A DNA stretch of 63,861 nt, counting the filler, from Rhabdomonas costata (taxonomy: Eukaryota): NCBI GenBank assembly GCA_019059605.1. It is 18 parts of 18 records of this genome, joined end to end, with 100 filler letters (N's around TTAATTAATTAA, not from the genome) between each part and the next. Parts side by side here need not be neighbours in the genome. Positions count along the whole stretch, not along the records: positions 1 to 3,459 come from JAHMHO010000820.1; 17 more parts are not named here. One strand, given 5' to 3'. Made by a program: the position numbers and the translations under genes. Of this stretch, positions 1 to 63,861 are shown piece by piece (within the stretch, counting starts at the first letter, position 1; the number at the start of each line of letters is the position of its first letter). The notes under the pieces were generated by a model, which made no database searches, was not told the origin of the DNA, and worked only from the letters and a program-made list of their open reading frames with translations.

Positions 1-1
1 G

Positions 2-3000
2 GTGTTGGGTTGCACGAACTGGCCGGCGCGGCACTACCTCAGCTTTGGATCGCTTGGAAGCCAACCCAGTCTCAGGGATACGTGATGAGGTAGATTGGCC
101 AGAGGAGCGGCTTTCTAGCCGAAAACTAACTGCCAAATTCTTTTGCGGTAATGAGGAGGCAGCACGTGCTGCTGAGTTGCTGGAGGGTACATTGGACATC
201 AGGGACGAGCCTGCCGCGACAGCAGGTTTCCCTTGTCCTCTGTGAGAATTAGTGACAGAGCCAACCAAAACAACCCCGTCCAAGTCTTCATCTTGGATTT
301 CCACTACCGGCTCACAGTTTTTCCTCTTTGCTGTGCAGGCCGCACCCTCATCTCGAGGTTCCTGAACCACCGTGGAAGATCCAGCGGCTGGAGTTGCCCG
401 CGCGGCATCCGACAGCACAAAGGATGTTATGGGTTTTAGCGAAGTCCCAAGCAACTCAGCCACAGTGGCACCGCCCATCTCGCTGCCATCATTGGTCTCC
501 AAATCTGGGCTACTGCGCTTCGCGGAGACACTGGTAATGCTTTCGCTTGAGTCATTTTCCCTTTCAGAGCTCCCACTCTCACTTCTGCTGCTGCTGTTGC
601 TGCTGCCGCTGCTGCTGCTGCTGCTGCTGCTGTGGGTTTCAGAGTCGCTACTGTCCTTGCCTTCAACCTCTTCTATGGGGTAGGGCAAGTTACCTTCGAC
701 TCCTTTGAAATCTCCGTTTGGCTGAAAACAAAAAAGGGAAATTGCTGATTCACTGCATTCCATTAAAAAAAAATACAAAAAACTCCTCAACCCAGCGTCC
801 ATATCATCCAGTTCATCAATTGGCGTCAGTGGCACCAAACCAAATGGCGAGCATTAAACTTTTACTACCAGCATTAATGTTTTCAGCCGTGTTTCGCCCA
901 TCGTGTTCGAAAATAGCACAAGACGACGACAACCACACAGAACCTGTGACTGAAAATCAGAGTGGCCTTCACAGACCTCAGCCACATCTTCATCCATTTG
1001 AACAGTGCAAGAAAAGGTTACTAAAAGCCAAACAGAGAGCATCGTACGAGGAGGAAGCTACCCGTTCAGTCTTCACCAACTTGCCGGAGCGTCTATCATG
1101 AAAACAACAGGTTTTTGAATAACTTCTTGTAAGGAGTTGAGAAAAGTGATGCACCACGCACTTAATTCCAAAACACTCCGTAAATTCTGTGCCGGCGTAT
1201 GCTAGCCCGGTCTTTTTGTTTTTAATAACGCTTCAGGCCAAGATAGGAAGCGCATTCTGCAATGTAAGGCACGTCGTACAGTGGTAAGCAGAGTAGTGGT
1301 AGAGCAAAAGCCTGAAACAATCTTGAGAAAGGACTCTTGGCCATATCTTCGCACCTCAGCAATTGATATGCTAAGGGCAACCTAACACGGCCAGAACATT
1401 GAGAAGAGGAAAAAAAGGAGAGTAAGATTGGTCAAGAAAAAAACTAAGTTTAAAACTATTGGTAAGTAACCCACTCAGCTGCAAAGTTAATAACAAGTTG
1501 TCTGCGTGACCAATAAGGTTCACAGAGGTTCACAGAAACGCTAAAAAGAATTGCCATCGTTATTTTGCATAACTTCAGTGAAAACCAAGGTTTCCAGCCT
1601 GGTAAATGGCTCTCGCACGTCGTCATTGCTGTGCTTCGGCGGATGACCACCCAAAAAAGGATTCAATCATGACATTCATCCATGTACTCGACTCTTGGGC
1701 AGCACAAAGTGCGTATACCGCAGCTCGCAACACATTCTTCCGAGCGCGATCAGATTCACTTGAAATGCCCTCTGAAGAAATGCGTAGCACGTCTCGTTCG
1801 ACCTCCTTTTCCGAACTCAGTGTTCTCCCTGTATATACTCAAGACAAATGCTTGTATTACATACCAGGTTACGTGCGGAAAAACTAGTTCCGTTTGCGAT
1901 TTAATATTCTTTCCAACTGCTTCGGAACAAAACCCGGAAATGCAACGATAGAAAAAGGAGCAAGCAAATCGATAAGGAAAAAATAAAGCAAATAGAGCAA
2001 ATCGATATGAACCAAAAATTACACCAATTCGTTGGAAGAAGAGTTGTACCAGGCAAAGTGTAACGCAGTAACGCAGCTGAAACAATCTTGAAAAAAATTT
2101 AGGACAAGGATTCTTGGCCATATCTTCGCACCTCAGCAATCGAGATGCTGAGGGCAACCTAACGCGGCCAGAGCACTAGGCAAAGGAAAAAAGGATAGCA
2201 AGATCGGTTCGCGAAAGAAAAAAATAGTGCTCAATGCAGTCTGCTACTTTGCACATTCATGTTTCTGAGGTCGAAACAGTATGTATTCACCCAATTCAGG
2301 TTCACTCTCACGAAGCTTTTGTTCTGCTTTTCTTGGGTGGTGGTGTGAAAGCCGTCTACAAAAATAGGAAACCTGTCTCTCAGTTCAGAAAGTCCGCTGA
2401 AAAAGACCACGACCGAGGAGAAATTCCTTTCCTCCCTTCTACAACGACCGAACACACCGCACAATCGTTCATTTGCTTTTCAATGAATCCCCAAACAGAA
2501 AAGGTTGTCGCCCCCCTCCAAAGATCTTCCCTTGGCGCTTTGGTGACAAAAAATCGCCCAGGCTGCGCTTGGTCCAGGGGATGTATGTGGTCCATCGGCC
2601 TCGCTCCCTTTCTTGGTCACCTCGGTCACCTTGGTCACTCTTGAGGATGAGACTCCGGGCATGCTCCTCCTCCGGGTTCATCCGGAACCACAAGAAGTGT
2701 GTTCGTTCCGGCCGAATTCCAGCATGGGTATCACACTACGCGGCTCCATGTCTGCTGTCCAGCCAGTCGGGACCCATACAAACTCAGCCAAGCCCATGAC
2801 TAAATCAACAGAGGCGAACGCTTAAGCTGAAGCGGTGGATAATTCCTCTCCAGTACAGTCTCTTGCGGCCTCGTCTGAGGCATGGTGCATCGTGTAACTG
2901 CCCCACTGCGCAGGAGAAAGCCCAAACGTCAGCTCGCGGTACACCGAGGGCATGTGTGGGAGCATTGCCAGCCAAGCCGAGGAGGACAGCAAAGGGTCTG

Positions 3001-3376
3001 CCAGCTCTGCAAGAGCACGGGCAAGTCGTTCGGCCCCTTCCAGCGGCGAAAGAACAGAAAATGCGCCGTGGGTGGGAAAATTGGTTCGCGAAAATGGAAG
3101 AAGTTCAGTCAGAGGGACACTCCATGACGAAGTGAGATGGAGTTTTGCGGCGCTGATCTGCTGCTGCGAAAGGTCCAGCAAGTCCGTCGGAAGGCGGAGC
3201 TGTGCCCTCCGTGCTCCACCTTCGTTGAAAAGGAGCATGCAAAAGCAGCAAAAACTCGAACAGAACAACGACCATAAAAGTTCCTTGTCAAATGGAATAC
3301 CAATGCCTTCTGCTGTCTCTCTCAGGACAATCTTGTCTCTACCTTGAGGCTCCTGTACGTATTTAAGAAAATCCAC
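2..3376 (-). CDS. Multi-exon hypothetical protein, partial, with a Ser-rich disordered region
   Basis: Minus frame is open over 2-721 behind a ttttgttttcag acceptor (…GKDSSDSETHSSSSSSSGSSNSSSRSESG…VVEIQDEDLDGVVLV…). Other coding-like stretches lie at ~1640-1830, ~2470-2700 and 2822-3376. Exon chaining is unresolved, so this may be more than one gene. Confidence 0.45.
1332..1395 (-). ncRNA. Candidate single-hairpin AGA-box (H/ACA-like) pseudouridylation guide RNA, copy 1
   Basis: RNA reads UGGCCGUGU-UAGGUU-GC-CCUUAGCA-loop-UGCUGAGG-U-GC-GAAG-AUAUGGCCA-AGA-GUC: lower stem, internal pocket, upper stem, and AGA directly after the stem. Confidence 0.65.
2109..2172 (-). ncRNA. Candidate single-hairpin AGA-box guide RNA, copy 2
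   Basis: Paralog of 1332-1395 with identical pocket strands (UAGGUU/GAAG) and AGA box. Differences: loop changes, a U-G to C-G upper-stem swap, and one lower-stem mismatch. Confidence 0.65.
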
Positions 3377-3459
3377 GCTGCCTTCCCCGGCACGCCGATG
3401 GCCGACGCAGCCCCACCACCACCACCGCCGCCACCAAAAAAAGAAATGTAACCCACAAA

Positions 3460-3559
3460 NNNNNNNNNNNNNNNNNNNNNNNNNNNNNNNNNNNNNNNNN
3501 NNNTTAATTAATTAANNNNNNNNNNNNNNNNNNNNNNNNNNNNNNNNNNNNNNNNNNNN
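3460..3559. other. Artificial contig spacer (44 N + TTAATTAATTAA + 44 N). Also starts at 7019, 10586, 14141, 17701, 21258, 24814, 28369, 31924, 35476, 39027, 42577, 46127, 49676, 53224, 56773 and 60318
   Basis: The same 100-nt block, containing a six-frame stop linker, recurs about every 3.55 kb. Confidence 0.99.
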
Positions 3560-6500
3560 GGGGGGTGTGGTGAAAAGTAGCAGAAGCCTGCAGCAGACTC
3601 CGACTGCTTCTTCATTGTTGGCATGCTGCTGCAAGGCCTTGCAGACTTCATCGATGACACCATGTGAGCACAGTACTGGAAGAATCTTGACATCCTTAGA
3701 AGCAAGAACAAAGAGAAGCCTGCACACCGCTGTCGTAATTTCTGGAAGGTGAGAAAGCTGAAAGAACTGCTGAATGTCTGCATGCTCAGGTTTGAAGCCC
3801 GGAGTCTTCTCCAAATCCACCAGACGCTTCAGCAGAACATCTTTCGCGGCCGCCTCTTGCTTGCGGGTGTCTTCCTCTCGCTTGCGGGCCTCTAGCTCAG
3901 CGTAACGGCGACGATCCTCCTCTTCTTTCTTCCGCTTCATCTCCTCAACCGAGCGTGCATCCATTGCATCCAACTCCTCCGATTGTTCCTTAGAAAAGCG
4001 CTGCAGCGAAATTAACGAAACCGTGTCGTCAAAACAACCATGACGGAAAAGCTTGTTGAGCTGGTAGATCTGAAGACAATTGAGCAGTAGCCTGATTTTC
4101 ACAAACCATCGCATTCCAATAACAGGAAATCCCATCAGCGACGGACTGTCGCTGAAGCTGCCCGTTGCCAAGGCGCGCAAGGCATTGAATACCTTTTTGG
4201 AACTTATGCTCTCATCTGAGCATGTGAATACCACAGCAAACTCAGAATTTGGAGCATTCTCAAAGGCCATCTTGATCTTGTCTGTCGTAAACAATTTCCG
4301 AATCTCCTTTTTCCAGTCTGGAATAAAACGATCTCTCGCAGCTTCAAGAAGCACCCCTTTCAGCATCAACTTCGCATAACTTTCCGGGCTGAAAACACGG
4401 AGATCAAGATCCGTACCCCCAAGAGCAGCCTTCAGCTTCTCCAAAACCTCTGCTTTGAACTCTGAAGAGAAGATATCCTTTGTTTCTTTCGCCTCCAGCT
4501 CCAAACCAAGCATAAGTTTCTTCTTTTTCATGGCTTTCTTTTCATCTTTAAACTGAAGCTGAGAGAATAGAATCTTCGGTCCCGGATAGATGTCTCCCGT
4601 GTACTCCGTAATTTGATTGTCACTCCTCCGAATGAAAAAGAGAGACATCCCAACTTTTGCGGACGCCTTGCCAAGCTTTCTGGAAAGGTATGTCAGAAGC
4701 ATATCCGTCGTGATTCTTTCCCCGTCCTCAGCCATGTTTGGATGACGCAGTTTAGGAGCTCTACCGAGCAAGCCCTTCCGTAAATACAATGAACCGAGCG
4801 CAGTGGTCTTACAGGGGCTGACAAACTCCACGTATTCTCCAGCAGAGGTCTCCACGCGAAAGAACCCATCACCCCGTTGCTGTGCCGGATCCCAACCTTG
4901 GCGAGGCTCTCGCCACCAAAGCGCAGATCCTCCATGAACAGAATCGATCACAAGGATAGTCTGAACACCCAGCTGAGGAGCAGTCCCCAAAACAGCACCA
5001 CGGAGCTCGTCAAGAAACAGAACGTTCTCGGGAGAGAACTCTAAGCAAGAGTCTGGAAGGAGCAGGAATCGAACTGAAGGTGGTTCCCCCGCAGGCTCGG
5101 GAGGGGTTTCCTCAACAACTTCTGCCTGCGGCTGAGTTAGAGCTTCATCCCCCACAGCTGGAGGCTGCTCAGCCGCCTTGGCCTCGCCATCCTCCTCCTT
5201 CTTCTTCGTCTTCTTACTTTTTTTCTTGGTGTCTTTCTTGTCCTTGGGCTCCGACTCAGCTGCCTTTGCAGAATCTTCCTTGGCTGCTTTCTTGGGGGTA
5301 CCCTTCTTCTTGGCCGCTGCGGCTTCCTTCTTTTTCTGCTCTTCCTCCTCACGCCGGCGCTTCTCCTCCTCCTCTTCCTGCTGTCTGCGCCGCTCTTCCT
5401 CTTCCTCAGCTTTTCGGCGGGCCTGCTCAACGGCTTCCTTTTTCAGGCGCTCCTCTTCTTTCCATGTCTCCGCTTCCCTTTTCAACTCCGCCTTTGTGGG
5501 GCCATCATACATCACTCCCGAGAGGCTTCGACAGCTAACATAGACCAAAAGCTGACAGTCTTCTTTGCGTGCAGCAGCGACTTCGCGCAGAATATTTTCC
5601 TTGGTTGGCGATAGGTCAGGCCCAGAGGAGGGGAACATCAGAGTGACCGTGTATCCCAGCTGTGTTAAAACCACGGCAAGTTCCCTGCAGTCATCCTCTG
5701 AGTGCAAGGCCACGCGCAATCGTTCATCTTCAGATGAGGGAATCCCAATCACAATCGCCCGAAGCTGCGTTTTCGCTTGGGTTTCTTGCGGGAACTTGCG
5801 CTTCATATCTGCAACTCGACGTGCTCGCGCCCGCTGGCGCTCGCGAGCCTCATTTAGGAGCTTGTATCGCCTCCGACCCAAAAAGAATCTGATATTCTTC
5901 TGAATCACGATGCTTGCATATGTTCTGGAGGTGCTGTTGAGGCGTGAAGCCATCTCAGACAGACAAACAACTTCGTCCGTGGCAGGATCGGAAAAGGCAG
6001 TAAACAGCATCACCATCCTCGAGGAGCTCTCACCGTAAAAAACCGCTCGTTGCAAAAGGTTGCTGATTACGGACGTCGGAAAGCTCAGCTTTGAAAGCTT
6101 TTGAATAGCTCGTTTACATAGCTGAGGGTGACTGCCGACTTGGAGAAGTGCCTGTTCAAAACTAACTAAGGCACGATTAACACACGCCTTGGCCTTCTCC
6201 GCAGCTCCAAAGTTCGATTTTGGGCTGGCCCACTGGAATATCGTGCGATCGAAGGAAGAGTGGGCGTGTTTGTGGTATCCCGCCATATCAAACACGGAGA
6301 GAGTGGCATCGCCAAGCTTGACGACAATAATCTGATGTCCTCGGCAAGCCTTGAGCTGAGCAGTGCGTGTCCGAGTGTCCTGCAGCACATCGTGGATGTA
6401 AAAAGAGGTTGTTGTGCGCCAGCAGTTTTCCGGAATGAGATCAAGGCTCAACGAGTCGTCAGCTGAAGCCCTTGCGCTCTTCCAAACCACGTGGTTCAAG

Positions 6501-6765
6501 TTCTGGATCTCTTTCTGGTTGAGGGCGTCGTAAATCTTCTCTTGGTACAGCCCGGTATCGTCAGGACCCCCATATATCAACAGGTAGGCGAGTTTGATAT
6601 CGTTGTTCTCCCAGCGCTTTTCTTCTTCCCCAGAAACAGGCACTTTTTCGTCGGCAGTCTTCGTTTCGAGGCCATACGGGAGTTCCACATACAGCCAAGT
6701 AGCGCTCCACTCCGGCCCGGTTTGACAAATCCCGTTATTCCCATTTCCAGTGGCATCCATAAGCA
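3560..6765 (-). CDS. Large protein, partial: degenerate kinesin motor-like domain + IQ motif + inactive caspase-like (C14) domain with a charged insertion + helical/ARM-like C-terminus
   Basis: One ~3.2-kb open exon after a ttttcttttgtag acceptor. Kinesin-like motifs: LYQEKIYDAL, RGHQII, LSVFDMAG, VNRAL, SVISNLLQRAV…SRMVML. IQ motif: IQKNIRFFLGRRRY. Caspase-like: LRAIVIGI…DDCRELAVVLTQLGY…PTKENIL…LLVYVSCRS…LVIDSVHGG. Confidence 0.75.
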
Positions 6766-7399
6766 CCTACAAAAGAAAAACCACAAAACGCTCGACAAAA
6801 AGACGCGGTGCGACCTGGTCCCAAATCAACGATTTAGATTCAGCTCAAAATGCAACGGTTTCCACTGTTGTGTGGTTTCAGGGTTGTACTGGTCTCACCA
6901 AGTACATCCCCAAATGTGCGTGTGTTTTGCTCTTCGAAAAGGAAGCGGCACGAAACCCAAACAGGCGCACTTCTATTCTTGGGACCTCTGGAGTTTTCTC
7001 CAGGACCGCGGAACACAGNNNNNNNNNNNNNNNNNNNNNNNNNNNNNNNNNNNNNNNNNNNNTTAATTAATTAANNNNNNNNNNNNNNNNNNNNNNNNNN
7101 NNNNNNNNNNNNNNNNNNGGGGGGGTGGTATCCAAAGGAGGCGTCTCCTTTAGTGTCAGAGTGGTACACTCGCCTATGATTTGTAAGAAATTTCACGAGT
7201 CCGAGAATTGCACAAATTTTTGCAAGTGGAGCGTGGTATTAGACACGTTTTAATAGAAGTATTTGGATGATTTAGCAAAGACAGCTGTGAGCAGCATTCA
7301 GATAGTGGAAGTAAGTACCCCGGTCCCGCTGTTAGTGTTGCCATTCCAGATAGAAGCGAGAGAGTGGGTTGGGTTCTTTGGAGTTTTTCCAGACATTTC

Positions 7400-9740
7400 C
7401 CACCTCAATCACTAATGTTATTGCCGTTGTGGATTGGTGACACCCAATTTATGGCGTTACTAGACTCTGGATCATCAGACTCTTTTATAAGTCAGGAGTT
7501 GGTCCAGAAATTTCGTTTGCAGAGGTACCAGTTGCCGCAGAAGCTTACAGTGATGGTTGCTAAAGTGAAATGACTTCCAGTGAAGCACTTCGTCCGAGTT
7601 GTCGGAAAGTTGGGTTCCATGCCTATCAAAATGTTTTTTATAGTGATCAAGACGGCAATCACAGTAGTGCTGTGTAATCCCTTTAAACGAGGCTGCAACC
7701 TCAGATTCATTGGAATCGCATGAATGTCACGTTGTTGAGAGGAGGAAGAATGTACGACATCCAGGAGCTTCCAGCGGTAGATGCATTTCGAACCACATGC
7801 CCCGCTACAGTAGTGCTGGATGCAGAGCAAGGGGAATTTGCTAAGGTGAACCATCTGATTGCTCCACTGCAGGAACTTTAGATGTCGTTTCCACCGAGCC
7901 CACAATAGCAGTGGAGTGTGGAGGCGACGTCCCGTGCATTCCAGACGTCCAGAGTGTTGAAGTCTTGTTGGAAATCATTCAACTCTGTGCCTAAACATGT
8001 CCCTCGCCTTATGGTTTATGTGTGCTGTTCGTTCCAAATGCCAACGGTAAGTTGCGTCTGTGTGTTGATTACAGACCGCTTAATGCAATTACGGTTACGA
8101 TGCGTACAATATACCACAAACCGACGAGATTATTGATCACGCGTGAATGCAAAGTGGTTCCCGAAGCTGGATTTGCGTGCTGGATTCTATCGTATTAGAA
8201 TTTTTCTAGAGCATGTGTGGAGGAAGGACTTCAAGACAAAGCATGGTTAGTTCCAATTCAGATTCATGCGTTTTTGGTTGCGCAATGCCGCAGTAACGTT
8301 ACANNNNNNNNNNNNNNNNNNNNNNNNNNNNNNNNNNNNNNNNNNNNNNNNNNNNNNNNNNNNNNNNNNNNNNNNNNNNNNNNNNNNNNNNNNNNNNNNN
8401 NNNNNNNNNNNNNNNNNNNNNNNNNNNNNNNNNNNNNNNNNNNNNNNNNNNNNNNNNNNNNNNNNNNNNNNNNNNNNNNNNNNNNNNNNNGATTTTGTTC
8501 CACGCATATAAGTTGGAAGCACATGTGGAGGCAGTGGTGGTGTTGTACCGGATATTAGACCGAGAGAAGCTGTATGATAATCAAGAGAAGTGAATGTTTG
8601 CCCAACCGCGTGGATTTTTTGTGGGGAGAAATGGGATCAGACCACAACAGAGGAAGTTAATGGCAGTGTACACGTGGCCTCAGTTACGTAAACCTACAGA
8701 TGTGAAAAGTGTCCTCGGGCTATGTGGGTTTTACTAGAGAGCTGTGGAATATTACACCACAGTGGCAGTCTTACTGACGGATTTATTGAAGAAGAAGAAA
8801 AATTGTGTGTGGTGCGAATCTCAAGAGACGGAGTTTCAGAGACTGAAAGCCAGACTTTTGAAGCACAACGTGTTAGTGGTTCTAGACGTTAAGAAGCCAA
8901 TGGTGCTTCACACCAATGCTTCAGAGGTGGGTATTGGAGCGGCGCTATTGCAGCCAGTGGAAGATGGCAAGATGCATATGGTGGAGTGTCGCTCGAGAAC
9001 GTTGTCCACAGCGGAAAAGAATTACACTGCTAATGAGATAGAAATGATAACGTTTGTGGACACGTTGTAAAAATGGAGGCATTACTTTGCCGGGTTCAGA
9101 TGTCAGAGTTCACACAAATAACTCGGAGCTGTGCTATTAGCAAAAGAACTCTAGTCCGTCTCCAAGTCAATTAAGGACGTTGGAAAGACTCCAGATGTAT
9201 AAGCAAAAGATTGCTCACATTCCAGGAAGGCAGAATGTCGCTGCGGATGCCATCTGTAGGCACACACTGGACAAAGTAAGCTTGGGAGCGATGGAATTGG
9301 AGGTTTTTTGCGACACTGAGATTTGAATTACCACTCTGTGCACTACTGAAGGTAGCATCAGATGTGGAGCCAGACGATTTTTGGCCAGATTTATGGTGAA
9401 TGGTGTGAAGAGGTACTTTAACGTGACTACAGCGGAGCTTTTGGATCATACATATTGGCACCATGGCAAATTTTGTAGTCGGTGAAGATCGTGGTACCAA
9501 TCCAGAGTGAACAAGACTCAACCGCAGCAGATCAATATAAACGTCCAGAACGGCCGCCCTGATCAATCTGACTTACACGTTCAAGAACATCAAAAGAAAG
9601 GTACGAGCTTACGTGCGTACCTTTGATGTTTAACAAAGATTCAAAGCGGAGCACCATTTGACAAGATGCAACACCCAGGTTTTTGAGCTGCCAGTAATGA
9701 AATGCGAGTCTATATCGATGTATTTCGTTTCCATGCCTGC
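7400..9740 (+). mobile_element. Decayed Ty3/Gypsy LTR-retrotransposon pol (protease-RT-RNase H-integrase N-terminus)
   Basis: Protease ALLDSGSSDSFI; RT remnants (KWFPKLDLRAGFY, FRFM…LRNA); RH VLHTNASEVGIGAAL…AEKNY; integrase VRAYVRTFDV*QRFK and CESISMYFVS. Many stops and frameshifts; internal gap 8304-8490. Confidence 0.92.
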
Positions 9741-10304
9741 ATGTACGTAGACGTTTTCTGGTCAGTCTTGGAGGTAAACGATGTGTTGGCGGTCGCGTAT
9801 CGGGAAACCAAGATTGTGGTTCTGATACCGGACACAATGAGATGAATGCCAATGACATGGAGGAGTTGTTTTGGTGGAAGCGGAATACAAAGAGTTTGAT
9901 GATGAAGATCTTCCATAAGGTGAAGAGGTTGTATCTGTAGAACAGGAGCAGTACCAATGTTTTTCAGAGCCATATTTGGAGGAAGTAAGTGCGGATGGGT
10001 CAGAGGCAATATGTCAGGAAGACGCCAAAGAAGAATTGCTGGAGTAATAGTACGAAAAGAGATTGTACGCCTCAAGTAGTGGAAGTTTCCACCTAATCCA
10101 GAGCTTGGTAAGAACGCATGTTGGAGCGCTTCAGAGATTTGCAAGAAAATTAGGACAGGAGTTCCGTGCAGCTTGTTGAGCAAGGGTCACCCGAGTGGTC
10201 GCCTGACACGCTGCGAGTCCATATTGAGAATTATCCACAGAATGGGACGGATGATGAGAACTACAAAGAAGATATATATGGAGATGTAATGTTGAGCTCC
10301 ATTG

Positions 10305-10585
10305 CTGGAAGAGGAAGTGAAGTTAGAACCTACTGGTTTCATAGCAATGTGCTACAATTTGTTAGTGACTCCTTGTATCAATTTGTTTCGGCAGAGCACC
10401 ATCAGCTGTTGCGGTACTTTACAGTATAAGAGAGGGATGGTGAGGCAATGGGCTGCATTGCGTTTTCCTACAGATGGAGCCCAGATGTGTGTCTTTACGC
10501 CAAACCTCCAAAGAGCCTCATTCCACAATTTTTGTCAAAGTCCTGTCGAGAAAGATATCGGATGCTTTTGGTGACACCAAACCAT
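10305..10585 (+). pseudogene. Dam/DIRS-type DNA N6-adenine methyltransferase remnant downstream of the Gypsy pol
   Basis: Across one frameshift and one stop it reads VKLEPTGF…TPCINLF/SAEHHQLLRYFTV*ERDGEAMGCIAFSYRWSPDVCLYAKPPKSLIPQFLSK…MLLVTPN. This matches the IDLFA..N.QL.RY…DAF…W…YANPP.SLI..VL.K…LV.P.W pattern. Confidence 0.75.
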
Positions 10586-10870
10586 NNNNNNNNNNNNNNN
10601 NNNNNNNNNNNNNNNNNNNNNNNNNNNNNTTAATTAATTAANNNNNNNNNNNNNNNNNNNNNNNNNNNNNNNNNNNNNNNNNNNNGGTGGTGTGGGAAGA
10701 CCGCTGGAAGTCAAAGCTGAGATACCTCACTCCTTTTTCGATTGGTGTATCTGATGTCTCGGCTTACTCACATTTGTTTGGAATGGAAGATGTATTTTTG
10801 TAGTACAGCAACCCACTGCGCACACCATCCCATCATTGAGAGATTCACACACACACACAAACAAACACAC

Positions 10871-12556
10871 CAGTCAGCATCTCCGCCACCAGCACCCCAA
10901 AGCTCCAAACGTCACACGTTGTCTGCCATTGCCCGTGGGAAGCCTGAGTGAGGGCATGGTGGTGAGGGCAAGTCCTCCCAGAATGCGTGAAGGTGATTTT
11001 GTACACAAAATCTGGATGTGTGTCTCCTCCCCGCGTGCTCGTCGCGCGAGTACTTCGAGTCACTTCCTGAAAATGGCATGGATGTGGTCCATTCTCCCTA
11101 GTTTTTCCCAGACGGCAAACCTCGGGAGCCATGTAAAATGGCGTGGAGGCGTGGCAGGGGTCGTCCAGCTTGCCGGCGGTGCCAAAATCAGCCAGTTTGC
11201 ATACTCCACTCTTTTGTACCTGCGAGCAGGCATTTAAACAGAGGAGATAGACGAAAGGGCGTGGGCTGGTAGGAAGTGGAGGCAGACACTGAAGGTAATG
11301 CAAACCGACACACTGGCAGACAAACATCCTCGCATAACATTGCCGTGGAAGTACCGTGACATGCGGAAGCGCGCAAAAATGTCAGTCGTTTTTTTTTTTC
11401 AGTTTCGCAGGCAAAATGCTAGAACAGCGAAATCACCCCACCACCACAAGAGAAGGGACCAAAGGCAACTGATGGGGACTAAAGCTGACAGAGTGAAAAG
11501 TAGTGAAAGGTGAGCAACGTCAACATAGGAGTCACGTCAGTCTTGCAGCCTTCCCAAAAAATGCTCCAGAAAGACAGGCAAAGCTCGTAGTGTAGGATTG
11601 TGTGCGCTTCGACAAGTCTAGCAGACACCTGAAAACAACCGCTCCTCAGTTCTGTCATTTGAAATTCTGTCTTCTTCTGGACGAGGAAAAGAACACGTTG
11701 TGATTGCTTTAGTGTCTACCAGCACATTGTGCGGCTTCACATCGCGGTGGAGGACTCCACTGCGGTGGAGGTAACCGATGCCCCGGATCACGTCATTGGC
11801 GTAGCACGCAACCACGTTGGGTGACAGCGCCCCGAAGTCCTTGATTAGGCTGGCAATGGTCCTGCGTAGGGTGTGTGTCTGTGTGGGTGTGGGTGTGTGG
11901 GAGGGGGGGGATAAGGGTTTGAACGGATGGGTGGTGTGTGCAGACTTTCCCAACCCAACTTTCAGAAGCTGATGCCGAAAAAAGGGACAGTAGGCTAGGC
12001 TTTCATCTTCGCTATGTGCTTGTGATATCATTCTCATCTTTCTTATCACAAGGACAGGATGTCTGGAACGCTTTTCCGATGTGCCAAGACCACTAAAAGA
12101 CGCTTCTTCTCTCCTTTCAGTTCCCAAGGTTCTTATTGTCTTACTACCTTGAGTAAACATATCCATGACCACCGGAGCTTCTGAGGTGTTTTTGCCCCCA
12201 CAGTATATTACGCCCACACTTCTCCGCAAGAGCCGGACCCTTGATGACACTCTCTCATTCAATGGAGAGAGGGTCCCCTGCCCCTGCTCGGGTTGTAGAG
12301 GCCGTGTGATGGGTAGGACGGGCTGCAGCCTGCGTGTGTGGGGAAGGCAGGAATGATGGGTGACTGAGGAGCGCGAGCGTTCTACCCCCCGCTGAGCTCC
12401 ATGATGACCACCAAGTGCCCGGTCACGAACGCGCTGCCCTTGTAGCTGACGATGTTCTTGTGCTGCAGCTGCGAGAGCAGCCCGATCTCCTTCAGCATGG
12501 TCTCCACCTGGGGACCAGGGGTGCGCTCCACCCGCATCATCTTCACCGCGACCAGG
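10871..12556 (-). CDS. Ser/Thr protein kinase, STE11/MAP3K-like, partial
   Basis: GT-AG exons: 12386-12556 (LVAVK…KEIGLLSQLQHKNIV), 11720-11861 (YLHRSGVLHRDVKPHNVL), 11121-11219 (CKLADFG…TPFYMAPE), 10871-10943 (DVWSFG). A possible G-loop exon (GSRGAFAK) lies near 13060-13130. Confidence 0.92.
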
Positions 12557-13962
12557 CTGCGGGCATTCCGGTGTTGGAGGGGAGGGGAGGGTCAAGCCAA
12601 TGAGTATGTGTGCCCTTTTCGGCTGGATCGCTGCTGCAGAGGCTGATGTCGCACCGTCGCCCTGCTGAGTTAAGCGAGTCAACCTACTCAGTTCTCAGTG
12701 TCTGCATGCACACGTTCACTCGCGAGCAGTCGAAAGACGATGCGGCTGAGGCCTCCATTTGCCTAATCCTCGGAGGGCAAAAAACTCTATCAGACGGCAG
12801 ATAAGGTGACCGTCGTGGGAAGAAAAACAGAGAAACGAGAATCCTGCAGCACAACGAACATAAACCGCTGCAGACAAACAACCCAACGCTCGAAACTTTG
12901 AAGCATACAAATACATAACTTTTTCACCCGTTTTCAGAATTTCGAAGTATATTTCATTTTTCTTTTATATTTTCTTTATTTTTATTATTTAAACTTTGTA
13001 ATACCTGAATCAGGAGCCATTCCACTTGCCCTATAAGGACACGCGGGCAATTACAATACTTCGCGAACGCTCCCCTGCTCCCTCCGGGAACGCGGATCAC
13101 CTCAACGACCCTCTCCCAGCAACCTGCCTGAGGGCCTCCATTCCCGCCGAACGGCCCGAATGCAAAGCTCCAAGATCCTTGACTGAAACGCACTTCCACA
13201 GCCATTTGTAAGAAAGGTGCTGAATTGTTATTATTTGAAAAACACAATCAAAGCCAGTCTCTAAGATGTCTCTCAGAGAGTTTTATCAGTGTGTCAGCGA
13301 CACATGCTGATAAGCCACGGTCTCCACAGAGTTCAAAATTCTGGCATATTGTATGAAACACCCTGTGTGCTGCTCAACACCACGACCACTCAATGAACCA
13401 CGCGTTCTTGTGCATCGGTTTGCCCAGTTAAAGATACTGCGCTGTGTGCCAATGAAAAGCGTCAGGATGCGGTGACCTTACCTTTTCGCCCGAGAAAGGC
13501 GCTTTCCCTGCAATTTCTGTCCCCACCTCTCTTTTTACACGCTCTTCAGTCTGAAGATGCCATTCTGCAGACGAGAAGCTCCTTGCAAAGCATCATTGAC
13601 AACATGAACAGCATGGCCACCCCGCACCGCAGCCCTGTCAGAGGGTAGGTTCCCCACTCCCGCGAATATGAGCGTGTATAGGCGTACAGACGCATAAGTA
13701 CTGCTGAGAACCATTTTCTGTCATGCAGCGGTTGATGGGCAATGAAAAGGGATTGGGCCTTGGAGTTGGACACTTTCGGGCAGACCTGGAACCCCTCCTC
13801 TAGCGCGCACTCACACATTCCCATGCAAGGGATTCGTCCTCGTACCTTGTCTCTCGTGGCAGTTGATTCCGTGTCTGGTGTGGATAGGTAGGTCTACTCC
13901 ACCCAAGGCCAAGGAACGAAGTGTCCACACATATGTACTGCGTGGGCGCCTCTCCCTGCTCT

Positions 13963-14002
13963 TTTTATTACTATTACTACTACTACTACTATTATTACTA
14001 TA
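13963..14002 (+). repeat. TAC/TAT trinucleotide microsatellite
   Basis: ttattactattactactactactactattattacta. Confidence 0.85.
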
Positions 14003-14499
14003 TATTTTTTATAATTTATTTCTTTATTTTTCCTCATCATATTTCATTTCAAAGGTTGGGATCGTTCCACCGTTCCAATTGCAAACCAACCGGACAGACT
14101 TAAGCGCCCACAACCGGAAAGCAAGGGGGGGGGGGGGGGGNNNNNNNNNNNNNNNNNNNNNNNNNNNNNNNNNNNNNNNNNNNNTTAATTAATTAANNNN
14201 NNNNNNNNNNNNNNNNNNNNNNNNNNNNNNNNNNNNNNNNGGTTTTGGTGAGACCACACGTGCCTGTGCTCAGATCAACCAGAGTTGATCAGGTAGAGAA
14301 GCGCGAAGCCACATCCCACGCAGAGTGAAACCAGAGACAGCCACAAAGATGAATCAGAGTTTCAATTTAGAGGCACACGTGGAACTAGTTGAATAATGTG
14401 GTGAAGAAGTTGGTGGAGAATAGTGAAGAGCATCAGACCAGTTTCCGTAAGCCAGAAAGTGCCCGAGCGGGATCATTAATGGTGCTGAAGTCCAGTGAG

Positions 14500-15825
14500 T
14501 AATATGGAAGATCCGTAATCGGTCCACAGTAGACAAGAATTGGTGGAAATGTCTTGCGGATTAACTAATGCTGAGTTAACAGTTGTGACCCACCATTCAC
14601 TTTCAGAGGTTTCCAGATAGTTCAAAAACCACCAATTGACTGTGTTGTGTGCATAATGAGAAATATCCTTATGAGTAAGGTTGAGACATTAACCTAACTT
14701 CTAAAGTGAGCAGTGGAGTGGATTTCAGAGGAATGTGCAGACACAAAAGTTTAGCAGTATTTCTAACCTGACCAATTTTGTGGTAATTGTAGAAACTTTT
14801 GGTACCATGCCGATTAGTTTGTTCCTGGGAGTAATTCAGACCGCAACTCCAGTGGTGCTGCTTTGACGAGACTACAAAAACAGATTAAATGGAACCACAG
14901 GTGTGTCAGTGGATTCTTTCATAATTATGTTACCAACCACAGGAATGATGAAAGCTGATCCGTATGAAGTTGTTCCAGTTGTGCCTTCATGGTTCCGTGG
15001 TTGCTGAACCAACTGAAATGTCTCCAAACGTCTCGCGGCTGTGAATTACAGACATCTTAATGCCATCACAGATGCTCACTTTTATCACGACGTGGTACAT
15101 GGTTCACGAGATAATTGATTTTAAAGTGGTTTTTGAAAATAAATTTGCATGTGTGAATCCATAAAATCCGCATATATTCAGAGCATGTGAAGAGAACTCA
15201 TTCATTACAATTCAGATTCATGCCGTTTGTGTTGTGCAATGCCCCGGCAACATCCCAGAGAAACATGGACTTTGTTCTTGAGGATCTTCGAGAGACTAAA
15301 GGTGCGTACGTGGACTACATTCTTGTCCATACGGAGACGTTGTAAGCCCATGTGGAAACTTTGAATATACTGTACCAGAGGTTGAATAAATGGAAGCTTT
15401 TTGTAAATCCATAAGAGTTTATGTTTGCACAGCCAGAAGTCACTTATTGTGCATTTATTGTGTGCATAAATTGAATTAAGCCACAACCGAGGAAACTGAT
15501 GACCGTGTATACGTGTAAATGGCAGCAGTTGCGGAAACCTACAGAGATGAAGACGTTTCTCGGTACATGTTGTTTTTACCAGATATTTGTGGAATATTAC
15601 GCCACAGTCGCAGCACTCTGACGGATCTAATTAATAAGAAGAAGAAAGAGTGGGTTTGGAGTGAAGCGCAGGAGACGGAGTTTCAGAGGTTGAAAGCCAG
15701 ACTGTTAAATTCTCCAGTTTCTGTCGTTTTAGACTTTAAAAACTAATTTTGCTTCACAAAGTGATGTGTATTGGAGCCACGAGTTCACAGCAAGTGAAAA
15801 ATGACAAGATGCATTTGGTTGGTGT
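14500..15825 (+). mobile_element. Decayed Ty3/Gypsy pol fragment, same family as 7400-9740
   Basis: RT motifs VNYRHLNAIT, FRFMPFVLCNAPAT and AYVDYIL. Shares nucleotide blocks with contig 3, e.g. gagacggagtttcagag..tgaaagccagact at ~8825 and ~15672. Confidence 0.88.
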
Positions 15826-17700
15826 GCAGGGGTTCGTGCGTGCAGGTGGTGGTTTCAGGTCTCAGGGTGGGTGTGCGTTGGGTGTTTGTGTGCGTGTTCC
15901 CGAGTCGAGGGTGTCAGGAGTCGCGTCTTTGCGTTGGGGTTGGGTTGGTGGGTCGGGTCTTGGCATTCGGGGTTGGGTTGCTTGTTCACCTGATGAGGCT
16001 GGAAGGCCGAAACAGTGCCGTGTCGCTGTCGTGGACTGTCGGGTCTCCTTATCCATCTGTGCATCTACTTGTGTGGTTTCGGTGTCGTAGTGGCCTTCTT
16101 CTTTCGTCGGTCTGTTGTCGGTTGGTTCGGCCTTCGTTTCTAGCCTTCGTTGTATGCTGGGTTCCTTTGCTACGTTACTAACTACTGCGATGATGTTGAT
16201 CTCTGAATCTGGGCTGTTGGGTCTGACTTCGAGCGAGAATGTGTGTGGTGGGTTCCCGTGGTTGACTTCAGCTTTCGGCGCGATCCTGTCTCTGTTTCCG
16301 TCTCCTTTTCAGCCGAGTGAGTGCCTTGGGGTTGGGTGTGGGTGTGCTTGGGTGTGATGGTTCCGTTGTGCTACTGGTTTCTATCGCTGTGTTGGCTGCA
16401 TCTTGTGTATCGGTTTGTACTTCGTTGATGCTTTCGTGGGTCCGTGTGTGTTCTGTGCTGGTTGTTTGCTTGTGCTTGGTCTTCGGTCCTTCTGCCTAGT
16501 GGTATTCCGTAGTTTCGTTGGTTCAGGTTGTCGCCCCACAACCCTAGCAGCAGTAACACACACAGCGAGAGAACCCATAGCAACAACGGAACCAAGCACC
16601 ACAACACCCAACTCCGAACCCAGAATCCACCACCCTACGCTTGCGCGCCCACCTGAACCAACGAGACTACGGAATACCCCTAAGCAGAAGGACCGAATGC
16701 CAAAAGCAACACGCACACCCAAGAACCCACACTGACCCACGAAAGCACCAACGAAGTACGAACCGATACACAAGATGCACAAGAAGTAGCGAATGAACCC
16801 TGAAAACAACGGAAACATAATGCCGAATACCGAATGCCGAATACCAACCCCATTGACGACAGGCACCGCTACCTGAAGTCGAACCCCGAATGCCGAAACC
16901 AGAGACGCGAACCCAGAAGACAGATCCTCAAGCCCTTTGTAAATCCCACGAACCCAAGACACGAAGGCAGAAACGAACCCGGAGACACGGAGAACCCAAA
17001 CCCGAATGCAAAAGCACTTAGGCATAAACATCTAGCTCCCAGCGTTGCATCCTAGTCACCCCGAACCCAGAACCCCGAACCCAAACCCCGAAGTTTATAA
17101 GACGAATGCCGACACCGAATACTGCTCCGTAAACGCATTGAAAACGAAGACGAAGGCCATAACCACGAACTCAGAACCACTCGAAATCCAACCACTCCCA
17201 TGGATACCTGTCCCTAGACGGAATGCATGAACCACACTATACACCTCCCATCACCATTTAAGACCCCAAAGACTTAAACTCGAAACCAGGAACGCAAAAC
17301 CCCAAAGACCAGAACCCTAAATTCAACAAAAACCCGAAAACCCAAACACCAAAACCCCCCGCGGAATTCTGACCCCTGCATAAAACCCGAAGATGCATCC
17401 GAGAAACAGCCCACCAGCTACGCACCTACCATGACCTCTACTCCGGGTGGATCCTGCTACGCAGACCCACCCTACGTACATTCTACCCCTAGAGGCCAAA
17501 AAGTACCTCCATAACATACGCATGATGTCCAGATGCACCCCACATGACCACCACCAACATGCACCAAAGTGACCCTAAGATGTGAAGACGAGATATGCAT
17601 GAGTGATGGACATGAACCCACGCGGGATTCCAAAACCCAAGACCTCAAGACCCCAACCTCAGAAATCCACCCCATGACCTCAAGACAAAGACCCAAACAA
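15815..17700. repeat. G/T-rich then A/C-rich low-complexity imperfect foldback, probable amplification artefact
   Basis: Composition flips at ~16533. 16330-16530 is an imperfect reverse complement of ~16650-16830. Confidence 0.7.
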
Positions 17701-17800
17701 NNNNNNNNNNNNNNNNNNNNNNNNNNNNNNNNNNNNNNNNNNNNTTAATTAATTAANNNNNNNNNNNNNNNNNNNNNNNNNNNNNNNNNNNNNNNNNNNN

Positions 17801-18236
17801 GGGGGGGGTGGAGCTGATGTCTCTGCCTTTCGTTGAGGAGGCTGTCCGGAAGTTTGCAGCGCTTTGTGCTGTGTTAATTTCTTCGCCTTTCGCCTTTCGC
17901 CTTATTCGCTTCTGCTGGACGCAAAGATGGCTTCTTTTATAGGGCGCAAAACAATGGTCGAGGCAAAGGCGAAAGGGTGGGCGCTCGCTGGGGCACCCAG
18001 GACGCACTTGCGCGCTCTTCATCGTGGCAACGGGATATAGGGCGGTTCCCCTTGTGGTGGTGGACAAAATGGTGTTCCCGAACTGGTTTATCATCCCCAT
18101 CGGGAACGAGACTGAGAATAGGAAGCATGAGAAGCGCTACTCCGACGCCCCTGAGGGGGCCCTCGCCGTGAAGTTGGTGCAGGCCAAGGACCTGATCAAG
18201 ACAGACCTCTTCTCTGACTCTGACCCCTACGCCGTG
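17801..18236 (+). CDS. Extended synaptotagmin-like fragment (end of SMP domain + start of C2 domain)
   Basis: Exons 17801-17851 and 18041-18236 splice in frame: VELMSLPFVEEAVRK/AVPLVVVDKMVFPNWFIIPIG…PEGALAVKLVQAKDLIKTDLFSDSDPYAV. Confidence 0.8.
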
Positions 18237-21200
18237 GTTTGCGTGTTCGCAATCGACTGTGATCTGTCTTTTTGTGTGAGAGCAAAATTCCAATGTGTGG
18301 AAAAAGCTCTGAGGAGAGCGGAAAGCCAGCGGAAAGGGAGAAGAACAAGGAGTCGGTCGTTGAGGCCATCCTCGAGAAGCTGCGCTGGGCGACCACAGAA
18401 AACTGCGGCGCCCATCAAATCGCGGTTCTAATCCGCCTGTGAGGTTTCTTAATAGACCTCCGCCCAGCTGTTTGTGGAAGGATTGGTCATTCCCACAAAA
18501 GCAGCGGCCGCGGGGGCGGGAGAATCAGAAGTCCGCCTGGAGGAGAATCCCCAAACGAACTTGTGCATTGTGCAAATGATGTATGGTGCCAACAGTTCTG
18601 TTTTCTGTCGCTTGACCTCAACATCCAACCTCACCTTTGCGATTGAAGCCCCTGTACTCATGTAAACGCAGTTCGACCACTTTCCTCTTCTTCGCATGTG
18701 TCACTCTGTCATCACTTACAGTCACAACCTTGCTGCTATTTGTGGGCCTCATGGGTGGAGAAATTCAGTTGAAGTGTGCTCCTAATTCGCTGGGAGAAAA
18801 CGACGCAGATCCCTGGGTTGGGTTGGAACATATCACTTCTGCCATCTAAATAGTGCAAAATGAACATGTCGTCTGCAAAGTTTTGGTTTGTATATACAGA
18901 GGGTTTTGGGATAAAAATTTTAGCTTAGTGAACGATGCCAACATGATTCCATTGAAGTTTAAAGCAGGCGCTGTTGTTTGGTGTCCCTGCCGCGCAGCAA
19001 CTGGCCTGGGAGATGCCGAATACCCAGCCTTCCATTACAACCGTGGTAAACCTTTAATGCCCCCTCCTCAACGTTGTGTGAGCCAAGTAGCAGATCGTCC
19101 CGCTGGCAGTGAGCAACGCACTCACGTTTCTAGAGACAAAGACCTTTTGTGAACTTTTGTGAATGGAAGTGGGGCGTATGCGCGGGCTCTAGTTGCATGC
19201 AAGTGTCGTTGGATGCAAGAACAGTTTGCGAGCCAAAAAGGCAGGAGGTTGTGCGATATACTGGCTCGATTGCTGTCTGCGGGAAATTTCCATTTCTTTT
19301 TTTTTTTGCCCATGCTAACCTGGGTTGGGCTCACGTCAGGGTCAGAATCGTCGTAGTCCGAGTACTCCTCGTAGGAGATAGAAGGGGGGAGGGTGCTTTC
19401 GTCATCTTCGCGCTTCATTGGGATAATCCTAGCCGGTGGGGCAACTGAATACGTAGCGACGTGTGTGTGCGTGACTGTGTGTGATGGAGGGGAAGGGGTA
19501 AAAATTGGTGCACAGCGATGCAAGATGGCTGCACGCAATCGGAGAAGGGAAACAGACGTCAGGACTTTCGAGACATCGTTTTTTCTCTCCGTGAAACTTC
19601 GCAACAGCTCGGCGGATCCTCTTTGCATGCAACGAAGGTACCAGCAGCAGAGATGCGCGACAAGTCCCGATTCTCAAAAGTGCATCTGTGTTGCTAAAAG
19701 GAAAAGCAGTCGCTCAAGGATCTCTTTGACTATGTTGGCATCACGCACCACAGCTACCTTCACACCTACATAACCTTACAACTGCGTGCCTCAGAAGCGG
19801 GACAACAATACTGAATGACAGGCAATGCAGATACAAGATTCTCTTGACCAGCGGTCACCCAGACGCAGCGCGATTGCAGATAGCCGCTTTCGTGATTCCT
19901 TGGCGCTGCACTTTCCCACTGAAGTAGAAACGTATCTGAAACCTGCACCTCTTTGCCCTTCCACCAAGCCTGGGGCAGAAGGGAGGGGGAGTGATGCTGC
20001 CAATTTATTGGCGGTGCTAACAATTTCTTTCCCGAGATAAGTTGGAGCAAAGTACCCAAAAGGATATCGGAACGCAGCGGAGCGGGCCCAAGCAACCGGA
20101 GCTGTGGTGTGAATGGGTGAGAATGGCTAGATGCATGCGCTCCCCCTATGAGAGGTTATTGACCTTGGAGGGGGTTAGAGGCCGTAGTACGAGTCAGCAG
20201 GACAAGAAATTGTGTGCACACCAGCAAAAAGCTATCACTACCGCACCATTTACCCCAACTACCTTCTCCAATGATCCCAACAAAAACTGAAATCAGAAAG
20301 CCGGCAAGGCGCGGGCACAATCTGTCCCGGTGTGACAGGAGTAGCGAAAGAAGGGCTGCCAAAGTGGGGCAGATAGTGACTGCGAGATGCAAAAGCAAAA
20401 AGAACAGTGTGCAGGAAGGGAGAGGTTCACGTGAGCGGGTGTCGGTGTGTTTGGTCGCGCCGCGGTGCGCATGAAAGAGTGGAGGGGGAGGGGGGGCCAT
20501 GGGTTTCGATCGCCAGGAAACGAGAACACAAAGAAAACTGAAAATGAGTCCCGCTTTGGTTTTCTGAGCACCGCGCGTCGAAGGGGTCCGCCTAGTGACC
20601 CCTCAGAATATAATATCCACCATTTCCGCCTATGTCGCCTCACAAAACCCCGCACACAGGTAACCGCCTGTGTGACGGCTTCCATGCAACCCGCACCCCA
20701 AAGCGTGTCTCCCCACCACCACAAAAAAACCGCCTCCTCCCCATGGAGCTTGGTGCTTCACTGCATTTACCTCCGCCCTACCCCTGTCCCGGTAAACTTC
20801 CCTCAGCGTCTGGATTCGCCCGCAATTTTCGGCGCAGCTTCAGACAGACAGCGAGAAGGAGGGTAGGGCACGGACCGCTCTAAGGGAGGGTGACAAATAC
20901 ACGAGAGAGAAAACTGGCATACGTGCACCGGCTCAGAAAAAGGGGAACGGCAGCCCTCGAAATGCACACAGGGAGACACATGGTTGTCTGTCTGCCTGTT
21001 TTCCGGGCAAAGGGTTTACAAATCACCCGAACCAAAAACATGCCATCGTCCCATCGTCCCAACGGCCTCACACGGGCAGGAACACAAATGTACACTGCCA
21101 CACTCTCTTCACAACTTCTCTCTCTCTTCCAGTCACCGAAAACACCTCCGCCTTCACGCACAGTGCATGAGTACACCTCTGCTGCAGTTGGCATTGGGTA

Positions 21201-21357
21201 TGTCAAAGCACCATAATTCTGGCTGCAAAGCAAAAAAAGCATAAAATAAAAAACACCNNNNNNNNNNNNNNNNNNNNNNNNNNNNNNNNNNNNNNNNNNN
21301 NTTAATTAATTAANNNNNNNNNNNNNNNNNNNNNNNNNNNNNNNNNNNNNNNNNNNN

Positions 21358-22473
21358 GCTGGCCCACTGGGTTGGTATTTCGGAATGCGCTGGAGATGAG
21401 CCACCGGAACGTGTGGGGAGACCCGCTGTTCCGGAGTTGGGCTGGGCAGGTGTTTGCGGCTGCAGCGATGAGTGGGCATGACGTCTGCGGCGCCGGGTGT
21501 GTGCTCGGTTGTTTCAACTAATTTGTTTGTTCTTTTGATTGTTCAGGTCTCGTGTCATCGCAAAAAAAAAAGAGTTGTTCCCTATGCTCTCCGAAGTGCA
21601 ATTGGAAGGTTCCCCTTAATATTATATGTGATAAACTTATGGTAGTCTCTCTCCCTCATTCCCGTCTCCATTCCCCTCCTGCTCCAGCTTTGCCCCCGGC
21701 ATGCTTTGGGGCCTTGTACGCTTTTATCGTTGATACATTTCCCTTCCATCTGTGTGCTTGTGCTCGTGCACCCAGACCAAAATATTGTTGACGCTGGTGT
21801 ATATTTTGGGACCCCACGTGCGCACCACCACCCCCCGTTTTCAATACATTTTGCCTACCCGGTTTTAACTACCAGGGCGGCGACGCGTATGTCCCCTTTG
21901 ACAAGAGAAGTTGTTGCTGGGGGTTAGGGTGGGATACGCGTGGCCCTTTATGCCTCTGCCGGGGGCGGACAACACACCCTCAATACATCATCTACGAGTG
22001 AAGGGACCGTAGGGACCGTAAACGGGGAGGGCAGGAGGTGGCACAATCCTCCCACGCCAAATTGTTCAGCTGTTTTCCATTTTTCACCCATTAGATCGTT
22101 TACTGTGGTTCCATGTGCCCAGAGATGCGTGTTGGGTCATTTTTCCTCCAGTATCTTGCTTTTGGTTGCATCGTTATTGCCTTTTTAGGTCAGGAGATGC
22201 CTTGGTCAGGACCCTGGGGGCCTCCCTTGTGGTTCCCGTCAGCGAAATCCACACCTTCAGTGACCTCGGCTACCACGCCTCCCTCGACGGCTCCGGAAAG
22301 CCCTCTTTAGTAAACCCCTCTGGGCCGATGCCCGATCCCAAGGATTCCCTGGCCCGCCACGCCACCCACCGCGTGGCTGTGGCCAAGACCTCGGAAGGCA
22401 CCCCTGGCAGCAGCGGGAGGGTGGCGAGCGGTTCCTCTGGCGGCTGGCTCTCGGCGTTCACCCCAAGACTGAG
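21358..22473 (+). CDS. Hypothetical protein exons
   Basis: GC-rich open stretches at 21358-21449 and ~22190-22473, bounded by AG/GT. No family recognised. Confidence 0.35.
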
Positions 22474-23388
22474 GTTGTCTGGTTGAGCTGAAACGGGGGG
22501 CCCTGCCCCTGTTCTTCCTGCCTGTCCCACCCGTCAGCCAAAATACCGGGTTCATGTGTTTTTGTGGTCCTAGATTACAGCGTTTTTCCTGGGAGTGTGT
22601 GCCCTGCGTATGGAAGGGCCTTACTTGCAACTGTGCTTCCTGTTCAAGCTGGGTTTTGAGAGCAATGAGGTTGAGGTTGATGCAGAGGCGATGTTTTGAC
22701 AGTTGCACAAGTTTGGGGACTCCTCCCAACGGTGTCTTCATGTTGCGGCAAAGGGACCTTGTGGTGGAGGGGTGTGGTGGGGATAACTGATTCCCGAAAG
22801 TATGGTAAGCTATTCTGAAAAGGTTTCGGAAAACTATGTCTGCATCAATGTACTGCAGATAAAGTTTTGGGCTTTGAGGCTAAATACGGAAAATGCTTCT
22901 GACAAAGCGGTAGCAACGGGCTGCGGGCTAGCCGGGCGTCAAAGGCAAGTCCCCATGTAAATCAAATGGTTTTGCATGAAAACCCGTGGCTAGTAGTAAC
23001 GATTACGCTTTTTAATTTCAAGACCACCGCGTCTGCTGGTGTCAGTTGTCAGGATGACATACCAGATGTCACGTCCTGCGCTTAGATGATGGTTGCCCAC
23101 ACTGCACCCTTGCCGCCCTTAAACGACCCGATGTCTTATGACCAGCCCTAGCATTCTCACTTCCAAAGTGTGCTTTGCATTTGCAGAACTTCCCCAATCA
23201 CAGGGCAGTATGATTGCACAGCATGTTTTGCTGCACATGGTTTGCATTTTTTTGTTTTTATTACAACTGCCCTAAGTGTTGATTCGGCTTTCCGCTCCTT
23301 CTATCGGCTGAGTCTCTACTTTTTTTCTCCTCTTTACCTTTGACTCTCACATGCAGTGGTTGTACACTGTTTTCCCGCTTGCTGAAAG

Positions 23389-24580
23389 ATGAGCCGTTAT
23401 CTCGCAACTTCCCCCTCCCTCGTCTCCACCGCTCCTCCTTCATTGCCATCCTCGCTCCCCTTGGGGGCCGATGGACCCGCAGCCTCCAGCTCAACCTCTT
23501 CCTCTTCCTCGGTCTCGTCATCGTCATCGTCTTCATCATCGGCGGTCGTGCTGCAGCCTGCCAACGCCTTGGAGTACTCATTGGGCAGTAGTCCTGCACT
23601 GCCCTCGCTGCCCTCACGGATTACTGTGCAGTATGTCTCTTTTGGTGTCGGCTGAGTTTATTGGAGTGTCATCCGCCTTATGCTCGATGAACAAGCCCCT
23701 CCCAGGTCCCAAATGATGTTATTTGAAAGAAAAAAGTGGAGTGCGGGACGGGAGGGGTTTGAAAATATACTTCTACTCCTTTTTGTAGCGACCGGGAAGA
23801 GGGTCAAAATTAGTTACATTCCCATATCCGTTGTCTTGGTGTCTTGGTTGCGTTGTTTTAAAGCATATTTTTCTTGGCTTTTTTCGTTCCCTCCTTCGTT
23901 CTGGAGTTTTTCCCTTTTTTTTCTTTTAGCGGCTTTTCGGCTACCATCCCTTTCGAACAGAACGGAAAGGTCGCGATTGCAATTGTAGTCCTCTCCGGCC
24001 ACACGTCCTCTTCCTACACGTCCTCTCATTTGTCGGCCCTGTGGGTCAATATACCGCTCTGAAAGACCGAAATCTTTTTCCCACAAAGTTCCCCCCCCCC
24101 TGGGGGCGCTGGGGGCGGGTCGTTTCATTTCCTTACCATTGGTCCAGTACTTCGCAGGGGGCCACAAGGGGACCCCCACCCCACACACCTTGCTGGCCAT
24201 CCCATATCCAATCCGCGTGGGCCAATGTCCGGCGGTGGACGCTGTGCGCGAGTGCGTTAAAAAGTACGGAACCCGTGGTTCAATACAATTTAAAAGTTGC
24301 CGTGCCCCATCCGTCTCCCACATCATGCAAACGTCCATCGCCTCCTGACCCTCCTGCAATTCATTGGTTTGCAAAAGAAGAGCTGACACACGAGCATCAT
24401 TGACTGACTTATTGTGTGACATGGCCCCTAGGAATATTAATTCTTTGCTGGAGTTCGAGACGGCGCCAGGGACCCCCATTCTCTTTTCTCAGAAATGTGG
24501 TGTGCACATGCTCCTTGGGCACCGAGCTTGAGCTGCGGGAGATTGCCGTGCGGGCCAGAAATGCGGAGTACAACCCAAAG
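23389..24580 (+). CDS. TBP: TATA-binding protein, N-terminal part
   Basis: Exon 23389-23630 (Ser-rich N-terminus ending ITVQ) splices in phase 2 to 24493-24580: [30 protein letters not shown], the first TBP core repeat. Confidence 0.9.
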
Positions 24581-27500
24581 GCAGCCCTGCATTCCCTCCT
24601 TTGACCTTACATTAGATTCATTGCAATTTTTATCGAACATGGTCATGAGTTTTGCGGCAGGGCGCGGTTTCAGTCTTGCCCTCTTTTTGAGCATGCGTAC
24701 ACACGCGCACGCACACACACACACACACATGCACACACGGTCGCCCATGATACCTTCACCTCAGCCTTTTCCTCAGCGATCTCATGACTAAGTAGCTCTT
24801 CCCCTCCATCCCCNNNNNNNNNNNNNNNNNNNNNNNNNNNNNNNNNNNNNNNNNNNNTTAATTAATTAANNNNNNNNNNNNNNNNNNNNNNNNNNNNNNN
24901 NNNNNNNNNNNNNGGGGTGTTGCATTGCATTAGGTGTATGCAAATTACAATTTTCTGGGGAAAGCTGATGTTTGGCGATGCTTGGAGCCAGGTTTTTTTC
25001 GATCAAGGACGATCCACTATGGAAAATGTGTGAATCTAGACATTGGGGGCCATGCAAAATGCAATGAGGCAGAAGCAAAATAATCGTCGCAGCCTGCAGG
25101 TGCAACTAAACCTCAGTGGGGGTTTGGGACCCTCTGGAGAGGTTAGGGCCCGGGCTGCCCCCCACCATGGAGTGCTGGAGCCAGCCGGGGAGGACAGCGG
25201 CTTCCCAGACGTGCTTGAGACGGAGCACTGGCCCGCCTGTTCCCCCAGTCTGGGCCGCAGCTGGCTACCCTGAGCACCGGCGATGGCGAAAGAGAGGGTG
25301 CCTGTCTTGGGCTCTAAACTCAGTGGTAACGGGGGAGAAACCATCAACCTCGTTCAAAGGAAACGGAGAAACATTAAGACCAAAAAGAAAAAAGAGCTCA
25401 CGTGAAAGCCATCACGAATCTCTGTGAATGACGGGGTACAATGCCCATTCTTGGACGAGGAAACGAAGGAACGGTTGCGATTGCGTGCATATTCGGTCGA
25501 AGAGATGCGTGGAACGCCATGCAACTGGTGCGCAATACTTGGGAGAGGAGTTGCGGGTTGATGGACTCTGGCAATCTCAGGAAATATGCACTGTATTCAG
25601 CACAAGCAAAAATCCAAAGCACGCTAGCAAAGCGGCCCAAAAAAAGCTTTGCTGCTGTGCCATGGTTTTTGTTGCTCTGTGATCCTGAACACCTGGCTTA
25701 TGGCATGCACACAAAGCGATCCCAAGATGTCACTCCAGTGGAAAGGATACCTTTGGCAAAGGAAGGGCTGCGCCGCGGTCCGCTCGACGCTTCAGCTGCG
25801 GCGGGGGCACAACGAACCTTGCCCGCGGGGAGTTTCCCACGTACACAACCTCACTCTCCTCCGTGGCCGTACCAAAGATTCTGAAGCCCAACACCCCAGA
25901 AATTGATCAAAGCAAGAATAAAGAAAAAAATGTAGCTAATCAAAAATCCGTTTTCACGGTGCATTGCTTGAAAATCTAAGTCACGCTTCCTGCACAACGC
26001 TTGCGACGGCCGCGGATGTCAGACAGCGCTTACAGCTTGCAGAGAGCGACCCACCACCACCTTTTCTCGAGTAGGGCCTCCCCAGGTCTGTGAAAGCTGC
26101 TGACAGTTTTCACAGTCCTCCTGTGCTCCTGTGAAGTCAAAGTCCTCCCGAACTCAAATAAACAATCCGCAGATCAGAGTAAAAGCAATGCGGGTCGGGA
26201 CGTCAAATGCAATTTCGAAACAACGCGACACCAAAGGAAAAAAACAAAAGGGGGTGTTAGAGCGCAAGGGGGACTTAGAGCGGACAATTATAAAACACCA
26301 AAACCATGTCACAGAGGGTGATAAAAGGACACTTGTCAGTGTCAGCAGCGAGTGTCACCAAACCATTCAGTATGAATGACACAAGACGCTCGGCAACACC
26401 ACAGTGAAGAGCGAGAAGAACTGAGGCATACAATTTTAGCAGAGTATCTTTCCCAGAAAGTGCGGGAACTGGGTCACACGTGAACAGCGTGAGCCGAGGA
26501 GGGTCCATGGAACTCCCTTTTTCCACCAAAAACAATTCGAACAGAAGTTAAAAACACACCCTACACAGTGCAATGAAAAGAAGCGAGGGAAGACAGGGAG
26601 CCACCTGGACCAAATCGAATCAGAGACACAAGCATAATTAAGCATAAGATGGCAGATGCAGAAAACGGCATAATACCGCAGTCTAAGAAGACTCTTCTAA
26701 TGATATGCATCTCCTCAAAAAAAACTAAAACTGCAAGGTCCCTCAACAAACGATGAAAGGAACGCAAGAGAAAAGCAAACGGTCACTGAGTGGTGTTGCC
26801 AAACTTCTGGAAGATAGATTCAGCCGCTATGTCCGATTTTCCATCGAAACGTCGTGACTCTGGTTTTCCGGCAAACCCGACACTGCACAAATCAAACCCA
26901 CGTAAAGTGGTCCACGTTCCATAGGCGAGCGCAAAATGCCTCAGAACAGCCACGCCTTGCACGCAGCAAGGCAAGGGTTATCCCCCGAAGCAGCGCGTAC
27001 GAGACCAAAACAGCAGATCCGAAATGACGACAGATTCAGGGACACACGCAAATAAAAGTACACCACAGAAAAAGGGAGACAACCGAAACAACTGGAAAAT
27101 GAAGTGCCGCTCTTGATGCAGCGCTGACCACAAATCTCGACCCACGTCGCTGTTCTACCTTCAATAGGAAGGCGAACCACTCGCTCCGGCGGTCGAGCTG
27201 GGAGCAGCGGAACCTGTACCATCAACCTCGGGAAGGGGGCGAGATCAACTATTGGTAAATCAGCAGTAGTGGTTCTACAAAAATTCACCGAGCAGTTTGA
27301 ATTGTTTACTTTCAGTCGACTTCCCCCGAACACTTAACAACCTTTGGTCACGGATTACGTAAGCAGTGCGTCTGAAGTAGTGTGCAACTTTCCCACGCTT
27401 CACAATCCGCTTCATATTGCCAACTGAGCCCAAATGAGGGCATCCCATGTGACCTAGTTTCGGGGTTGACGCGGGACGGCTGCGCCCAAACTCGGAGGAG

Positions 27501-27732
27501 TGGGGAGGGGGGCGGTTTTTCGTTAAACAAAGTTAAACAGCAAGTTTTTGGGTATTCAAAAAACGTTTTTCCCAGCACGCGGGTTAGGTTAAGAGTACGG
27601 TGCTCACGGGATGATCTTAGCTTTCAGAAATGGGGTTGTGTTTACTGTTCTACTGCCCTCAGAAGTCAACTGATAAAGTTAAAAAAAATTCGACCGTTTA
27701 ACGGCGTTAAACGTTTAACGGTATTTAAACAT

Positions 27733-28320
27733 TTAACGTAAAACAACACCAACACCCCCTGTGCAGGTTCCCCTGAAAAGTCGTGGTGGGTTGGGGGCTG
27801 AGATGACGGCTGTGATTACAACCATAAACGCGCTTTGATACACCGTTACCACTAGTTGCAAAGTCCCTCCCTCATCATCGAGGTTAACTGCTACCACTCC
27901 CTTTCCCTTATCCTTCTGGTGAGACTGCCCATCACTGCCTGCAGAGGTCACGCCGTCATGAACTGGAAGAGAAGGCATCGCAGAACTTTGACCCTCCGCA
28001 GCCTGCACCAACCCTTGGTGTGGTACCTCCTGCGGAACTTGACCCCCGGGAGGTCTTCCCCGCAGGAGCTGCAGAAAACCTCTCTTCGGTCTCTTTCGGG
28101 AAAACGGGGCGAGGCGCTGTGGGCTCGAGGCTTTGCTGCCGTACTCGGCGCCCAGCTGGGCCATGGTGTCAGTAACGGTAACGACCATATCCATGGTCTC
28201 CTCGTACCCTCCCTTGCAGAAGAAGCAGGCGCAGCAGATGATGCAGCACAGAATCGCCCCAGCAGCCACGGCGCCCACCACACACGCAATGATGACAACC
28301 GCTGTGGTTGGCGCATCCAT
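27733..28320 (-). CDS. Putative single-pass membrane protein with a Cys-rich juxtamembrane segment
   Basis: MDAPTTAVVIIACVVGAVAAGAILCCIICCACFFCK… in a GC-rich ORF. The downstream frame is uncertain. Confidence 0.5.
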   Translation of the reverse strand: MDAPTTAVVIIACVVGAVAAGAILCCIICCACFFCKGGYEETMDMVVTVTDTMAQLGAEYGSKASSPQRLAPFSRKRPKRGFLQLLRGRPPGGQVPQEVPHQGLVQAAEGQSSAMPSLPVHDGVTSAGSDGQSHQKDKGKGVVAVNLDDEGGTLQLVVTVYQSAFMVVITAVISAPNPPRLFRGTCTGGVGVVLR

Positions 28321-28555
28321 GCCTTCGAGTGTTATAAAAAGCCGAAAGCATGGATGCGCCAACCAACANNNNNNNNNNNNNNNNNNNNNNNNNNNNNNNN
28401 NNNNNNNNNNNNTTAATTAATTAANNNNNNNNNNNNNNNNNNNNNNNNNNNNNNNNNNNNNNNNNNNNGTGGTGTTGGAAACAAACCAGTCCTCACCCGC
28501 ATGGCTTGCTTCCAATACCCCACGCACTTCCGAGCATCAGGACGTCGGCTGCACT

Positions 28556-29960
28556 CACGCTGGGTTGCGGCCGTGCCAGGGGTGGCTGGGGGTGAAGCGC
28601 GACAGGGTCTCTAGGGTCTCTGGCGCCAAACCCGCCCAGCCGCACTTGAAGCGAAGCAAGCGACCAGTTAGCGCCGCCAGCTCCAAGGATTGTACTGCAG
28701 GAGTCAACCAGTAAGTCACGGGGCATTCCACGAAGGAAGCACATTCGTCGTACGATGCCGTGTGTAGGAGGTGTGTAAGTTTTGCTGCACCCAAAGGAGT
28801 CCCCCGGGGAAGCTGCATTTTCGACCAGAACGGCAGGTGGCCGACCTTTTCTGAAGCACGGTTCGCGGTTTCTTCCCTGTCCTCCTGAAGCAGCTCGTAC
28901 CTCCTGAAATCCACATCCTGAGTCTGCGTTCAATGATATGACAAATTTGCCGGCCTTATAGATCGGGGGGTGGTTGTGAATAGCGTGCGCTGATTTTGTA
29001 AATAGTTTTTTATCATGCGAACGTTTTGGCCCTCTTATCCAACTCTGCCGGACAAAACACTGTGCTCCTCTCCTCTTTCTCCGGTCGTCTTTGCGATTAG
29101 ACCCCACGCAGCACTGAGCTTGTGGGGTGTGCCTCCTCATTGGTTACCCTTGTGATATCCGTGTCCCTCACCCTGTCTTCCCGGTACATTTTTTGCCTTT
29201 GCCCCCTTTGGAATCACACCAAAACCAAGCTGCAGGAATCTCGGGAGCATCAGCTCTGGAAACACAACAGGGGGGGGGGCGATTCCTAGGCACCAGCAAA
29301 TTGAGCAAACTCATCTCAAGTAGCAGTCCAGGAAAGCCTGCGGCACTGAGTCGGCGACGGGAAGGTGTGAAACCGTTCGACGTGCTTGAGCAAGGGGGTC
29401 AACTTAAGCCCATGTCCGGGAGCTACAGAGTGGTCAACGGTGGACACGGTCACACAGGAGGCAGTCACAACGTCATGCTTACTAAGGGTGGGAAGATCTA
29501 CACACATCGAAAACCACGAAAACCACACTGGGATGGAGGGGGTTACGGGAAGGAAGCCACGTCTCCCCCTCCCCCCAACCCCCAAAGCAATTTCTGTGCC
29601 TCCGCCCGGGACAAAAAGGGAGATAATAGTCATTCCGGTGAACCACCGAGAAGTTGCCGAAGCAACCGAGAAGACAGTCCAACGTAGCAGCTCGGACGTA
29701 TCCGCCTGGTGCTGCTCACTCAGGGGAAGCGGGGGAGGGCGGCTTCTTGCCTCACGTGGAACCCAGAGGAGAGACTCTCCCACAGAGATGCTCACTCTTG
29801 CTGGAAGTGAAGGGTGAGGAGGAGAGGCAGACCCAGAACACCCATGGAAGAAAATCTGAGCTTCTCCTGTCTGGATTGCTTGGTGTCCCGGGCGACGGGC
29901 ATCGTGTCGCCCAGCACGAACAGCAGCATCGTGAACGCGCCAAAAAACCAACAGGTGTGC
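28556..29960 (-). CDS. Hypothetical multi-exon protein
   Basis: Short AG…GT-bounded coding-like segments, e.g. ~28845-28917 (DVDFRRYELLQEDREETANRASEK) and ~28560-28700. Confidence 0.3.
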
Positions 29961-30605
29961 AGAACAAGCAGCACAAGGACACGCCACAGCAAACCGCGCC
30001 CAGGCGCAATGTGTGTGGGAGGGGGCGGCTGAAAGCAAGCAGCGAAGAAAAGCAGTGGGAAGGGCAGACTGCTCGCCACACAAATGCCCTCGACCCTCCA
30101 GCGTGGACTTGCCAGAACAGTTAATTATGGACCAATCGGGCCGGAACTCTGCGTCTCCGGGGTGAAACCCTCGCTCCAACTCACCGTTCAGTTTCGACAT
30201 CTCCGGGAATTCAGTTGCTCTTCCTGCTCAATTTGCTACTCTCTTTTTTTGAGTTGTGACGCAATAATGCCAGCTCATCTTGCCCTGCGGTGCTCTGTCT
30301 GCTTTTTTACTGGACAGCTTCGCTTCTACGCGGTATTGGCACGCAACACGGAAGAATTCCCAAAACCAGTGTCAACATTTCACTGTCTTGGTGTCGTGTT
30401 TGCGCATGTCTGTGGGAAGAGTTTCGGATGATGGATGATTTCACCCCAAAACCCTGGAGAAGAGTGCGTGCGAGGTGGCTGTTCCTGCTGTTGTTGCAAC
30501 GGGGGTGGTTGTGAAAAATTCCGAATCGATTTTCCAGACCTGAACCTGGCGGACAAAACATTTTTGCGTTTTTCTCGTGTCTCCCTCCTTCTGTTTTGAT
30601 TGCAG

Positions 30606-31923
30606 TTCAGTGCCTACACTGCGTACGTGAAAGAAGCACAAAAGACTGCGGAGGTTCAGAAGCTTGCCCCAAAGGAGCGGATTTCAATCATCGGTGGGCC
30701 CTTTTTTGTTGCACCTTTCCCACCGTTGCCTCTCAAAATGATGAAAATTGGGGAAACGGTGGTACCCTGTTGCCGCCCACGTTCATTTTGTGATTCTGTG
30801 CGCTAATATTGTGAGCGGAAATAGAGACCGCTTTTGCGGGTTCCCCACCTTTCTTTATTCCAGGTGCTGTAACCAAGCTTGCAATTATTAAGGGCCGGGG
30901 GTGCGACGACCCAAAGCGAGCTGTCAAAAAAAAAGAAGAAAAGAAGCCCTAAAAAATTGGGGAAATTTAGGTTAGTTCGCCAGAAGTGGCCGCGGTATCA
31001 GAGTGAATTATTTTTGGGTTTAGTTCTCTTCTTTTTGCGCCCTTTGCTTGCAGCAAAGCAGTGGAAGGCTCTCACGCCGCAGATAAAGCAGGAGTGGGTG
31101 GAGTTCGCCAAGAAGCTTAACAATGTGGTGCGATACGTGGATTGTTTCATGTTCTGTCGTGTGTAGGGCACTTGCCACCGAAAAATTTAAGGTTGCACGG
31201 TTGCAAGTTCATCAGGTCCTGTGTGTTGCATGCTGAAGCACGGGTGCAAACAAATCACCTGCTCATGATTTTGCATTCATCCAGGGCACATTGCTTGGGG
31301 AGGTGCTTCATCTTCATGCTTCATTTTTGTACTTATGTTGTGAGTGCCTTCCATAAACCCTCCGTTGCGCTTGAGAAAGAAGGGGCTCAAGATAAAAAAG
31401 CAACAGTCGCCAAGGCCCCGGTGCAAGGACCGCTCACTCGCCCTTCGGGAGGTTCTTGGCAAACAACAATGGGGTCTATCCAAGACGTGTGGCTTCCCAG
31501 ACGATGAGCGGTTTCCATGATAGAATTATTTTTGGTGCGGAGATCAGCGCCGCGGCGGCCGCAGCGGTCGCGAATCGCTTCAAGGCCTTTGATGAGTTGT
31601 AGATGCCTCGCCGCTCCGACAGCGGAGCTGTTTTTGGCTGCTGTACTTGTGCCGGTGGGTTCAAGTGCGTGTCCGATCTGCAGAGCCCCACTTTTCGTTT
31701 TTCACACATCTGGGTACAACCCCCTCCGCCAATGTGCGAATGCAACGCATGCACAGCCATCCTTTTTTGTGCACATAAATTAATCTTGTTAACGTTGTGG
31801 CCTGTTTATCACCTCCCTCTTTGACTCTTGAACAGCCCGGGGCTGCGGGTGCTCCGAAGAAGAAGAAGGAGAAGACCCCTGTAAGTCCCAAGTCTACGGT
31901 ACCCAAGCCTACCCCAAAGCTCA
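30606..31923 (+). CDS. HMG-box protein, partial, with a Lys/Pro-rich tail
   Basis: Exons 30606-30693 and 31054-~31127 give FSAYTAYVKEAQ…ERISIIAKQWKALTPQIKQEWVEFAKK. A basic exon lies at ~31836-31923. Confidence 0.75.
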
Positions 31924-32239
31924 NNNNNNNNNNNNNNNNNNNNNNNNNNNNNNNNNNNNNNNNNNNNTTAATTAATTAANNNNNNNNNNNNNNNNNNNNN
32001 NNNNNNNNNNNNNNNNNNNNNNNGTGGTGGTGGCGAAAAGGCAATGACCACTCAGCGATATCGATATAGATGGTTTGAATCAGGTCCACAAAAGAATCGT
32101 GAAGAGGGCGGAGCACATGACGGGGTACTTCGAAACCACAATCGAAGTTGCGTCCTTTTTGAAGGCAAAGGTTTGTGGCACTTTCAGAAAACGCGGACCC
32201 TGCCGCTTTTTGGAAGAGGGGAGGTGTACAGGGGTGCAC

Positions 32240-35200
32240 CTGAGGGCTTGCCCTCCTCCAGGCGGACATTTCCCCCAGTCTCCAGCTCCGTCATCAGCCT
32301 GGAGATGTTGTGCGCGGTGGTGCTCTGCACGAGCTCTCGCATCGTCTCAAAGCATTGGCCCAGGGCCTGGGAAGCAGAATAACCAACTCCCATATGGATC
32401 TCGAGCGAACAAGAACAAAAGAAGCACCATTTATTCTCCGCAACCATGTCATTCCACACGGGGGGAGGAGGGGATTGAGAAATTTGCGCACCTGCCGGCG
32501 TGTGCGCAGACGTGATCCGAGCGTTATGACCTCTCCGTTCCTCTATTTTTTTTGGACGGGATACTTACCTCGGTTTTTTTGAATGCTCCGCTTTTTGGAT
32601 GGGGCATTTCTGGTAGTGCTCAACCACTCTGCCCAGATTTCGGTGGATGGGGACCATTATCCTCTCCTCACTCACCAACATTGCAGAAAATAGGGATCGG
32701 GCGTTTTCTGAATGGATGTGTAGGGCTTTGGGGGGCCCAGGGGCTGGGGATGTACTGCAGTCGACACGGAACATGGCAGTGAGGGAGCGGCCGATCTCGG
32801 AGACCCGCCCGCGGTGGAACTGGGAGGCATGCTGCACGAGGTTGTTGGCGTTGCGCTTCAACGTCTTGATCCTCATGTTGTAGTACATCTGCAAAAAGGG
32901 CATAGCCTGCAATAGACTGCAATAGCCAATGCTCGAGGCGGATGCGTACCCCTCAAGGAATGATGCTGTGGAATCAGATGCGGAAGTTCGATGAAGTGCT
33001 TAGCTTTCGGACAAAGCGATTCCCATGCACGGATACGCGATACCATTGCGGGGTGGGGTGGGGGTGGATCGGAGGGTCCCCACACAGGTTCTGGTTTTGT
33101 CCATCAGTACATTAACCCAATCAAGTCACAGATAGAAGAAGTCGTAGAGGCTTTCCGGAAGTGGAAGGAAGGAGTGGGCGGAAATGGGGGCGAGAGCGCC
33201 TTCTTCTTTATGAACGTGGTCTCCGCCATCTGGCGGCTCTCCTCAGAGATGACCAGGCTGTCCAGCTTGGTGACACGGGCGAGGTGGTAGATCGTGAAGG
33301 TGCTGTAGTTGTACAGCCGGCACACTGGGTTGTCCCCGAAGTGGGGGTCGTCCAGAGTGACGCTGCACAACCGCTGCAAGCGGTTCAGCAGAGGAATCTC
33401 TCTCAAAGAACTCAGCCTGTTCCCTGAAGAAGCGCGGGGGAAAACCACCCATGAAAAACCAAAACAACGGCAAAGCTTCGTCACGGCGCTTGCCTGACGT
33501 ACCGCCAAAAAACAGACATGTGCAATTTTTTTGATCGAATCGAAGAAGAGAGAATATAGATAGCATGGGTTGAGGAAAATCGCGGCAGTCCTTCCGAGGC
33601 CTCCTGGACACATGCTGTCTCCACTCTCTCAGGCACTGATGAACTTACTCTGTTAACCTTGATGAGTTATCACCATCAAGCACACAAATCACCCCTATCA
33701 GGAAGGCCAAAGTGAAAAGTGCATGGAAGGAAAGCTCTGCCTGCAAGGTTGAGCTCCTCCAGAGAGGTCAGCGTCTCCAGGGGTGCCAGGGTGTCGATTT
33801 GATTGGAGGCCAGCGAAAGGCATCTCAGTGTGGTCAGGCCAGTGAGACCATCCAAAGTGGAGATGTGGTTCTCCTGCGAAGGAACATTGGGAGAAGCTCC
33901 ACAAGCAAACAAACCCACCAAACGCTGGCGACGCCCGGGATGAACCCACTCACTTCAGCTTAACGAAAGGACAGGCGGGACCGCAGCAGGGGACCGCAGG
34001 AGACCAAAACCACTTAATTGCACCCCCGGCACCCGCAACAAACTGTCGAAGCGGTCGTTGCAGCCAAAATTGAGCTCGTTTTCAGTTCAACATCACTCTC
34101 CTCCTCCTCCCACAAACACACACACACATGGTCTGCTGGTGCGGCTACAAATCGGTGAATCGCAGGGGGAGGGGGGTGTTTCACCGCGAATCACCATGTG
34201 CTGCGAAGCGGTACTGTGTTACTCCCCCGTCTTCCCAACTCGAAGTTGAGCAGGCAGGCCCTTTCTGACTGCATACCATTAGCCAAAGCACTTGCAGGTT
34301 CTGCAGAGACTCGAGCCCTTCGACCTTCCCGCTGAGGTTGTTGGAGTAGGCGTACAGCTCCCTCAGCGCGGTGCAACCCTCTAGACCCCGCAGCGAGGTT
34401 AGTTCGTTCTCGTTCACCCACAGCTGCTCCAGCGCGGTACAGCTGGAGAGCCCCTGCCCCAGCTCCGTCAGCCCACAGTGAATCAGGTGAAGCTCGCGAA
34501 TGCAAGGAAACCACCGTAGGCTGTTCAGCGACAAGAACTCCGTCAAAAACATCTTCACAAATATACAGCAGGTGATACAGCACAGAGCAGGCACTATCCA
34601 GGTACGGAGAAACGGCAGGACAACAGGTAGTTCTTGATGGACCTCCCAAAAGGATTTTTCACCAGAGGCGATCCTGGGGAGAGGGTGTTCGTCTCGCACG
34701 GGGGCACGATCCACAGACGAGTGTTTTTACCGTGGGGTAGGGTGGATTGGTATATCTGTGAAGACCCCTCCCCCTGTTGTAGGCAATTCTGTCATTCTGT
34801 ACCGACGGACGCTCACTCACCCCGCATCGGGGAGTGTTTACGATTACGGGGAGGTCGAAGTAATCATGGACACGCCAGCCCTAGGGAAGACAACCATGCA
34901 CTTGCATACCCGCCCATCCTTCGTCCCTTTCAGACAGAATCTGGCGGAAACAACGACGTCGTTCTCGCAGCATTATAACGCCAATTCCCAAAAGCCAAAT
35001 TTTATGGCATCCGGATTCTCTCAACAGAGGACAAATTGGTGCAAAACAGGAAGATCATTGCCATCGCGCGCACACACCTCCAGGTAATGGACATGCCTTC
35101 GGCCATGAAGGAAATCTTCCTCCGAAATCCCATTGGCCTGAACCAAACACAGAAACAGGCCACCACTCAACTGCACGAGTCAAAAGTGAAGAAAAATGCG

Positions 35201-35397
35201 GCACACTTGATCTTCCACCAAGCCGTGTGCGTATGTATGTGTGTGTGCGGTTGCGTGTTTGGTGAGGCGAAATGGAGATGGAACACCTCACACAGGTCTT
35301 GGAGGTCTGTGTCGCCGTCATAAGCCTCCTTGGCTTTCTGGACATCCTCTGCGATGACCTGTGCAGCATCCCCTGCCAGCTGCTGCGGTGGCTGCAT
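32240..35397 (-). CDS. LRRC9: Leucine-rich repeat-containing protein 9-like (SDS22-type LRRs, ciliary), partial
   Basis: LRR exons at 34277-34520, ~33745-33872 and ~33200-33423 (FGDNPVCRLYNYSTFTIYHL…LD…AETTFIKKK), then MYYNMRIKTLKRN at ~32840-32888, which is characteristic of LRRC9. Confidence 0.85.
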
Positions 35398-35575
35398 CCC
35401 AGGAGAGTGTACAGCCCAGGGTCCTCAGATCATTTACCCGCAGTTCGGAAACACACAACTCACCGCCAACAACACNNNNNNNNNNNNNNNNNNNNNNNNN
35501 NNNNNNNNNNNNNNNNNNNTTAATTAATTAANNNNNNNNNNNNNNNNNNNNNNNNNNNNNNNNNNNNNNNNNNNN

Positions 35576-38500
35576 TGGTGTTGGCGATGACCCGGCAGCT
35601 CATCGCCATCACCTCCACGCACTGCCCACGCACGAGCACTGCACCGACCAGCCCGTAGGTCGTGAACTTGTCCGTGACCCGCATCCCCATCACGCACCAC
35701 TGAAGAAGGGTCCAACACATGGGTCCACATTAATTCCTCGTAATTGCCATTCTGATCTTCCCGAACCATTCAGCCTGGTGTGCAGGCCTTGGGACATGCA
35801 ACCGTCAGGACCACTATCCCAAATTATGACTCCATTTGCTGGGTAACTTGACATATGGCCCCTCGGACCCTGGGACCCTGGGACCCGGACCCGGGAGACG
35901 AGCATCAGACATCATTAAGGTCTCCATAAAAATCCACTTTTGCCTCTTTTTATGTTCTATTCAACTTGACAAGCCAATTTGCAACATCCTCAATGAAAGG
36001 TGGTGAAGCAGCGAACGTGTTGCTTACCCTACCTCACCGCAAACAGGTACGGAACAGAGTTTCTTGTAGACAATCAAGTAAACGTAAACAAACGGCATCG
36101 ACGGAATGAAAAGACCACTGTCTGCCACTGATACATTGAGGATGACCTGCTCCTCTCGGCCGCCATTAAAAAAAAGGAAGAACCAGCAGCTCGGAGTCCC
36201 AGCTCTCAAGATGCAGATCAAGGAGCATTTCCTGCCCCCCACCTCCACCCCGACACCTGTTTAGAGAGTCACCGATTGCTAACTGTATAAACAAGTATAA
36301 TCAAAAAGAGATACAAAGAGAATGCAGCGTCCAAACAAGTCACACGTGAACATGCAACACCTCAGGCACTCCGTTAACCTTGCTGGTAATGAAGCTCTGC
36401 AGCTCGGCCACTGTGGGCTGCAAGGGTGCCGTGCGGAATTGGTTGGTACGGGTCAGCAACTCCTGCACACGGTTCATCTCATCAGTGCCGGGAAGCACGT
36501 TGAAAATCTCCAGCTGGAAACAGAAATGGGGCAGCATCAGGAGCGAGATACATAAACTATACATGATAGGCATGCGTGGCAGAGCCATGCCCAACTCCTC
36601 GACCCTCACCTTTCGCCACCCTGGATCAGCTGCCAAGGCGTCAACGTGCTCTGACATTCTGAGGAAGCTTACCTTGTTGATGGGTAAGAATTAGAGACCT
36701 GTGATGCCTCGAGCGCTTCACTTCTTAGCAATGAAAAATCCCCCCGGGTGAAAAATCTGGAGAAGAATCAACCGTTAAAATGGAGCAATCGAGCACTCCG
36801 GGTACCGATGACTGGTGTGCCCAGGTGAAATCTGGCACGTCCCTAATGATGCAGTCAGAGACGCCATGCTCTCACAAATCGTTCGTGTGGGTGTGAGTCA
36901 CTTTGGGTGTGAGTCGCGGCAATAGCTGCAAACCCGAATCCCCAGGCTGGCCAAGAAATCCTCTGGGGAGCCCGTGTGCATCTTCTGCGCCTCCTCACGT
37001 TGCAGCTGCCCCTTTACCATCTCGGAGCGGGTGCGGGCCTCCTCTGAGAAGAGGGGAGTATGTTGGGTGGGGTGGGAGCAATGCATGTCTAAAACAGATT
37101 TTACAGAGTCGGTTTGTTTTTTCCCTTTTCTCCTCCGTCGGAATGGCGCAGAGCGGAGAGACCTATCGATGTTTGTGGGATCTCATTACGAGAAAAAGCG
37201 GCCTGTTGAGGGGGGGGGCCACCTTTCCACCTTACCCTTCTGTTCGGACCACACGGCTTCGCATGTCCGGGTAACTAAGTATTATACAATTTGTGTCTTC
37301 CTTTCAGTTTCCCTGGAATTCCAAATGTGCAATTGCCCTGCATCCCCCACCTTTTCCAACTGAGTGCACGTGTAAGTATGTGTAAAAAACTACAACTAAC
37401 AAAAGTGGAACAGAATCTGTATATTAAACTTGTAACCTGAAGATTTTTGAAAAGCAAAGCAAAATAAAAGCACAGAAAACCTCGAAACGCAATGGGTTGG
37501 GTGAACACAAAATCGGCCACAGAGAAAAAGTGCGCAGAATGTAAGGCTTTGTGTTTCACGCTTCATATGTTGTGGTTTAAGGCCACAGTTTATGTGCGCC
37601 CGCCATATACTATCTTCAATGCCAGGAATAACTACGGATCTGTTCATTTTCAATGCCTCTGTCCTCCTTCTGCCGTGCACGGCAGCGGCTGTAATTGTGT
37701 AACCATCACTCTTAGAAGAACGGAAGTTTTCGAAACAAACACATTACATCCGGGGTGTCCTCTCTCTCAGGGCGGAATTCGACCGCTGTGGGTTGCATAC
37801 TCAAGGGTTCGGAGGCGCCAACCCTAAACCCCTTCAAGTACGAAATATGGGACAAACAATCACTGTAGAGGCGAGACCTTTACGCAAGTGACATGAGCTC
37901 CGTTTGTGCTGCACAGCGAACGTGTCGATAAACAAAAGAAAAGAAACAAATCGATTCCAAATCAGAATCACTCTGATCAAACTCAGCGGCTCATCCAGCG
38001 CTCCCACAATGAAGTGGGAGAATCCGGGTGAACGTCAGATCTGTTCTATGGCTCATCCTTTTTGCCTTCCTATCGCGTAAAAAAAAAGTAACAGGCCAGA
38101 CATGACCGGGGGCAATGAAGATTCTTGAATTCAACTGATCTGAAGCCCACCTTAGTACAAGTCAAGCGGCTTAGCCGTAGGATGAAGGTCATCCGCCCGC
38201 ACGAGCGCACCTGTGATCACCGAGGAAGGCTGCAGGCAAGGGTTACTCAGCAGCACGTATCTCACCGTGCACATTGTGCTTCCCAAGGTTCGGACGGTCG
38301 GAAGGTTCGCCATCACCTCCTGCACAGCCCCAACCCGCCCCGTACAGTTCCTTGAAGTGGAGTAAATTCACCACGTTTTGGAAAATGTGCGCTAAGTCTT
38401 AAGAACGCAAAAGCCACCAGAAGCGAGAAAGAGGGAAGGAAAGGAAAGGAGGAGGAGCCTCACATCAGAAAGACCCCGTTTGTGGTGAAAGGCCCCTTTT

Positions 38501-39008
38501 GGGGAGGATCAAAGATCAACCATCATTATCATCGTCAGCAACACCATTCATAAACGTGTGTGCGCGCGTTAAACCACCTGAACAACTGGAAGGTCTCACA
38601 CCAACAACATATCACAAAGTTCCTAAAAGTCAACCCAACGCACGCATACACACACTATGCATTTTCATCCCAGTGCACCATAAAAACATCATAGAAACCC
38701 ACCACCACCACCACCACTTGAGAAAAGGAACATATATGCAGCACTACCGCACGCTCGATGTCGCTGTCGTCGATGAAAAGGATAGAATCCAGCCCAATGT
38801 TGATCGCCTGGGCGATCTCCCGAATGTTCTCCGACTTTGGCCTCCAGTTGATGCGATGCATCACAAAGTCCGACGGAAGGAGAATGTGCCGCAACCGCTC
38901 CTTTTTTGTGTGGGCCTCCAGTGTGGCCCACGCGGCCATCGTACGCTCCTCGGTGCTCTTGCTGCATGTCGCCAGCAGTATGCCGCGCTGCTTCATAATC
39001 TTTAGTGC
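35576..39008 (-). CDS. FkbH-like HAD phosphatase/acyltransferase, intron-containing, partial
   Basis: GT-AG exons: 38748-39008 (RGILLATCSK…INWRPKSENIREIAQAINIGLDSILFIDDSDIERA), 38211-38319 (EVMANLP…VIT), 36934-37043 (EEARTRSEM…EDFLASLG), 36379-36513 (RVQELLTRTNQF), 35576-35699 (DKFTTYGLVG…MSCRVI). Confidence 0.9.
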
Positions 39009-39149
39009 CTGTGGAAAACAACCACCNNNNNNNNNNNNNNNNNNNNNNNNNNNNNNNNNNNNNNNNNNNNTTAATTAATTAANNNNNNNNNNNNNNNNNN
39101 NNNNNNNNNNNNNNNNNNNNNNNNNNGTGTGGGTGTGTTTGGGGTTTTG

Positions 39150-40260
39150 GGGCTTTTACCATAGGTTCTTCACGCAGTTTGCGAATGTGGCAACCACCAT
39201 CACCACTTTGCTGGAGAAGAAGAAGCTGTTGTACTGTCGACCAGCCTAACAGCAAGCATTCGTAGGACTGAAGTCCTACCTTTTTCGGTATGTCGTCTTG
39301 GCCTTTCCGTAACGTAGGAAACCATTCATCCTCCACACCGACGCTTCAGACACCGGAATCGGAGCAATGTTGTGCCAATCTGATGTCTCTAATCTCTTTC
39401 ACCTGTTTGTATGCACCTCTCGGAAGTCGAATAAACATGAAGTTAATTACACCACGAACGAAAAGGATCTAGTCGATGTAGTCTATTATTGGAAGCACTA
39501 CTTCCATGGTGCCAAAGTCAAAGTCTTAACCGACAGAACCTTCAGACCATGGCGAAGTCGAGCCCCCGCCAGGTTTGTTGGCTATATCGATTGCATGAAT
39601 TCGATTTGACCATCGCACACATTCCGTGTAAGTCAAATGTTGTTGCCGAAATCTTCTCCCGCATGCGCGAGCAACAAAGGAGATGGGGGACACCTCCCCG
39701 CCTACAATGCGTCTTGTTGGACGAATGGCTGGACAATTACCGACAAGATCCCGAAATTTTTTCGACCCCAACACCAACGAGCTTCACGATGACAAGCGGA
39801 AGCACTACAAGTTTGGCCGACTTTGGGCCGATGAAAAAGTCTCGTGCCGAAGAATCTGGTGAATGATATTATCACAGCGCCTCACGATATAATTGTTGTG
39901 GGTCACTGGGGATTCATCAGGCAGTCATCAGTATCCAACGCCGGTGCGCCAACACATTGATTCATGCGACGTCTGTCCAAAGCTGATCACCACAACCCTC
40001 GAGGACTTATGGAACGAGTTTCAATTCCAACCCAGAAATGGAAGTCAATCGGCATAAACTGGATCGTCAAGCTCTCGCAGATTCAGCTGGAGGTGATGAC
40101 CTACGACGCGGTGCTGACAACCTCATCCATGCATGTAAGAAGGCGTCGGCAATTGACACAGCCGAGCATTTCCTTTGGCATGTGGTGATGTACCACGGCC
40201 TCCCCCTCTCCATCATCTCCCACCGAGTATCAAGATTCATGTGAGCCTTTGTGGAGACTT
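39150..40260 (+). mobile_element. Decayed Ty3/Gypsy RNase H-integrase fragment (apparently a different family)
   Basis: EVNYTTNEKDL…WKHYFHG…TD; LHEFDLTIAHIPCKSNVVAEIFSR; PTQKWKSIGINWI; YHGLPLSIISHR. Frameshifted. Confidence 0.88.
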
Positions 40261-42341
40261 TCTGTTCATACTTCAGTAAAGTTTTTGTTTTGGTATTTAT
40301 GCCGAAGTAGGGTGTCTTGAACTCAAGGCGGTCTTTCACCCGGCGGGGCCCTTACTACCTAGACTCACGAACATGATGGGCCCTGACAAGGAAGACCATC
40401 ATGGAAGTAGGAGGGGCATGCCACGCACCGACTTATTTTCCGGGGAGTGGCATGAACCATCATGCTTAGGGAGCAACATACGACTGGCTATTCCTCTAAA
40501 ACGGCCCCCAAGGCCGCCCATCATACATTCATCCCACCAAGGGGAATCTGGATGGTCTTACCGGGCACCGTCGGCATTTTTACCACTTTTCATCGTTAAT
40601 TTTTATGGGACACTTTTATGATTTTTACCCCCATAAAGGATTCTCATCCCCTATCCATACCAAGGAAGCACTGGTTAGAGACAAAAAGATGCCAAAAAAG
40701 CACGAATTTTTGGGTATTTTCTCTTCCCGCCTATTTTTTTTTGAATGGATTAAATATGGGGGTAATTTCCAATAATTACATGGTTTGCATGGGTATTTTA
40801 TTTTATTATCGTTTTTTGCAGTTGTTTAGTGGTTAACGTAAAAGGGTGGATGGGGTTTAAAAGTAACGGTTTTGAACATCATGGACTACTAAAACATGGG
40901 GCCGCCCATGTGGGGGCGCTGCCGTAAACCACAACGAGTCCGCACGGGAAACAAAATCGGATAGCCGGCGGTGGGGGAAGAGGCGGAACGGTATATGGAG
41001 CACGCGACCCCGCAAAGCACGATAAAACCTTGACGGCAACAGCAATCCGAGCAAAACCGAAAGGCCCAAAACAAACGGCCGGTTCCTAAAAAACGTGAAG
41101 CGGGCAAATAAAGCCCCCATCCCCCGACTAAAGCGCCAAAGGGACAACACCGGACAAGTGGAACGCCAAAGAGGGACACAAACAGAGGATTTTTGGATGA
41201 AAAATCCTTGTGGAGAGCAACCGTATTGTCCGGTGTCGGCCGGGGCCGGGGAACGCGCAGCTGGTTTTGTTTTTCTTCAACTCTCATTCCGTCTTTCCCT
41301 CATGCCCTGAGGTTCTTTTCATAACATTCTCCTCCGGGGTGTCTCCTTTGCCTCTGAGCGCGCCTGCATCTCGTCCGTTTGTTTCGCCCCCTTAATCCTT
41401 ACCACTTAGCTCTGGATGGTCCTAGGGCACCCTCTCGTGGTGCCTGTTTTTCTTGAAGGTAAGCTGTTCAACCGTTGGGTGCGGAGTTAGGCTTTTTTGA
41501 ACTAATTCGTGCTTTCGTATTCTTGCGCCCGGCGCATGTTCTCGAATTTGTCTCGTTCGTGTTTGTTGCTCCGTGTGCCGTCCCCCCCCCCCCGCTCTTG
41601 GATGTTTGCCGGCCCTTCTTGCATTGCTGCCTTTAATTCCGCTTGCTAGAAATTTTGATGCGTTTTGCTTCCCTGCCTGAAATAAACCTGTGGATGCGAT
41701 GCATTTAAGGAGGAGGGGTATGGTTCGAGAAATTTAAATCGTTTAAAGACCTTAAAACGGTGAGGTATAAAAAGATGCACGTAGGCGGCCACCCGAAAAC
41801 CCTCCTCGTGTGTCACTGTTTTGGTACTTATGGCCACAAAAACTCCACCCATCCCCCCCCACTATCCCGCCTCAGCCGCACGCTAAGGACTGGCTTCCGT
41901 GGCACTGGAATTCGCCACGTTGTTGAGACAGTTTAGCCCAACTCCAAAAATGCACCGGAGCAATAATACCGGCATGGTTGTTCACCTCCCTCGACATTAT
42001 GCACTTACAGCAGTACAAGGTGAAAAAACATTGCCCCAGGCATTCTTTCCATTCCTCCACGAATAAAGCTGATATGTAATGCCGAACCTTGCGAAGTCTA
42101 AGAAAATCCACACCGCTCCCATACGGAGGCCACAGTTATTGGGAATTTCTCTTCTTCACGTTCCCCTCTCACCCAGGGATTACCATCAGGGTCCTATTTT
42201 GGTATTAGCTGACTACTGACAGCAGACAATCTGACGCATGGAAGCTATTCCCGAAGCCACCACATGAAACTGTGACATAGTGTCTCCAAGTTTCGCGACA
42301 GTACCTCCGCACTGGACGCAGAATGTTCGGAGGAGCCGCGC

Positions 42342-42576
42342 CTACTCCGCGCTGTGCCTCTGCTTCCTCTTGATCACCTTCCGGAGCTTCTTGGCGCGAA
42401 CCTTCCGCTCTGCGGCGGTGATCTGCGCAAGCAAGGGTCGCTTCCACGGCCCTGCGCCGGGCTGCACCGTCTCCCCTGCCGCCGCAGCTTGGGCGTCAGC
42501 CCTGTCCTTCTCGTGCTGCACACGGCGCTTCGTCGCGGCCTTCATCTCCAGCGCCCGCCGGCGCATCCAAACCACC
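42342..42576 (-). CDS. Basic C-terminal exon of an unknown protein
   Basis: GC-rich frame …RRVQHEKDRADAQ…RAKKLRKVIKRKQRHSAE*, open from the contig end. Confidence 0.5.
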
Positions 42577-42761
42577 NNNNNNNNNNNNNNNNNNNNNNNN
42601 NNNNNNNNNNNNNNNNNNNNTTAATTAATTAANNNNNNNNNNNNNNNNNNNNNNNNNNNNNNNNNNNNNNNNNNNNTGTGGGTGTGCTGCGGCACATTGA
42701 GGTGCAGAGGAAGGAGCAGAGTGCAGAGCACAAGTTTAATTATCACGAAAGAAAACCGTAC

Positions 42762-45465
42762 CTTAAAGGTGTCCAGCTGGGCAAACGGGTTCTGAAGGGC
42801 TTCGACCAGGAGCTGGTCACATTTCTCTGCAAAACCTTTGGCTCTCCGGAGGGCCTGACAGGGGAGAGGGGAGCCAGAGAGGAAACCATAACCTCACTGG
42901 CAAGTAGCACGGTCTTTCAAATAAGGCAAGCAGGTTTGTTTCCAGCCAGTGACCACCCAGCACCCAGCGTATCACACCCCGTTTTGTTCTGCGTCTTGTG
43001 CACTCACACCTAATGCACATATACAACCAATAAAAAACGACAGATAATGATATCCTACACTCTTAAGCTCTTTTGCCTCACTGGGGACCGGTGGCAACCT
43101 CTGCCCCCAAACAGGGCTAAGGTATACAACACATGCCTGGAGGTCTGGCCCATACAAAGTCATGGGGCTCCAGTCAGGGGCGTAGGAAGTCGCCAGCCAA
43201 ACCGCTGGCTCGGAGACCCCCGCCGCAGCCGCCTTGAAGGACTTCAGCTGCCAGCGGGAGAGGAGGGGAGACATCGGCGTTCCGCAGCACGGGCGAACAA
43301 AAATGGAGGAAATTTACGAATAATACGGTCTGCACGACGGGCGCACCTCCGCAGCGCAGAAAGGGAAGGAAGTCAAGCGGAGTGCTGGGGACGTGAACGG
43401 TGGGCAAAGGCGCAAAAGAGGTGAAGCCCACAGTTCAACCCCAGCCCAACCTTCACTGTGACCAACCCAACCATCCCGTGATGGTGATTAGTACTGTACC
43501 ATAGGGAGATCCGTTCGCTAAAAGAAGTGCTCCCGTTATTGACCCTGGCGCCAAAGTCAAGGATCAGCATTGTCAGAAGCCTCTAAAAGCTGGGTTCAAA
43601 AAAACCACCGCTGAAAACCCTTAACAATTTTCTGTTGAAGAGCGAGAAGGAGGTGGGGATGCACACCGGTGCCACCACAAGAGTGGGCTGTTCATCGGGA
43701 AACGCAACCACCATCTGCTGCTCCTCGAAGTCAAATGTACGGAGCAACCTCAGGAACCTGTCCAATTCAAAGCGCAGGGTGAGCACCACCGAAACGAAAA
43801 AGCAATGTCAGGTGTTCAGCAGCAGAGAGAAAACAGCGCAAAACTAAGCAGCACAGAAGATACAGGAAGAGGAAACAATACAGAACAGAGAAACAAGACG
43901 AAGTGAAAACAAGCAAGGCAGAAGTCCAATTCAAGGAGGACGAGCGAAACAGAAAAAGTAGGGTGCCAAAACGCCTCGTGCGTATTGCTACAAAGCAGCT
44001 AATGTAAATCCTTGGGAAGGGAGCTGAGGAAAAGGAAGGAAGAGGGAGAGGGAAGGTCAAACCTCAGGAAGGCTTTGTGGTGGGAATTGGGTACGGAGGG
44101 CGTGGGGTACAGGAAGACGTGCATTACCACCAGCTCGATGCACTCGTCAGACCAATGCGGAGTCAGCATGTGACTTGAGAACCACAGCTTCGCCAACCTG
44201 AGCGAATATGCCGCCGGGCGATCGGCGAAAAACGAGCAAAAAAAGGAGACTACCTTCCATCTGTTACAGAAGTGCTTGGGCCAATATCAAACACCTTCAC
44301 AGAGTTGAACCACAACAAAAGATCTCGTCCTTCTGAGACTGAAGCCGATACTGCACTTAAAACTTTTACACCACCCCCAAGTATGGATGTGGGGGCACGT
44401 TCATCGCCCCCCAACCCCCTGCGCGATCTTCTATCATCATGCATCCAGAGGGGTCCGTAAACCACACCTTAAACGCAGGAGTGGGGTCCCCAAAATGCAC
44501 TGGATAAATTCATCCAATTGAAATAAAAAATTCGCAAAGAACTCGGGCAATGACCAGTTCATCAGAAGAAAAAATGAGAACATGTCAGTGAGTACTGTCC
44601 CACCCTCTCCTCCCAAAGAGGGGATATAAATGTCAGGAAACCCCAGAAAAATGAGCTGTTCAAATGGCAAATTAGAGAGGATCGGGATCACCGCAAAACT
44701 CCAAAAGCAGACAACAGCAAAGAAAATAAGAGCGAAGTGGAGAACCGGACAGCATAGGCGTAGGACTTGAACTCGGCAATGGCCCGGCGAACCAAGTCGT
44801 GGTGAAGGGGGCGAACCTTGTCCACGAGCTGGAGCTGCCTGAGCTTGGCAGTGTCTAAAAAAGCGAATTAAGCATGGCACCTTCTGGAGCAAAGACCAAA
44901 GGAATTTAACGCAAACATTCACCTCTAAACTTAATCATCAGTTTTCCGGTATACGTTTTCATGCAGTATTCTACCATTCAAGCGGTATCCTATTCACGTC
45001 GCTGGCGGATTTCGGACGAGGTCCAAAAAAATGCACGAGGCTAGTATCCGGCCGTCCGGATATGCCTGGATGGGGACTGAAAAAATGCGCGGATGTGGCC
45101 AAAGGCACGAAAGCATTCTTCAGCAAAATGCGATTTGGAGCAAATTCCGCACTATCCAACAAAAAGAGAAAGCAATTCGGAAACTGGTGCCGCACAAAAG
45201 CTTGCGCTTTTCGGACAAACTCCATTTCTCACAATTACGCTTGGAAGCATTGAACTCTGAGAATAGTGAGAAGAAAGTGAAGAAAGCAAATGCAAAGAAA
45301 AGAAAAAGTTGGGGGGGGGGTTAAGAAAAGGCTTCGTACAGCCCAGCTGCCGCAGCAGGCGGTGCTCCCCGTGGTGCCTGATGCGCACCCGAAAGAGGTA
45401 GCCGTCCACGGCGGCATCCACGAACTCGCGGTGGGGAACACACAAGATCTCCGCCTCGTCAAGAA
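42762..45465 (-). CDS. NOL6: Nucleolar protein 6 / Utp22 (Nrap), partial
   Basis: Exons: ~45340-45465 (FVDAAVDGYLFRVRI), ~44746-44843 (RPLHHDLV…YAVR), 44063-44197 (LAKLWFSSHML…ECIELVVMHVF…AFLR), one starting at 43757 (FLRLLRTFDF), ~43140-43250 (VWLATSY…GPD), 42762-42854. Confidence 0.88.
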
Positions 45466-46445
45466 GCCTTCAGTACCCCCCCCCCCGCCTCCACCTTACA
45501 AGGAAGAAAACTCCTCTAGGAAGCAAATGACAAGGTACAGTAATTAAAACACGAAGGGGTAGCTTGAATGAGTTAAGGAAAGGGGATGAGAAATCGGAGT
45601 GGGAGAAGGCTGACCGTCACAGCCGATATTTTTCACTCAAGATCCAACATTCCCTCAACAGTCCCTACAACATCAACATCACTATCATTGCGCACACCTC
45701 TCCGAGACCTACCGAGACCTCTCCTTGTAAAGGAAACACCCCCATTTCTCCCATTCCCAGGGTTTCGTGTCGTTGGTTCGTGCTTCCCTGTATCTGTGTC
45801 GTGGACCATTGTGTGTCTGGTCACCCTGGACATTGACCCGGTAGCTTTGATGCTGTGAAGAAGACCTTTTACGTCTGACGCGGAAGATGTTCACTATCAA
45901 AGTGTCAAAGAACGGGACCTTTTTCTCTCCGCGGCGCAGCCCACCCAAAAACAGACGACTCTTTCACCCGCTGACCCACTGCCCACAGTGAGACTAAAGT
46001 CTTCCATCAGGGGTCAGCATCACCCACAACTCACAATGACCTCTAACAAGTCCAGGGGAAATTCCCAGGACTTGGTGATGTGCAATGGTAACCATGCTGA
46101 CCACGGTTTACGCCCCCCCCCCACCCNNNNNNNNNNNNNNNNNNNNNNNNNNNNNNNNNNNNNNNNNNNNTTAATTAATTAANNNNNNNNNNNNNNNNNN
46201 NNNNNNNNNNNNNNNNNNNNNNNNNNGGGGGTGTGGCACCAACTCTGGGATGGGATGAACGAAAATTGCGTCGCGCAGCTGTTTGCATCGGATTTTTGTG
46301 GTTTAAAAATCATCCTCCGTAGATTTTCTGTCTCTGCTCTGTCCCTACCGCAACACCTTAGAAAAAAAACGACGTTCTTCATTCACTTTGAGTAGACTGC
46401 ACCTTTTTGCCGGCATCGCACAGAAAACATCTAACATGTTTACAG

Positions 46446-46700
46446 GGCATTTGACATCTCCGATGTGATTTTCATTCCTGAGGAGGACAAGGGGCTGCTG
46501 CTGGATCCCACTCCCTCCTCGATCTTCCAGCTCAACTCGAGGTATCTGGGACCCAACCTGGACTTTATGACGGACTTCTTTCTGGACTCCTGGGTGCAAT
46601 ACCTGGACTCCCTAGGGGTGAACCCCACTCTCTGCCGCTTCGTGCAGCAACATGTGATGTTGCACAGGCTTCCGCTGGAGTTTATTCGGTGGCGCAGAAC
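46446..46700 (+). CDS. MAM33/p32 mitochondrial acidic matrix glycoprotein-like exon
   Basis: RYLGPNLDFMTDFFLDSWVQYLDSLGVNPTLCRFV…EFIRW resembles the MAM33 C-terminal Y.GP.F..L…YL…G…L..F…EY..W pattern. Bounded by AG/GT. Confidence 0.65.
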
Positions 46701-47271
46701 GTATGACTGTCTCATTGGTGGACAGGTGGGCTCATGCCCGAGCTAGTGGTGTTTTTTTGGTTTCAATGCTGAGGAATACCCGAGCTACTTTTCGGTTGTC
46801 CAATTTCCATCTTTTGCCTGGGCCGTGAGCCAGGTATCTTGTCTTCTTTTTCATGTTGCAAATGCCCGCCCTTTCTGGAGCGGTTGAGATTAAGGTCCAA
46901 ATTGCTTCGTGGACCGTTCTGCATTCATATTAGTCTGCTTTAACAGTTCAGTGGGAGTGTGTAAGCTTCGTTTATAGAAAAATCATGCTGTATTTGCTTT
47001 TTCTGTCATTCCGGTTGTGTGGAAGGTTTCTCGCAATAATTTACGAATTGCCCGTGTGTCATCGTTTCTAACACATGACCTTGGGAGACCCTCCGCCTAT
47101 GAGGCGTTTCTTGATGTGGATGAAGCGGATGATAAAATTCGGCAAGAATGCAGTCTTCCAATCTTATGTCAATTAATTGAATGCCTCCATGTTCTGAATT
47201 GGTGCTGCAAAGGAAAGAGCTTTGTTCTTGGGCTTGTTATTTGCACTTAGGTTTGTATTTCGGAAGCAAAA

Positions 47272-49675
47272 ATGTCTGCTAATCTTGATGAAATTTTCAG
47301 TCAGCAGCATGCCCCTTCCCTTTCCGAGAAGGTGTGCTTTTTGCGACGTTGTTGTTGTCCCGTTCATTACCCTTCATCAATTCATAATTTCAAGATTCCT
47401 GTCGTTGTGCTTCAATTGGTGGTTTTCCTTGGTTTCACGAAGTTAATCTTTCACCATCCAACGAGTGAAAGATAAACACATTGTGGCCCACTGGGTGTGG
47501 TTGGTCGAATTCCTATGATTCCTTTGACAGCTGGGCTACTTCCAGATGTTTGCCCGGAAGGGGGGTCACCTGCACAAGCTTCGGAAACCCAAGAGCGAGA
47601 CTTCCGTGACATCCAGAGCGGTTCGCGAAGCGTGGTCATTTTTCTTGTTGTGATTTACCAGACGGACATTTGGTGAGTTCTTCTCTTTTGCCATAATTTT
47701 GAATCCCCCTCCTTTTGCAGAGATTGTTTCGACCATCCCGCGTCAGCATTGGGGATCTGGAGATGCAGCAAAGGTATGGTTTCTGCCCTTTCCTTCTAAG
47801 TCAGCAGTTGACAATGAGGACAGACGACAAAGGCATCAGAAAGGAGAGGTTCGTTTCAGGCTCCTGTTATTGACTGATTGCAGGGGTGCCACACGCACTC
47901 GCAATTTTAGCTCACGATTTTTACTTTCTTTTCTCTTTTATTGTGGTGTTGTTTTTGTGGTTGCTGCTTGGGTTCAGGGCGATTTTCAGCTCTCCTGTAA
48001 CGAGCTCTGCCTCCACAGCTGGTGCGTGAAGTTTTTTAAGCGATCTCCTGTTTCAATTTAAACGATGAAGTCTTCAATTTTCGGCGTTTCATTTTATTCC
48101 GGCTTTTCTTCATTTGAGTTTTTTATTGCACAGCACCGAAGAAAGCCGGTGGAAGGCCAAGAAAGCGACCCCTTGACCACTCAAGCAGCAAGAAGGCGAT
48201 GCAGCGAAGTCCACTGCTGACTGAGAATGAAAACCACGAGAGGGGAGATGACGAAGAGGTCGAGGAAAGCGCCAGCCCAAGTTCCAGTTCCAGCCCTCCG
48301 AGCTCTGACAGAGACGAGAATTACCTCCCTCCGGAGAAGGTTCCCAAACTATTTCACACAGGTTGTGCCGCACACTTTGCCTTTGGTGCTGTTTTATTGC
48401 AGGTTCACCAAAACTAAACTGGAACATGTGCGGGATTGGGTTCCTTTCGTTTCAGATGACTTGCCCAAGTCGACACAAGGCATCGACATAAAGTCGGAAT
48501 CCCAGGAACTGCAGCCCGAGGTGATGAAACCACTAGACGCTGTCGTGAACTGTGCGCAAGGTGTGATGTCAGGGAGAAGCATTTTGGGGAATTCGCAATT
48601 CTTTCGGGAAAGTGGAGACGACGCCTGGTCCCGGAGCCCGGACCTCCAAATTTGGCTGGACATATACATTCGCTATTTGACGGATAAATTGCTCATTAGC
48701 CCCAACTGCGTGCCCAACTGCGTGGCAAAAAAGAAATTGAGAGAATTCTGGCCTTCGGTGTGATGCATTGCATTTTTCGGTAGGATCCACGCCGGTCCTG
48801 GATGCTCAGCAAGTCTTGGAGACTCCTTCCGTGAAGGGGGAAGAGTCCTCTGCGCCTACCCTTGAGTCTCCGGCAGAACCTCCCGGAAAAACTGAAATTC
48901 CGAGTCTTCAGGCTCCCTCCTCGGACAGTTTAGGTGTGGGTGTGGGTGTGGTGGGTGTGGGTGTGGGTGAGTGTGTGGATGTGCGCATACGCCTGACACA
49001 TGTATGTGCGAGTGAATTTTCAATGACATTTGGAAAGGGAGGCTCCAGGAGAATGGGATGCCAGCGGATGAGGAGAAGTACATCCTCCTTTGAGGTGAAA
49101 CTCAAGGGGCTGCAGAGCTAGGCGAGCGCGCTAGCTTAAGGCAATCGTAAAGAGCCGATGTTCCAATGTGCTGGTGGGGTTTCCTAAAGATCTTCAGAAG
49201 AATACAGCCAAATGCAAAGAAGCAAGTCGGCAGCTCCAGGAATGACTACGAAAATGTAAAGTATCAGAAAGTAGTTCCCAGGAGGCGCGAGAGTGTCTTA
49301 GAAGCCCGTGTGAGGAAAAACTCAAAAGTTGGGATATTTGGTGGGGGTTCTTGCATGTAGCTTCTTCGCAAACTCCTTCCTCCTCCCGTTCTGCCTGTGA
49401 CTTTCTGCCTGCTCCTTTCAATCTCAGGAGACTCAGACAAAGCCCATGCAACTCCAGCAGTTCCCCCGCAAGGTTCTCCGAAAAGCCCTGACAAGCGCAT
49501 AGGAACGCCCACCGCTGCCAGGGAGCACGGGAGCGTTCCTGCTGCTGAATCGGAGAAGCCGGCGGAGCCACCCTCGATGCAGGCGGAGGGTCAGCCACCC
49601 AAAAAAAAGGCACCCCGCCTGCAACCTCCTCGCTCGGCGAAAACGGTGGTGGACAAGGCGGCGAAAACGAAGAGG
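47272..49675 (+). CDS. Multi-exon, largely low-complexity hypothetical protein
   Basis: Coding-like AG/GT-bounded segments at ~48134-48339, ~48456-48757, 48784-48933 and 49428-49675. Confidence 0.45.
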
Positions 49676-52088
49676 NNNNNNNNNNNNNNNNNNNNNNNNN
49701 NNNNNNNNNNNNNNNNNNNTTAATTAATTAANNNNNNNNNNNNNNNNNNNNNNNNNNNNNNNNNNNNNNNNNNNNGGTGGTGGTTTCAGTGTGTGAGTGG
49801 CGTTTGTCAGTTGGCGGTACAAGCATCTTCAGGTTCCCCTGATGTACGTTTGCATTAAGGGACACAATGGCTTCACGCCCCCCATCGTCCGCCCACCCGC
49901 GAAAAATGTCTTCTTGAGGGAAACTTTCATTCTTATCTGATTCCCCGCCAACCATTGATCCGCTAACTGGGCAAATCCAATTCGTTTCTCTTCCCCTGAA
50001 GAAAACAAACACATCAAGCCACGAAGCCTCTCTCACCTGCAGAAGGTGGGGGCCGCCGCCGGAAGGGCGTGACCGTCCTGTCGCTCGATGAGGTCCCATA
50101 AAGCCCCTGAGCGAGGGCACGTATGAACCGTGTGAGTCAAGCTTTGTGTCGCGTGCCTCACTCCTGAGCCCTAAAAGTCCCTGGGCAGAACCACGATGCA
50201 AAGTTCCCCAGAACATCAAACTGTGGCTCTGCGAGGAGTCCTGTGGACGCGGTCAAACTCAACCAGTTATACCCACACAAAGTGAACGGACCAAAAACGG
50301 ACTTAACTTTTACACATTTCCAACAAAAATCTGATGGGCACTCTCTTTCTTCTTCGGCTGTCAGTATGAAAGTTTCTGAAGGAAAGCCAATGCACATGAG
50401 TGCCGCGGCAACGACACCTTGGTGACCAAGGAGGCAGCAGGGTCTGGGCCCGGACGGAAGGCGTAAAACAGAGCCCGCGGGAGCCTCATACTGACACAGC
50501 GTGTACTGAGGCGCAGAGCGGCATCAATTTTTTGGGGTAGGGCGGTGGGGAGGAGGGCCTTTTTCAGAGGACGCACCAACACAGAAACACACACTTCAGA
50601 AAGAAATGTTCTTTCTGCCCCACACGAGAGATACTGTCCCACAAAACCTGGACAAACGCCCGACACTAACAATGCCTATCTGCTGAATTTGAATCGTACC
50701 TGCCGCCATTGCCCGGGCAAATCCAGTTCTGGACATTTCAGCGGCTTCAAGGGGCGGTGCGATGTTCGAAGAAGTGCCTCATGGATGGCATCTGATTTCT
50801 TTCAGTGGCATCCAAAGGCAGCTATCAAAGTGACTCTCCCCTTCCCCGTGACAACGTTCAGCGAAATGCCATCCAAGCATGCCGTTCTTAGTGCCCCAGC
50901 AAGCATGGCTGTGCTCCCTTCGTCATCCGTCGCCTACCGTACACCATACACCGTACCATGAGTTTCCAAGACGCTCACCCGTTACAGATCCATGGGTTTA
51001 TCATTATTAGCCTTTCTCCCCCTCACCTCGGGGCAATCGGTGAACCACTTCACTGCCAAAATGAAAACGGGACGTGCAAGGACATAAGCACCGCGCAGAA
51101 GGAAAGGTAAAGGTACAGCGGCGGTGGTCCTCGTGACACACCTCCCACACGAATGGCAGCGACCCTCCAAGCACGCACTCTCCCCGCGTGAAAAAACCCG
51201 AAACAACAGCAACAACCAAAAAAAAAAGCATCAAGGAGTCGCATCTTCAACGAAAATGCCACCAAAAAGAAAACACAAGCAAAATGACAGACAAGCAGGA
51301 CACAGCATCCCGGGAAACGGCGCGAAGAAGAATCGACGAGAACACACGCATGTTTTCGGACCTCCAGCTTAAGTCACATCTGATATTCATAAGCAATGTT
51401 CCAAGGAGTGAAGGTCCCACAGAGAGAGATGGTATTGTGACTCAGCCAGGGAACCGAAACGGTCCCGTGGATCGGGAATCACGTTGACCTGAAAACAAGG
51501 TCAGGGTGCAAATTGCGCCAACTCTGACACCATATGTCATTCGATCGACATCAACCGACTCCACATCTCGTGGACAGCCCAATATTGGCGAGACGCACCC
51601 TCCTTCAATATTGCCGAACCACTACAACCGTCGTGAAAGCTATCAGGAGACTGCTAGACTGCTCCAATGCAACTTTCTAGCCGGCAGGGCATCGAAGCAC
51701 ACTCTGTGGCTAAAAGCCCTATAGGTACTTTCTTTGACAAAAAGAGTTGGACTGTGCGTGGGAAGGAAAGCAGAAAGCACATTATCATCATCCGTATATC
51801 CAGGCGGCAGGCTGCGCCTGGGAGTTCGGCTTGCCACAACGCGGTCAATGACACGCACAAATACAAAGAGTGCTTGAAATCATTGCGGCAGCTCCGGTTT
51901 TTGGGAGGAAGGTCGCATGTCACCAAGGCTATACCCCGCCCCCCCCCCCTTCACCACGTAAGCTCTATCCCCGAAACAGTGTCCTCCGTTACGGGCACCT
52001 CAAGCTGGCGGGAGGGGGGAGGAAGTACAGCGACGCAAACTCCACCTCTCTCTGTGTGGCGGAGCGCTCGATTTGGGCTGCTGCCGAC

Positions 52089-53223
52089 TCACCACAGCAG
52101 CTCTTCCCAGTTCCTCGGGGCAGACCGGGGCGAGCCCGGGGGTGTGCGGCCGATAGCCGGCGAGCCCCGAGGGGAGGGCCCCCCCTGTGCCCCTCGATAT
52201 TGGCCGTGGTGCATGTGATGGCCGTGGTGCGGAGAGTGGTGACGGCGGTGCAGGGGAAGGGTAGGGGTCTTGGGCACCACCACAGAGAGCAGGCCGTGGC
52301 TGTCGTCGTAGCGCGCGGTGATTTCCTCGGGGCGAATCGCCCCACCCTGGGGCAGAACGTACTGCTGCGTGAATGTGCCGTACCGCCCCGAGCCTGTGCG
52401 CAGCAGCAAAGACAGCGGGGGAGAAGAGGTGGAACACCTCTGACCAGTCACCTGTGGTGCGGAAGGTGCGGAGGGCGTGAAGCGGAAAAAGATGAAAGTG
52501 AAAGATTTGATATTGCACAACAGAGGCGCAGCCAAGTGGCCGGAGTATGGCCATGTAAAAGGCTCCGTCATAATAATTAGTTGTAGATCTCTTGTGTGCC
52601 GTGTCTGTAGCATTGCTTGAAGGGGTAGGGTTGCTGGCAAGCGCTCTGCGAAGGAGTTCGACTGGTAAGCTATTCCTCCCTTTCTTCGGAAATGCCCTTC
52701 ACGTGGGGTTAAAGGAGAAGGGTTGTGAACGAGAAAAATAACAAATAAAAAAGACAGGGGACCTTGTGTGGGCTCGCTTTCCTTTTCCAATCAGCATCGC
52801 CTAGTGAAAAAAAGAAAAACATTGTTTCGACACATACACACCCAGGGTCAGCAGGATCTGCTCATCGGTGAGCTCCAGCAGCCGCTCGGAGTTCACCCGG
52901 CCCTGCTCGACGCTCTGTGAGGTGCCAGGGGTGTCCCCATAATCCATAATGGACTTGATAACTCATTATGACCAATAACCCAGAATTATATCCATGTTGA
53001 CATGACGCTGCGCTGGCAGGCTGACCCGACGCCCCAAGGAGAGGAGCCGGTACTGGATGCAAGGGGGCCCTTGATACACTCGGCTTCACGCTGGGCCAAC
53101 TTAAGTCGGGAAGGGGGGGGATACATATGGTTGCATCAGGGCGCGCGTGGAACAGCCCCCCGACGGCCACACCTCCACCAGGGCAGAGGCCAACCGCTGC
53201 AGCTCCTCCCGCGAGGGCACGCG
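52089..53223 (-). CDS. Small heat-shock protein / alpha-crystallin-domain protein, partial, with a His-rich tail
   Basis: Exons 52842-52914 and 52089-52393 give …LTLGSGRYGTFTQQYVLPQGGAIRPEEITARYDDSHGLLSVVVPK, matching the YG.F…LP…I.A.Y..G.L.V.VPK motif. Confidence 0.78.
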
Positions 53224-53854
53224 NNNNNNNNNNNNNNNNNNNNNNNNNNNNNNNNNNNNNNNNNNNNTTAATTAATTAANNNNNNNNNNNNNNNNNNNNN
53301 NNNNNNNNNNNNNNNNNNNNNNNGTTAAATGTGCTGTGTGCTTTTATGAATTTGAATTTGCTTTTATGAAAGCGGGAAGGTTCATGTGTGTTGGGGGTGG
53401 GGGAGCAGTTACTGCCACTGGTTGCCGGGTCCACCTGGTGAAGGACATATACCTGAATTCTGTTTCTCAAAAACTCAGGCATGTCCGTTTTTCATTTGAG
53501 AGAGAGAGAGAGAAGTTTGCTGTTTGCTGTTGTCAGCTCCCAAGTGCTCCAGATTTATTATCAGTACCACATGGAAGCCCACAAAGACGGGGTGTTGCTT
53601 TCATCTTCTTTCATATTACTTCATCGTCGTATTGCAAAAAAGATGGAGAACGAAAGATGGAGAATAATGCAAGGCTTCATTATCATCTTGCAGTAATCCC
53701 GAGTAAAACGAACTTTTTGAGCGCTATTTCTCGCAACTGACAAGCTGTGTGGTTTTCATTTGCTACCCAGATGATGCATTTAGTGTCGTGCTGTTACACC
53801 CGAACTGAATTGGTCGTGCTGTCCTCCTGTGTGCGTGTGTTTCGCCCGCAGAAA

Positions 53855-56650
53855 GGACTAGAACAAAATGTGTGCAGGGGTCTTCCAGCAGGCAATTATG
53901 CTTCTCTGCCGGCCTTCTGCCGACAGCTGCTGAATGTTGCCGTCGGTTTTAGCTTCTTCACGGCCTTTAGGTGTTGGGAAGAGAAGGTTGGTTGAAGGTG
54001 TACGACGTTTGCTGGAGTTGGCGGAACAGAAGAAAGCCTCGCTATTGATGGTTTGACCGTTTCAGGGCCTTCTATGAGAAGCACTACAAAGCGTCCCGCG
54101 AGCTGCTGACCGTTGAGCTTCTGCGTCGCTTCTTGGGCTGGTATCTTGGAATGGGAGAAGTGTGACAAGAAAATGTACGGGGGATAATTGGGCGGAATCA
54201 GGAATTTTCTGAGTCGTAGAGGCGTCATTCTTGTCCACCCCCAGGGACTGTCCCACGCGGCAGTTCAAGGAGTTTCTTGTTAATCATGGACTCTCCAAGC
54301 TGCTGGTTCCCCCCAAGCCAGCAACCGACGTCTTTGTTCCTCTCACGGATGCGGTGTCGCTGGGAGAGGGGGAGTCCACCCGTCCCGTGCGACCCCAAGT
54401 TGTGCGATGTGTCAACCACCTGACCTCAGTGCTGGGTTTTGTGAAGCAGCAGTACAACTTGGTCAGCGTCGTCTGTTACGGTGCGGGGCAAAACCCCGAG
54501 AAGTGTGTGGGATTTCGGTTGTTGTGGATTTCTTTGCCCTTGCTAGCCCTTTTTTCTGTTTCCTCTTTGCTTTCTCGCAGCGCCCCAGCCATCTCGCTGG
54601 TCCGCGTCACTCAGGCCTCCAGGCAGGTAATGTTGAAACAGTTTTCATGTCACCGTCCATTCGCGTGTCTGACGCCGTGTCTGTCCTTTCAGGTGCTTTT
54701 GCTTGATCTGGTTGCCCTTGACGAAGAAGCCCGCTCGCTGTGGACGGGCCCACCGGAAATCTTCGACGTAAAGCTGTCCTCCTACGTTGCAGAGCTGAGA
54801 CTGCTGCTTGGGTGCCCGGATATCAGAAAGGTGCGCATAGGTGCTCACAACATTACCCCAACGTTATACATCCAGCCACTGGTTGAGATGCCGGACATGG
54901 CATGCCTATACCTCTTTCTCTGTCAGGATCCACCCCTACACTTACCTGTGGAATACTGTCCCGCTAGAACGGGAGAGCCAGCAGATTTTCCACAGCTTGG
55001 GAGGTGCTGCCTTAAGAAAGACGCTGTCTCGCTACATCTTATGCGAAAGTCATGGTGGGTTTCTGAATTGGGATTACGATCAAACGGCCCGCTTCACATG
55101 AAAGATTGAGAAATTTGGAAATACAAGGTAAAAAAACCTGCGAAACGCCTTTACAACGCCTTTACAACGAAGCCTGGTATGAAGGGTCAAAACGCTAAAT
55201 CATCCGAAATTCCAAATTTGGGAAAAAAAACATCAGAAATCAAGGCAGACCGGACAGGGGTGAAACGACCGGGGGCAGTGGGTCCCTCTCTGCAAAGGTT
55301 GTCTGACTTCCGCAGCAGTCGCAAGCATTGTACACCGGAAGCCTGATTTAGATTTTTCAAGCAAAGCCTCTCCGAAAAAATCATCCAAATCACGCCAAAT
55401 CATTTAAAATCACCCTGATACACTGATACTGTTCTTTCCCCGCTCTCCACCCGAGGGTGGCTGACTCCTGCATTGATATTAAATGGCAGGACACTGAATG
55501 CAAGAAGTCAACTGCAACGGTATGTAATGTCACCCAAACCAAAACTTGACCCACTTGCCGGCCCCTTTTTTCTGGTACACAGTGTGTCTGGAACTTCCCC
55601 AAGTATGGTAAGCTGTGGTCCGAAGAGTTTGGAATCATGGTGGACGGCCTGGTGGACCTGTTTCCAATTGTGCAGTACTTTTTCCCCGAGTTGCTTGCGC
55701 ACCAGGCTCCCGAAAACACCGAAGGTACGACACCCGTAGGGTGAGGTGCAGCAAGCCTCCCGTTTTTTCCGTTTACATTTCTTTCTCTCCACCCTCTCTT
55801 CCTCACAGGGTTTCCTTGCCCTCAGTTTATCGCACAAAGACTGGCTCCAGAAACTTGGAAGTCTGGGGCTACCCTTCCCGCGGCACCTGTTCTGGACTGG
55901 TTCCAGCGTCCACTGACGATGGCAATGATCACACAGGCGGTGTGGACTTTGATGTTTGTGCTTGCAAACTCACCCTCCGAACCCTCCGAAATTACCAGAA
56001 AGTCCGAAATAAATGACTTCTAAGCATGTCGCGAGCACGCCGCCTTCTGTTCAAGCTCAACGTTTGCATTTCTTTTTTCAGGGAATGGTTGGTGTCGGTG
56101 CGCTTCTCGACATCCGTAAGGTCCGTGAATCGCTTTCTCCACTTTCATGGCCTGCGCACGCACGTAAGCGCGGTCGATTTTATTCCACGGTGCCCCTTAG
56201 GGGTCGCGAACAGAGGTTGCCACCAGGATCAACGAGAAGATGCTCAGCCTGAGCGACGCGTACTGCAGGACAGAGTTACCTGAGGCCGGCAGCAGGGCTG
56301 CCTCCGCGCTGGCAACGTTGCTGGCCATGGACTGCAGCTTACCCCCAGCGCTTCAGGTGTCTTGACTGAGTGGACGGAAAGTGAAGACAGCACTGCAGTC
56401 CAGGGTCGTCCAAATTTGCACAGTTACGGTCGTGATAAAGCGAAGAAGGTGGGGCTGTCAGGTGGAAGGTTTTTGGAGAGGCGATTCCACGTCATCATTG
56501 GTGGTGACCCCTTCTGAGCAATTATTTTCTACTCAATATTTACCATATTGTGCTGCCCGGTCTTTTTCAGCTGAACCAGAGGGAAGAGGAGGACGCCAGG
56601 TCAGACTTCAGTCCCTTCAGCCCCGGCTCCAGGGATTCGGATGCTGAGGG
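53855..56650 (+). CDS. EXD1/Egalitarian-like 3'-5' exonuclease-fold protein, probably catalytically inactive, partial
   Basis: …LVSVVCYG…/AISLVRVT…/VLLLDLVAL…ELRLLLGCPDIRK (to 54830) splices to 55583-55724 CVWNFPKYGKLWSEEFGIMVDGLVDL. This follows DEDDy topology with the acidic residues replaced. Confidence 0.5.
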
Positions 56651-57423
56651 CTTTCTCAGTCGCTTCTGGGGCATGTTATTGAACAAAAACGCCGTGCTGC
56701 GTTTCACTGAGTGCACTTTTGCAAATTCATGTCATTTATGTTGCATGCTGACGGGTTGTTTTGGCCTTTTGCNNNNNNNNNNNNNNNNNNNNNNNNNNNN
56801 NNNNNNNNNNNNNNNNTTAATTAATTAANNNNNNNNNNNNNNNNNNNNNNNNNNNNNNNNNNNNNNNNNNNNGGTTTGTGGGGAAGCACCCTTCTTCATT
56901 CGTGCTAGGGCAAGACAAAAAAGACAACGAGTATTGCAGCAAAAGTATTTCGCAATCGAAAAAGATGAAAGGTTCAGGGTGGTAGGTGGGTTGGACTACT
57001 TATCCAGGACTACTTTTTGACATTCTGATTCGGTCCGCCAAAGACAATCTTTCCAGCATGATGATCTCCCCTGGCTGGTTTGTGCACTATACAAGAGAAT
57101 CAACTTTGACTTACATGTCCCTAGAATGCTCCCGAATGGCCACATATTTGCCACTCGTGAGCATTGGGTCCTCCCAATAAAAAGGACGGGCGCAGAATAC
57201 AATTTTGTGCGAGAGGATAACCTTTGCCTATGCACAAAGTTTCTATCTTCTTTTAATAGATGCCGGTGTCTGGGGTTTCGGAGCACACATGATTGTTGCT
57301 TCCGAATGAGCCAGCTTTCACACCAGCTGAGGGTTCCAAGCGAAGGGTACATGCGCACGGTTGCGCTTCTGTGAGGGACCGGCCAAACCTCAGCTGCACG
57401 CATTCCAGCACCTAACTCTGCAA

Positions 57424-58882
57424 TCATGCAAACAAACAGAAAAAACAAAATAGCCTTCGGCCTTGGCTGTGCACACCATTCACCCATGTCGAGACGGGCT
57501 CCCCAGCAACCATCATCGCCAATGCGGCGCCCATTGCTGCGCGCATCGCCTTCCACCGCTCTGCGTTGAGCTGCCGCGCCGTGTTGAGGTGAGTCTCGAA
57601 GGGATCCTCCACTGCAAGGGCACCTTCCCCGTACTTCGTCTCCCAGCCCTTCTCCTGTTTTGTCAGGCGGTACCCGTCCGCGATGCGAGACTCCAGGGTG
57701 ATGGAGATGACATACTTGGCTGAGCGGGAGGACTTGCAGTAGAACTGAAAGAACCCGGCAACCAAGCTGGCAACCGTTGCTCCGACGCAGGAGTCCGCAC
57801 TAAAGCTCAGGCTGCGAGGGTCCGCCTCGAGCTCGGAGATTTGTGGAGCGTAGGACGCAGGGTCAACGAAAGCAATTCTCTGGCAATGCAAAAGGTAGTA
57901 AATAGACATCAGCAGCAAGGTGTACGTGTTGATTCCTCCGCGAGAGCTGTCGTGAAAGCCCGCGCTCTTCCCCCATAAAACAATCACCTAAATAAAAAAG
58001 CCACGATTCAGTCCATCGAACACGAAACGGATGCACAGTCCAATTGCTTTACCCAACGCGAGAACACAATCCTCGAGCGCAATCGATTCACAGTGCCTAA
58101 GGTTTGAACCAAAATTTCAAATGTTGGACCATTTAGAACGAGCGAAGGACACAATGCGTGGGCGCAAACAAATCTGTGCAGGCAGGTTATCATCCTTGCG
58201 ACATCGCTTTCTGAACACACCTTCAAACAGGCACTATCAAACGAACAGCAGGAAACCTGCTCGGTTCTATCACCTGCTAAAACGAACGATGCGATCGAAA
58301 TACCATTGCCATGGGGTACAGCTCCGTGGGACTGCTGCGCACATAGGCCCTCAGAAAGGCTGAATTCCGCACCCCCTCGGCGTTAAGGGTGATATCAAAC
58401 AAGGGCGGCTTTCCACTGTGATGCTTGACGATGGGCACCCGGGCATTGGCGACCAGCACCATGGGCAGCTTCATGGGCCGCAGGACGGCGAGCACCCGCC
58501 CCAAGGTGGCCAGCACCACCTCCACTGTGGGGACCTCCGAGCCTGTCAGGTCTAAGGCGCCTCTTCCTGGCTCCACAGCAAGGCAGAGGTCCAGGTCTGA
58601 GTCGGCCCGGGCCAGGCCAGCAACCACGGAGCCAAAGAAGCGTAGCCTTGTCCCAGCCCCGAACTCCCGCTGCAGGAACTGCTCCAGGGTGCGTCGCAGG
58701 GCGCACCACTGGCTCAGCTGGGCAGCCGTGGGCTGCACCTGCTCCACCAGCTCCAGGAGGGCCCGCCCCAGGAAAGGGGCACGGGTCAGGCTGGGAAGGC
58801 TGGAGCCTGGGGCCCAGCAGAGGTAGAGCTCCTCATTGCCCCAGTTCTCACATCCAGGAAAGCCCTGCGGTGCATCAGACAT
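57424..58882 (-). CDS. Non-canonical poly(A) polymerase / terminal uridylyltransferase (Cid1/TUT family)
   Basis: Exons 58304-58882 (FFGSVVAGLARADSDLDL, ARVPIVK, FDIT…GVRNS) and 57424-57987 (GGINTYTLLLMSIYYL, FFQFY, AVEDPFETHLNTAR). Confidence 0.92.
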
Positions 58883-60417
58883 CTTGGAATTGAAAGAAAA
58901 GCCTCAATTTGTCTGCCCAAAGACTGAGCACGCGGGGGGGGGGCGACAATCACCTCGGTGCCGAAAACTGACAAACAGCAGCGAACCAAAAACCAGACAA
59001 TGACGAGCAACTCCGGTAGAAGGTGCGATGCAAGAACTCCGGGAGAGTCCACACAATTTCTCGTTAGTTTTGCCACACGTCGCCGCTCTTGTCATTTATT
59101 GCTAGCCCCACCTAAAGTGAGAGTGTTCAACATTTACTCTAAAGGAATAGGTGTTGTCTGAAATAGAATAATCGATGTCAAGAATTGTGCTGTGGAAATT
59201 GAAAATTGTTGACGGTTACAGGTATAACAGCGCGCGGAAATGGCCACATAATGACTCGTTTTTCTCACGTGACGCGCGACTTTATGGTTTTAACGTAATT
59301 TTTCAGCCTGTTTCACCAATTAAAACAACTGGAAACAAATTTTGAGTTCCATGACCAGTTTTCACCGAACTGTGGTTTCGGCTGCAATTATTGCCCACAA
59401 CATGACCCGCGCAATATAGGTGTGCTGGTTTTCATCAGTGAACAAAGGCAGATACGTCCAATTCATGCTCGCAACCACACCGATTCGAAAATGTGGGAAT
59501 GCCACTCGATTTGATGCAGAGTTTTCCGATTCAGGCACTGATTTTCAACAAAGACCTTTCGGGTAAAACTGCTGGGTGGTACTTCGGCGTTAACCTTGCA
59601 GCCAGGTCTTTGTCTTCCCGGTTGAATCCGTATGTTTGTATCAAGTGCAGAGACCAGGCCAATGAACGTGAAATGAACAAGAAATTCTTTTTTCTCACAA
59701 ATGAGGGCCCATCATTGAGGTGGTGACTCCCCTCCCGGCCTTTGTTTTTTTTTCACCAGGTCTGAGCGGGAGGCCAGCAGAGAGAGTATTTTGGTGCTGA
59801 AATCACAAGGGGGGTGCCGACCAACCAAAAGTTTGTGTTATGAACGCAAGGCCACCAAAGTAAAGGTCAAAGCCCACGAATTTCACGAAAAAGAGGTCCC
59901 GGATCCTAACCGGGTATGAATTTGGTTGAGAAAGCGTTGGTTTAAAGACGGCATCCAACACTACCATTTTGGGCAGCAGACTTCGCGGTGAACATTAAAC
60001 AGCGACTGCGTCTGAACTAATTCGTCGAGAAGACCACACAGTGTGCATAAAGTATCCAGTACAAAGTGGGCCCAAAGGGGTTATCAATGAACGAGGCAAC
60101 TCATTGGTATCACACCACTCAAAACTGAACAAGGTAGATCGGTATCCTGCGACTTGCCACGCCACCACGTTACAAATCATTTTGAACCATATCAGAAGGG
60201 CATTCGCAATCCAGCAAGTACAAGTGCAGTCCTCCCAGATCGTCACCGGAGCCTTGTGACAGTTCACTTCCGGGAAGGACGGCGGAGTTCTTCCTCTCTT
60301 CAACCTGCTGGAGGTACNNNNNNNNNNNNNNNNNNNNNNNNNNNNNNNNNNNNNNNNNNNNTTAATTAATTAANNNNNNNNNNNNNNNNNNNNNNNNNNN
60401 NNNNNNNNNNNNNNNNN

Positions 60418-61700
60418 GTGGGTTGGAGGGAGCTCTGAGGGGTAGAGGCGGTGGAAGGGGTGGTGGAGCGGGGCGCTCGGCCCTTGCCCTTGGCCAGCAG
60501 ACTCTTCACCCGGTCAGAGATGGAGGTCATCGAGTTGGATGCCGCGGCTCAGGGAGGGGATGCAGAGCACGTGGATAACAAGAGAGAGAAGCAGAGAGGA
60601 AGAAACGGGAAGAGACGGGACGGGACGGGGCAATAACGAATGAACTGCGGTGAGCACCAAAGTGGAGGAGAACAGAACAGCGCTGGGGGGAGGGAGGAGA
60701 CAACCCGGTGGTGGTACCAAACAAGCGAAGTATAGCACCTCGGGAAGCGGTAGGCTCTGGTCGAATCGACGAAACTGTTATCACGGGAACCCCCGTTCCC
60801 GCCCCGCGAGGTAGACTTGCATGTACACCGAGGCCCTAGGTCGGTAGGATTCGGCCCTTTACAGTGAAAATAGACAGCCATGTGTCCATGGCAAAACCAC
60901 CCCTGAGCTAAAACAACACCCAACACAAAAGAGAACATTACCAGCACCCATCGGAATCCGCACTGAGTCACCAACAAGTGTTGCATCACCTGCCTGCTTT
61001 AATTTGTGAGGCTGATCCCCAATTCGTTAAGAACGGCCACATTCACCAGAAGATTGCGAAGAAAAAATCCCAAGGTAAGGGCCTTTCTCACGACCTCCTC
61101 GGCCAAGGACTCCCAGGATGCTTCTACGCAGCGCACTCGAGCCGCGCGGGCTAGGCCGCCCTCAAGCACCCGAGATACACCTGCCACCATAAAACAACAT
61201 CAAAACGAACCCACCAGGAGGGAAGCAAGCAGAGAGAAGGTTTCTTCCGTTCTTTGCCCTTTGTTCGCAAATGAAAGCTCGGCGCATATGCTGCTCTTGA
61301 CGTTGGGGGTCGCGTTTGGTTTTTCGTTCATCATCGGTGAGGCGCTGACTTCTTCTCACCTTCACCCCTTGATTCTTCTCAACTCACGTTCAATTTCAGA
61401 ACCTGACCCCCCCTGTTCAGAACATTATCATTGGCTTAACCCCGTTGAGTGCTGAGGAAAATGGGCTGTGAATCTTCGAAGCCGAACCCCCCCCCCAGGA
61501 AAAGGCCCACACCGAAGTTCACCGCGACCTCTTTGTCTGGATTTTCCTGCATTTTCTGTTCTGGATCGAGTTTTTTTTTGCGTGCAACCTTGTATATATT
61601 CTGCTTGGTGTGGGCATGTGCCCTCACCTGCAGGATCGGTGGGATGCGCGAGAGATCGCGCCAGGATATGGGGGTGTGCGTGTGCAGAGCTCGTCTCTCA
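60418..61700 (-). CDS. Hypothetical multi-exon protein
   Basis: Candidate exons at ~61628-61700, ~61082-61180, ~60739-60855 and 60418-60547 (…SISDRVKSLLAKGKG…). Confidence 0.35.
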
Positions 61701-62344
61701 CCGAAGCGGCGGAGAGAAACGACGGGACATGCTGTACTGATTTGCTTTGACTGGATTTCTTTCAAACCCCCCCCAAAAAAAGAAGGTTAGTCGGGATTGG
61801 AAGCAGTTCTGTGGCTTTCTTTGGAGGTAAAGAGGTTTGCATGCTCGAATTGCGCATTCCTCCACTGATTGCTCCGAGATAGATAGCCAGTGAAAACCAG
61901 ATGTATGACCGCCTTCTGCAAAGGTTGAAAGGTCCAAGAACGTGCACTCCCACTGTCTTCACGCTGACCCCTCCACTCATTTCTGATTTTCTATCCTTGT
62001 AGCATGACAATGAAACGTCAGTATCCCATCACTGAAGTGTGCTGTGTATACCAGAATTCCTCTGCTATCGCGATATCTGGACCTTTTGTATTCATTTTTA
62101 ATCGGCCTTGCTCCTCCTCATTCCAGTTTGCCCGGTCCAGTTTGCGACTTCATCCTATCCTCCATGTATCGGAACTTTGCAGGTAGCGGGAATATCTTAG
62201 AAAACTTCCGTACGTCACGGGGCACCGGCAATAATGAATCGCTTCATATTTTCCTCTGCGCACGGTAAACTGCTGGTCACCCTGTTTTTTATTTTGCAAA
62301 GATGCCACGCGTTTCTTTGTTGTGTTTTATGCTGAATCCGTTGA

Positions 62345-63114
62345 TTGATGGCCCATGAATATTCGCTTTTGGGGTGCTCGGCAAATTGCGTGCTCGTTTA
62401 TGGTGCGAAGAATACCGGGCGTAAAGATGTCATTCGGCGAATCTTTGGGCTGGAGGAGATCTGTGGCTCGGAGCCCGCTTCTCTGGGACCTATCTCCGCA
62501 CAAGGGTTCCTTCTTTTCCCTACTCTCGACTGTTGCAGCTGTGTTTTGAGAAACACAAACCTCAGGCAGTGACTAAGCTTTTTCCGTTCCAGTCACCCAA
62601 ACCTAAAGTTGTTGTTAGCTGCACACTTGGAAGTGAAAGGGATATGTCGGGAAATCGCTCACCCCAAAAGCGGGTGCGCGCTCACATGCGCGCACATGCT
62701 GTTATATATCATGTTTATACCACAACCGTATCAAATACAGATCCAGAAAGACCCTCGTTTAGGCGAAACGTTTCCACCAGCAGCTGCTGGATGATGGTTT
62801 CCCTTCCACGAGTTTGGTGCATCCACTGGATTAGATGTGGAATTGTAGAAATCAAATGATGCTGGCTGGTTTGTTGCAGCCTTGACAGCGACCGGTGAGC
62901 TACTAAGCAAGCGCTGGAGTTTTTATTCGAACGTTTGGTGTGATGTTGTTTTGCACCCTGTAGGGTTGTGCGCCACACCCTGTGGACAAAGTATTACAAT
63001 GCTGAGCTGAGCATTGTTTGGGCGACTCCTGCCGAGGTGGTGCCTTGCCCGGACCCCGCAAGGGAATTGCTCCGCCGCTTTCATGCTGTGCTGCTGGTGT
63101 ACAATCCCCAGAAG
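62345..63114 (+). CDS. AAGAB: Alpha/gamma-adaptin-binding protein p34 (AAGAB/Irc6)-like, N-terminal G-protein-like domain
   Basis: Exon 62345-62505 (VLVYGAKNTGRKDVIRRI) splices in frame to 62964-63114 (HTLWTKYYNAEL…HAVLLVYN). TKYY.A is the family signature. Confidence 0.75.
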
Positions 63115-63744
63115 GTGCGGGTGGGCGCGGCTGTGTTGGGTGTCGGACAGTTCTTTCTCTCTTCTGGGGGTTCTTGCAGGTGGGCTCATGTTGCCTCTTC
63201 AGCCAATTTATAATATGATGTTCGATGACAAAAAATTGTTACCACTGGTAACCGTAACCCCACCCCCGACGTCACTTGTGCCCAAACCTGTTCTCTGAGC
63301 CGTTCGCGCTAGCATGGGACAGCACTCTGCCCTCCGCAGATCTCCTCAGTGATGCAGAGCTGTAGCAGGGCCTGTCTGCCCTGCGGACTCTCACCAATCG
63401 TCGGGGGCCTTGTCAGAATGGGCGGGGGGGGACCACTTATCTCCGCCCAAAACGCCACCAGGTTCGCTGGATGACGTCCGCCATGGTCACTCCCGGACCG
63501 GACCGGACCGGACCGGTTGGCTGCTTCCCGGCCTCGGACTCCTCGACGGAATGCTTGTCCGTTCTTCCTTTACTTGTCCGCGAGTTTTGATAAGTGCAAG
63601 AACTGGCACACCGTCCGCCCACCTGCACGCGGGTGTGCCAGCAAGGATTTGATATTGTATCTGCGCTAGCTGGATCCGTCTCGAGCTATCCATTGAAAAA
63701 AACCGTCAGCTGTGAAGACTAAACCTTTGATTCTGCTTGATTCC

Positions 63745-63855
63745 GGGTGAAGAAATTGAAAATGCGACGGCATCAACACTGTGCTGTTTGATTGAATGAA
63801 ATACAAATGTAGGCAGCACAGTGTTGATGCCGTCGCATTTTCAATTTCTTCACCC
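63745..63855. repeat. Perfect 42-bp inverted repeat with a 27-nt spacer at the contig end
   Basis: 63745-63786 is the exact reverse complement of 63814-63855. Confidence 0.95.
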
Positions 63856-63861
63856 CAACAA

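Follow-up and report, generated by a model that had tools for sequence, protein, structure and literature searches.

The analyzed DNA (63,861 nt in total, hereafter the window) carries two paralogous hairpins on the minus strand, each 62 nt long and ending in an AGA box, at positions 2170-2109 (copy A) and 1393-1332 (copy B), with a spacing of 777 nt. We tentatively assign both to the euglenozoan single-hairpin AGA-box (H/ACA-like) pseudouridylation guide RNAs, of which they would be two isoforms, and hold this assignment with slightly less than even confidence. It is plausible because the hairpin is conserved over its flank, a C-G pair is exchanged for a U-G pair, folding favors the minus strand, and the lineage belongs to the Euglenozoa. 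The sequence-only reading of this DNA had claimed two paralogous minus-strand hairpins with an AGA, and this was borne out, the two copies being recovered by a repeat search, by blastn and with a covariance model.

The hairpins are the inner part of a longer duplication. The repeat search matched 1315-1415 to 2092-2192 as a direct repeat of 101 nt with 83% identity at an offset of 777 nt, and a gapped blastn self-alignment matched 1308-1443 to 2084-2220 (138 columns, 80.4%, E = 6e-28). A duplicated unit of ~137 nt encloses each hairpin, with both units in the same orientation on one 3.46-kb contig, and the sequence between units A and B is unrelated to either in the blastn self-alignment. Copy A of the unit (2077-2220, minus strand) consists of a T-rich 5' flank, the hairpin, a tail and the 14-mer CAAGATTGTTTCAG, as delineated by the blastn self-alignment, while copy B spans 1312-1443 (minus strand) according to the repeat search, blastn and the alignment. 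The 14-mer is present in exact form 3' of both hairpins, at 2077-2090 in copy A and 1312-1325 in copy B, both on the minus strand. It starts 21 nt past the AGA in copy A and 9 nt past it in copy B, its AG ends 34 and 22 nt past the AGA, respectively, and the homology between the copies stops a few bases from this AG. Allowing up to 3 mismatches, the window contains a 26-nt core twice, versus 0.00 occurrences expected. The covariance model of the hairpin, run over the window with filters off, retrieved only copies A and B (E = 1e-24 each); the next best match had E = 2, and no third copy was found in these 63.9 kb.

The two hairpins, defined by their fold and by the covariance model, share one anatomy. 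Stem I consists of 5 bp (UGGCC/GGCCA), formed by 2170-2166 and 2119-2115 in copy A and by 1393-1389 and 1342-1338 in copy B. It is followed by the two strands of the putative pocket, a 5' strand of 10 nt (2165-2156 in copy A, 1388-1379 in copy B) and a 3' strand of 8 nt (2127-2120 and 1350-1343). Stem II (2155-2146/2138-2128 in copy A, 1378-1369/1361-1351 in copy B) has 10 bp and one bulged U, and is closed by a loop of 7 nt (2145-2139 and 1368-1362). The AGA (2114-2112 and 1337-1335) lies immediately 3' of stem I and precedes a 3-nt tail (2111-2109 and 1334-1332). The UCU located just 5' of stem I is able to pair with the AGA.

Trypanosomes as a rule have single-hairpin guides with an AGA box, and Euglena has such guides as well, according to PMC2613932 and PMC6698659. 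For trypanosomatid H/ACA-like RNAs, PMC2613932 gives a length of 57-91 nt, a stem I of 5-8 perfect bp, a 5' pocket strand of 5-11 nt, a distance of 13-16 nt from the target position or stem II to the AGA, a loop of at least 5 nt, and 3-7 perfect bp of stem II at the pocket; the AGA usually follows stem I after a spacer of one to three unpaired nucleotides and is placed 3 nt from the 3' end. The targets of such guides are uridines in the rRNA, snRNA or SL RNA of the same organism, flanked by 3-9 bp of pairing with either side of the pocket. Both copies lie within these ranges for length (62 nt), stem I (5 bp, perfect), 5' strand (10 nt), distance between stem II and the AGA (13 nt) and loop (7 nt). 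However, the spacer after stem I is 0 nt in both copies versus the usual 1-3 nt, and stem II runs for 2 bp before the bulged U, as opposed to 3-7 perfect bp. Adding two U-A/U-G pairs would bring stem II to 4 bp beside the pocket, but the distance to the AGA would then drop below 13 nt. The earlier assignment to the AGA-box guide class is supported in part: geometry, lineage, strand and constraint speak for it, whereas the predicted closure of the pocket described below, the missing AGA spacer and the bulge in stem II do not.

The hairpins resemble trypanosomatid guides in being single hairpins of a euglenozoan with a 5-bp stem I, a two-stranded internal loop, an upper stem, an AGA and the 13-nt spacing, and differ from them in the three features just named. 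Trypanosomatid guides also occur in mixed clusters of C/D and H/ACA genes, whereas here each hairpin sits in an intron-like unit with no C/D partner found in the contig; a scan of this contig for C/D snoRNAs yielded a single weak match of 10 nt and no convincing gene with conserved rRNA complementarity. A crude H/ACA-like model is by itself unspecific and returned 1.46 million candidates in T. brucei, as reported in PMC2613932. Rfam gave no match at the gathering score over the whole window, and two weak, irrelevant matches in 1200-2400 when E values up to 10 were allowed. The pattern of pocket and box, with the upper stem left free, had no match in the metagenome contigs searched, where no homologue was found.

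RNA folding of both copies, which the sequence-only reading had called for, yields a stable minus-strand hairpin in each case. One copy folds at -30.4 kcal/mol (z = -2.9, with 2 of 200 shuffles as good) and the other at -33.7 kcal/mol (z = -4.8, 0 of 200). The complete units score z = -3.0 and -4.6 when folded from the minus strand and z = -2.2 and -0.8 from the plus strand, and folding better than that of shuffled sequences is significant for both units on the minus strand only. Contrary to the open pocket drawn in that reading, the predicted fold of the free RNA has a closed pocket in both copies. In copy A, the predicted minimum free energy is -29.2 kcal/mol versus -23.7 kcal/mol for the open-pocket form, which favors the closed form by 5.5 kcal/mol, and in copy B the corresponding values are -31.3 and -21.5 kcal/mol, a difference of 9.8 kcal/mol. 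The pocket is self-complementary, with probabilities of 0.81-1.00 for the closing pairs in the predicted fold, and in closed copy B only an AGG/A internal loop is left.

With the pocket closed, the predicted structure of each hairpin is one almost uninterrupted, imperfect stem of ~24 bp, capped by the 7-nt loop and broken by small internal loops only. Such a stem could give rise to a small RNA of the silencing type (miRNA- or siRNA-like), or it could be a closed regulatory structure that, for example, masks the nearby 3' splice or branch region, and the variable loop between conserved arms is in line with this, as is the position of the acceptor-like AG inside the outer helix of the unit. We nevertheless find this explanation rather improbable. 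G-U pairs make up 4 of the 7 pairs that close the pocket, whereas in stems I and II a U-G of copy B is the sole exception to Watson-Crick pairing. Two stems with a weak middle between them suit a guide more than they would a Dicer substrate. To our knowledge, no class of silencing-type hairpin RNA is known in euglenids.

Divergence between the copies is unevenly distributed. They differ at 5 of 62 columns in the hairpin (8%) and at 16 of 53 columns in the 5' flank (30%; Fisher p = 0.003). Two of the five hairpin differences fall in the loop, one comes after the AGA, one converts a C-G pair of stem II into the U-G of copy B with pairing kept, and one affects the 5' pocket strand at its outer end. 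Variation of the loop and of a wobble position had been noted from the sequence, and the two loop differences and the stem II exchange agree with it. The accompanying claim that pocket and box are invariant is accurate for the AGA and for the 3' pocket strand, identical at 8 of 8 positions, but not for the whole 5' strand, which is identical at its inner 8 of 10 nt and at position 2 reads C in copy A but U in B. A neutral local segmental duplication of noncoding DNA that happens to contain a palindrome-like stretch would account for there being only two copies, in the same orientation and on one 3.46-kb contig. We give it very little credence, as the divergence varies along the unit, the folding is strand-specific and the change in the stem preserves pairing.

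The lineage was examined through the proteins encoded in the window. The ORF at 3560-6766 (minus strand), on a neighboring contig, has 53 homologues. A Euglena gracilis transcript protein is the best of these (37% identity, E = 2e-84), and proteins of prokinetoplastids and diplonemids come next. Judged by this protein, the source organism is a euglenozoan that stands nearest to Euglena. A word-based protein search with the 1069-residue ORF gave no match, nor did a protein atlas search, and Pfam identified a kinase fragment only among 8 ORFs. The pseudouridine guides of Euglena are single hairpins with an AGA box; those of E. gracilis were reportedly treated by Russell et al. in 2004, Moore and Russell in 2012 and Moore et al. 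in 2018. This is the nearest sampled lineage, and its guide genes form clusters of multiple isoforms according to citing papers, whereas here two isoforms are 777 nt apart, with unrelated DNA between them and no tandem cluster. Multiple isoforms are typical of Euglena snoRNA genes in general, as stated in PMC7671301. If real, the pair would place a known euglenozoan guide type in a lineage only distantly related to the sequenced Euglena, a modest addition.

The ends of each unit are predicted to be joined by an outer helix, seen in both the MFE and the centroid structures. In the 144-nt unit of copy A, the 5' arm CGATCTTG (2199-2206, minus strand) pairs with 2090-2083 to form 8 bp including one G-U, and in the 134-nt unit of copy B, the 5' arm CAATCTT (1424-1430, minus strand) pairs with 1324-1318 to form 7 bp. 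The 3' arms belong to CAAGATTGTTTCAG, which in both copies combines this arm with an acceptor-like YAG, and the predicted helix takes in the acceptor-like AG. Hosting of the hairpins by introns, proposed in the sequence-only reading, is unproven. A polypyrimidine tract followed by AG in Euglenozoa may equally be a spliced-leader acceptor. The GT donor candidates upstream were read by eye only, and no coding exon was recognized between 860 and 2820. The layout is similar to that of the intron-encoded snoRNAs of animals, plants and green algae, with one guide-like hairpin per unit some tens of bases upstream of an acceptor-like site; it differs in that the AG may here serve the spliced leader.

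The main rival to a guide function sees in the ~137-nt unit a nonconventional or intermediate intron of the euglenid type, or a MITE-like source element, with the inner hairpin as mere structure. We consider this possible but unlikely. According to PMC3935182, euglenid nonconventional introns have an RNA helix joining their ends and inverted repeats near the ends, and a MITE-like origin is proposed for them; by the rules given there, positions +4,+5 read CA and pair with a TG at -7,-6, the intron opens with a purine (+1) and closes with a pyrimidine, the upstream exon likewise ends in a pyrimidine, and the downstream exon shows a purine and, at the third position, C. The units are likewise short, in non-conserved positions, and predicted to have a 7-8-bp helix between their ends in both copies; their arms are inverted-repeat-like, as in a MITE or introner, and the homology between A and B ends a few bases from the proposed ends. 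With 1433 and 1313 taken as the ends of copy B, +1 is G, CA at +4,+5 pairs with TG at -7,-6, the intron is preceded by a pyrimidine, and it is followed by a purine and a third-position C, although agreements other than CA/TG carry little weight because the ends were set by this very rule. On the other hand, both copies would end the intron in A rather than in the preferred pyrimidine, and copy A fits poorly: it has CG where CA is expected, its intron would follow a purine, and the third-position C is missing. The polypyrimidine-CAG 3' end is conventional in style, and divergence of 8% in the hairpin versus 30% in the 5' flank is not what an inserted element would show after neutral decay. Neither unit has an evident target-site duplication, and only two copies are present in 63.9 kb. 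The packaging, in which a short unit has its ends paired and its 3' end resembles an acceptor, could show how euglenid guide genes duplicate, and also whether nonconventional introns carry functional RNAs.

If the hairpins are guides, as we prefer, each would be transcribed within a longer minus-strand precursor and released from a cassette of ~120-145 nt, closed off by the 7-8-bp helix between its ends and corresponding to either an intron or a processing unit. Trimming would leave an RNA of ~62-65 nt that ends 3 nt past the AGA and is bound by a complex of the Cbf5/Nop10/Gar1/Nhp2 type. The internal loop would then open, so that its 3' strand GAAGAUAU could pair with the target just 5' of the uridine, and its 5' strand (..UAGGUU) with the bases 3' of the nucleotide that follows the target uridine. 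This would place the uridine ~14 nt from the AGA for isomerization.

The pocket had initially been related to a region of LSU rRNA near helix 38, and this target is not supported. The motif [A/G]ACCUA with a U two bases upstream is found at all 19 borrowed LSU sites, but the other pocket strand forms at least 4 bp at only one of the 19. In a yeast-like contig, the uridine implied by that site is 992 nt past the start of the ITS4-site motif, a position that we take, in yeast numbering, to have no known pseudouridine. The proposed matching of the pocket to rRNA was performed on borrowed eukaryotic rDNA of other organisms, made up of 62 loci from contaminant contigs in bacterial assemblies and 107 loci from metagenome contigs (169 loci, 528,935 nt). 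Under four criteria, it gave 9, 5, 10 and 7 matches versus means of 6.5, 4.0, 11.9 and 7.2 for shuffled pockets, that is, no enrichment, and no site in the conserved core pairs with both pocket strands in the 169 loci. Matches near the LSU 3' domain were located in variable expansion segments, and a semi-conserved LSU stretch with 5+4 Watson-Crick pairs in 3 loci was not above chance; both were discarded. Separately, a scan for complementarity based on 11-mers was dominated by chance matches.

With no target established among the borrowed rRNA, the hairpins could be likened to the 'AGA-like' RNAs of trypanosomatids, H/ACA-like in shape, independent of Cbf5 and with no pseudouridylation target, a class defined in PMC2613932. 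That class is poorly defined and known from trypanosomatids only, and the missing target concerns borrowed rRNA exclusively, and we regard membership in it as very unlikely.

For a guide function, U2 snRNA is a better candidate target. A primer for the U2 gene of another organism, T. brucei (PMC11894013, PMC10781861), contains 8 nt in perfect complementarity to the 3' pocket strand; next come U-C and a further 4 bases, which pair with the 5' strand and form G-U in 3 cases. In a control of 1.06 Mb searched on both strands, 3 sites have 8 Watson-Crick pairs, none of which has at least 4 pairs on the other side. The 8-mer in the primer presumably corresponds to the very 5' end of U2, and by analogy with T. 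brucei this end is the best candidate target. PMC6698659 describes 34 pseudouridines in T. brucei U2 guided by single-hairpin snoRNAs; modification of the implied uridine is not mentioned in the text of the T. brucei literature searched, the map being placed in the figures and supplements of that paper. Complementarity of the pocket to the U2 5' end, if true, would extend the dense snRNA pseudouridylation of T. brucei to another branch of Euglenozoa. One may go further and view the unit as an intron-plus-guide cassette, in which a MITE-like nonconventional or intermediate intron with paired ends carries an AGA-box guide to the extreme 5' end of U2, guide genes being spread by intron- or transposon-like duplication. 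We judge this combination improbable; if true, it would tie the dispersal of snoRNA genes to the way in which euglenid nonconventional introns arose.

The minus strand of the first contig in the window (positions 1-3459) carries a 101-nt direct repeat with 83% identity (1315-1415 versus 2092-2192) at a spacing of 777 nt. Gapped self-alignment pairs 1308-1443 with 2084-2220 (138 columns, 80.4%, E 6e-28) and shows no further homology on the contig, the other self-matches being 24 nt or shorter (E 1.9). A 26-nt core occurs twice in the window at up to three mismatches (0.00 expected), and a covariance model run with filters off recovers the two copies (E 1e-24 each) and no third copy in the window, the next hit having E = 2. 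One of the short self-matches, at 3070-3093 within the upstream ORF, is 79% identical over 24 nt to the 5' flank of copy A (2193-2216; E 1.9) and takes in the start of the arm pairing the unit ends; it may be due to chance or be the remnant of a third unit.

Both copies fold on the minus strand into a 62-nt hairpin, at 2170-2109 in copy A and 1393-1332 in copy B. In each, stem I (UGGCC/GGCCA) leads into an internal strand of 10 nt on the 5' side and then into stem II, which has 10 bp and a single bulged U; a loop of 7 nt and an internal strand of 8 nt on the 3' side come next, with AGA last. CAAGATTGTTTCAG is found as an exact match 3' of both hairpins. These folds and alignments bear out the sequence-only reading of two minus-strand hairpins with a lower stem, a pocket, an upper stem and a 3' AGA. 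The pocket and box were also said to be invariant, which holds for the AGA, present in both copies, but not for the 5' pocket strand, where one of the five hairpin differences falls. The described architecture must also be amended for the free RNA, which is predicted to close the pocket and in which the AGA can pair with a UCU located upstream of stem I. The two pocket strands form seven pairs with each other, four of them G-U, and the closed hairpin is favored over the open one by 5.5 kcal/mol in copy A and 9.8 kcal/mol in copy B, its pairs having probabilities of 0.81-1.00. A silencing-type precursor is given a small share of probability. The loop region of copy B (1362-1372) also has an 11-nt same-sense identity with the 5' end of LSU rRNA around the ITS4 primer site; it is absent from copy A and is taken as a chance match.

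In a global alignment, the copies differ at 5 of 62 columns in the hairpin, 16 of 53 in the 5' flank and 13 of 32 in the 3' flank, 12 of these last 13 belonging to one indel. The hairpin is less divergent than the 5' flank (Fisher p = 0.003); the value against both flanks (p 1.6e-4) is inflated by counting each column of an indel on its own. Two of the hairpin differences lie in the loop, one after the AGA and one in the 5' pocket strand at its outer end, and the fifth changes a C-G pair of stem II to U-G; with two sequences only, compensatory changes in the strict sense are absent, none of the 23 predicted pairs being altered on both sides. For the two 86-nt stretches, the folding energies are -30.4 kcal/mol (z -2.9, equaled or bettered by 2 of 200 shuffles) and -33.7 kcal/mol (z -4.8, by 0 of 200). 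By raw energy, the copies rank 59th and 24th among 2,065 81-nt windows of both strands with AGA near the 3' end. On the minus strand the whole units reach -43.5 (z -3.0) and -41.6 kcal/mol (z -4.6), with none of 200 shuffles as good in either case, versus z -2.2 (5 of 200) and -0.8 (41 of 200) on the plus strand. Taken together, the uneven divergence and the strand-specific folding point to minus-strand constraint at the RNA level; neutral duplication receives a minor share of probability. On an unrelated contig, a stable hairpin that has two stems and a large internal loop and is directly followed by AGA (61576-61656, plus strand; -36.7 kcal/mol, rank 8 of the 2,065 windows) may be a second guide-like candidate.

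We tentatively favor, at somewhat less than even confidence, an isoform pair of an AGA-box single-hairpin pseudouridine guide in an intron-like cassette of a euglenozoan. Compared with the trypanosomatid consensus of PMC2613932, the total size, stem I, the 5' pocket length, the loop size and the 13 nt from stem II to AGA are within range, while the missing spacer before AGA and the 2 bp of stem II before the bulge (3-7 perfect pairs are asked for) are outside it. As a crude guide model fits 1.46 million T. brucei sequences according to the same paper (PMC2613932), the geometrical fit alone is weak evidence. Rfam returned no match for the hairpins. An AGA-like RNA is given another small share of probability.

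The window consists of ~18 contigs, each ~3.45 kb long and arranged more or less from longest to shortest, with the same 100-nt linker (44 N, 12 nt with stops in all frames and 44 N) at 3460-3559, 7019-7118 and further joints up to 60318-60417; one contig contains a 187-nt N run (8304-8490). Adjacent contigs are thus not genomic neighbors, and since both hairpins lie on the first one, their true context is 3.46 kb only. Most contigs start with G/T only and end with C/A only over ~10-15 nt (e.g. 3560-3574, 7119-7133, 42563-42576), a polarity opposite to that of telomeres, which looks like the residue of degenerate amplification primers from an amplified low-input library.

The contig after that of the hairpins carries an intron-free ORF of 1069 residues (3560-6766, minus strand), which extends as far as the end of the contig and is probably incomplete. 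A full HMMER search yielded 53 homologues, mostly proteins of ~2000 residues from Euglena, prokinetoplastids and diplonemids; among the ten best clusters looked up are a protein from a Euglena gracilis transcript (37% identity, E 2e-84), two from prokinetoplastids and three from diplonemids, one of these being Diplonema papillatum. No Pfam domain was found in the ORF, which apparently belongs to a Euglenozoa-restricted family. The host is therefore a euglenozoan, nearest to E. gracilis but clearly distinct. This lineage matters because trypanosomes as a rule use AGA-box single-hairpin guides, which have also been reported for Euglena (PMC2613932, PMC6698659). More than 200 snoRNAs are further reported in Euglena (PMC6366073), with clustered genes that yield multiple isoforms (PMC7671301).

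The target search relied on borrowed eukaryotic rDNA, 528,935 nt in all, taken from bacterial assemblies (62 contigs present as contaminants) and metagenomes (107 contigs). Together these loci cover SSU, 5.8S and the first ~2,270 LSU model positions (annotated on four contigs), as well as the region around the LSU 3' domain bearing the search motif. No conserved-core rRNA site in them pairs with both pocket strands, and with pairing judged by four criteria, matches to the real pockets numbered 9, 5, 10 and 7 versus means of 6.5, 4.0, 11.9 and 7.2 for shuffled ones, which reached the real counts in 15, 19, 34 and 27 of 60 trials. The LSU target near helix 38 proposed earlier fares poorly: all 19 borrowed sites have [A/G]ACCUA and a U two bases upstream, but the 3' pocket strand pairs by 4 bp in one and by at most 2 bp in 18, the upstream bases being part of a covarying hairpin. 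This target would thus be possible only with a fitting stem sequence in the host.

A primer for the T. brucei U2 snRNA gene, given in PMC11894013 and PMC10781861, contains the reverse complement of the pocket's 3' strand. Eight Watson-Crick pairs are followed by U-C and then by four pairs to the 5' strand, three of them G-U; in 1.06 Mb of control sequence, none of the three sites with eight Watson-Crick pairs has four on the other side. The matched 8-mer presumably lies at the very 5' end of U2. Although the match is in another organism, U2 snRNA is a stronger target lead than the LSU site. PMC6698659 gives 34 pseudouridines in T. brucei U2, guided by single-hairpin snoRNAs; text searches turned up no mention of a modification of the implied uridine, the map being in figures and supplements. 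If real, the pair would be of a known RNA kind, with wider interest limited to its packaging and the U2 lead.

On the minus strand, the upstream ORF ends near 2822 and a downstream frame is open from ~853 to the contig end, with no recognizable coding exon in the ~2 kb around the hairpins. The acceptor-like site noted downstream of each hairpin was confirmed as a 14-mer present in both copies, which in Euglenozoa may instead be a spliced-leader acceptor. In MFE and centroid folds the unit ends pair in both copies, CGAUCUUG (2206-2199) with CAAGAUUG (2090-2083) in copy A and CAAUCUU (1430-1424) with AAGAUUG (1324-1318) in copy B. Such a helix joining the ends, with CA at +4,+5 paired to TG at -7,-6, defines euglenid nonconventional introns, for which a MITE-like origin has been proposed (PMC3935182). 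The main alternative, less likely in our view than the guide reading, is an intron or MITE-like element in which the hairpin does not serve as a guide. Copy B (ends set at 1433 and 1313) shows every listed preference except a pyrimidine as the last base, and copy A shows fewer. As the CA/TG rule was used to place the ends, the likeness is suggestive only.

Read by eye, a perfect 7-nt inverted repeat (1310-1316 and 1232-1238, minus strand) begins at the acceptor-like AG in copy B, with its second arm ~70 nt downstream, and the sequence immediately past this unit can thus form a stem of its own. Further downstream, a long CAG/CTG-type trinucleotide run (569-643) corresponds to a poly-serine tract in the minus-strand ORF. 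Elsewhere in the window, plus-strand ORF fragments at 7271-7573, 8738-9067 and 39447-39863 resemble, by eye, parts of retroelements, showing a DSG motif of the aspartic-protease type and stretches like RNase H/integrase.

Follow-up and report, generated by a model that had tools for sequence, protein, structure and literature searches.

Ty3/Gypsy-type retrotransposons that carry a DIRS-type adenine-methyltransferase-like domain have been described as 'DAM-LTRs', i.e., Gypsy elements with a DAM-like domain, in five lineages (Fernandez-Moreno et al., bioRxiv May 2026, 10.64898/2026.05.21.726589). In the ichthyosporean lineage, the element keeps the conventional Gypsy order and has no chromodomain. 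The preprint text further discusses chromoviruses and DNMT-carrying Gypsy elements, in which, by the same principle, a chromatin- or DNA-modification module has been added to Gypsy Pol, a chromodomain or a C5-MTase there in place of the adenine-MTase-like module considered here. In the assay given in that text, the DAM-LTR domain brought about no 6mA gain in Dam-deficient E. coli, and DAM-LTR copies are reported to carry more 6mA than other LTR elements do. A homologous methyltransferase (MT) domain is found in DIRS1-like elements, where it directly follows RNase H; Iyer et al. 2016 (PMC4738411) assigned the domain of DIRS1 to the PCIF1 clade and judged the DIRS1 versions likely inactive.

Retrotransposons with an adenine-methyltransferase-like module of their own are a recently recognised route to engage host epigenetic marks, and the locus described here is a further case of a Gypsy element with an MT-like tail. 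It is also an independent sighting, in which the architecture was detectable from bare sequence. A sequence-only reading of the locus had taken this MTase family to be foreign to integrase-encoding Gypsy elements, a view outdated by the DAM-LTRs. Unlike the published DAM-LTRs, the present copy is a dead, deleted fragment.

The window, i.e., the whole stretch of DNA analysed (63,861 nucleotides), consists of 18 small scaffolds with N44-TTAATTAATTAA-N44 spacers between them, as mapped from the N-runs and spacers. The carrier scaffold (Table 1) is bounded by such artificial spacers at both ends, so that the adjoining window sequence is not its real flanking DNA, and its 3' end falls within the MT remnant. 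Over its 3.5 kb between artificial ends, the scaffold shows neither LTRs nor gag, and no primer-binding site or target-site duplication; a repeat search of it returned short chance-level repeats only, none of them LTR-like. The GC content of 0.452 is the lowest among the 18 scaffolds and the CpG observed/expected ratio of 0.75 lies inside the range of the others; neither is distinctive. We conclude that the scaffold very probably represents a single dead Ty3/Gypsy LTR retrotransposon copy, from a DAM-LTR lineage in which the MT domain is C-terminal in Pol.

Table 1. Features of the carrier scaffold and the alignments or matches that define them (positions count along the window)
Feature	Position	Strand	Basis
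Carrier scaffold of the element	7119-10585, 3,467 bp	.	Artificial spacers on both sides; N-run and spacer map
Retropepsin (PR) remnant	7403-7782	+	Pfam Asp_protease_2, RVP_2; P0060 residues 203-292, 299-329 align
RT N-terminal half	8004-8298	+	P0060 and L003 pol alignments
Assembly gap	8304-8490	.	187 N; RT YxDD region falls here (P0060 residues ~630-651)
RT thumb + RNase H	8492-9263	+	Pfam RT_RNaseH_2; P0060 alignment
RNase H-to-zinc-finger stretch (integrase N-terminal extension)	9264-9473	+	P0060 856-979 vs 9093-9473, 37% over 132 aa
Integrase H2C2 zinc finger remnant	9544-9648	+	Pfam Integrase_H2C2 E 0.025; P0058 alignment
Integrase catalytic core start	9700-9880	+	Three frames; P0058 173-186, 188-213 (54%), 215-230
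Possible further integrase core, weak	9881-10027	+	P0058 215-270 at 23%; P0059 124-130; P0060 1137-1144; each insignificant alone
Stretch without assignment, site of inferred internal deletion	10028-10177	+	P0058 residues ~271-701 without match; no Pfam match on either strand
End of linker before MT	10178-10307	+	P0009 27-147 vs 10178-10510; P0007 25-126 vs 10271-10543; P0059 629-746 vs 10259-10579
MT N-terminal part (EEEVKLEP...CINLF)	10308-10388	+	Frame differs from rest of MT; P0058 726-751, 61.5% of 26 aa
MT domain to ...LLVTPNH	10388-10585	+	Cut by scaffold end; P0058 743-817, 53% of 75 aa, E 2e-21

All parts of the element share the + strand, in the order PR, RT, RNase H, integrase zinc finger, start of the integrase core, a short stretch without assignment, end of the linker, and MT. 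The PR remnant retains the active-site stretch LLDSGSS (7457-7477) and is matched on 7271-7573 by two Pfam families, Asp_protease_2 (E 3.5e-5) and RVP_2 (E 3.8e-5); a single in-frame stop interrupts it, and its frame shifts once. The N-terminal half of RT, spread over two frames with one stop, aligns with residues 531-561 of P0060 at 8004-8096 (84% of 31 aa) and with residues 580-629 at 8149-8298 (52% of 50 aa); residues 900-999 of the L003 pol product align there too. Beyond the assembly gap, the RT thumb and RNase H are matched by RT_RNaseH_2 at E 1.3e-21 (4.7e-25 in frames with stops read through), and residues 652-860 of P0060 align with 8492-9106 (46% of 209 aa), an interval that holds three in-frame stops. 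The ADALSR-like end of RNase H is present as VAADAICRH (9237-9263). From PR to the integrase, the order is collinear with P0060 and with the L003 pol ORF over 7403-9747, and the PR-RT-RH block proposed from sequence inspection is confirmed by Pfam and tblastn far beyond chance, together with the start of an integrase. Pfam searches of the ORF pieces and of whole frames (stops as X) returned PR, RNase H and a sub-threshold H2C2 only, with no Dam, rve or RVT_1 in the scaffold, and no match on its minus strand.

Of the integrase, only the zinc finger and the beginning of the core are left (P0058 121-213). Residues 121-191 of P0058 align with 9544-9762 (50.7%, E 7.5e-17), and the Integrase_H2C2 match reaches 15.1 bits, under its cut-off; within the finger, YVRTFDV*QRFK (9610-9645) has Phe and a stop at the two Cys positions. 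At the start of the core, SISMYF (9709-9726) has Tyr at the position of the first catalytic Asp, followed by the stretches VAYRETK (9792-9812) and ELFWW (9863-9877). The core is clear as far as 9830 (54% of 26 aa) and weak to about 10027, a range in which an F.S..W stretch (9959-9982) matches the same motif of three relatives in weak alignments. Nothing in the scaffold corresponds to the remainder of the core, to the SH3-like domain or to most of the linker of those relatives. The gap of ~570 nt initially left without assignment does exist; it is, however, about 150-240 nt long, with core sequence reaching 9830, or weakly 10027, on one side and the linker starting at 10178 on the other.

The MT remnant comprises the first ~93 residues of the domain and is interrupted by a frame change at 10388 and a TAA stop at 10427-10429. 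The stretch KPPK (10502-10513) occupies the place of NPPW in the relatives and departs from the (D/N)PP(Y/F/W) catalytic motif. A query of 10379-10585, with the TAA read as X, matched 54 database proteins at E<=1e-3, five of them at E<=1e-10, in line with the methyltransferase remnant claimed on this strand. The top match among the 54, P0004, was rejected as spurious; it is a bacterial protein of cadherin/Ig repeats, and its match is broken up into 12 short stretches. Pfam Dam gave no match to the remnant even at E<=10 in stop-read-through frames, so that the link to Dam runs via the relatives only.

Together, at least nine in-frame stops, many frame changes, the loss of most of the integrase, the altered motif positions and the cutting of both ends by the assembly show that this copy is non-functional, as the replacement of NPPW and the stop and frame change in the MT had already suggested. 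As a dead relic, the scaffold is itself uninformative on MT activity.

Intact relatives supply what the remnant lacks. P0060 (1763 aa) has the order PR-RVT-RH-H2C2-rve-SH3-MT in a single ORF, including the linker before the MT, and aligns with the scaffold in eight collinear pieces between 7403 and 10582. In L003, a gag precedes a 2295-aa pol ORF that is likewise collinear with the scaffold, and here again the MT lies within pol behind the integrase. The defining trait of a DAM-LTR, a DAM-like domain in one element with a Gypsy-type RT and integrase, is present in the scaffold too, where the MT follows the integrase on its 3' side in the same orientation and in collinear order. Every scaffold segment is out of frame with the next one, and the one-ORF architecture is therefore read from the relatives. 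Two further proteins, P0058 and P0059, have rve, SH3 and MT, with H2C2 in addition in P0058. These comparisons suggest that Pol of the lineage consists, after RNase H, of an integrase (zinc finger, DDE core and SH3-like domain), a long acidic proline-rich linker and, at its end, an adenine-N6-methyltransferase-like domain of ~150 residues, a type initially recognised in DIRS elements. Like the ichthyosporean DAM-LTRs, P0058-P0060 and the L003 pol ORF have no chromodomain by Pfam.

The nearest relatives share only ~50-60% protein identity with the scaffold. SH3_Tf2-1, a Gypsy-integrase domain, lies upstream of the MT in 4 of 18 scanned MT matches, and a search for longer proteins with P0005 as query yielded ten matches, three of them integrase-linked (P0058, P0059 and P0060). 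The corresponding search with the RNase H query found a single protein, the MT-lacking Gypsy Pol P0003 (36% by tblastn), and missed P0060, as the sensitivity of the word index is limited. Among 80 metagenome loci encoding related Gypsy Pol, three (L001-L003) have an MT match, all three with YANPPW, and L002 and L003 are the two closest of the 80 by identity. Across the relatives, the N, P and P of the NPP[W] motif are conserved at 90% or more.

Two trees place the two halves of the scaffold separately. In the MT tree, which is unrooted and has 55 rows (9 of 63 matches were left out for short coverage), the remnant falls in a nine-row clade (97/92) with P0058 and P0059. The enclosing 41-row clade (95/94) includes all seven integrase-linked rows and none of the nine DIRS-like rows, a label that denotes RT/RNase H directly upstream of the MT and no integrase, rather than a recombinase seen; in the comparison of MTase phylogeny with DIRS, the remnant thus groups with the integrase-linked domains. 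The RT/RH tree, which has 40 rows and retains 35 of the 80 loci, puts the scaffold in a six-row clade (100/98) with all three MT-bearing rows and none of the nine MT-lacking rows. By these sequence comparisons, both halves are shown to belong to the MT-bearing Gypsy lineage. The proposal that a Gypsy lineage captured a 6mA methylase holds in so far as relatives, collinearity and both trees indicate that such a lineage carries the MT; a capture from DIRS is consistent with the unrooted MT tree, which does not itself show it. A phage Dam outgroup is absent from the tree because P0005, compared by tblastn with 50,697 phage records, matched none of them at E<=0.01.

The scaffold is short and repeat-derived, it has an internal gap and comes from a fragmented assembly, and homology breaks at about 10027-10178, all of which would suit a chimera of a truncated ordinary Gypsy element beside a DIRS-type fragment, formed by nested insertion or mis-assembly, so that the MT was never part of the Gypsy element. 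Nested or chimeric cases in one host are warned of in the preprint 10.64898/2026.05.21.726589, and 10200-10260 can be forced by eye onto an RNase H end motif. This last candidate was ruled out, as no DIRS-like protein aligns there and 10178-10307 instead shows homology to the linker found in the closest relatives, among them the integrase-linked P0058 and P0059. The DIRS-like proteins P0039, P0048 and P0061-P0067, which match the scaffold remnant or its relatives, do so in the MT and/or the RNase H end (9069-9272) only, and none matches within 9762-10300. Moreover, the distance from the end of RNase H (9263) to the MT (10308) is about 1.05 kb with the integrase in between, and the element has a PR and the start of an apparently DDE-type integrase, both foreign to DIRS elements, in contrast to the direct RNase H-MT succession of DIRS1-like elements. 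The earlier remark that no recombinase is visible stands, with none on either strand by Pfam and no tyrosine recombinase family in the six stop-read-through frames of the scaffold. P0058 is the best match for the integrase start (50.7%) and for the MT (53-61%) alike, the RT/RH half is placed in the MT-bearing Gypsy clade independently of the MT, and the MT clusters with integrase-linked domains outside the DIRS-like rows. Since the two trees agree on the same lineage, a chimera or nested DIRS fragment is highly improbable.

Less remote, though still unlikely, is an account in which the element is a real DAM-LTR and the missing 3' part of the integrase, SH3-like domain and linker reflect a collapse or mis-join of diverged copies by the assembler, the genomic copies being longer. 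The assembly is fragmented and scaffolded across N gaps, and the 64-kb window contains two or more further fragments, diverged but of this same RT clade, which suggests a repeat family difficult for an assembler. Against this, the parts flanking the break are uniformly decayed and collinear, as expected for one old copy, and internal deletions are common among old retrotransposon copies. No second MT copy was found on the remaining scaffolds of the window.

The substrate of the MT domain in intact members of the family is a separate question from the architecture, for which a single dead Gypsy copy with a C-terminal MT remains the preferred reading. At the level of sequence profiles, Dam (PF05869, small phage-type N6-adenine methyltransferases) is matched by 16 of 44 relatives at E<=0.01 and PCIF1_WW by one of 44, and P0048 (29.6 bits) and P0065 (33.9 bits) exceed the curated Dam cut-off of 28.1 bits; the DNA-methylating activity of the family is putative. 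At the level of the fold, the AlphaFold model of P0005, a relative and not the scaffold remnant itself, has a class-I methyltransferase fold (pLDDT 90.9), and its matches to adenine-N6 methyltransferases span Z 8-12. The best Foldseek match is 6iry, a cap-specific adenosine methyltransferase (E 8.8e-5, TMq 0.59), and VIA-align likewise ranks a structure of this enzyme first, 6irx_A (Z 11.8, 135 aa aligned at an rmsd of 2.6 A), followed by rRNA adenine methyltransferases (Z 9-10), with T4 Dam (8.6), M.TaqI (8.3) and E. coli Dam (8.3) below. PCIF1/CAPAM, of a clade marked by an NPPF-type motif and an N-terminal WW domain, is the best structural match of the model, with the differences that the transposable-element domain has no WW or helical domain and sits in a retrotransposon Pol. 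A profile of the 44 MT domains, searched against the sequences of solved structures, found 9his_J alone (a DUF4827 protein, apparently unrelated, E 0.0018) and no Dam-named entry; the solved structures may therefore include no member of Dam PF05869, a bias that may have affected the fold ranking.

The fold ranking, together with weak PCIF1_WW matches in P0042, P0062, P0066 and P0067, the placement of the DIRS1 domain by Iyer et al. and the negative E. coli assay in the preprint text, would favour a family MT that is no DNA Dam, and is instead either an adenosine-N6 methyltransferase of the PCIF1/CAPAM clade whose substrates are RNA or RNA:DNA hybrids, or a module that binds RNA or Pol II and has no catalytic activity. 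We regard this as improbable, given that the profiles, including two matches beyond the cut-off, point to Dam, that 6mA is reported to be raised on DAM-LTR copies, and that the ranking may carry the bias just noted; Z gaps of 2-3 inside one superfamily leave the substrate unsettled. A more specific form of the idea, in which the module is a PCIF1/CAPAM-type adenosine-N6 methyltransferase riding on the integrase, with the capped genomic RNA of the element itself or its RNA:DNA replication intermediate as substrate, is likewise doubtful. Action on RNA or an RNA:DNA intermediate would explain the negative E. coli DNA-methylation assay, and such elements would write an RNA mark on themselves. The useful residue is a structural hint, namely that the modelled MT appears nearest to an RNA cap adenosine methyltransferase, which may bear on substrate choice.

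Intact family members would produce the MT domain at the C-terminus of Pol, and it would then be carried with the integrase into the particle and the pre-integration complex. There, according to the model in 10.64898/2026.05.21.726589, it may methylate adenines of the reverse-transcription product or of new insertions, and permissive, 6mA-marked chromatin would thereby be favoured. The 6mA self-marking suggested in the sequence-only reading is likewise hypothetical, and the E. coli assay of the preprint was negative. With the carrier scaffold included, the window holds three fragments of the same RT clade in 64 kb, which could mean that DAM-LTRs are fairly numerous in a host, or a lineage, that is not among the five already described.

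The element under study fills one entire scaffold (7119–10585, plus strand; 3,467 bp), the end of which at 10585 falls within the remnant of its adenine-methyltransferase-like, or Dam-like, domain (MT). As the window is made up of 18 scaffolds of ~3.45 kb each, in descending length and linked by N44-TTAATTAATTAA-N44 spacers, the genuine context of the finding is restricted to 7119–10585. The parts named in the sequence-only reading, comprising the protease (PR), reverse transcriptase (RT), RNase H (RH), the start of an integrase and the MT remnant, are all real, as judged by Pfam, by alignment to the database proteins P0060 and P0058, and by 54 relatives of MT. The RT pieces are too broken up for a Pfam match and are recovered instead by the P0060 alignment, with the position of the YxDD box falling inside the internal N gap. 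The integrase zinc finger lies under the Pfam cut-off (E 0.025), and the integrase core is traceable weakly as far as ~10027 under sensitive alignment settings. Searched with its stop read as X against a library of 1.84 billion proteins, the MT remnant brings up these 54 at E ≤ 1e-3, and the motif string in the relatives reads ...IDLFAS..HHQLPRY...LYANPPW.LIP...LLVTPNW. One of the 54, P0004, is a spurious repeat protein.

Features of scaffold 7119–10585, and spacers between scaffolds
Feature	Position	Evidence or remark
PR (retropepsin)	7271–7573	Pfam Asp_protease_2 E 3.5e-5, RVP_2 E 3.8e-5
RT, first piece	8004–8096	P0060 residues 531–561, 84%
RT, second piece	8149–8298	P0060 residues 580–629, 52%
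Internal N gap	8304–8490	187 N
RNase H	8738–9070	Pfam RT_RNaseH_2 E 1.3e-21; 4.7e-25 with read-through frame
RNase H end, VAADAICRH	9237–9263	
Integrase zinc finger region	9544–9762	P0058 residues 121–191, 50.7%, E 7.5e-17
Integrase core, continued	9753–9830	54% of 26 aa, sensitive alignment settings
Integrase core, ELFWW	9863–9877	sensitive alignment settings
Spacers	3460–3559, 7019–7118, 10586–10685 and so on	seemingly adjacent scaffolds are unrelated

The relatives found keep the conventional Gypsy order, with MT in last place, and their predicted Pol proteins show MT fused behind the integrase. Four of the 18 MT relatives scanned for domains have SH3_Tf2-1, the C-terminal domain of Gypsy integrases, upstream of MT. 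With the intact relative P0005 as query, a search aimed at longer proteins gave ten matches, among them P0058 (H2C2-rve-SH3-linker-MT), P0059 (rve-SH3-linker-MT) and P0060, a 1763-aa polyprotein (PR-RVT-RH-H2C2-rve-SH3-linker-MT); the remaining seven carry RVT_1 without integrase and are DIRS-like. Three of 80 metagenome loci with a related Gypsy Pol have an MT match (L001–L003), each with the YANPPW motif; two of these, L002 and L003, show the highest identity of the whole set. L003 encodes gag and then one 2295-aa ORF (PR-RVT-RH-H2C2-rve-SH3-MT). No chromodomain was found in these MT-bearing relatives (P0058–P0060 and the L003 pol ORF). The scaffold aligns with P0060 in eight ordered pieces from PR through MT, the L003 pol ORF likewise aligns in order from PR through MT, and P0058 is the top match to the integrase start and to MT alike.

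We note some peculiarities of the metagenome loci. The opening and closing 99 nt of L003:1-14654 are identical, suggesting either a circular contig or one collapsed at a repeat; a further ORF of ~1240 aa, with no Pfam match, runs across its junction (13558 to the end, on to 2722), and 75-nt tandem repeats lie within pol (10448–10932). In L002, closely related to L003, one in-frame stop (L002:11290-11292) divides the integrase part of pol from the linker-MT part, in which YANPPW is intact.

MT could alternatively stem from a chimeric scaffold, or from a DIRS fragment nested beside a Gypsy element. We regard either as very improbable, because the architecture of P0058, P0059, P0060 and L003, the collinearity with P0060 and the L003 pol ORF, two phylogenies and the lack of a recombinase all argue against it. 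In the MT tree (55 rows; 9 of 63 matches omitted for short coverage), the remnant falls in a nine-row clade (support 97/92) with P0058 and P0059, itself part of a 41-row clade (95/94) to which each of the seven integrase-linked rows belongs and outside which the nine DIRS-like rows all lie; the comparison with DIRS elements suggested in the sequence-only reading thus sets the remnant apart from them. In the RT/RH tree (40 rows; 35 of 80 loci retained for coverage), the scaffold lies in a six-row clade (100/98) that takes in every one of the three MT-bearing rows, the nine rows in which at least 5 kb of downstream sequence holds no MT all falling outside it, and P0060 is its nearest named relative (98/94). 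A family search of the scaffold gave no tyrosine recombinase or any further family on either strand, in keeping with the earlier reading.

The copy itself is without function. Nine in-frame stops are spread across the eight pieces of the P0060-guided path, and the frame changes between every consecutive pair of pieces. The position of the first catalytic Asp of the integrase is Y (SISMYF, 9709–9726), and of the two zinc-finger Cys positions one is F and the other a stop (9610–9645). The damage from which the copy had been called dead is present in the MT remnant, namely a frame change at 10388, TAA at 10427–10429 and KPPK at 10502–10513; the domain then ends with the scaffold after ~93 of ~150 residues. 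P0058 residues ~271–701, which cover what remains of the catalytic core, then the SH3-like domain and the greater part of the acidic linker, are without counterpart, their place being taken by 10028–10267 alone, of which the part from 10178 on is the linker end. We read the missing 3' part of the integrase, SH3-like domain and most of the linker as an internal deletion, which would measure at least a few hundred bases, or about 1.3 kb if the linker matched that of P0058 in length; assembly collapse, not a real deletion, may also lie behind the missing segment.

Among 44 MT relatives, 16 hit the Pfam Dam profile (PF05869) at E ≤ 0.01, with P0048 and P0065 passing its cut-off, and conservation is at least 90% at the catalytic-motif residues N, P and P. 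The AlphaFold model of P0005 (pLDDT 90.9) has a class-I methyltransferase fold, for which the top match is PCIF1/CAPAM, a cap-specific mRNA adenosine-N6 methyltransferase, by both Foldseek (6iry, E 8.8e-5) and VIA-align (6irx_A, Z 11.8, rmsd 2.6 Å over 135 aa), followed in VIA-align by rRNA adenine methyltransferases (Z 9–10) and, lower, by T4 Dam, M.TaqI and E. coli Dam (Z 8.3–8.6). As modelled, the 'Dam-like' domain of P0005 thus appears nearer in fold to an RNA cap enzyme than to the DNA Dam enzymes. This predicted closeness agrees with the classification of Iyer, Zhang and Aravind (2016, PMC4738411), who assign the DIRS1 domain to the PCIF1 clade and consider it probably inactive, and sits uneasily with the derivation from prokaryotic DAM given in a 2026 preprint (10.64898/2026.05.21.726589).

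The same preprint describes the closest known kind of element, the DAM-LTRs (Gypsy-type LTR elements with a DAM-like domain), which it divides into five lineages. Its authors state that the domain had not been reported before in LTR elements other than DIRS, and a full-text literature search, with the other papers judged by title and the opening of the abstract, found no further description in Gypsy-type LTR elements. The scaffold thus represents, in a dead copy, an accurate and independent recognition of a type of element described only recently, and adds a member to it.

In intact members, MT would be made as the last part of Pol, with a long disordered linker tethering it to the integrase; travelling with the pre-integration complex, it would thus reach the cDNA and the target site, and we infer that it may methylate adenine there. 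In the model put forward in the preprint, the domain places 6mA on reverse-transcription intermediates and host AMT1 maintains it; DAM-LTR copies in two ichthyosporeans are reported there to have more 6mA and more expression, and an E. coli assay of the domain to be negative. That RNA or a hybrid, in place of DNA, serves as the substrate of MT is in our view a less likely but live alternative, with perhaps one chance in several. Adenine methylation of DNA is the reading we prefer.

Two further decayed Gypsy fragments lie in the window. The one at 14241–17700 (RT/RH at ~15124–15819; 71.5% DNA identity over 383 nt to 8610–8982) is the sister of the present scaffold in the RT tree (100/99), and past its RNase H it gives way to low-complexity DNA for ~1.9 kb, in which long ORFs run in both orientations and no MT is present. 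The other, at 39127–42576, has RNase H, a zinc finger and a partial integrase core at ~39139–40274, and falls in the RT clade of MT-bearing elements, with no MT match within 2.3 kb downstream. Unrelated to the finding, an open frame of more than 1,000 codons with a Glu/Lys-rich stretch spans the whole neighbouring scaffold (3560–7018, minus strand), and protein-kinase-like pieces (such as HRDVKPHNVL and a DFG stretch) are distributed over several frames, as if intron-split, on the next scaffold (10845–12694, minus strand).
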